Part shown: piece after piece, positions 1-32,595 of the stretch
How the letters are laid out: each line of letters begins with the position of its first letter
How positions within the stretch are numbered: position 1 is the first letter of the stretch
NCBI GenBank assembly: GCA_041741035.1
Contig: JBGSKZ010000366.1
Location: forward strand, 1-32,595
From: Treponematales bacterium
GTDB taxonomy: Bacteria; Spirochaetota; Spirochaetia; Treponematales; UBA12059
DNA: 32,595 nucleotides
Reading direction: 5' to 3'
The notes under the pieces: generated by a model
What the model saw: only the letters and a program-made list of their open reading frames with translations
Database searches by the model: none
Told to the model about the DNA's origin: nothing
Translations under genes and position numbers: made by a program

Positions 1-42
1 CCCGCCGGGCCGGCGCGCCGCTGGTGGCGGCCGGCTCCTTCG

Positions 43-1320
43 CTAGCGACGCTTGGGCAGCGTCTCGCTCTCCCATCGGGCTACCGCGGCGAGCCAATCG
101 GCTCCTACGGGCACGCCCTGGTCTAGGCAGTACTTGTCCCAGAGCGCCGCTAAGGGCAGGCTCTTGGCCTCCTCCATGAGGGCGAGGCGCTCGTGGTTGC
201 GTCCCGCGCGCTCCGCTTCGCGTATGAGCGCTATAGGCTCGAGGGACGCCTCAAGGAGGGCCTTCTGCAGTGCGCGCGCGCCTATGACCCAAGCGGCTAT
301 GCGGTTTATCGAAGCGTCGAAGTAGTCGAGCGCGATATCCACCCGGCCGAAGGCGTTCTGCCTGCTGAGTTCCCTGCATACGTCGCGCACCTCGTCGGAG
401 TACAGCGCCACGTGATCGGAATCCCAGCGCAGGCCGCGGCTCACGTGCAGGAGCAGGCCAGGCACGAAACCGAGCATGGCCGATATCTTGTCCGCTATGG
501 TCTCGGTGGGGTGGAAGTGCCCCATATCCATGCAGAGCTTCATGCCCCTGCTCACGGCGTAGCCCATGTAGAACTCATGGCTGCCCACGACATAGGCCTC
601 GCTGCCTATGCCGAAGAGCTTGCTCTCCACCGCGTCGCTTATCGTGCCCGCCGGCAGCTTGTCGGAAAAGAGTTCGTCGAGCGCTTCTATAAGGCGCTTA
701 CGCGGGCCGGAGCGGTCGGCGGGCAGGTCCTTGGAGCCGTCGGGTATCCACACGTTGTTCACGCAGGGATTGCCCTGCGCCGCGCCCATGGAGCTGGCTA
801 TGCGGCGCGAGGCCTTGCCGTGGCGTAGCCAGAAATCGCGTACCTTCTTATCGGGGCTGGCCAGGGTGTAGCCTGAGTCGGCCATGGGATGCGAAAAGAA
901 AGAAGGGTTAAAGTCAAGGCTTATGCCCCGCCCTTTAGCCCAAGCCATCCACGCGGAAAAATGCTCGGGCGCGAGCTCGTCGCGGGGCACGGGCTTCCCG
1001 CCGGTTTCGGCGTACATGGTGTGCAGGCTGAAGCGCTTTACGCCGGGCACCAGGGAGAAGGCGAGCTCGGCGTCCGCCCTCAGTTCGTTCGCGTCGCGTG
1101 CGCGCCCCGGATAATTGCCGGTGGCCAGTATTCCGCCGCCCGTTAAGCCGTCGGCGCCCTCGAAGCCCGTCACGTCGTCGCCCTGCCAGCAATGCAGCGA
1201 CACGGGTATGGCGCTTACGGCAGCCATGGCCGCGCCCGCGTCCACGCCGAGCTTGGCGTACTGCCCCTTGGCTATGGCATAGGCTTTTTCGACCGCTTCG
1301 GTATCGAGGTACTCTTTCAT
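43..1320 (-). CDS. rhaA: L-rhamnose isomerase
   Basis: 425 aa with RhaA motifs HCWQGDDV, GNYPG, DFNP, ESKLFGIG, VGSHEFY, HFHPTE, HVSRGLRWDSDH, DYFDASINR; AGGAG SD overlaps the upstream gene's TAG. Confidence 0.95.
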   Translation of the reverse strand: MKEYLDTEAVEKAYAIAKGQYAKLGVDAGAAMAAVSAIPVSLHCWQGDDVTGFEGADGLTGGGILATGNYPGRARDANELRADAELAFSLVPGVKRFSLHTMYAETGGKPVPRDELAPEHFSAWMAWAKGRGISLDFNPSFFSHPMADSGYTLASPDKKVRDFWLRHGKASRRIASSMGAAQGNPCVNNVWIPDGSKDLPADRSGPRKRLIEALDELFSDKLPAGTISDAVESKLFGIGSEAYVVGSHEFYMGYAVSRGMKLCMDMGHFHPTETIADKISAMLGFVPGLLLHVSRGLRWDSDHVALYSDEVRDVCRELSRQNAFGRVDIALDYFDASINRIAAWVIGARALQKALLEASLEPIALIREAERAGRNHERLALMEEAKSLPLAALWDKYCLDQGVPVGADWLAAVARWESETLPKRR

Positions 1321-1329
1321 CGCGCGCTC

Positions 1330-2487
1330 CTACTTGGAGGAAACCTTGGAGCGATAGCGCTCCACTTCCCAGTTGTTGATAAAATCTATCTGGTCCCAGC
1401 TCATGGGGCTGACGCCGCCGAAGGCTTCCGTATACGCGGCTACAGTGGCGGCATCCCGGAACAGCTCGGTGGCCAGGCGGGCGATCTTCTCGTTCCCGCC
1501 TTCCCCTATGCCGAATACGCCGAGGTTTTTTACCGCCGCCAGTTTAGGCCTGCGTCCCAGCCTGGCCACGAAGGCCTCGTACGCTCGCGCGAGGGCGGGG
1601 CCGCCGGCCTCGGCGTAGAGAAAGTCGCTGCCCGCGTATACGATATGGTCGGGCGTAAAAGGCCTGGCCACGGCGGCGAAGGCCTCGGGCGAGGCCGTAA
1701 GGCGCAAGAGCTCGGGGTCGGCCGCGTGCCATACGGCCGCCTCCTGATTCTCGCTATTGCCCCCGGGGACGCCGCAGAGAGCGGCCAGCTCGGCGCTGAC
1801 GGCCTTGGCCGCCGGCTCGAGAGCGGCGGCCCGCGCCTCCGGAAGGGGGCTAAAATCGGGCGTACGCGATATCTTCGCGCTTATGGCGTCCATGACCCGC
1901 CCGTAGACGGCGTCTATGCCGGCCACGCTGTCCGCCGCCACGAAAATACCGTGATTCTGCAGCAGTATGAAGGCGGGGCCTTTACCCGTACGGGCCACAT
2001 GGGCCGCGTATGCGTCGCGGACCGTCTTGGAAAGTATATAGCCGGGATTGGTAGAAGGTATCCACAGGCAGTCGTCGCCGAACAGCTCTAGCGCCGCGGC
2101 CTGCCCCCGCCTGGAGCAGCCTATGCCGTTGACGAGCGCGGGATGCGTATGCACCACGAAGGCGAAGGGCAGGGCGTCGTGCAGCAGGGTCTCCACGCTC
2201 GGCCGCTTATCCTCCTGGCCGGGGAAGCGGCTCGCCATGAGGTCGGCGAGCACGGCGCTCTCGCGCGCGTCCTCGCCAGCGGGATAGGGCGCTGTCCATA
2301 TAGCGGATAGGCGTTGCCTGTCCATTCTCACGAAGCCGCCCTCGCCGATTGAGTCGAGGGCCGCTCCCGAAGCCTTCACGAAGAGCTCCGCGCCGGTCTT
2401 ATAGGAGGTATTGCCGCCGCCGGCCACGACATAGCGGCGGTCTGAACCGTAACGGCGGGATACGCTGATCAGGTCATTCATGCTCAT
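1330..2487 (-). CDS. Class II aldolase/adducin-family protein, probably rhamnulose-1-phosphate aldolase-like, without an SDR domain
   Basis: GGGNTS, VKASG, PSVETLLH, HTHP and LQNHG metal-binding motifs; second domain with FTPDHIVY; directly upstream of rhaA. Confidence 0.8.
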   Translation of the reverse strand: MSMNDLISVSRRYGSDRRYVVAGGGNTSYKTGAELFVKASGAALDSIGEGGFVRMDRQRLSAIWTAPYPAGEDARESAVLADLMASRFPGQEDKRPSVETLLHDALPFAFVVHTHPALVNGIGCSRRGQAAALELFGDDCLWIPSTNPGYILSKTVRDAYAAHVARTGKGPAFILLQNHGIFVAADSVAGIDAVYGRVMDAISAKISRTPDFSPLPEARAAALEPAAKAVSAELAALCGVPGGNSENQEAAVWHAADPELLRLTASPEAFAAVARPFTPDHIVYAGSDFLYAEAGGPALARAYEAFVARLGRRPKLAAVKNLGVFGIGEGGNEKIARLATELFRDAATVAAYTEAFGGVSPMSWDQIDFINNWEVERYRSKVSSK

Positions 2488-2495
2488 GCTAAGGG

Positions 2496-2556
2496 AGTAT
2501 GGCTTCTCTCCGCGCAGGCGTGAATGGACAAAACCTATTGAAGTGATGGATTATCC
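2496..2556 (-). promoter_or_regulatory. Putative leaderless promoter of aldolase-rhaA with upstream direct-repeat activator box
   Basis: TTCACG(2519-2524)-17 nt-CATACT(2496-2501)-8 nt-ATG; boxes GGATAATCCA (2547-2556) and GTTTTGTCCA (2525-2534). Confidence 0.5.
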
Positions 2557-2613
2557 TGGGCTCCCGCGCGAGTCGGTTGACTCCCCGCTCTATCCCGTGC
2601 CCTACTATAGCGC

Positions 2614-3399
2614 ATGGACAAAGACCTTGAGCTTATACGCTCCAAGCGGGCCTTCATCATCGACATGGACGGCGTCATATACCATGGCAACCGCCTCCTC
2701 AAAGGCGCGTCGGAATTCGTGGCCTGGCTGGAAATGAAGGGCAAATCCTTCCTTTTCCTTACCAACTCAAGCGAACGCTCGCCGGTGGAACTGTCGCAGA
2801 AACTGGCCAGGCTGGGCATAGAGGTGGGGCCGGAGCATTTCTATACGAGCGCCCTCGCCACCGCGGCCTTCCTGGCCTCCCACAAGCCCGGCGGCTCGGT
2901 GTACGTCATAGGCGAGCCTGGCCTTATATCCGCGCTTTACGACGCGGGCTTCACGATGAACAATATCAATCCCGATTACGTGGTGGTGGGCGAAGGCAGA
3001 GGTTACAGCTTGGAAGCCCTGGACCGAGCCGTGCGCATGGTCATGGGCGGCGCTAGGCTCATAGGCACCAACCCCGACTTGAGCGGCCCCTCCGAGGGCG
3101 GCATAGTGCCGGCCTGCGGCGCTCTCGTCGCGCCCATAGAGCTGGCTACCGGGCGCAAAGCCTACTTCGTGGGCAAGCCCAATCCCCTGATGATGCGCCA
3201 CGCCATGAAGCGCATAAACGCCAAGCGGGAAGAGACGGCCATCGTGGGTGACCGCATGGATACCGATATCGTGGCCGGCGTGGAATCGGAAATAGAGACC
3301 GTGCTGGTGCTCTCCGGCGTTACCCAGCCCGCGGACCTTGACCGCTTCGCTTATAGGCCGCGCCACGTGCTCGAAGGCGTATTTGAGATACCGGACTAA
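2614..3399 (+). CDS. HAD-IIA (NagD-like) phosphatase
   Basis: DMDGV motif I, LTNSS, GKPNP, GDRMDTD, VLSGVT. Confidence 0.9.
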   Translation: MDKDLELIRSKRAFIIDMDGVIYHGNRLLKGASEFVAWLEMKGKSFLFLTNSSERSPVELSQKLARLGIEVGPEHFYTSALATAAFLASHKPGGSVYVIGEPGLISALYDAGFTMNNINPDYVVVGEGRGYSLEALDRAVRMVMGGARLIGTNPDLSGPSEGGIVPACGALVAPIELATGRKAYFVGKPNPLMMRHAMKRINAKREETAIVGDRMDTDIVAGVESEIETVLVLSGVTQPADLDRFAYRPRHVLEGVFEIPD

Positions 3400-3434
3400 A
3401 AGAAAAAAGCCCGCGGCGCCTGGGCGCCGCGGGC
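3398..3434 (-). terminator. Intrinsic terminator of the ABC transporter operon
   Basis: GCCCGCGGCGCC-TG-GGCGCCGCGGGC inverted repeat followed on the minus strand by TTTTTTCTTTT, between convergent genes. Confidence 0.85.
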
Positions 3435-3461
3435 CGATAGCCGTCTAGCGGCTATGCCTCA

Positions 3462-4418
3462 TTACTGATAGATAACGCCCTGCACCTCGGGGCTGTTCAT
3501 GTTGGCCTTGTCGGCCCATACGTAGCCGGAGTCCACGTGCTTGGGAGGAGTCTCGCCCTTCATGGCGCGGACGGCCCACTCTACGGTCTTGTAGCCCATG
3601 AGTACGGGGTTCTGCTGGACGGCGCCGTACATGAGGCCGCTCATGATAGCGTCTATCTGGAGCTTGCCGGAGTCGTAGCCTATGATGATGAGCTTGCCTT
3701 CCATCTTCAGTTCTTTAACCGCGTTGACCACGCCTATGGCGGAGCCTTCGTTGGCGCCGAAGTAGCCCTTAAGGTCGGGGTTGCCGTTGATGACGGCCTT
3801 GGCTATCTCGGTGGACCTCAGGTGGTCGCCGCCGCCGTACTGGGGCTCGAGCACCTGGATGTCGGGATACTTTTCCTTCATGCGCTTCACGAAACCGTCG
3901 CGGCGGTCTATGCCGGTGCGGCTGGTCTGGTCGTGCACGAGGACGGCTACCTTGCCCTTATAGCCTATAGCCTCGGCCATCTTATCGGCGGCGAGGCCCG
4001 CGGCCACGAGATTGTCCGTGGATACGGTGGTAAGGGGGATGGTGGAATCGACGCCGGAGTCGAAGGCTATGATCGGGATCTTCTTGGCCTGGGCCTGCTG
4101 CAGTATGGGAATGACGGCCTTGCTATCCAGGGCGGCTATGCCGAGGGCCTTGGGGTTCTTGCCCAGGGCAGCCTGGAGCATCTCGATCTGCTTGTCCACC
4201 TGCGCTTCGGTCTCGGGGCCTTCGAAGGTGATCTGCACGTTGAGGTCCTTGGCGGCGTTCTGGGCGCCCTGCTTAACGGCCTGCCAGAACTGGTGCTGGA
4301 AACCCTTGGAAATCAGCGGGATGTACACAGCGTCCGACGCGGCTTCCTTGCTGCCCGCGGCGAAGGCGCTGACGCCAAGCATGGCGACTAAGAGTACGGC
4401 GATCAACAGTTTCTTCAT
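3462..4418 (-). CDS. Sugar ABC transporter substrate-binding protein (RbsB/CUT2 type)
   Basis: Signal peptide; SKGFQHQFWQAV, FDSG, TDN, IGYDS, QNPVLMGY; AGGAGG SD. Confidence 0.9.
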   Translation of the reverse strand: MKKLLIAVLLVAMLGVSAFAAGSKEAASDAVYIPLISKGFQHQFWQAVKQGAQNAAKDLNVQITFEGPETEAQVDKQIEMLQAALGKNPKALGIAALDSKAVIPILQQAQAKKIPIIAFDSGVDSTIPLTTVSTDNLVAAGLAADKMAEAIGYKGKVAVLVHDQTSRTGIDRRDGFVKRMKEKYPDIQVLEPQYGGGDHLRSTEIAKAVINGNPDLKGYFGANEGSAIGVVNAVKELKMEGKLIIIGYDSGKLQIDAIMSGLMYGAVQQNPVLMGYKTVEWAVRAMKGETPPKHVDSGYVWADKANMNSPEVQGVIYQ

Positions 4419-4501
4419 ATCTTCCTCCTGTTGGGCTTACCGGCGCTTATTACCGTACCGGTTTCCCTATTTCGATAGCCAACGGCTATTGGTACCTACG
4501 T

Positions 4502-5467
4502 TTATTTGACCTTGCGGCGCATGATGTCCAGGTATACCGCGCCTATGACGATGAGCCCCGTTACCACCATCTGCCATTCCTGGGGCACGGACAGTATGCG
4601 CAGGCCGTTCGTCAACACCGTTATGATGAACGCGCCTATGACGGTGCCGAGTATCGAGCCTTCCCCGCCGGAGAGCGAGGTGCCGCCTATGACCGCGGCC
4701 GCTATGGCGTCCAGCTCGTAGCCTGCGCCGAGCGCGGGCTGGGCCGATTGGAGCCGGCTGGCCATGACCAGGCCCGCTATGCCGGCGAAGGCGCCGCCAA
4801 GGGCGTATATGCCCATTTTCCAGGCGTCGGTATTAATGCCCGAGAGGCGCGCGGCCTCTTCGTTGGAGCCTATGGCGAAGGCATAGCGGCCGAGTATGGT
4901 CTTGGTGAGTATGAAGGCCGCCACTATGGCCGCCACGAAGAAGATGACCACGCCCATGGGAATACCGAACACGGGCATGGTGGCGATCTTGGCGAAATCG
5001 GGCGTGTCCACGAAGTATACGGGCTTGACCCCCGAGAGTATGAGGTTGAGGCCCTTGGTCACCATCATCATGCCCAGGGTGGCTATGAAGGGCGGGATCT
5101 TGAGCTTAGTAATATTGAAGCCGTTTACCAGGCCGCAAAGCGCGCCCGCCAGTATGCCCGCCACTATGCCCAGGGGTATGGGCAGCTTCCACATGGTTAT
5201 GAATACGCCGGCCATGACGGAGCCGAAGGTCATGACCGTGCCTATGGAAAGGTCTATGCCGCCGGTAATGATGATGAAGGTAACGCCTACGGCCAAGATG
5301 CCGTTGACGGCGGTGGCCAGCAGTATGCCTATAAGATTGTCAGGCCTGAAGAAGTTCGGCGATGCCACGCTGAAAAGTATGAGGAGCACGACCAGGCTGG
5401 CGAAGGCCAAAATGGTCTGCGTAGCCTTGGGATTCAGACGCTTATTCGTCGCGACGGTGTTTGCCAT
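4502..5467 (-). CDS. Sugar ABC transporter permease (RbsC type)
   Basis: GGIDLSIG, PPFIATLG, GSNEEAARLSGI, ELDAIAAAVIGGTSLSGG; start moved to MANTV (5467) because the longer ORF overlaps the ATPase and GGGAG/AGGA precedes this ATG. Confidence 0.9.
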   Translation of the reverse strand: MANTVATNKRLNPKATQTILAFASLVVLLILFSVASPNFFRPDNLIGILLATAVNGILAVGVTFIIITGGIDLSIGTVMTFGSVMAGVFITMWKLPIPLGIVAGILAGALCGLVNGFNITKLKIPPFIATLGMMMVTKGLNLILSGVKPVYFVDTPDFAKIATMPVFGIPMGVVIFFVAAIVAAFILTKTILGRYAFAIGSNEEAARLSGINTDAWKMGIYALGGAFAGIAGLVMASRLQSAQPALGAGYELDAIAAAVIGGTSLSGGEGSILGTVIGAFIITVLTNGLRILSVPQEWQMVVTGLIVIGAVYLDIMRRKVK

Positions 5468-5484
5468 GATATTCCTGTTCTCCC

Positions 5485-6984
5485 TTAATTCCGTAAGGTC
5501 GCCAAATGCATTATTTTTTCCTGCGTGCACTCGCCGGCCTGCAGTATCCCCGTTACTTTGCCTTCGCACATGACCACTACCCGGTGGCTCATGCGGAGTA
5601 TCTCGGGCAATTCCGAGGAAATCATGATGATGGCCTTGCCCTGGTCGGCCAGCTCGTTGAGCAGCCTGTAGATTTCGCTCTTAGCCCCCACGTCTATGCC
5701 CCTGGTGGGCTCGTCGAAGATGAGTATGTCGCAATCCCGCACCAGCCATTTGCTTATGACTACCTTCTGCTGATTGCCGCCCGAGAGGTTCTGCGTTTTC
5801 TGGTCTATGCTGGGCGTCTTGGTATTCAGGCGGTTCACGTAATCTTCGGCCACGCTCCGTATGCGCCTGTCGTCCACGATCATAAGCGACTTAAGGAAGC
5901 GCGGCAGCGAAGCCATGACGGTATTGGTGCCCACGCTCAAGCCGAGGGCCAGGCCGTACTGCTTGCGGTCCTCGGACAGATAGCCTATGCCGTGGCCCAC
6001 CGCGTCTTTGGGATGCTTTATGGCCACCTTGCGGCCCTTCACGTACACCTCGCCGGAATCGAGGGCGTCCGCGCCGAATATGGCGCGGGCGGTTTCAGTG
6101 CGCCCCGCCCCTAGAAGGCCAGCGAAGCCCAGTATTTCGCCGCGGTGCAGCGTAAAAGACACGTCGCGCACGCGCCTGCCCCTGCAGAGGCCCTTCACTT
6201 CCAGGACCCGCTCGGCCTTGGAGGTATCGCCATGGGGGTGGCTGGATTCGAATACCGCGCGGCCCACCATCTGGGCTATGATCTGCTCTATGCTTATATC
6301 CTTCATCGCGCTGGTGGCGACGTAGCAGCCGTCGCGCATGACCGTGACGCGGTCGCATATGCGCTTAAGCTCGTCCATACGATGCGATATGTACACGATG
6401 CCCTTGCCCTGGGCCTTAAGGTCAGCGATAACGCGGAAGAGGTCCTCTATCTCGGTATCGCTTAAGGCGGAGGTGGGCTCGTCCATGATGAGCACGTCCA
6501 TATTGAAGGACAGCGCCTTGGCTATCTCTACCATCTGCTGCTTGGCCACGGTGAGCTCGGATACCTTTACCTGCGGATCGAGGTCCAGGTTTATGCGCTT
6601 AAAGAGTTCCCGGGTCTTTTCGTTGATGGCAACGTCGTCCACGAGCGCGCGCATGCCCTTTTTATGCTCGCGGCCTATGTAGATATTCTGGGCCGCGCTC
6701 AGGTGCTTCATGAGGTTGAGTTCCTGGTGGATGATGCTTATGCCCAGGCTTTGCGCCTGTTTGGTAGTGTGCAGCTCTATAGCCTTGCCCCTGAGCTCTA
6801 TCCTGCCCGCGTCCTTTTGATAGACGCCCGACAGTATCTTCATCAGGGTAGACTTGCCCGCGCCGTTTTCGCCCACGAGGGCATGGACCTCTCCGGCGCT
6901 CAGTTCAAAGCGGCAATCGTCGAGCGCGTGCACGCCGGGGAAGCGCTTATCTATCCCCTCCATCCGTATAAGCGTATCGTTCAT
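5485..6984 (-). CDS. Sugar ABC transporter ATP-binding protein (RbsA type, two NBDs)
   Basis: GENGAGKST, MDEPT, ISHRMDE, LSGGNQQKV, FDEPTRGIDVGAK. Confidence 0.93.
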   Translation of the reverse strand: MNDTLIRMEGIDKRFPGVHALDDCRFELSAGEVHALVGENGAGKSTLMKILSGVYQKDAGRIELRGKAIELHTTKQAQSLGISIIHQELNLMKHLSAAQNIYIGREHKKGMRALVDDVAINEKTRELFKRINLDLDPQVKVSELTVAKQQMVEIAKALSFNMDVLIMDEPTSALSDTEIEDLFRVIADLKAQGKGIVYISHRMDELKRICDRVTVMRDGCYVATSAMKDISIEQIIAQMVGRAVFESSHPHGDTSKAERVLEVKGLCRGRRVRDVSFTLHRGEILGFAGLLGAGRTETARAIFGADALDSGEVYVKGRKVAIKHPKDAVGHGIGYLSEDRKQYGLALGLSVGTNTVMASLPRFLKSLMIVDDRRIRSVAEDYVNRLNTKTPSIDQKTQNLSGGNQQKVVISKWLVRDCDILIFDEPTRGIDVGAKSEIYRLLNELADQGKAIIMISSELPEILRMSHRVVVMCEGKVTGILQAGECTQEKIMHLATLRN

Positions 6985-6990
6985 AGCTGC

Positions 6991-7050
6991 ATGATGAGGC
7001 AGCTTTTTTAATCGGTATATGCATTATTCTCTTCAAAAAGTAGAAAATCC
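6991..7050 (-). promoter_or_regulatory. Putative leaderless, activator-dependent promoter of the ABC operon
   Basis: CATCAT(6991-6996)-6 nt-ATG, no SD, poor -35; GGATTTTCTA (7041-7050) and GAATAATGCA (7020-7029) 21 bp apart. Confidence 0.5.
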
Positions 7051-8036
7051 TACTCGGCGAAGGGAAAGAGCAGCTTCTGGTTTTCAGGCAGGTAGAGGTT
7101 ATCCGCCGTGATGAGCACCGAGCCCGTATCGATAAAGCGGGCCTGGGGCACCTTATTGATAGCGTCCAAAGCGGCGCGCACGGACAGGTAGCCCATGGCG
7201 AAGGGTTTTTGTATAACCGTCGCGTCGAGCACGCCGCGCTCTATGAATTTTATCTCCTCCAGGGAGCTGTCGAAGCCTAAGAGCCTAACCCGGCCCGCGA
7301 AGCCCGCGTCCACCAAAGCCTGCGCAGCGCCTACCGTCGACACCTCATTCATGGCCAATATCGCGCCGAGATCCGGATACCGCCTGGTTAGGTCAAGGGC
7401 GATGGCATAGGCGTTTTCCAGGAAATTATTGGTGAACCAGGTGCCCAATATGGGGTAACGGCCGTCTTTCTCGAGCGCCTTGCGTACGCCGGCCTCGCGC
7501 TCGATCGCCGTGGTGGCTCCCGGCACATGGTTAATAATGGCCACGCTCCTACCGGGCTCGAGCAGGGAGGGCAGGAGATGCCCGAGCTTCTCGGCCGCCT
7601 CTGCGCTATTGGTGGCCACGAAGCTCACCGGTATATCGCTGTCTATCCCCGAGTCCAGGGTGATGACGGGTATGCCCGCAGCCTCGGCGCGCTCCACGTA
7701 GGGTATAAGGGCCGTGTAGTCGGTGGCCGAGAGCACGATAACGGTGGGCCGGTCCTTAATCACCGTATCCATGATAGCCTTCTGCCCCTCCACGTCGCTC
7801 TCCATCCACGGGCCGTATATCTCGAGGCGCGCTGAGAATTCGGTCGCGGCGGTCTGCATGCCGCTTTTTACGACCTCCCAGAACTCCATATTAGAATCAA
7901 TGGTCTTGAGCACGGCCGCTATCCTCGGCGACGCGCGCTGCGCCGGCGTGCCCGCGATATAGAGTATGATGAAGCTTCCTATGAAGATTATGCCCATTAA
8001 AATGGCGGGTACCACGAAGGGGGCGATTCTTTTCAT
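7050..8036 (-). CDS. Membrane-anchored sugar-binding protein associated with the two-component system
   Basis: N-terminal hydrophobic helix, EFWEVVKSG, LDSG, VATN, GFDSS, QKPFAMGY; ATGA overlap with the kinase gene. Confidence 0.85.
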   Translation of the reverse strand: MKRIAPFVVPAILMGIIFIGSFIILYIAGTPAQRASPRIAAVLKTIDSNMEFWEVVKSGMQTAATEFSARLEIYGPWMESDVEGQKAIMDTVIKDRPTVIVLSATDYTALIPYVERAEAAGIPVITLDSGIDSDIPVSFVATNSAEAAEKLGHLLPSLLEPGRSVAIINHVPGATTAIEREAGVRKALEKDGRYPILGTWFTNNFLENAYAIALDLTRRYPDLGAILAMNEVSTVGAAQALVDAGFAGRVRLLGFDSSLEEIKFIERGVLDATVIQKPFAMGYLSVRAALDAINKVPQARFIDTGSVLITADNLYLPENQKLLFPFAE

Positions 8037-9841
8037 AGCTCTGCTTCTCCTATGGGAAGGGCGGGCAGGCGCACGCGCACCAGGGTGCCGCCATCCTCTT
8101 CGCTCTCGTAGCTCAGGCCGAAGCCGGGGCCGAAATAAAGCTTGATGCGCTCGTCGACATTGCGCACGCCAAGCCCGCTATGCGGGGAATAGCCCTCCCC
8201 GTCGTCGACCGGGTCTCCACCCGCGAGCGTGGCCCGAAGGCGGGCGAGCTGAGCCTCGTCCATGCCTACCCCGTCGTCGCGCACCGTAAGCTCGATGCCG
8301 GCCTCCGTCTTCATGCCCGCGATCGTTATGATACCCGTGCCTGCCTTATTCTTTATGCCGTGGTAGATGGCGTTCTCGACTAGGGGCTGCAGTATGATCT
8401 TGACGGTACGGTAGCCCTTCAGCTCCTCGGGCACCTCGAGCCGGTAATCAAGCTTATCCTTATACCGTATCTTCTGGATGGTAAGGTAGTTCGATACGTG
8501 CTCCACCTCGGAGGCTAGGTCGATAACCTCCTTGCCCCTGCTAATGCTCAGCCTGAATAGCCGCGCGAGCGCGGAACTCATCGCTATGACTTCCTGCTGC
8601 TTCTTTCCCTCGGCCATCCAGATAATCGAGTCCAGGGTATTGTAGAGGAAATGCGGATTGATCTGCATCTGCAGGGCCTTAAGCTCGCTCTTGCGCTTCT
8701 GCTCCTGCTGCTCGGTGATCCTCTGCAGAAGCAGCTTAATCTCGGAGGTCATTATGTTGAAGTCTTTGCCCAGCTCGCCTATCTCGTTGCCGCTGCGTAT
8801 GTCCGCCTGCACGTCGAAATCGCCGCGCTCCACCGCCTGCATGGATTTTCGTAGCAGTTTGATGGGCTTGGATATGCGCTGCGACACCGCCATGGACAGC
8901 AGTATGGCTATGATGAAAAAGGCCAGCCCCCAGAAAGCGTAGGTACGGCGTATGGTATCCCGGTTCTCCACGAGCTCGCTGCGGTAGTTAACGCCCACCA
9001 CCTTCCAGCCCGTGCTGCCCATAGTCTTTATGCTATAAAGCAGGTCGCTGCCTTCGCTCGCCTCCGTGAAGTACTCGTCGCCCGCCGACACGATCAGCGG
9101 GATATTCTCGCTTTTAAGGCCGCCGTAGATGAGCTGCTGCTGGGGGTGATAGACGATCTCGCCGTTCCTGTCCACGATGAAAATGTAGCCGCGCTTGCCG
9201 AGCTCGATCGAGCTGCATATACGCTCGATCACGTCGAAATTGAGGTCGACGAGGAGCATGCCCGCCCCCTGGCCGCCGCTGCCGTCCAGAATCTCGCGGG
9301 ACAGCGATATTACCCAAATATAGCGGTCCAATATGACGTTCTGCACGTGCGAGGACGAAACGACCGAGCGCCCGCCCGCCTTTTGCGCGAGGCCGAACCA
9401 GGACTGCCGTGCCGGCTCGGCGAAGGGATTGAGCTTATGGCCCGGGTCGTCGGCTATGAAACCGCCCTCGTAGTCGAACACGGCCACCAGCGAAATGTCT
9501 TTTCGGCTGCGCACGAGCGTGCTCAAAAGGGCGCTGGCGCCGGGCCCGGCCCTGTCCCTGCGCTCGGCGCTGGGCGCTGCTAGGAATTCCTGCACGTCGC
9601 GGTCCGCCTGCACGAACACGGATACGCTGTCCATATAATCGATATAGGATTCTATATTCGCGGCGACCTGGTTCACCAGCTGCTGCGTGTAGCGCCGCGA
9701 CGCTATGCGCGCGGTTTCCTCGGTGAGCGAGAAGGCTATGAGTATGGCCCCCACGATGATAGACACCGCTATGATCGAGAACGCGAGCGCCATGCTCACC
9801 TGTATGCTGTGGTGGCGGGTATCAGGATTGCCGCGGTTCAT
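8033..9841 (-). CDS. YesM/LytS-like sensor histidine kinase (Cache-like, HAMP, HATPase)
   Basis: Two TM helices, HAMP (EIGELGKDFN), LQMQINPHFLYNTLD, LQPLVENAIYHG, DDGVG, GLGVRNV. Confidence 0.92.
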   Translation of the reverse strand: MNRGNPDTRHHSIQVSMALAFSIIAVSIIVGAILIAFSLTEETARIASRRYTQQLVNQVAANIESYIDYMDSVSVFVQADRDVQEFLAAPSAERRDRAGPGASALLSTLVRSRKDISLVAVFDYEGGFIADDPGHKLNPFAEPARQSWFGLAQKAGGRSVVSSSHVQNVILDRYIWVISLSREILDGSGGQGAGMLLVDLNFDVIERICSSIELGKRGYIFIVDRNGEIVYHPQQQLIYGGLKSENIPLIVSAGDEYFTEASEGSDLLYSIKTMGSTGWKVVGVNYRSELVENRDTIRRTYAFWGLAFFIIAILLSMAVSQRISKPIKLLRKSMQAVERGDFDVQADIRSGNEIGELGKDFNIMTSEIKLLLQRITEQQEQKRKSELKALQMQINPHFLYNTLDSIIWMAEGKKQQEVIAMSSALARLFRLSISRGKEVIDLASEVEHVSNYLTIQKIRYKDKLDYRLEVPEELKGYRTVKIILQPLVENAIYHGIKNKAGTGIITIAGMKTEAGIELTVRDDGVGMDEAQLARLRATLAGGDPVDDGEGYSPHSGLGVRNVDERIKLYFGPGFGLSYESEEDGGTLVRVRLPALPIGEAEL

Positions 9842-11444
9842 GCCTGCTCCGGTACTCCGTGGGGGTCATATTCGCGAGCTTGCGAAAGCTCAGGGAGAAA
9901 TAATGGGCATCCCTATAGCCTACCCTCTCCGCTATTTCATAGGTCTTAAGGGCCGTGCTGCGCAGCAATTCCTTAGCCTTGCCTATGCGTATCTCGGTGA
10001 GCTGCTCCACGAAGCTCCTATCGTTGTAGCGCTTCAGATTGGCGCTCAGGTAGCTCGTGCTTATATACAGCTCCTTGCACAGGGTCTGCATGGACAACTC
10101 CGGATCGTCGTAATGCGCTTCCAGGTAATCGAGGGTTTCGCGCACCTTGGCGGCGGCGAAGCTTTCCTGCCTGGCCCCGGCGTAGGCCGCGACCCGCTCC
10201 AGAAGCCCGCCGAGCCAGGCGCTTACGGCCTCGAGGCTCTTCAGCCTCAAAAGCTCCGCGAAGGGGTCGGCTCCCGGGGGGAAGATATCCCTTGCCGGTA
10301 TATCCAAGTCGTCTATGCTCTGCACGATGCCCGCCAGTACCAGGCGCAGGCTGTCCCGGTATTCGGGCAGCTCAAAATCGCGGGATTTAAAGTACTCGGC
10401 CATATCGCTCAAGCGGCGCTTGCACTCGTCGATATTGGATAGCTTGAGGGCCGAGGCTATGGCCTTGCCCCATAGAGGCCGCTGGGCCCTGTCGGAACCC
10501 ACGCTAGAGCCGAGCTCCCGGTAGGCGCTCACGCCGGTCCTTCCCTTAAGCAGGGCGATCTGCAGCGCGCTCAGCGCGTCGCTATAGCTCTGGCTTAGGC
10601 CTTCCAGCTCGCGCACCGCCTCCCCCACCCCAATGACCGTGTCGCCGAGCCCGGCATTCAGCAAGTCCCGGCGTATGGCCTCGGCCGAGCGCAAGCCCTC
10701 CCTATACAGCGCCGCGGACTGGGCGCCCCAGCTGAGCGCTATCAAGCGGTCCTCGGCGTCCTGGAAGAGTATGCGGTTTTGGCGCTCGCCCGGCTGAGCC
10801 TCAAGGACATTGCGTTCCGACAGCAGCTCAAGGTCGAACTCCTCGCCGCTCCGCCTCCGCGCGAAATCGATGGCCAGGCACTGATAGGCCGCGCCCGCGA
10901 GCGGGAGCGAGAGGCTGAAATAGGCGACCCGCTCCGCCAAGGCCGTGCCTTTTATCTTCCCCGTTATAAGCTTGTTAAGAAAGCGCTCTTTTATATGGGG
11001 CAGGCTTTCCGCCAGCTGGCTCCGTATCCGCTCCTGGTCCTGCCGCGCCATGCGCTCCCCGTCGAGGAGGGCCTTGAGCCGCGCCAAGGCGGCCTTGAAC
11101 TCGCCGGGGGTTATGGGCTTAACCACGTAGTCGAATACCTGGAGCTTAAGCGCCTTCTGCGCGTACTCAAAGTCGTCGTAGCCGGATATTATAATCACCT
11201 TAGTGGCGGGAGCCACCGACGCGAGCCGCTCGCTCAGGGCGAGGCCGTTCATAAAGGGCATGTTTATATCGGTCATAAGCACGTCGGGCGGATTGCGCTC
11301 GGCGGCCTCCAAGGCCTCGCTGCCGTTGGCGTAAGCGCCCGCGAAACGGAAGCCATGCTCTTCCCAGGCTATGGTATCCCGTATGCCGTCGCGGATTTCC
11401 GGCTCGTCGTCCACCAGCACGAAGCTATAAAGGCTGTTCTGCAT
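9822..11444 (-). CDS. YesN-like response regulator (receiver + AraC HTH)
   Basis: LVDDE, TDINMP, ISGYDDFEYAQ, VKP; C-terminal EIAERVGYRDAHYFSLSFRKLANMTPTEYR. Confidence 0.92.
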   Translation of the reverse strand: MQNSLYSFVLVDDEPEIRDGIRDTIAWEEHGFRFAGAYANGSEALEAAERNPPDVLMTDINMPFMNGLALSERLASVAPATKVIIISGYDDFEYAQKALKLQVFDYVVKPITPGEFKAALARLKALLDGERMARQDQERIRSQLAESLPHIKERFLNKLITGKIKGTALAERVAYFSLSLPLAGAAYQCLAIDFARRRSGEEFDLELLSERNVLEAQPGERQNRILFQDAEDRLIALSWGAQSAALYREGLRSAEAIRRDLLNAGLGDTVIGVGEAVRELEGLSQSYSDALSALQIALLKGRTGVSAYRELGSSVGSDRAQRPLWGKAIASALKLSNIDECKRRLSDMAEYFKSRDFELPEYRDSLRLVLAGIVQSIDDLDIPARDIFPPGADPFAELLRLKSLEAVSAWLGGLLERVAAYAGARQESFAAAKVRETLDYLEAHYDDPELSMQTLCKELYISTSYLSANLKRYNDRSFVEQLTEIRIGKAKELLRSTALKTYEIAERVGYRDAHYFSLSFRKLANMTPTEYRSRHEPRQS

Positions 11445-11451
11445 GGTGGGG

Positions 11452-11480
11452 ATTGTAACCCGAAAATGCCCGTCAGTGAA
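11452..11480 (-). promoter_or_regulatory. Sigma70-type leaderless promoter of the regulator operon
   Basis: TTCACT-17 nt-TACAAT-7 nt-ATG, no SD. Confidence 0.65.
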
Positions 11481-11543
11481 TGATAATCGCGATGAAAATC
11501 GGGCGCTGCCCGGTTTTTCCGCGGCCCGAAGCGCCGATAGTGT

Positions 11544-11584
11544 AATAAATATTTATTGACATTGACATAAACTTATTTTAACAT
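11544..11584 (+). promoter_or_regulatory. Sigma70 promoter with adjacent AT-rich palindrome
   Basis: TTGACA(11556-11561)-17 nt-TAACAT(11579-11584); perfect palindrome AATAAATATTTATT (11544-11557). Confidence 0.6.
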
Positions 11585-11616
11585 CTGGCATAGCGAGCGT
11601 CCATTAGGAGTACTAT

Positions 11617-12186
11617 ATGCCCGAAAAAACCAAAATAACCGCTATCGTCGGCTTGGTTTCCGCCCTCGTTTTCTGCCTTGCCTCCTGCGCCGCGAAGCCG
11701 GTACTTATCCTCGTGCGCACCGAGTCCATCGATCTTGACTTCTCCCTGGAGAATGAGCTTGGCGTCATGGTCGACAGCCTTGATCGCTACGGGCTGCCCT
11801 ATCGCTTGGCCTCGATGGATGGCGTCGAGCTAAGAGCGGGCAACAAAGCGCTAGCTTGCGATGTACGTTTCGAGGACGTCAGGGTTAAGGACTATAGGGC
11901 CATTCTAGTACCCTGTATGGGTTCAGGCCGCTATGCCATTCCTCAAGAAATGATCGAGGTACTCAAACGAGCTTACGAGGAAAGGCTGATCATAGCGGCA
12001 CAGCACTCCGAGGAGATATTCAAGCCCGCCGCGCTCGCGCTGTACATAAGCACGGCAAGATCGCCCGGTATCGTGGTCGATGGCAGGTTCATCACTTCAT
12101 ATAATAGCCCGAACATAGCCCAGACTAATCATAAACCCCCGGACACGGAGAACCTGATACTGGCCCTGCGAGACGCCTTACGCTGA
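11617..12186 (+). CDS. DJ-1/PfpI-like lipoprotein
   Basis: AGGAG SD; lipobox LASC; DJ-1-like segments VRVKDYRAILVP, LKRAYEERLIIAAQ, VVDGRFITS. Confidence 0.6.
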   Translation: MPEKTKITAIVGLVSALVFCLASCAAKPVLILVRTESIDLDFSLENELGVMVDSLDRYGLPYRLASMDGVELRAGNKALACDVRFEDVRVKDYRAILVPCMGSGRYAIPQEMIEVLKRAYEERLIIAAQHSEEIFKPAALALYISTARSPGIVVDGRFITSYNSPNIAQTNHKPPDTENLILALRDALR

Positions 12187-12218
12187 AGTCGGCAGCTTCA
12201 AGGCGCTTCGAGCCGGCC

Positions 12219-12617
12219 TCACGCGTCCGGAGCCAGGCCGGGAACGTCGAAGGCTTCGGGTATCCTCGTCGGCCTGCCCCTTGCGTCGACGAAGGCCCAG
12301 GACACGAGGGCCTGCGCGATCAGGGCCTCGCCTAAGCGTATGCGCTGCTCCATGGTGCCAGAAACGGCTCCCCTCTTGATAGCGCGCGACTCTATGCAGA
12401 GCTGGTCGTCCAGCACGGCCGGCTTCTTAAAGTCTATTTCCACCCGGGTAACGTAAAGCCCGTAGCCCTGTTCCATGCAGCCCGCATAATCGAAACCTAT
12501 GGCTTTCAGGTATTCGTGCCGCGCGAATTCAAGGTAATTGAGGTAGTTGGCGTTGTTCACGTGCCCATAGGCATCGCATTCATAGGAGCGTACGCTAAGG
12601 TTTGCGCTGTGTACCAT
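12219..12617 (-). CDS. Acyl-CoA thioesterase (4HBT/YbgC hot-dog family)
   Basis: VRSYECDAYGHVNNANYLNYLEFAR, IDFKKPA, GRPTRIP. Confidence 0.9.
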   Translation of the reverse strand: MVHSANLSVRSYECDAYGHVNNANYLNYLEFARHEYLKAIGFDYAGCMEQGYGLYVTRVEIDFKKPAVLDDQLCIESRAIKRGAVSGTMEQRIRLGEALIAQALVSWAFVDARGRPTRIPEAFDVPGLAPDA

Positions 12618-12624
12618 GGCGGGC

Positions 12625-12654
12625 AGTATAGAACCCCAGGCTCGCCCCGGGCAA
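12625..12654 (-). promoter_or_regulatory. Leaderless promoter of the thioesterase
   Basis: TTGCCC-18 nt-TATACT-7 nt-ATG, no SD. Confidence 0.6.
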
Positions 12655-12676
12655 GTACGGGACGAGGATTATTTCA

Positions 12677-12705
12677 TTGACCATTGCGCCGGCCGCTTCT
12701 ACAAT
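12677..12705 (+). promoter_or_regulatory. Sigma70 promoter of the membrane protein-acyltransferase-GNAT operon
   Basis: TTGACC-17 nt-TACAAT. Confidence 0.7.
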
Positions 12706-12770
12706 TGGCCCCTAAGGCGATGCGCTTCGAGCGGATGCATCGCCGCTTTCCGCAGGAAATGAGGTCATGC

Positions 12771-13949
12771 ATGTCGATGATACCCTACGCGCTCCTGGCT
12801 CTCCTCTTCCCGGCCTTCGTCCAGATACTCCGGGACAAGGTGAAGCCGCTTTCCTTCCTAAACCCCCTCCTCGCTTCCTACGCTATGGGCATAGCGCTGG
12901 GCAATACCCTTTTGCGGGGCCAATCGGCCTTCAACGCCTTCGACCTGATGGCCACGCTCAGCGTCGCGCTGTCCATACCGCTCATGCTCTTTACCCTGGA
13001 TGTGCGCTCCTGGGGCAAGGCTACGGGTAAGGTTATACTCGGCATGGCCTTGGCTTCCGTATCGGTCGTCCTAGCGGTGACTATCGGCGTGCCCCTCTTC
13101 GCGGCCGCCCTGCCCTCGTACCCCGAGCTGGCGGGGCTCATGGTAGGCGTGTATACGGGAGGCACCCCTAACCTCGCCGCGCTCCGTATTGCGTTGAGCG
13201 TGGACAACGACCTGTACCTTGCGGTACACGCGGCCGACGTGGCCTTGGGCGCGCTGTACATACTCTTTTTCATTACCGCCGCCAAGCGGGTATTCGGCTG
13301 GTTCCTAAAAACGCCCGCCCTGCCCGCCGATGAACCGGCGCCCGAGGCGCACCCGGGCCAGGAACTCTATGATTCGGTGCTGCACAGACGCTTCCCCTTC
13401 ATCGGCGCCGTGCTCAAGTCGTCGCCCAAGCTTGCCCTGGCGCGGAATGCAGGCCTGTGCCTGCTCGCCATAGCCGCGTCCTTCGGCCTGAGCCTACTCT
13501 TCCCGGCCGATCTGCAGACCATGGCCGTGATACTGGGCATAACGACCTTGGCCATAGCCCTGAGCTTCATCAAGCCCGTGCGGAATACCCAGGGCAGCTT
13601 CGCCTTAGGCGAATACTTCATTCTGGTATTCAGCTTCTCCGCCGGCGCCATGGGGGACCTGCGGCGCATACTGGGCGCGAGCCCCTTCGTCTTCCTTATG
13701 GTAGCCTATGTATTGATAGCCTCCATGATCATTCATATCGTACTATCCAGGCTGTTTAGGCTGGACAGGAACACGGTGATGATATCCTCCACGGCCGCCA
13801 TCTGCTCGCCGCCCTTCGTGGGGCTCGTGGCAGGCGCACTGGGAGACCGCAGGCTCATAGCGCCGGGCATAACCGCGGGCATAGTGGGCTACGCCATAGG
13901 AAACTACCTTGGCGTGCTCATGGCCAGGCTGCTGTCGCTCCTAGGCTAA
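12771..13949 (+). CDS. DUF819-like multi-pass membrane protein (transporter-like)
   Basis: About 10-12 hydrophobic segments; GVYTGGTPNLAAL, SSTAAICSPPFV, GIVGYAIGNYLG; start after GAGG SD, downstream of the promoter. Confidence 0.75.
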   Translation: MSMIPYALLALLFPAFVQILRDKVKPLSFLNPLLASYAMGIALGNTLLRGQSAFNAFDLMATLSVALSIPLMLFTLDVRSWGKATGKVILGMALASVSVVLAVTIGVPLFAAALPSYPELAGLMVGVYTGGTPNLAALRIALSVDNDLYLAVHAADVALGALYILFFITAAKRVFGWFLKTPALPADEPAPEAHPGQELYDSVLHRRFPFIGAVLKSSPKLALARNAGLCLLAIAASFGLSLLFPADLQTMAVILGITTLAIALSFIKPVRNTQGSFALGEYFILVFSFSAGAMGDLRRILGASPFVFLMVAYVLIASMIIHIVLSRLFRLDRNTVMISSTAAICSPPFVGLVAGALGDRRLIAPGITAGIVGYAIGNYLGVLMARLLSLLG

Positions 13950-13965
13950 CAGAGCCCATACCTAT

Positions 13966-15114
13966 ATGGCCAAAAGCTTCGCCGACCGCAGTTCCGATCT
14001 GGCATTCTTCCTGTTGCGCCCCGCCATCGAGCTATGGATGCGCCTGGTGGCAAAGAGGGTGGTTTACAAAGGCCCCGGGGTGGATTTCGCCCGCCACGAG
14101 CCCTTCGTGCTACTGGCCAACCACAGCTTCGCCATGGACGTCGTGCACGTGCCCCTGCCCTTTAAGATAACGCCGCAGATCGTGGCCAGCAGGGACATGT
14201 TCGTCAATCCCTTCGAACGCTTCGTCTTAAGCTACGTGGCCCGCTGCATCATGGCGCCTAAGGGCGGAGGCGACGTACGCACCGTAAAGGAGCTCATGCG
14301 GGCCGTGGCGGCCGGCTATCCGGTGCTCCTCTTCCCCGAAGGCGACATTTCCTTCTTCGGCCGCTCGGGCGAGCTGCCCAAGGCCGTGGCCATGCTCGTG
14401 CGCAAGCTGGGACTGGACGTCATCACCTGCCGGGTAAGCGGCGGCTACCTCTCGGCGCCGCGCTGGGCAAAGGCGGCACGGGGCGGGCGCGCCATAGAGC
14501 TGCGTTACGAGCTGGCCCTGAGCTCGGCGGAGGCGGCGGCGCTTCCGCTGGGAGAAATCCACGGGCGTATAGCCTCCCGCCTCGCTCACGACGAATACGC
14601 CTCCCAGCGCTCGCTCATGGCCAGGCATCCCGCTAAGCGAGGCGCGGAAGGCCTGGAGGACGTACTCTACGTATGCCCCGCCTGCAGCGCCATAGCCAGC
14701 ATGGCCGCCTCAGGCAACGAGCTATCCTGCCTGTCCTGCGGCGCGAAAGGCAGCCTGGACGAGTACGGTTTCATGCATGGCTGGGCCTACGACAGCCCCG
14801 CGGATTGGGACCGCTTTCAGAAAGGCCTATCCGCGGAACTGCGACGGGCGGCCTTCTCCTCGTCGGGCACCCTCTACATAAACGATTACCGCGCGCTCAA
14901 GCAGACTAAACTTGGCGAGGTACGCGCAGAATACCGGGACGCCAAGCTGGCCCTGAGCGGGGCGCTTGACCGCGACTTCGAGCTCGAGGCCCTGAGCGAC
15001 GTGTCCCTAACCATGCGAAGCAACCTCAATTTCAGCTGCGAGGGCGTGGACTACATCTTAAAGCTGGACAGGCTCGCCCTGGCCTTCCTGCGGGCCTGCC
15101 AGGACAGGTATTAG
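13966..15114 (+). CDS. PlsC-like lysophospholipid acyltransferase with C-terminal zinc ribbon
   Basis: NHSFAMD (HX4D), FPEG, CPAC...CLSC. Confidence 0.8.
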   Translation: MAKSFADRSSDLAFFLLRPAIELWMRLVAKRVVYKGPGVDFARHEPFVLLANHSFAMDVVHVPLPFKITPQIVASRDMFVNPFERFVLSYVARCIMAPKGGGDVRTVKELMRAVAAGYPVLLFPEGDISFFGRSGELPKAVAMLVRKLGLDVITCRVSGGYLSAPRWAKAARGGRAIELRYELALSSAEAAALPLGEIHGRIASRLAHDEYASQRSLMARHPAKRGAEGLEDVLYVCPACSAIASMAASGNELSCLSCGAKGSLDEYGFMHGWAYDSPADWDRFQKGLSAELRRAAFSSSGTLYINDYRALKQTKLGEVRAEYRDAKLALSGALDRDFELEALSDVSLTMRSNLNFSCEGVDYILKLDRLALAFLRACQDRY

Positions 15115-15123
15115 GGGGCCGCC

Positions 15124-15777
15124 ATGGTGTACTATACAGACGGGCGGCGGGAGCCCATGCTGGACCGCGCGGGCCTGCGCGCCTTGGCGGACCTCATGAG
15201 CGACGCCTTCATGGAACACGATAACTGGAAGCGGGTAGTGCCGGAGCCCGCGCGGAGGAAACGCGCGCTAAACGCCCTCTTCTCCTTCATGGCCTCGGTG
15301 ATAAACCGCTACGGCCATATCGTGGTAAGCGTGGAAAGCGGGCGGGCCGTAGGCTACACCACCTTCATGGAAAACGCCGACCGCGAGCAGGTATCCTTTA
15401 GGCGCATACTCCGCCGCGGCGCGCTGCCTGCCGCCTTAAGCTTTCTTCTATCGCTTAAAAGCCGGGAACTCGCCTCCATGCGCGCCTTCAGCGCGTCCAT
15501 AGACGAATACCACCGCGGCATGCCTATCGACCCGCGCGGACTGCACCTCTATACCACCGCTATAGAGCCCTCCTTAAAGGGGCGGGGTATCATGAAGCGC
15601 GGCTTCGCCTACGCCGAGGAGCGCTTTAAGGAGGCGGGCTTCGGCTCGTATATGCTGGAAACCACCGACCCCGCCAACCTGCCCGTATACGAGCGCTTCG
15701 GCCTTGCGCTCAGGTCCCAAGCGGCCATGCCAGGCACGGGGCGCAGCGTATGGTTCTTCGACAAGGAGCTTGCGTAG
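15124..15777 (+). CDS. GNAT-family N-acetyltransferase
   Basis: HLYTTAIEPSLKGRGI (motif A), MLETTDPANLPVYERFG. Confidence 0.8.
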   Translation: MVYYTDGRREPMLDRAGLRALADLMSDAFMEHDNWKRVVPEPARRKRALNALFSFMASVINRYGHIVVSVESGRAVGYTTFMENADREQVSFRRILRRGALPAALSFLLSLKSRELASMRAFSASIDEYHRGMPIDPRGLHLYTTAIEPSLKGRGIMKRGFAYAEERFKEAGFGSYMLETTDPANLPVYERFGLALRSQAAMPGTGRSVWFFDKELA

Positions 15778-15826
15778 CCGGGAGCCGCCAAGCTTGGCTC
15801 GCCTCGGCTTATAGCCTCCGCCAGGC

Positions 15827-17092
15827 CTAGTGCCTCAGCCCATGGCCGGTATATATCTGCCTCGGGCGCACCAGGCGCTGCTCGGGATCGGTGAGCATTT
15901 CCATCCAGTGGGCCACCCAGCCGCAGGTGCGGGGTATGGCGAAGAGCACCGTGAACATGCTCGCCGGCAGTTTCATGGCGCGATATATCAGGCCCGAGTA
16001 GAAATCTACATTGGGATAGAGCTTACGCGCTATAAAGTACTCATCCTGCAGGGCTATGCGCTCCAGTTCCAGGGCCACGTCCAGGAGGGGATTCCCGCCG
16101 GTTACCTGAAAGACTTCGTTGGCTATCCTCTTTATGATGCGGCAGCGAGGATCGTAATTCTTATACACCCTATGGCCGAAGCCCATCAGGCGGCCCTCGC
16201 CCTTCTTAACGCGCTCTACGAAGGCCGCCACGTTCTCGGGCCGGCCTATCTGCTCGAGCATCTGGAGCACCGCCTCATTGGCCGCGCCATGGAGCGGGCC
16301 ATAGAGGGCGGCCGCCGCGCCCGCTAGGGCCGAGTAGGGATCGGCCTGGCTTGAGCCTATGGCGCGCATGGTGTTGGTGCTGCAGTTCTGCTCATGGTCG
16401 GCGTGGAGCAGGAAAAGTATGTTCAAGGCCCTCACCAGCACCGGATTAGGCAGATAATTGACCTCGGTCATGCGGAACATCATGCGCAGGAAGTTGCCGA
16501 TGAAATCCAGGCTCTCGTCGGGATAATTGATGGGCCAGCCCATGTTATGCCGGTAGGTGAAGGCAGCTATCGTGGCTACCTTGCCCACCATGCGCTCCAC
16601 CTGCAGGCGCCGATTGGCCGGATCGGTAACATTGCGCGAATCCGGGTAGAGGGTGGCAAGGGAGGCTACCGAGCTTATGAACACGCTCATAGGATGCGCG
16701 TTATAGCGGAAGGTCTCTATGAGTTTCTGGATATTGGTATGCAGCATGGCGTGCCGGTTCACGCCGTCCGACCACTCGGCCAGCTGTGCAGGGTCGGGAA
16801 GCTGGCCGAAGATAACCAGGTACGCGGTTTCCAGGTAGTCCGCCCGCTCGGCCAGATCCTCTATGGGATAGCCGCGGTAGCGGAGTATGCCCTGTTCCCC
16901 GTCCACGTAGGTGATGGAGCTTTTCACCGCCGCCGTATTGCCCAGCCCCGGGTCGTAGCCCATGAGGCCGAAGTCCTCCGGACCGGTTCGTATATTCCGC
17001 AACTCGCTTACCTTTATGGTACCCGATTCTATGGGCAGCTCGTAGCTCAGGCCGGTGCGGTTGTCCAAGATGGTAAGGGTCTCTTTGCTCAT
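15827..17092 (-). CDS. gltA: Citrate (Si)-synthase
   Basis: YDPG, GILRYRGYPI, HADHEQNCST, GPLHGAANE, MGFGHRVYKNYDPR, YPNVDFYSG. Confidence 0.95.
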   Translation of the reverse strand: MSKETLTILDNRTGLSYELPIESGTIKVSELRNIRTGPEDFGLMGYDPGLGNTAAVKSSITYVDGEQGILRYRGYPIEDLAERADYLETAYLVIFGQLPDPAQLAEWSDGVNRHAMLHTNIQKLIETFRYNAHPMSVFISSVASLATLYPDSRNVTDPANRRLQVERMVGKVATIAAFTYRHNMGWPINYPDESLDFIGNFLRMMFRMTEVNYLPNPVLVRALNILFLLHADHEQNCSTNTMRAIGSSQADPYSALAGAAAALYGPLHGAANEAVLQMLEQIGRPENVAAFVERVKKGEGRLMGFGHRVYKNYDPRCRIIKRIANEVFQVTGGNPLLDVALELERIALQDEYFIARKLYPNVDFYSGLIYRAMKLPASMFTVLFAIPRTCGWVAHWMEMLTDPEQRLVRPRQIYTGHGLRH

Positions 17093-17120
17093 TGCCTATC
17101 CTCCGGCGCGCCGCGGCGTT

Positions 17121-18110
17121 TCAGCCTAAGCCCGCTATTATGGCCCTAGTCAGGCTTTCGGTATCGCCCGCTCCGCCCAAGTCGGGCGTGAGAACGGCCT
17201 TAGCTCCCATAACGGCTTCCACGGAGCTCCTGATAGCCTTGGCCGCCGCCTGCTCTCCCAGGTGATCGAGCATCATGGCGGCGCTCAGGGTGAGGGCTAT
17301 GGGATTAGCCAGGCCTTTGCCCGCTATGTCGGGAGCGCTGCCGTGCACCGCCTCGAAGATAGCGCAGTCCGCGCCTATGTTGGCGCTCGGCACCAGGCCA
17401 AGGCCGCCTATGAGCCCGGCCCCGAGGTCGGAGAGTATATCGCCATAGAGATTCTCGGTAACGATCACGTCGTAGGCGTCTGGCCGCATGACCAGCTGCA
17501 TGCACATATTGTCCACGATCACCTCGGTGGCCTTGATTTCGGGATACGCGGAGGCCACCGCCCGGAAGGCTTCCAGGAATAGGCCGTCGGCCAGCTTCAT
17601 GATATTGGCCTTATGCACCGCGGTTACGGTCTTGCGGCCGTTCGCCCTGGCAAAGTCGAAGGCGGCTTTAGCTATGAGCGTGCTCGCGCCGCGGGTGATC
17701 ACTTTAATGGCGTGGACTTCGTCGTCGGATATCCTTATCTCGCGCCCGGCATACAGGTCCTCGGTATTCTCCCTGAATATGACGAAGTCTATGGCCGGCG
17801 CTTGGGAACCCGTGCTGCGTATGGGCCGAATATTGGCGTACAGCCCGTATTTCTGGCGGAGGCTTACGTTGACGCTCTTAAAGCCGGTGCCTATGGGCGT
17901 TGTAATGGGACCCTTAAGCACGACGCGGTGGGCGGCGATGGCCTCGTAACTTGACTGGGCCACCAGCTCCCCGGTCTTCTCAAGGACTTGTGCTCCGGCC
18001 TCCGCCATCACCCAGCGTATGCCAACGCCCGTAGCCTCGACGATGCGCCTGGCGGCCGCGCTTACTTCCGGCCCTATGCCGTCTCCGGGTATCAGTACTA
18101 CCGTATGCAT
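17121..18110 (-). CDS. icd: Isocitrate/isopropylmalate dehydrogenase family enzyme, probably NAD-dependent IDH
   Basis: GDGIGPEV, SVNVSLR (isocitrate-type SxNxxxR), FRENTED, HKANIMK, NLYGDILSD, HGSAPDIAG; lies between aconitase and citrate synthase. Confidence 0.8.
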   Translation of the reverse strand: MHTVVLIPGDGIGPEVSAAARRIVEATGVGIRWVMAEAGAQVLEKTGELVAQSSYEAIAAHRVVLKGPITTPIGTGFKSVNVSLRQKYGLYANIRPIRSTGSQAPAIDFVIFRENTEDLYAGREIRISDDEVHAIKVITRGASTLIAKAAFDFARANGRKTVTAVHKANIMKLADGLFLEAFRAVASAYPEIKATEVIVDNMCMQLVMRPDAYDVIVTENLYGDILSDLGAGLIGGLGLVPSANIGADCAIFEAVHGSAPDIAGKGLANPIALTLSAAMMLDHLGEQAAAKAIRSSVEAVMGAKAVLTPDLGGAGDTESLTRAIIAGLG

Positions 18111-18143
18111 GAGCGTGCTCCTCTCGGCTTCGCGCGCAAAGCC

Positions 18144-20081
18144 TCAATCGTTTCTCAGGTTTAAAAGGCCGCCGGCCAGGAGTATGCGCCTCTGGCGCGG
18201 CGATAAGTCCAGCCTGCACTCGACGTCCCTGCCGCCTATGGACAAGCGCGGATTCCCGCCCTCCTCTATAGCGCGGCGAATATCGGCGGCCTCGATAGCC
18301 TCGTCCCGCGCTATGGCCTCGTAGTCGGAAGCCCGGACAAAAATGAGGGGGGCGATGCCGAAATTGACGAGGTTGGCCGCGTGTATGCGCTCGAAAGACT
18401 TGGCGAGCACGGCCTTTACCCCAAGGTACATGGGGCAGATCGCCGCGTGCTCGCGGCTCGAGCCCTGGCCGTAGGACTCGCCGGCCACGACGACGGCGTG
18501 CGCGCCCGCGTCGCGCAAGCTCGCGCAACGCGCGGAGAAACCCGGATCCAGGCCCTCGAAGACGAAGGCTGAATAGGCCGGTATATTGGAACGGTACTTG
18601 AGCCTGGAACCGGCTGGCATGATGTGGTCGGTGCTGATCTTGTCCCCGGCCTTGATGGCTACGCGGCCGAAGAGGCCCTCCGGAAAGGGCAAGGTACGCG
18701 GAGGCTCGCCTATATTGGGACCCCGAATGATAGGCGCGGCGGCGGCGGTATCGGGGAATATGAACATGCGGTCGTCAAGCTCGTAGCGCTCGGGCTCGGG
18801 ATTATCGGGCCGCCCAAATCCGGCCGCTGCCAGGCCGGGCTCGGCAAGGTCCGGAGCGCATCCTTCCAAGGCAGAGAGGGCCGCTATTTCGGGGCTTACC
18901 AGGTAAACCTGGGCATCGGGGGTACCGCTCCTACCCTCAAAATTGCGGTTGGAAGTCCTGAAGGACACGGCCTTGCTGCCCGGCGAAAAGCCGTTGCCTA
19001 TGCAAAAGCCGCAGGCGCTCTCGAGTATGCGTGCGCCCGCGTCAATAATATCGCTAAGCGAGCCGTCCTTGGCCAAGGCCCGCATAACCTGGCGCGAGCC
19101 GGGCGCAACGCCCAGCGACACGCCGGGATGCACGGTCTTGCCGCGCAGGATGGCGGCCACGCTACGCATATCCTTAAGGGACGAGTTGGTACAGGAACCT
19201 ATGCATACCTGATCGACCTTCAAGCCCTTTAGCTCGCGCAGGGTACGGATATTGCCCGGGCTATGGGGGCAGGCGGCAAGCGGCTCAACGCCGCCTAGCT
19301 CAAGCTCGATGACCCGGTCATAGCCGGCGCCCGCTTCGGCCTCCAGGGCCGACCAGTCGTCTTCGCGGCCCTGGGCGGCAAGAAAGGACCTGGTGCGCTC
19401 ATCGGAGGGGAAAACGGAGCTCGTCACCCCCAGCTCGGCGCCCATATTGGCGATGGTTGCCCGCTCAGGCACCGACAGGGTGGCCACGCCGGGTCCGCCG
19501 TATTCGATAATAACGCCCACGTTGCCCTTAGTGCCCAATATGGATAATAGCTTTAGCGCCACGTCCTTGGCGCTAGCCCAGCCGCTCAGCCGGCCCGTCA
19601 GCCGCACGAGAAGCACCGTGGGAGCCGGCAGGAAGAAAGCCCCTCCGCCCATGGCCACCGCGACGTCCAGCCCTCCCGCCCCTATGGCCAACTGCCCCAA
19701 GCCGCCCCCCATGGGCGTGTGGCTGTCGCTGCCGAGCAAGGTGCCGCCCGGCCTGCCGAAGCGTTCCAGATGCAGCTGATGACAAATGCCGTTTCCTGCC
19801 CTTGAGTAAATTACCCCGAAGCGCGCGGCCGCGGATTGCAGGTACGCGTGGTCATCGGCGTTCTCAAAGCCCATTTGCGCGGTATTGTGGTCCACGTACG
19901 ATACGGACAGTTCCGTGGCTACGCGGGCTATACCCATAGACTCGAACTGCAGGTAAGCCATCGTCCCGGTCGCGTCCTGCGTAAGGGTCTGGTCGATGCG
20001 GATGCCCAGTTCGCCCGGAGGCACGATGCTGCCTTCGACCAGATGCGACCTGAGTATTTGGCTGACTATGCCGTACCCCAT
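18144..20081 (-). CDS. Aconitate hydratase (short single-chain type)
   Basis: TQDATG, DHN, GICHQ, GSDSHT, IGSCTN, SACGFCIG, SNRNFEGR, STDHI, YGQGSSREHAA; GAGGAG SD. Confidence 0.93.
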   Translation of the reverse strand: MGYGIVSQILRSHLVEGSIVPPGELGIRIDQTLTQDATGTMAYLQFESMGIARVATELSVSYVDHNTAQMGFENADDHAYLQSAAARFGVIYSRAGNGICHQLHLERFGRPGGTLLGSDSHTPMGGGLGQLAIGAGGLDVAVAMGGGAFFLPAPTVLLVRLTGRLSGWASAKDVALKLLSILGTKGNVGVIIEYGGPGVATLSVPERATIANMGAELGVTSSVFPSDERTRSFLAAQGREDDWSALEAEAGAGYDRVIELELGGVEPLAACPHSPGNIRTLRELKGLKVDQVCIGSCTNSSLKDMRSVAAILRGKTVHPGVSLGVAPGSRQVMRALAKDGSLSDIIDAGARILESACGFCIGNGFSPGSKAVSFRTSNRNFEGRSGTPDAQVYLVSPEIAALSALEGCAPDLAEPGLAAAGFGRPDNPEPERYELDDRMFIFPDTAAAAPIIRGPNIGEPPRTLPFPEGLFGRVAIKAGDKISTDHIMPAGSRLKYRSNIPAYSAFVFEGLDPGFSARCASLRDAGAHAVVVAGESYGQGSSREHAAICPMYLGVKAVLAKSFERIHAANLVNFGIAPLIFVRASDYEAIARDEAIEAADIRRAIEEGGNPRLSIGGRDVECRLDLSPRQRRILLAGGLLNLRND

Positions 20082-20137
20082 GGCAAACTCCTCGGCCCAC
20101 TATATTACTATGTGTAGAATCATGGCTGGGCGGCGGC

Positions 20138-20166
20138 AGTATATAGACCGGAGCGAAAAAGCGCAA
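20138..20166 (-). promoter_or_regulatory. Sigma70 promoter of acn-icd-gltA
   Basis: TTGCGC-17 nt-TATACT. Confidence 0.65.
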
Positions 20167-20307
20167 GGACTGCGTTAAGCCCGCCTCGTGCGCCGCTCCG
20201 GGAAAGGGGAGAAAGGCAGCGGAGGCGGGGCTAGCCCAGGAATATCGCCCATTACAGGTATCGCGGCGGCGTAGGTGGCCCTAGGAAAGAACGCCTTAAA
20301 AATAGCT

Positions 20308-20345
20308 TTCCCTAGCCTCACGGCATGCCCTACGATAATATTATC
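20308..20345 (+). promoter_or_regulatory. Putative promoter of the uORF/RIO kinase unit with overlapping palindrome
   Basis: TTCCCT-17 nt-TACGAT(20331-20336); perfect palindrome GATAATATTATC (20334-20345). Confidence 0.45.
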
Positions 20346-20382
20346 CAAGCGACGCGGCGCCAAGCGCGCGCAAGGAGGCCAT

Positions 20383-20448
20383 ATGCCCGACAGCGCTCAA
20401 TCCACGCTAGAAAAGCCAGGGCGGCTCTCCGCGCTCGTCGCCGCGTAA
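20383..20448 (+). CDS. Putative 21-aa leader peptide MPDSAQSTLEKPGRLSALVAA
   Basis: Full AAGGAGG SD (20372-20378) 4 nt before ATG; TAA at 20446-20448; too short for the ORF track. Confidence 0.5.
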   Translation: MPDSAQSTLEKPGRLSALVAA

Positions 20449-20561
20449 GCGGTACGCCCGCGCCTTCTCGAGATCCGAACCCTACACACGCAAGCCCCAG
20501 CGCCGGAAGGCGCTAGCGCCGCCCGGAGGCTGGCGCCGCCGACAGGTAGAAGGATCTCATC

Positions 20562-21350
20562 TTGGAACACGAACAGGTATTCGAGCATTTCATAGGGCAA
20601 GCCGTGATCACGGCGCCAGGCGTTTTAATAAAGAGCGGCAAAGAGGCATCGGTATACCGCTGCCCGGCCCATGGAGCCTCAGGCTGCGCCGAGGCGGCCA
20701 TTAAGATCTATAAGGACATAGAAAGCCGCAGTTTTAAAGGCGCAAAAGAGTATCTAGACGGGCGCATAGGCCGCACCATCAGGAAGCGCAGGGATATCCT
20801 GCACATGCTTTCATCGAGCGCTTCTATGCAAGCGTACTGGGTAGACTCGGAGCGCTCCGCCATGGAAAGCCTTTACTCCGCGGGCCTACCCGTTCCCAAG
20901 CCCCTTGCCGCCACGGCCAGCGCGTTTGCCATGGAATTCATTAGCGAAGGAAGCGAGGCGGCGCCGCGCCTCATTGAGCTAGACCTGGAAGGCGCGCGGG
21001 GAGAGGTAGTACTGGCCGAGCTCTTAGGCGCTCTGCGCGCCATGCTAGCCCTGGACATAATCCACGGCGACTTATCGCCCTATAACATCCTCGTGCGTGG
21101 GGGCAGGCCCGTCATCATCGACCTTCCCCAGGCGGCTGACGCCAGATACTCAAGCAACGCGTTCGCTCTCCTCGCGCGCGATATCCGCAACGCTCTAGGC
21201 TATTTCCAAAAGCGCGGCATAGGCTTAGGCCATGACCCTGAGCGCGAAGCAGATACGCTCTGGGCCGATTACCGCTCCGGCGCGCTGTACCGCGAGAGGG
21301 ACGCGGCCCAGCTGGCTAAGGAATGGGGGCTCGCGGATTTAGCCTATTAA
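20562..21350 (+). CDS. RIO1-family atypical Ser/Thr kinase/ATPase
   Basis: SGKEASVY, AIKIY, MEFI, HGDLSPYNIL, IIDLPQA; TTG start with AAGGA SD and an in-frame TAG just upstream. Confidence 0.88.
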   Translation: MEHEQVFEHFIGQAVITAPGVLIKSGKEASVYRCPAHGASGCAEAAIKIYKDIESRSFKGAKEYLDGRIGRTIRKRRDILHMLSSSASMQAYWVDSERSAMESLYSAGLPVPKPLAATASAFAMEFISEGSEAAPRLIELDLEGARGEVVLAELLGALRAMLALDIIHGDLSPYNILVRGGRPVIIDLPQAADARYSSNAFALLARDIRNALGYFQKRGIGLGHDPEREADTLWADYRSGALYRERDAAQLAKEWGLADLAY

Positions 21351-21511
21351 AACGGCGAGGGTTTCCCGGCGGCTTCGACGGAAGCCGGCGCGGGAACCTA
21401 GCGCTTGATCGACTCCTGATGCAGAATGCGCAAGCCCGCCTATCAGCGGCGGTAGCTTTCAAAACGGCAGGAGCGCTATTTCGTGGGTGCAGGTAAATTG
21501 CTTAGGAGGAT

Positions 21512-22312
21512 TTACATTGAGAGAGGCAGGCCTTTTGCAGCCAAGAGGAGCAGTAAGGGCAGCGAAGCATCCAACAGGAAGTGCATGGCCATCAGGTATG
21601 GCAGGGTAGTTGGGCGACGCTCCAAAACTAATCCCGTCCAGAGCGCGAAGGGCAAGAATTTAACCGCCAGCCATAGGTTGTAGCGCCAGTCCAGCTGAAA
21701 TGAAAAGAACATGTGCTGGATGGAAAGAGCAGAGCCTACAATGCCGATCACCTGCCAACGGCTCATCCCCGCGGCGCGCAAGCGCGGCGCTACGTAGCCC
21801 CAGTAGATAGGCAATTCAGCCAGCGCCTGGGTGGTGGGCATAAGCAAAAAGAGAGGATAGATCGCCCATAGGGGCAGGGGTTGAAAGAGTAGGCTATTGG
21901 GGTAATTAGCGTCGCCCCACAGCGCCTGCGCGATCAGTGTACCAGGTAGCATGGCAATGATAGCCGAGACGACCCCGGCTAGCAGGAACCAAGCCAGATC
22001 GCCTTTCCATGTGGCGCGGCGCGCGAAATAAATATCGCGCAGACGAACGCCTTCCTTGCGGCCGAAACGAACCATCAAGACGATACAGGCGATGTTCGAT
22101 ATCGTGACAAACCAAAGCCACCAGGCGGATGCGGCATTTATCGGGGATTCTTTCCCAAAAAACGCATACCCTAGCGCCAGCAGGAGCAGCAAGCCAAACG
22201 ACAACGCAGAACGCAAAGCTAGCATCAGCCAAACGCGCAGCGCGGGGATTTTGCCGCTGGACACTATGGGAATCAAAGCTTCGGGGGAATTAGGCAAAAG
22301 ATAAGCGTTCAT
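21512..22312 (-). CDS. Multi-pass membrane protein, distantly CPBP/Abi (CAAX protease)-like
   Basis: Hydrophobic; AELPIYWGY, SIQH and MHFLLD lie where the CPBP motifs would; start moved to MNAYL after GGAGAG SD. Confidence 0.6.
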   Translation of the reverse strand: MNAYLLPNSPEALIPIVSSGKIPALRVWLMLALRSALSFGLLLLLALGYAFFGKESPINAASAWWLWFVTISNIACIVLMVRFGRKEGVRLRDIYFARRATWKGDLAWFLLAGVVSAIIAMLPGTLIAQALWGDANYPNSLLFQPLPLWAIYPLFLLMPTTQALAELPIYWGYVAPRLRAAGMSRWQVIGIVGSALSIQHMFFSFQLDWRYNLWLAVKFLPFALWTGLVLERRPTTLPYLMAMHFLLDASLPLLLLLAAKGLPLSM

Positions 22313-22547
22313 TGTTCTCTCCGTATTTGGTTTATCGGCGCTAGTATACAAGTTAAACCCCAGCCGATACAACAAATTCCCAGGATTAATGGGCAAGCGG
22401 GAAAACATAAGTATGCAACGCGCTCGTATGCTTGAGGGCAACCATATTCTGATTTTTATGGCACACCGCCCGCCGAGGTACCATCCTGCGGTCAACTAGG
22501 CATTCTGAAAATCAGGTTGCGTATATGCAACATGCGCGCTTAGTTCT

Positions 22548-22718
22548 TCATGAAATCGCCCCGTTGTTTTTCCTGATGGCGAAAAATTCATAGCGGTAGA
22601 GTAGAAAAAGCGCGCCAGTCAGCGCATAGATGAGAGTAAGCCAGGCGAAAATAAAAGGGAGAAAAAGTCTTTCAACAGGATGTCGGCATCCATCACGTTG
22701 ATACAGCCCTCTCGACAT
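22548..22718 (-). other. 56-aa single-TM small ORF or gene remnant
   Basis: Hand translation MSRGLYQRDGCRHPVERLFLPFIFAWLTLIYALTGALFLLYRYEFFAIRKNNGAIS; no clear SD. Confidence 0.3.
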
Positions 22719-22874
22719 TAATTAGCTAATGGCGGCGCAAAAGGCAAACCTTTTCTAGCATATTAGCATAATTAGCTAAGCAAAGGATTGAAGAATATTC
22801 TGGATCCGCATAGCCCCGCCCTCATGCTTGAGCCTGAGCCTGCCGGCCGTTCCCGATGGATCATGTTCCCCCCA

Positions 22875-22894
22875 AATCAGCCTTTCGACTGATT
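22875..22894 (+). promoter_or_regulatory. Putative LuxR-type activator box 1
   Basis: AATCAG-CCTTTCGA-CTGATT, 22 nt before GACTAT; resembles the box at 26967. Confidence 0.55.
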
Positions 22895-22982
22895 GATCAG
22901 GGCAATAGCCGAGCGCGACTATACACGCGATGGGCAGGGATAGCCCTATAGCCACGCTAGCTTTTTTGCTTGGAGGATAATC

Positions 22983-24167
22983 ATGAACATGAAGCAGTCC
23001 ATCGCCGGCGGAGGGGTCATGTCGATCATGGGCGACGCTCCGCGCCTTGCGCTCAGGCTCATGCCGGCATTCCTTGCCGCCCTCGCTCTCACGTACTTTT
23101 TCCCCGGGGCCTTCGCCGTTTGGGGAAGGCTCCGCGGCATAGCCTTCGCCGCGGGCATCGAGCTTCTCGGCCTAGGCGCCCTTTTCCAGGCTTCCGCCGC
23201 CTTCGAGCTCGTGCGAGCCTGGAAGAAAAGCCGCCTCGCTACGCGCGGGGCCTACGGCCTCTCGCGCAATCCCATCTTTTCCTGGTGGATATTCTCGATC
23301 CTTCCCTCCTTTGCCTTGCTGCTCGATTCCTGGCTCTTCCTGCCGGTCGCCCTCCTCTTCCGCCTCGTGGCGGGTAAGGCCGCCGAGGCCGAGGAAAGGG
23401 AACTCCACGCGCGCTTCGGCCAGGACTATGACGGCTATCGCATGAGGACGCGGGCCTTCCTTCCCCTGCCGCGGCTCCTGCCGCTTAGCCTCTGGCGCTC
23501 GTTCCGCGACCTCCTCGGACTGTCCGCCTTGGCTTGCCTGGCCCTCGGCCTATATCTCGCCGTGGCGGGGCCGGCGATGCGCGGCTTCGGCGCGCGCTCC
23601 TCCGAAATAGCGGCGCGCATGGCCGGGGACGAGTATGTAGGGAAAGGGGCTGCCGGCTATACGCAGGGCATCGACATAGACGCCTCTCCCGGCACGGTGT
23701 GGAAGTGGCTCGTCCAGATAGGCTACAAGCGGGCGGGCTGGTACAACATCGATCTCGTGAACCGCCTGGCCGATCCTAATTACTTCCACGACGGGAAGTC
23801 TTCGGCCCTCAGGATCATTCCCGAGTTCCAGTACCCCCGCGAAGGTGACAAGATCCATCTCGTGCCGGCCCTTGGCATGACCATAGCAAAGGCGGAAGTT
23901 CCCCGCCTCCTCGTCCTCGTCGCTGAGCCGGACAAGCTGGGCGGGAACAATGTAGCCTGGACCTTCTCGGTCGAGCCGCTGCCGAACGGGCGAAGCCGCC
24001 TCCTTGCGCGCTTTCGCATGCGTATAGGGGATGATTTCGGATCCAGGGTCGCCGCTTGGTTTATGAACGACCTCGCCGGGGCGACCATACAGCAGCCCGC
24101 CATGCTTTGGGGACTTAAGTTGCGAGCCGAGTCGCGGCTGCCTACGATTACGCCTAAGGATGGTTAA
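22983..24167 (+). CDS. Fusion of an ICMT/PEMT-like membrane methyltransferase and an SRPBCC-like domain
   Basis: GGAGG SD; LATRGAYGLSRNPIF and EERELHARFGQDYDGY; then MAGDE, IDIDASPGTVWKWLVQIGYKRAGWY. Confidence 0.7.
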   Translation: MNMKQSIAGGGVMSIMGDAPRLALRLMPAFLAALALTYFFPGAFAVWGRLRGIAFAAGIELLGLGALFQASAAFELVRAWKKSRLATRGAYGLSRNPIFSWWIFSILPSFALLLDSWLFLPVALLFRLVAGKAAEAEERELHARFGQDYDGYRMRTRAFLPLPRLLPLSLWRSFRDLLGLSALACLALGLYLAVAGPAMRGFGARSSEIAARMAGDEYVGKGAAGYTQGIDIDASPGTVWKWLVQIGYKRAGWYNIDLVNRLADPNYFHDGKSSALRIIPEFQYPREGDKIHLVPALGMTIAKAEVPRLLVLVAEPDKLGGNNVAWTFSVEPLPNGRSRLLARFRMRIGDDFGSRVAAWFMNDLAGATIQQPAMLWGLKLRAESRLPTITPKDG

Positions 24168-24223
24168 GCAAGCGAAAAGCAGGGACCTGATCGGCCAGCT
24201 AATGAAGCCCCTTCGGGCTGCCA

Positions 24224-24246
24224 TTCGTTGCTTCGTATGCTATACT
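24224..24246 (+). promoter_or_regulatory. Extended -10 leaderless promoter of the LuxR regulator
   Basis: TGcTATACT (hexamer 24241-24246) 7 nt before GTG, no SD. Confidence 0.6.
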
Positions 24247-24253
24247 GGCCGCT

Positions 24254-26944
24254 GTGGCCGATCAAATCCTGCGGGCGAAAGTACGGATTCCCAAGCCCAT
24301 GCGGGGGCTCCTTCCCCGCCCCGAGCTCATCCACAAGCTCGAGACCTGCCTCGGCTCTCCCCTCGTCCTCGTTTCGGCGCCTGCCGGCTTTGGCAAGACC
24401 TCCCTTGCCACGCAGTACCTGGCCTCCCTATCAGCGAACCCTGCCGGCGCGGCGCTTCCAGGACCGGCTCCGCGCATAGCCTGGGTATCTCTTGAGAGGG
24501 AGGATGATGATCCCGTGCGCTTCTGGGGCGCCGTGGCCGGAGCCCTTGAGCTCGCCGCCGTGGAACCCGAGGAAAGCTCGCCCTTCGCGCCGCTGCTCTC
24601 CGCTACGAGGGCTCCCCAGCCCCCTGCCACCAGGGAACTCGCCGCCGCGCTCGCGGAGGCTGTAGACTCCATAGACGGCCATAGCCTGCTCGTGCTGGAC
24701 GATTTTCACCTCATATCTTCGCAGGAGGTCCTCGGCTCCTTTGCGCGCTTCGCGGAGCGCCCGCCAGAACGGCTTCGCATTATCATACTGTCCCGCTGCG
24801 ACCCGCCCCTGCCTATGGCGAGGCTCAGGGCGGGAGGCATTATCGCCGAGATACGCGCCGAGGATCTTCGGTTCACGCCCGAGGCGGCGGCGTCCCTGTT
24901 AAGCGGCGCCGCGCTTGATAGGCTCAGCCCGGAGCAAGCGCGAAAAATCGCCGACAAGACCGAGGGCTGGGGCGCCGGTCTCAGGCTCGCCGCGATATCC
25001 CTTGGAAGAAAAATGGACGTCGAAGCTTTTATCTCCGGCTTTTCAGGCGGCGACCGCTTCGTCCTTGAGTACCTGACCGAGGAAGTCTTGGGCTTTCAAT
25101 CGGAGGAGACGCAATCCTTCCTTCTAAGAAGCGCCGTACTGGAACGCTTCTGTGCCGAGCTTTGCGACGCCGCGATAGGGCCGGCCGGCGGCTCGGCCGC
25201 GATGATCAAGCGTATCGAAACCGCGGGCCTCTTCCTCGTGCCGCTCGACGACGAGGGGCGCTGGCACCGCTACCATCACCTGTTCGCGGAAACCCTCCGC
25301 GCTCGGCTCCGCGCCTTGGCGCCGGGGGCCGAGGCGGAACTGCTCGCCAAGGCGGCCGTCTGGCATGAGTCGCGCGGGAATCGGGAGTCGGCCCTGGATC
25401 TTTACCTTCGCGCCGGAAACAAGGTAGAAGCCGCGCGCGTCTTAGAAGGAATCGACTTCCTCCGCAGCGGCGAGCTCGCCACCCTCGACCGTTATCTCGA
25501 GGCCATAGGCGAGGCCGAGATACGCAAGCGCGCCCGCCTCGACGACCTAGCCGCCTGGGTACGGTTCTTCCAGGGCCGCATTCCGGAGGCAGAGTCCTGG
25601 ATGGCCAAGACCGCCCCGGATATCGAGCGCTTTGGCGGAAAGGACGGGGCCTACATGAGGGGTAGCTATGCCGCGCTGCGCGCGTTTATCCTGCTCCTTC
25701 GGGGAAGGAACCCGGAGGCGGCCGCCGAGGCGAAGGCCGCGGAGGCCGATCTCGCGCCTAGCGACTATTATCCGCTCGGCGTCGTATTTTTCGCGCTCGG
25801 CGTAGCGCTTAGGGCGGAGGGCCGCTTCAAGGCCGCGTATGCCGAGTTCGATCGCTTTCGAACCCTGGGCGAGAGCTATGACAGTCCCTGGCAGGTCGCC
25901 GTCGCGCGCTACGAACTCGGCACTACCGCCGCCATCGCAGGCAGGCTTCACGATGCTGAGCGCTTCTTAGAAGAGGCGTTGACAGACGCTTCGAGGGGCA
26001 AAGCCCCCTTCGGCTCCGTAACGAAACTCAGGGCGGCCTACGCGGACATCCTCTACGAGCGCGGCGAGGTCGAACGCGCCGAAGGCCAGGCGGCGGAAGC
26101 CCTGGCCGCCACGCAAGCGGGAGGAAACCCGAACACAGGGCTCGAGGTATATGCCATCCATATACGCCTGCTCCTCGCAAGGCGCGAACTCAGCGAGGCT
26201 AAGCGATTCCTGGAGCGGGCCGCCGAACTAGAGGCCCGCGGCGGGATCCTGCCGCGCCTCGAGGCGTCGATCCAGGATCTTCGCGCCCGCGCCGCCCTGT
26301 TTTCCGGCTCCGCCGAAGCGTCGCCCTGGCCGATTCCGGATCGTTGGCGCGACGACGCTAGCGCGATGGGCACGGCCAGAAGCGGCGAGATCAAGCGCCT
26401 CCTGGCACGCGGAAAATTTGACGAAGCCCTGCCGCTCGCCCGGAGCCTCGCGGCGGAAGCGGCGGCGGGCGGCTGGGGTCGGCTCTTCGTGACGGCTAAG
26501 GCCCAGGAGGCTCTAGCCTTCGCCGGAACGGGGCATGAGAAGGAAGCGCTGGACGCCCTTGACGAGAGCCTTGAGCCCGGCATTTCCGAAGGCTATTTCA
26601 GCAGCTATATAGATCAGGGCGAGGGGCTGCGGCCGCTACTCTCCGCATTCATCCGGCGCAATGGCGGAACCGACGCGGCCTCGGCCCTTGCGGCGAGGCT
26701 CCTGGCCGCCCTGGGAGACCGCGCCGGCGAAGTGCCCGGGTCGGCGCTCGCCGGCATACTCAGCGCCCGCGAGTGCGAGGTCGTCGCCCTCCTGTCTGAA
26801 GGCCTATCGAACCGCGCGATCGCCGAGCGGCTCTTCGTATCGGAATCCACCGTGAAGACCCATTTCTACCACATCGCGGCTAAGCTCGAGGCTCCGAACC
26901 GCGTGGCCATCCTTGCCCGCGCCCGCGAGCTCGGCCTGCGCTAA
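24254..26944 (+). CDS. MalT-like ATP-dependent LuxR-family transcriptional regulator
   Basis: Walker A APAGFGKTS, Walker B LVLDDFH, TEGW, RYHHLFAE, helical TPR-like middle, LuxR HTH LSARECEV...SNRAIAERLFVSESTVKTH. Confidence 0.92.
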   Translation: MADQILRAKVRIPKPMRGLLPRPELIHKLETCLGSPLVLVSAPAGFGKTSLATQYLASLSANPAGAALPGPAPRIAWVSLEREDDDPVRFWGAVAGALELAAVEPEESSPFAPLLSATRAPQPPATRELAAALAEAVDSIDGHSLLVLDDFHLISSQEVLGSFARFAERPPERLRIIILSRCDPPLPMARLRAGGIIAEIRAEDLRFTPEAAASLLSGAALDRLSPEQARKIADKTEGWGAGLRLAAISLGRKMDVEAFISGFSGGDRFVLEYLTEEVLGFQSEETQSFLLRSAVLERFCAELCDAAIGPAGGSAAMIKRIETAGLFLVPLDDEGRWHRYHHLFAETLRARLRALAPGAEAELLAKAAVWHESRGNRESALDLYLRAGNKVEAARVLEGIDFLRSGELATLDRYLEAIGEAEIRKRARLDDLAAWVRFFQGRIPEAESWMAKTAPDIERFGGKDGAYMRGSYAALRAFILLLRGRNPEAAAEAKAAEADLAPSDYYPLGVVFFALGVALRAEGRFKAAYAEFDRFRTLGESYDSPWQVAVARYELGTTAAIAGRLHDAERFLEEALTDASRGKAPFGSVTKLRAAYADILYERGEVERAEGQAAEALAATQAGGNPNTGLEVYAIHIRLLLARRELSEAKRFLERAAELEARGGILPRLEASIQDLRARAALFSGSAEASPWPIPDRWRDDASAMGTARSGEIKRLLARGKFDEALPLARSLAAEAAAGGWGRLFVTAKAQEALAFAGTGHEKEALDALDESLEPGISEGYFSSYIDQGEGLRPLLSAFIRRNGGTDAASALAARLLAALGDRAGEVPGSALAGILSARECEVVALLSEGLSNRAIAERLFVSESTVKTHFYHIAAKLEAPNRVAILARARELGLR

Positions 26945-26966
26945 ATCATCCCTCCATAATACTTCA

Positions 26967-27013
26967 AATCATACTTTTGGCCGATTCAACCGCCCGGGGC
27001 TTAGCGTCATGCT
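26967..27013 (+). promoter_or_regulatory. Putative LuxR-type box 2 plus -10 of a leaderless promoter
   Basis: AATCATACTTTTGGCCGATT (26967-26986)-21 nt-CATGCT-6 nt-ATG(27020). Confidence 0.55.
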
Positions 27014-27019
27014 CCCCCT

Positions 27020-27253
27020 ATGGACAGAAAAAGCTATGAGATTCGCGTGCAAGGGACCTTTGACCACGGGTGGGCCGACTGGTTCGGAGATCGTGAACTC
27101 CGCGAGGAGGAAGGGGACACCGTCCTTACACTCCGTGACGTCGACAGCTCCGCCTTCTACGGCGCCATGGCTACCCTTGGCGCTCTGGGCAGGCAGTTCG
27201 TCTACGCCCGCGTATGCGACCCCTGTCAAAGGAGGAATCATGAAGAGAGCTAG
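27020..27253 (+). CDS. Small hypothetical protein of the type found beside MalT-like LuxR genes
   Basis: YEIRVQGxxDxxWxDWF...TVL...DSSAFYG...LG pattern recalled from such loci; fills the gap between regulator and esterase. Confidence 0.75.
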   Translation: MDRKSYEIRVQGTFDHGWADWFGDRELREEEGDTVLTLRDVDSSAFYGAMATLGALGRQFVYARVCDPCQRRNHEES

Positions 27254-28520
27254 CAAGCTGACCATGGCCGCGACTACGATCGCGGCGGCGGTCCTGGCCC
27301 TCGGCGGCTGCCAGAGCGCGCCTCAGGGCGGAAGCCTCGTAAGCGGCTGGGTAGCCCCGGGCTTCGAGGGCGTACGGGAAGAATTCGAGCGCAACTTCGC
27401 CGAGCGGGGCGAGTCGGGAGCCGCTTGCGCCGTTTATTGGAAGGGCGAAAAGGTGGTCGACCTATGGGGCGGATACCGCGACGCAAAGACGAGGGCCCCC
27501 TGGCAAGAGGACACGATGGTACTCGTCTTCTCCGCCACCAAAGGCATGGCCGCGATGACCTTTGCCCACGCCCGCTCGCGCGGCCTCATCGATTACGAAG
27601 AACGGGTCTCCGCGTACTGGCCGGAGTTCGCCCAAGCGGGCAAAGAAGCCATTACGGTTCGCCAGCTTTTAGCGCACGAGGCCGGACTTGTCCTCCTGGA
27701 TGAAGCCCTGCCGGCCGACCGGGTCATGGACCATGAGTTCGCTTCCGCCCTTCTTGCCAAGCAGAAACCCTATTGGACGCCGGGCGAGCGCCATGGCTAC
27801 CATTCCTCGACCATAGGCCTCTATATGGCCGAACTCCTTCGCAGAGTCGATCCCGCCGGCCGCAGTATCGGGCGCTACTTCGCCGATGAGATAGCCGCTC
27901 CGCTCGGCCTTGAGTTCTACATCGGCTTGCCCGCGGAGATTCCCGATTCACGCGTCGCCAAGCTCATCATGACCAGCCCCGCGGCGGGCCTTTTCAATCT
28001 CAGGAAGATGCCCAAGGGAATGCGGGCTAAAATCCTCGACTTGAATTCCTACATCATGAAATCTTTCAGCATCCCCAAGGACTACGATCCTAGCTCCCGC
28101 GCAGGCTGGACTATCGAGCTGGCCGCCGGCAACGGCATAGGCACGGCGCGCTCGATGGCCAAGGCCTATGGAGAATTCGCGACGGGCGGCGAAACGCTCG
28201 GCCTCGGGGCGGACACCCTCGCCCTACTTGAGGCGCCGCCCGCGACTCCCCCGGCGGGACCGCTCGACGAGGTCATGGGATTCGATTCCTGGTATTCCCT
28301 AGGCTATATGCGCCCCGGCCCGGCCCTCTCCTTCGGCTCTAGCCCAAAGGCCTACGGCACGGCCGGCGCTGGCGGCAATTTCGCCTTCGCCGACCCCGAC
28401 GCCCAGCTGGGCTTTGCGTACCAGATGACTAAGATGGGCTACTACGCGAGCGACGATCCCCGGGAAAAGTCACTGCGCGACGCCGTCTACGCGGCCATAC
28501 GCGCCCAAGGAGGCCTCTAA
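27240..28520 (+). CDS. Serine hydrolase lipoprotein (beta-lactamase class C / family VIII esterase-like)
   Basis: AGGAGG SD before ATG 27240; lipobox LGGC; VVDLWGG, FSATK (SxxK), LLAHEAGL, GYHS, GAGG. Confidence 0.88.
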   Translation: MKRASKLTMAATTIAAAVLALGGCQSAPQGGSLVSGWVAPGFEGVREEFERNFAERGESGAACAVYWKGEKVVDLWGGYRDAKTRAPWQEDTMVLVFSATKGMAAMTFAHARSRGLIDYEERVSAYWPEFAQAGKEAITVRQLLAHEAGLVLLDEALPADRVMDHEFASALLAKQKPYWTPGERHGYHSSTIGLYMAELLRRVDPAGRSIGRYFADEIAAPLGLEFYIGLPAEIPDSRVAKLIMTSPAAGLFNLRKMPKGMRAKILDLNSYIMKSFSIPKDYDPSSRAGWTIELAAGNGIGTARSMAKAYGEFATGGETLGLGADTLALLEAPPATPPAGPLDEVMGFDSWYSLGYMRPGPALSFGSSPKAYGTAGAGGNFAFADPDAQLGFAYQMTKMGYYASDDPREKSLRDAVYAAIRAQGGL

Positions 28521-28951
28521 TGAGACGGCCCGCCCGTAGCCGCGCCGCCGCGCTCGTAACCCTAACGGTTGCCGTATTTACGGCCGTAATCCTCGCCGGC
28601 TGCTCTGGCATGCTCGTCATGGCCCCGGAAGCCTGGACCGACGCTATTCCCGCCTCGCTCGCGGCTCTCCCTGGCAAGCCCGACGGCGAGTACCGCGGAT
28701 CGTACACGATAGCCCTGCCCGCAGGTGCCTTCGCCGCCTTCCGTCATGTCGCCGTGGACCTGAGCGTAGCCTCGGGTTCAATCACGGCGATCGAGCTCGT
28801 CGAGCCCCAGGTCATGCAAAGCGCTGAATTTTTCCGCGAACTGCCGGCGAGGATAATCGCCGCGCAAAGCCTCGATGTCGACGTCGTCTCCGGTGTTACC
28901 TACACCTCGAAAGCCCTGATGAAGGCGGTACAAGATGCCCTTGAAAACTAA
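28520..28951 (+). CDS. FMN-binding domain lipoprotein
   Basis: Lipobox LAGC; DGEYRG, IIAAQSLDVDVVSGVTYTSKALMKAVQDAL. Confidence 0.82.
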   Translation: MRRPARSRAAALVTLTVAVFTAVILAGCSGMLVMAPEAWTDAIPASLAALPGKPDGEYRGSYTIALPAGAFAAFRHVAVDLSVASGSITAIELVEPQVMQSAEFFRELPARIIAAQSLDVDVVSGVTYTSKALMKAVQDALEN

Positions 28952-29531
28952 GGCGGCGCGGCTCGCGATCATTTCGCTTTTCATTCTGGCCTTGCTCGCC
29001 CCTGTTCCCCTTGCAGCCCAAGGCAGGACAGCCTATGTCGACCTCGCGGCCGCAGGCCTGGGCGCGGCTACGGGGTCCCTGCACCTGCGCGGGGGCTTGG
29101 AGTTCCCCATCGAAGACCTTTGGTCGGTGGTGCTCGAGCCTGGCCTCTACGCGGCCGGCACCAGCGACATGCTCTCTCTGCAGCTCGACCTATCTGGAAG
29201 CGCGCGCTGGCGGCCCGCGGGTTCCCTTGGATTCTTCGCGGGATCGGGAGCCGGAATCGCCGCGGCGCGGGCATCCGCCGCTCCCTGGGCATCAGAATCG
29301 GCGGGTTACAGCCTGCTCGCTCTCAAGGCCTTCGCCCTAGCCGAGGCGGGCTGGTCCCTTGGCAAGGCCGCATCGACGATACGCGTCGAACCCTATGTCC
29401 GTTGCGCCTTCGCTTTCGGCCCGGAAATCTTGGGAGGCACAACTGCCGGGGCGCGGCAGGGAACTGAATGGGGATACGCAATATCCGCCTTAGCGGGCCT
29501 CCGTCTCATCTGGATACCGCCCGCGCGATGA
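28935..29531 (+). CDS. Secreted hypothetical protein, possible small outer-membrane beta-barrel
   Basis: Signal peptide, alternating strands (GGLEF, GFFAGSGAG, AEAGWS, VEPYV, AGLRLIW); start could be TTG 28941. Confidence 0.5.
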   Translation: MPLKTKAARLAIISLFILALLAPVPLAAQGRTAYVDLAAAGLGAATGSLHLRGGLEFPIEDLWSVVLEPGLYAAGTSDMLSLQLDLSGSARWRPAGSLGFFAGSGAGIAAARASAAPWASESAGYSLLALKAFALAEAGWSLGKAASTIRVEPYVRCAFAFGPEILGGTTAGARQGTEWGYAISALAGLRLIWIPPAR

Positions 29532-29568
29532 GGGAAGAGCTGCGCCGACAAAAAAAAGGAGGATAAGC

Positions 29569-30318
29569 ATGAAGATCAGCTATGACTCTGGGCCTAAAGA
29601 TGCTCCGTGCGTCGTATTCGTGCACGGAGCGGGAATGGCCGGATGGATGTGGAAAAAGCAGCTTGATATCGTAGCGTCTTTGAGGACCATCGCCGTCGAT
29701 CTACCAGACCACGGGCTGGATAGAGCAACGCCATTTATGAGTATCGAATCGGTCGCCGATGATCTGGCCGCTTTGATAAGGGAATGTTGTCTCTCAGGCA
29801 AGGCCCGGCTCGTCGGCCATTCTCTCGGGGCCAAGGTCGTCCTCGAGACGCTGGTTCGACACCCCTCGCGCGCGGCGAGCGCAGTGCTATCCAGCGCCTT
29901 GGTCCGTCCCTCAGCCCTCGCGGCTATGATGAACAGCCACGCGCTTAACGGGCTGAGTCTCTGGATGCTCAGAAGCGATTGGCTCGCGCGCTTGCAGGCC
30001 CAAATGTTCAAGTTCCCCGATCCCGACATGACGGATCGCTACCTGTCCGATATACGCTCGATGAGGACGGAAAATCTTGACAGGCCTGTTAGCGCGTTCG
30101 CGTCAAGTCTCTATCTCCCGCAAGGCCTCGATAGGATAGCATGTCCCGTGCTCGTCACGGCCGGGTCGCGGGAAACGCTCTCTATGCTCGATTCGGCCAA
30201 GGATATACAGAACGCGATTCCAGGCGCAAAGCTTGAAATACTGCATAATGATGATCACACATATCCATGGAGCGATTTCGAAGAATACAATCGCCTGCTG
30301 GGAAGCTGGTTGCGATAG
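29569..30318 (+). CDS. Alpha/beta fold hydrolase
   Basis: AGGAGG SD; FVHG, DLPDHG, GHSLG nucleophile elbow, C-terminal His (DDHTYP). Confidence 0.88.
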   Translation: MKISYDSGPKDAPCVVFVHGAGMAGWMWKKQLDIVASLRTIAVDLPDHGLDRATPFMSIESVADDLAALIRECCLSGKARLVGHSLGAKVVLETLVRHPSRAASAVLSSALVRPSALAAMMNSHALNGLSLWMLRSDWLARLQAQMFKFPDPDMTDRYLSDIRSMRTENLDRPVSAFASSLYLPQGLDRIACPVLVTAGSRETLSMLDSAKDIQNAIPGAKLEILHNDDHTYPWSDFEEYNRLLGSWLR

Positions 30319-30582
30319 CCGCTAAGCTAGCGGATATAAGCCGCTTTCCTTCGAGCCTGGGCGTGGGCTTCTGCGCGGCGGACCGGGAGCTACGCCTCAC
30401 GCCAAAGAATTACTTTGACGATGCCCTGAATATAATCGGGCAGGGTTCCGACCAGCATAAGAATGAACACATCGGGTAGACCGGCGGCTCAGCTGTAGGC
30501 CATAGATAGGGGATATTTTGCGTAGCAATGCAGATACGGCGAGAACATAATCTCTGCTTGCGTTATGACAAGCTTCATAACG

Positions 30583-31155
30583 CTAAAAAGGCTTGTATAT
30601 CATGAGCGCGAAGACGATCACCAGAGGCGCGACGCCCGCCAAGCCTATCTTCCAGCGCAACTTAAGGAGCTTGATCAGCTCCTCGGGTAGGGCCGGGTCG
30701 GCGGGGTCGAGCGCGGCCATCAGGCGCTTGACCTTGTACTGGGTGGGGATATCGCTCGCCACCCATAAGGCGCCGGAAAGCAGAAAAAGTATGAAGCCCG
30801 CGGAAAGCCAGCCTATGCTCCACAGATCGCCCATCATGAAGCTGAGGGCTAGCCCTGAGACGAGCGAGAGTATGATGAGGGGCGACGAGAGGCGGGCGTC
30901 CAGCCAGGCTACGGTGCCGTAGGTATGGAGGATCAGCTCTTTGTTTCCTGATTTCAGGCAGCGCATTTCCCAGAGCATGCCCAGCGCGGCGTTTGCGAAG
31001 AACAGGGTACTCGCCACGATGTGGACAAAAAGGGCATGGCTGCGTAAGGAGGGCCTGTTCAAGAGGGCTATAAACTCCGCCCGGAAAAAGAGGGCAAAGG
31101 CTATCAATCCCGCCATGACGGCCAGGAAGCCTATTAGGATATGCTTAGTCTTCAT
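30583..31155 (-). CDS. DUF2269-like membrane protein
   Basis: About 5 TM helices, HIVAS near the start, C-terminal LMIYKPF. Confidence 0.7.
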   Translation of the reverse strand: MKTKHILIGFLAVMAGLIAFALFFRAEFIALLNRPSLRSHALFVHIVASTLFFANAALGMLWEMRCLKSGNKELILHTYGTVAWLDARLSSPLIILSLVSGLALSFMMGDLWSIGWLSAGFILFLLSGALWVASDIPTQYKVKRLMAALDPADPALPEELIKLLKLRWKIGLAGVAPLVIVFALMIYKPF

Positions 31156-31254
31156 GATTCCCTATTGGAGCATATCCAAAGATTGATTACAATAGCCGCG
31201 ATAAGCGCGACGCAATGTATGAACGCTTGCTAGAGTACTATCGGAGGTCAGCGT

Positions 31255-32295
31255 ATGCCGAAGGGTAAAGGATGCCGTTACGGCAGTCACCGGGTTCTAG
31301 ATTCCAGGAAAATACTGCCTCAGCCTGCCATGAAGCTGGACAACAGCATGGAGATTTATGACAACGAAGTGCTTATCGACGTGAGCACCCTCAACATCGA
31401 CTCCGCGAGCTATACGCAGATACGCTCAGCCTGCGCGGGCGATGCCGCCAAGATGCAAGAGATGATCCTGTCCATAGTGGCGGAGCGGGGGAAGATGCAG
31501 AATCCCGTAACCGGCTCGGGCGGCATGCTTATCGGTACCGTACGCGAAGTGGGCCCGGATTTTCCCGATAAAAAGCTAAAGCAAGGCGATAGGATAGCCA
31601 CCCTGGTTTCCCTTTCCCTTACGCCTTTGAAGATCAGCCGCATACGTAAGCTCGATCCGGACCATGACCAGGTCCATGTCGACGCCCAGGCAATATTGTT
31701 TGAAAGCGGCATCTACGCCAGGGTTCCCACCGATATTCCGGAAAACCTCGCGCTGGCCGTCCTCGATGTAGCCGGCGCCCCGGCGCAGGTCGACCGCCTA
31801 GTAAGGGAAGGCGATACGGTGTGTATCATAGGCGGAGGCGGCAAGTCCGGCGTCCTATGCTGCCACCAGGCCATGAAGAACGCCGGCCCCTATGGCAAGG
31901 TGATAGTCGTGGAGTATTCTCAGGCGAACGCCCAGCGCATCATCGACATGGGGCTGGCTACCCACGTGATCGTGGCTGACGCCACGGACGCCATAGACGT
32001 GTACCATAAAGTGATAGCCATAACGGGCGAGCGCGGCTGCGACGTTACCATCAACAACGTGAACGTTCCGAACACTGAGATGACCTCCATACTCATTACC
32101 AAAGGACAGGGGCTCATCTATTTCTTCTCCATGGCCACGTCCTTTACCAAGGCGGCGCTGGGAGCCGAGGGCGTGGGCAAGGACATCGAGCTCATCGTAG
32201 GCAACGGCTATGCCAAGGGGCATTCCGACCTGGCCTTGAACATCCTGCGCGAATCCGCCGGCATACGCGCGCTCTTCGAGAAGCTGTATCTCTAA
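31255..32295 (+). CDS. kdd: L-erythro-3,5-diaminohexanoate dehydrogenase
   Basis: GCRYGSHRV, LNIDSASYTQI, RGKMQNPVTGSGGMLIG, TLVSLSLTPL, FFSMATSFTKAALGAEGVG, GNGY; GGAGG SD. Confidence 0.92.
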   Translation: MPKGKGCRYGSHRVLDSRKILPQPAMKLDNSMEIYDNEVLIDVSTLNIDSASYTQIRSACAGDAAKMQEMILSIVAERGKMQNPVTGSGGMLIGTVREVGPDFPDKKLKQGDRIATLVSLSLTPLKISRIRKLDPDHDQVHVDAQAILFESGIYARVPTDIPENLALAVLDVAGAPAQVDRLVREGDTVCIIGGGGKSGVLCCHQAMKNAGPYGKVIVVEYSQANAQRIIDMGLATHVIVADATDAIDVYHKVIAITGERGCDVTINNVNVPNTEMTSILITKGQGLIYFFSMATSFTKAALGAEGVGKDIELIVGNGYAKGHSDLALNILRESAGIRALFEKLYL

Positions 32296-32326
32296 GCGCT
32301 ACTCCGAAGCTTGAGTCTTTGATGGC

Positions 32327-32387
32327 AGGAACGCCAGCCGCAACGCCTGAGCCTAGCGGCTTGCGCTATCGGCGCTGGCGTTTTCCT
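32327..32387 (+). terminator. Stem-loop after kdd, possible terminator
   Basis: AACGCCAGC...GCTGGCGTT inverted repeat ending in TTTTCCT. Confidence 0.35.
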
Positions 32388-32477
32388 CCTCAAGAAACAG
32401 TCAAGACGGCATGCGATGGACCTTTTTTACTTTTTCATTAATTGACAAGGCGAGTCAGGGAAACGAAACTTAATGGT

Positions 32478-32595
32478 ATGAACGCGCGAATGCATGCAAT
32501 GGATGCTCGGAGCCTTGCTCGGCGCCGTGCGTCGACAGCTTTGTACGCGGCGCTTTTAGCCGCCGCCTTCGCGGCCCTCGCTGCCGCCGGCTGCG
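32478..32595 (+). CDS. 5' part of a probable lipoprotein (runs off the window)
   Basis: MNARMHAMDARSLARRRASTALYAALLAAAFAALAAAGC; preceded by TTGACA(32442)-17 nt-GAAACT-7 nt-ATG. Confidence 0.6.
   Translation, partial: MNARMHAMDARSLARRRASTALYAALLAAAFAALAAAGC

Follow-up and report, generated by a model that had tools for sequence, protein, structure and literature searches.

A short open reading frame in front of a bacterial RIO kinase gene as the possible core of a ribosome-dependent leader

RIO kinases are central to how the small ribosomal subunit matures in eukaryotes and archaea. In the window, which is the whole stretch of 32,595 nucleotides from a Treponematales bacterium that was analyzed here, a gene for a bacterial RIO-type kinase is preceded by a short open reading frame (ORF) with a strong Shine-Dalgarno (SD) sequence of its own. 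This raises the question of whether the short ORF serves the control of the kinase gene, and whether the peptide, the RNA, or the ribosome on the ORF would then be the component that matters. A model that had read the letters of the region (the sequence-only reading) had suggested a translation-sensing leader with a disposable peptide, and had known of no description of such an arrangement. A literature search on bacterial RIO kinases combined with leader peptides, upstream ORFs (uORFs), attenuation, and riboswitches gave no description, and bacterial RIO kinases themselves were found to be almost without papers, PA4780 having a single passing mention, in one paper of the library searched. A search of positions 19000 to 22500 against Rfam 15 with E values up to 1 returned only a chance sX11 match elsewhere, and 20 other RIO loci searched at the gathering score yielded only a tRNA.

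The kinase gene and the open reading frame in its leader

The assignment of the downstream gene (Table 1) to the RIO1-like kinases by the sequence-only reading was upheld. The product matched the Pfam RIO1 domain (PF01163) in residues 31 to 220 with an E value of 1.8e-33 and 116.2 bits at a cut-off of 22, and its best matches in the PDB were Rio1 chains (E values of 2.4e-19 to 5e-15), with Rio3 and Rio2 being weaker. The columns invariant in seven homologues were G26 K27 E28 A29, K48, H168 to N175, and D187 P189 Q190; we take the GKEA loop, the lysine residue in xIKIYK, HGDLSxYN, and IDxPQ to be the nucleotide-binding and catalytic motifs. The best NCBIfam match was NF041645, the equivalog of PA4780-family RIO1-like kinases, yet with 147.3 bits it remained below the cut-off of 350, and the window kinase is only a relative. 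The TTG start, as proposed before, is backed by the aligned N-termini of the seven homologues and by the SD sequence GAAGGA.

Table 1. Positions of the features in and around the leader of the RIO kinase gene
Feature	Position	Strand	Description
Inverted repeat upstream of the leader	20281-20315		CTAGGAAAG (20281-89) / CTTTCCCTAG (20306-15)
AT-rich palindrome GATAATATTATC	20334-20344	+	Candidate -10 hexamers GATAAT (20334) and TAATAT (20336)
Hairpin P1	20352-20446	+	MFE fold; 5' arm 20352-20388, 3' arm 20419-20446
SD of the leader ORF	20372-20378	+	AAGGAGG; read from the sequence, recurs in relatives
Leader ORF	20383-20448	+	21 codons, MPDSAQSTLEKPGRLSALVAA, TAA stop codon at 20446-48
Untranslated spacer	20449-20561	+	113 nt; C-rich stretch, 5' strand of H3, H4; no T-tract terminator
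3' strand of helix H3	20546-20558	+	GTAG (20546-49), GGATCTC (20552-58); overlaps the RIO SD GAAGGA (20549-54)
RIO1-domain (bacterial RIO-type) kinase gene	20562-21350	+	TTG start, 262 aa

The leader ORF starts with an ATG 4 nt behind its SD sequence, and all three elements named by the sequence-only reading, AAGGAGG-ATG, the ORF of 21 codons, and the gap of 113 nt before the TTG, were verified. The frame stays open back to a GTG at position 20275, which would give 57 aa; among the possible starts, only the ATG with the SD sequence recurs in relatives. Of the 423 genes of this genome that have 300 nt or more of upstream DNA free of ORFs, only 5, the RIO gene included, were preceded by a strong-SD ORF of 10 to 28 codons. 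With matched criteria, 37 of 88 RIO loci taken from many phyla had such an ORF, so that the leader ORF is no chance feature. In this genome, the four strong-SD ORFs other than that of the RIO gene look like chance; the genes behind them are unrelated, among them a ClpB-like and a GAPDH-like gene. A DNA search gave no further copy of the leader in the genome. No variants appeared when contigs of four DNA runs, two of which may be the source of the window, were compared with positions 20250 to 20700.

Upstream of the leader, the inverted repeat may be an operator or an element of the -35 region. Its right half CTTTCCCTAG is present at the same relative place in the loci L001 to L004, as TTTTCCCTAG in L004, and a similar CTTTCCCTTG precedes the RIO gene in L097 and L098. 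A promoter scan of positions 19900 to 21700 revealed no sigma-70-like site on the plus strand; the sole one, TTGGCG-17-TATTAT, was located on the minus strand at positions 20363 to 20335. The leader length of about 220 nt that had been read from the sequence rests on a putative transcription start site (TSS). Clear promoter-like sites were positioned 18 to 27 nt upstream of the SD of the leader ORF in L011, L043, and L057.

Conservation of the arrangement and variation of the peptide

A comparison of the upstream regions of RIO genes had been set beforehand as a check, and the counterpart ORF recurred. Among the RIO loci of the window's order with 300 nt or more of DNA upstream, 10 of 11 had a strong-SD ORF of 18 to 26 codons in the same place, and so did L011. 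The motif was (A)AGGAGG or GGGAGG, followed after 4 to 6 nt by ATG, in L002, L003, L004, L006, L007, L008, L011, L092, L094, and L095; the ORF was absent in L091 and in L097/L098. Of 13 relatives that were the sole result of a metagenome scan, the two closest (53% identity) had no ORF. Between the window and its sister species, the promoter region was shared, and the identity was 94% in the ORF, 85% in the spacer, and 92% in the RIO gene. The homology stopped about 100 nt upstream of the SD of the ORF, with 41% identity over positions 1100 to 1290 of the loci, and the genes upstream of the leader differed.

Counterpart ORFs of 10 to 21 codons exist in other phyla. Strong-SD ORFs were found in 54 of the 88 RIO loci drawn from many phyla compared to 4 of 88 reverse complements and 11.1 of 88 shuffled sequences, and the strict scan left 34 of the 88 loci without a detected ORF. 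Among 82 SD motifs with ATG or GTG, 52 were followed by an in-frame stop codon at 10 to 26 codons, compared to 22 in frame +2, and the median distance to the stop was 20 codons in frame but 43 in frame +2. In the Actinomycetota set, 17 of the 22 short ORFs read had exactly 17 codons. Kept across distant phyla were a perfect SD sequence, an AUG 4 to 9 nt further on, and an in-frame stop codon within 10 to 28 codons, while the sequence of the loop was free. With a model of it, the Actinomycetota leader was found in 24 of 151 genomes, and the next ORF contained a RIO1 domain in 18 of the 25 matches; the three weakest matches, in front of or inside unrelated genes, look like false positives. With a narrow Actinomycetota model used on five genomes, the sole copy in each search was the one preceding the RIO gene.

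The peptide behaved differently. C-terminal degrons of the ssrA type (ending in LAA) are targets of ClpXP, and the -VAA end of the window peptide resembles the end of the ssrA tag, from which a disposable peptide had been proposed. Among the 10 counterpart ORFs in the closest loci, only that of L002, from the same genus, ended in AA (-RAAA), and none in LAA or VAA; the other tails were -SPRN, -SLLP, -GSAL, -GFRR, -ERNA, -ASSF, -SLLS, -IARA, and -IAIG. The AA terminus was accordingly kept in the same-genus locus only, and the -LVAA tail was not found outside the window's genus. Compared to the sister species, the peptide had no synonymous and 4 non-synonymous changes, and the RIO gene had 41 synonymous and 17 non-synonymous ones. 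The degron part of the earlier proposal is therefore unsupported. In the window, the codons of the tail lie in the GC-rich 3' arm of hairpin P1, and a shift by 1 nt in L042 is tolerated and gives another tail. The codon-position entropies of 0.62, 0.88, and 0.63 mean that the second position was the most variable one, with no excess at the third position. Because there is no such coding signature, translation of the ORF can be argued only from the geometry of SD and AUG and from the position of the stop codon. The relatives' leader peptides had no common sequence or motif and no conserved stalling peptide. Since they share nothing, readings as a RiPP precursor or as a substrate of the kinase were rejected. 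Judged by these alignments, the sequence of the leader peptide is not what is conserved, and the peptide is apparently not the product that matters.

Hairpins, terminators, and the masked ribosome-binding site

In the MFE fold, P1 is composed of the helices 20352-59:20439-46, 20364-71:20431-38, 20374-80:20423-30, and 20385-88:20419-22. Its 5' arm contains the SD and the start codon of the leader ORF, its 3' arm is formed by the final nine codons, and the base of the stem adjoins the stop codon. With -44.8 kcal/mol (z = -1.91), P1 displayed a modest excess of stability, 8 of 200 shuffled sequences being as good. The stability of the whole leader was not above that of shuffled sequences (z = -1.06), and the cost of opening the SD in the window corresponded to z = 0.38. 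The fold was kept in L002 (z = -1.95), and an RNAalifold consensus retained it. Each of the 10 leaders folded formed a single hairpin whose 5' arm contained the SD, and z was negative in 9 of them. The mean cost of opening the SD of the leader ORF was 6.7 kcal/mol compared to 4.8 kcal/mol in shuffled sequences, and ranged from 4 to 12 kcal/mol in 11 close loci. In 24 Actinomycetota leaders, 89.9% of the alignment cells of P1 paired and 19 of 37 pairs changed on both sides, although these counts lean towards structure because the alignment had been fitted to the model. This degree of pairing was reached by none of 500 shuffled sequences, and slid partners paired at 42 to 61%. A free ungapped helix test (mean of 7.9 versus 6.8 bp) and a helix anchored on the first 5-mer match (3.6 versus 2.9) were poorly designed, gave weak or null results, and were not used.

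In other RIO leaders, among them those of Actinomycetota, Planctomycetota, and Chloroflexota, P1 is followed 15 to 45 nt further on by an intrinsic terminator. A terminator-like hairpin between the ORF and the RIO gene was present in 20 of 50 loci, compared to 7 in the reverse complement and 1.9 in shuffled sequences. The 5' arm of the terminator had a best partner that overlapped with that of the SD region in 17 of 21 such loci (mean z of -1.07). P1 and the terminator both showed two-sided changes in the Actinomycetota set; in L045, GGTCTC/GAGACC in P1 was replaced by GGTCGCG/CGCGACC, and the terminator loop changed along with it. Among the close loci, however, a terminator-like hairpin was found only in L006, and the window possesses no intrinsic terminator-like site on the plus strand between the leader ORF and the RIO gene.

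The spacer of the window contains a C-rich, G-poor stretch of about 40 nt at positions 20462 to 20501 (skew of 0.44). The C-over-G skew in the 70 nt past the stop codon was positive in all 11 close loci, with a mean of +0.20 versus -0.06 in the RIO gene. The MFE fold predicts a long-range helix H3, GAGATCC (20470-76) with GGATCTC (20552-58), which covers the RIO SD. H3 was kept in L002 to L004, with two-sided changes in L003 and L004, and the predicted cost of opening the RIO ribosome-binding site (RBS) was 9.7 kcal/mol. Nested within H3 is H4, a three-tier hairpin at positions 20494 to 20536, which takes the place of the tandem hairpins of the sequence-only reading. Mimicry of 16S helix 45 by a GGAA-loop hairpin at positions 20499 to 20514 was rejected since the loop in the sister species is UGAA. 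In equilibrium folding, opening the RIO RBS cost 9.0 to 10.5 kcal/mol with a ribosome placed anywhere on the leader ORF, and folding of the window in this way gave neither an antiterminator-like alternative nor a link between ribosome position and H3. A ribosome-dependent drop of about 3 kcal/mol or more occurred, also in equilibrium folding, in 3 of 11 close loci and at differing ribosome positions.

Possible mechanism, alternatives, and relation to known attenuators

These comparisons and folding models suggest that the 21-codon ORF may be the ribosome-binding core of a conserved, ribosome-dependent, attenuator-type leader of the RIO gene, a reading with a probability of about 0.5. The idea of a translation-sensing leader survives in it as the best comparative reading, owing to the conserved, RIO-linked ORF with SD, AUG, and stop codon kept across phyla; its degron component does not. 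P1 would lock the SD and AUG of the leader ORF against the ORF's own 3' end, so that a ribosome could load only on the nascent RNA or on an open P1, and a ribosome anywhere on the ORF would prevent formation of P1. In other phyla, the 3' arm of P1 could alternatively pair with the 5' arm of the terminator, which would make P1 an anti-antiterminator. A ribosome held on early codons would free the antiterminator and allow transcription into the RIO gene, and the absence of a ribosome, or a ribosome at the stop codon, would lead to termination. In the clade of the window, which lacks the terminator, the RIO gene starts with a weak TTG and has an SD predicted to be masked by H3 as a second conserved helix. 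The output is here probably transcriptional polarity or an action of Rho on the untranslated, C-rich spacer, or else a refolding during transcription. The type case of Rho-dependent leader control is tnaC; an unstructured stretch rich in C and poor in G past the stop codon of the leader ORF would be its mark, and about 40 nt of the window are of this kind. We infer that the leader ORF is translated, the direction of the control, and that the signal is translation stress.

Alternatively, the leader may be a structured RNA with an SD-like arm to which a protein or the 30S subunit binds, no productive translation taking place and the ORF being incidental; examples would be an RNA thermometer, or feedback that RIO itself or a factor of the small subunit exerts on the SD:anti-SD-like helix. 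The variation does follow the RNA and not the peptide, with the second codon positions most variable and frequent G-C/G-U swaps, P1 and the terminator contain pairs in which both sides differ, and pairing of the SD is strong in the 11 close loci. What makes this explanation rather unlikely is that SD, AUG, and stop codon are kept across phyla while the loop is free, and that there is no conserved loop or junction for a ligand pocket and no Rfam match. The ORF and the hairpin could also form a small transcription unit of their own, or be a relic, without effect on the RIO gene in this genome; that gene would then have a promoter for itself, either inside the spacer or behind it. In favor of this, the domains of P1 and H3/H4 fold independently in the window, which has no terminator or antiterminator; yet the plus strand has no promoter-like site in the scanned region, and ORF, spacer, and RIO gene are conserved together while the flanks differ, an arrangement recurring in 10 of 11 order-level loci, so that this explanation appears improbable. 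A functional micropeptide, including a disposable one cleared via its -LVAA end, is very improbable: it would account for the strong SD, the ATG, the complete ORF, and the likeness of -VAA to the ssrA end, but not for peptides without shared sequence, an AA terminus limited to the genus, solely non-synonymous differences from the sister next to the mostly synonymous ones in RIO, the lack of a third-position excess, and the tolerated shift in L042.

The reading of the leader as a ribosome-dependent attenuator can be compared with known systems. In translational attenuators of the erm/cat type, a leader ORF with a strong SD is followed by a gene with a helix-masked RBS and a weak start, and the window similarly has a strong-SD leader ORF, a predicted RBS-masking helix, and a weak start. 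In erm, however, the masking strand is freed by the stalled ribosome, whereas that of the window is located 22 to 28 nt past the stop codon, and equilibrium folding of the window displayed no dependence of the RBS on the ribosome position. Attenuators of the trp/his type, which have a leader ORF and a terminator, follow the 1:2, 2:3, and 3:4 logic of regions. The RIO leaders in other phyla may show the same logic, but they have no runs of regulatory codons, and their region 1 is the ribosome-binding site that belongs to the leader ORF itself.

The closest likeness is to leaders of ribosome-related genes. According to the account of vmlR from Bacillus subtilis (PMC9226507), a uORF in a 5' anti-antiterminator hairpin is followed by an intrinsic terminator and an SD-sequestering hairpin; induction needs translation initiation on the uORF, the sequence of which can vary. 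Of these three hairpin types, the RIO leaders in other phyla have each, and the window has the first and the last. The uORF of vmlR has 3 codons with a single-stranded SD in front of the hairpin, but the RIO leader ORF has 10 to 26 codons with the SD inside. Moreover, vmlR encodes an ABC-F factor, whereas the RIO leader precedes a kinase gene and that of the window is without a terminator. For rli80-hflXr of Listeria monocytogenes, the published report (PMC6310831) describes an ORF of 14 codons that comes with alternative terminator, antiterminator, and anti-antiterminator structures, an attenuator that controls a ribosome-related gene via ribosome stalling. RIO leaders of other phyla would likewise combine a short ORF with such alternatives; the terminator is absent from the window. 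The rli80 peptide carries, in that report, a conserved RLR stalling motif, and RIO leader peptides share no motif. RLR was confined among them to L034 and L064, and there a hairpin arm encodes it.

The resemblance to the vmlR/hflXr type extends over the RIO leaders of the Spirochaetota type, of Actinomycetota, Chloroflexota, Planctomycetota, and others, and provides a testable handle: under the attenuator reading, the state of translation should switch RIO. This reading would add a family of attenuators with an unusual trait, the first strand of the switch being the site at which ribosomes bind the leader ORF itself. A wider proposal, tentative and doubtful as a whole, is that bacterial RIO genes of many phyla share one ancient type of leader that reads ribosomes on an ORF with an SD-locking helix, and that the terminator-less version in the window has its output re-wired to Rho or to masking of the RBS. 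If this were true, the bacterial RIO kinases would be factors that respond to ribosomes which are stalled or defective.

Short ORFs upstream of bacterial RIO genes

The ORF of 262 aa is, by its Pfam RIO1 match (116 bits, E = 1.8e-33), a RIO-type kinase. Rio1 chains were its best solved relatives, and the top NCBIfam match, with a score under the model cut-off, was the PA4780 family of RIO1-like kinases. The TTG start was consistent with the aligned N termini of seven homologues, several of which also begin with TTG or GTG. The sequence-only reading, which had placed an SD-led ORF of 21 codons 113 nt before a TTG-started RIO1 kinase, was borne out in these features.

Features of the RIO locus and its surroundings in the window
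Feature	Position	Strand	Basis or description
Aconitase-family gene, upstream neighbour	end 20081	−	
Inverted repeat	20281-20315		CTAGGAAAG / CTTTCCCTAG
Promoter-like site	20335-20363	−	TTGGCG-17-TATTAT, sigma-70-like
Hairpin P1	20352-20446	+	predicted fold −44.8 kcal/mol, z −1.91
SD AAGGAGG	20372-78	+	read from window sequence
Short ORF, 21 codons, MPDSAQSTLEKPGRLSALVAA	ATG 20383 to TAA 20446-48	+	ORF read from sequence
Untranslated spacer, 113 bases	between short-ORF stop and TTG 20562	+	
Helix H3	20470-76 : 20552-58		predicted
RIO SD GAAGGA	20549-54	+	
RIO-type kinase ORF, 262 aa, TTG start	20562-21350	+	Pfam RIO1
ORF, 327 aa	21512-22495	−	hydrophobic
ORF, 394 aa	22983-24167	+	

Rfam and tRNA scans of the 480-nt gap upstream of the RIO gene gave no matches. 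The sole sigma-70-like match in this gap is directed to the divergent aconitase-family gene, and since its −35 motif falls within the 5' arm of P1, this AT-rich palindrome may be common to both divergent units. The inverted repeat upstream of the leader may be an operator or promoter element; its second half also occurs in L002 (the sister species), L003 and L004 (close relatives), and a similar sequence, CTTTCCCTTG, precedes the ORF-less RIO gene of the metagenome relatives L097 and L098. Neither of the two large ORFs beside the RIO gene matched a Pfam family at E ≤ 0.001.

RIO genes were sporadic in this lineage (9 of 41 relatives, 9 of 42 family genomes and 13 of 401 order genomes searched). 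Upstream DNA of 300 nt or more was available for 11 order-level loci, and 10 of these possessed a short ORF with a strong SD, composed of (A)AGGAGG or GGGAGG, a spacer of 4-6 nt, ATG and 18-26 codons, followed by the RIO start 93-185 nt downstream of the ORF end; the exception was L091. L005, L093 and L009 were left out of this count because their upstream DNA was too short. The short ORF was also present in the unplaced MAG L011 (49% identity). L007, a family-level relative, and L012, a “Spirochaetes bacterium,” agreed in their short ORF and in their identity to the window RIO (47%). The two closest metagenome relatives (53% identity) were without it. Between the window and the sister species, the ORF, spacer and RIO gene were kept as a single block with differing flanks and neighbouring genes. 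The sister-species RIO gene carries an in-frame TGA (L002:1888-1890) at the counterpart of window codon 130 (GGA), which may reflect a recent nonsense mutation or an error in the assembly; otherwise the gene looks selected, with 41 synonymous versus 17 non-synonymous changes. In four order-level relatives (L092, L094, L095 and L008), the RIO genes seem to begin 60-180 nt ahead of the aligned core, with acidic N-terminal extensions that are absent from the window protein.

The comparison across phyla used 88 loci, namely the order-level loci together with the best 80 of the 593 RIO relatives that the genome collection contained. In 54 of 88, an ORF of 8-40 codons with a strong SD began 60-400 nt ahead of the RIO match, versus 4 of 88 on the reverse complement and 11.1 of 88 in shuffles. 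With matched criteria (ATG or GTG, 10-28 codons, 60-300 nt), 37 of 88 RIO loci contained such an ORF, versus only 5 of 423 window-genome genes with long ORF-free upstream regions, the RIO gene being among those 5. The uORF recurs upstream of RIO genes in many phyla, as the sequence-only reading would expect. The true share is higher because several “negatives” (e.g., L013 and L051) do carry the ORF, outside the scan window or with longer SD spacing. By MAG labels, the carriers included Actinomycetota, Chloroflexota (Ktedonobacteria, Dehalococcoidia), Planctomycetota, Myxococcota/“delta,” Armatimonadota and Pseudomonadales. Loci of Planctomycetota, Chloroflexota and “delta” carry another strong-SD ORF, 30-51 codons long, that begins about 70-100 nt ahead of the RIO start (L043, at 1746-1859, L045, L049, L057, L067, L028 and L034; also L013, L015, L023, L025 and L030). 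This second ORF runs across the RIO start in a different frame, and RIO has no SD at its own start (e.g., in L043), which suggests coupled or competing initiation.

Leader geometry and the encoded peptide

An ssrA-like -LVAA degron at the end of a disposable peptide had been proposed, and this part of the proposal was not supported. Counterpart peptides in the closest loci had no common motif and ended in -RAAA, -SPRN, -SLLP, -GSAL, -GFRR, -ERNA, -ASSF, -SLLS, -IARA and -IAIG. The short ORFs of window and sister species were 94% identical as DNA, and all four changed codons were non-synonymous. Mean entropies of 0.62, 0.88 and 0.63 at codon positions 1, 2 and 3 of 17 distinct 17-codon Actinomycetota ORFs do not read as a coding pattern, and a 1-nt shift leading to a new peptide tail was tolerated in locus L042. 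The window tail is encoded by the GC-rich 3' arm of the hairpin; with a peptide neither conserved nor coding-like, it is therefore regarded as a by-product. RLR, a motif noted in macrolide-sensing leader peptides (PMC6310831), occurs in two leader peptides (L034:2238-2294, …SPRLRS…; L064:2205-2264, …TPRLRF…), but it is spelled there by the hairpin arm CGCGCCUCCGG and may therefore be a coincidence.

It is, by sequence comparison, the geometry and not the peptide that is conserved. An SD followed by AUG 4-9 nt on was kept across phyla, and 52 of 82 SD-plus-start motifs had an in-frame stop 10-26 codons after the start, versus 22 of 82 in frame +2 (median distance to the stop, 20 versus 43 codons). 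In P1, the SD/start region pairs with the 3' end of the ORF or, in Planctomycetota, with bases just past the stop. All 10 leaders folded had this one-hairpin topology, 9 of them with a negative z-score. The bases adjoining GGAGG vary between lineages, and their pairing partners vary accordingly.

A covariance model from six Actinomycetota leaders was searched against 151 genomes of that class and gave 25 matches in 24 genomes, including a weak one in a genome marked unpublished. The next ORF had a RIO1 domain after 18 of the 25 and no family in 4 further cases, one of them a known RIO locus, probably because a shadow frame was picked; the three weakest matches look false. In the 24-sequence alignment, 89.9% of the cells are paired, and two-sided changes occur in 19 of 37 pairs; these counts are biased towards the structure, since the model guided the alignment. 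This pairing was reached by 0 of 500 shuffles, and slid partners pair at 42-61%.

Terminator-type leaders and the version in the window

A GC hairpin with a T tract followed the ORF stop by 15-45 nt in 20 of 50 leaders, versus 7 on the reverse complement and 1.9 in shuffles; separate terminator prediction confirmed those of L043 and L057. In 17 of 21 terminator-type leaders, the terminator 5' arm paired best with the stretch that is also the partner of the SD region. Planctomycetota repeat the P1 5' arm in the terminator arm and loop (GGTCYTCGCG), and in L045 P1 is GGTCGCG/CGCGACC and the terminator GGTCCGCG. Promoter-like sites lie 18-27 nt upstream of the SD in L011, L043 and L057. These leaders of other phyla probably follow an anti-antiterminator, antiterminator and terminator logic, in which holding a ribosome at the early codons would release the antiterminator. 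This logic was worked out for the vmlR leader, in which the uORF likewise lies inside the first hairpin and the main SD is masked by the final one (PMC9226507), and for rli80-hflXr (PMC6310831).

The window leader has no intrinsic terminator, and L006 is the only close locus with one. The predicted helix H3 masks the RIO SD and is kept with two-sided changes in L003 and L004. In equilibrium folding, opening the window RIO ribosome-binding site cost 9.0-10.5 kcal/mol for any ribosome position on the short ORF, and ribosome placement in the 11 close loci had small and inconsistent effects on this opening, which speaks against simple coupling of the erm type. In all 11 close loci, the 70 nt past the ORF stop have a C-rich, G-poor composition (mean skew, +0.20) that would suit Rho loading but is only a hint.

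The proposed translation-sensing leader is partly supported: the SD/AUG/stop geometry and P1 are kept, but the window is without a terminator, and folding gave no link between ribosome position and the opening of the RIO ribosome-binding site. In the window clade there is support for the first half of the device, and its coupling to RIO is putative. Rfam 15 contained no family matching the RIO leader, and the literature search, which covered the main text of freely available papers, gave no account of a leader, uORF or riboswitch that precedes RIO genes in bacteria. The RIO leader is best read as a variant of the ribosome-mediated attenuators, attached to a poorly understood kinase.
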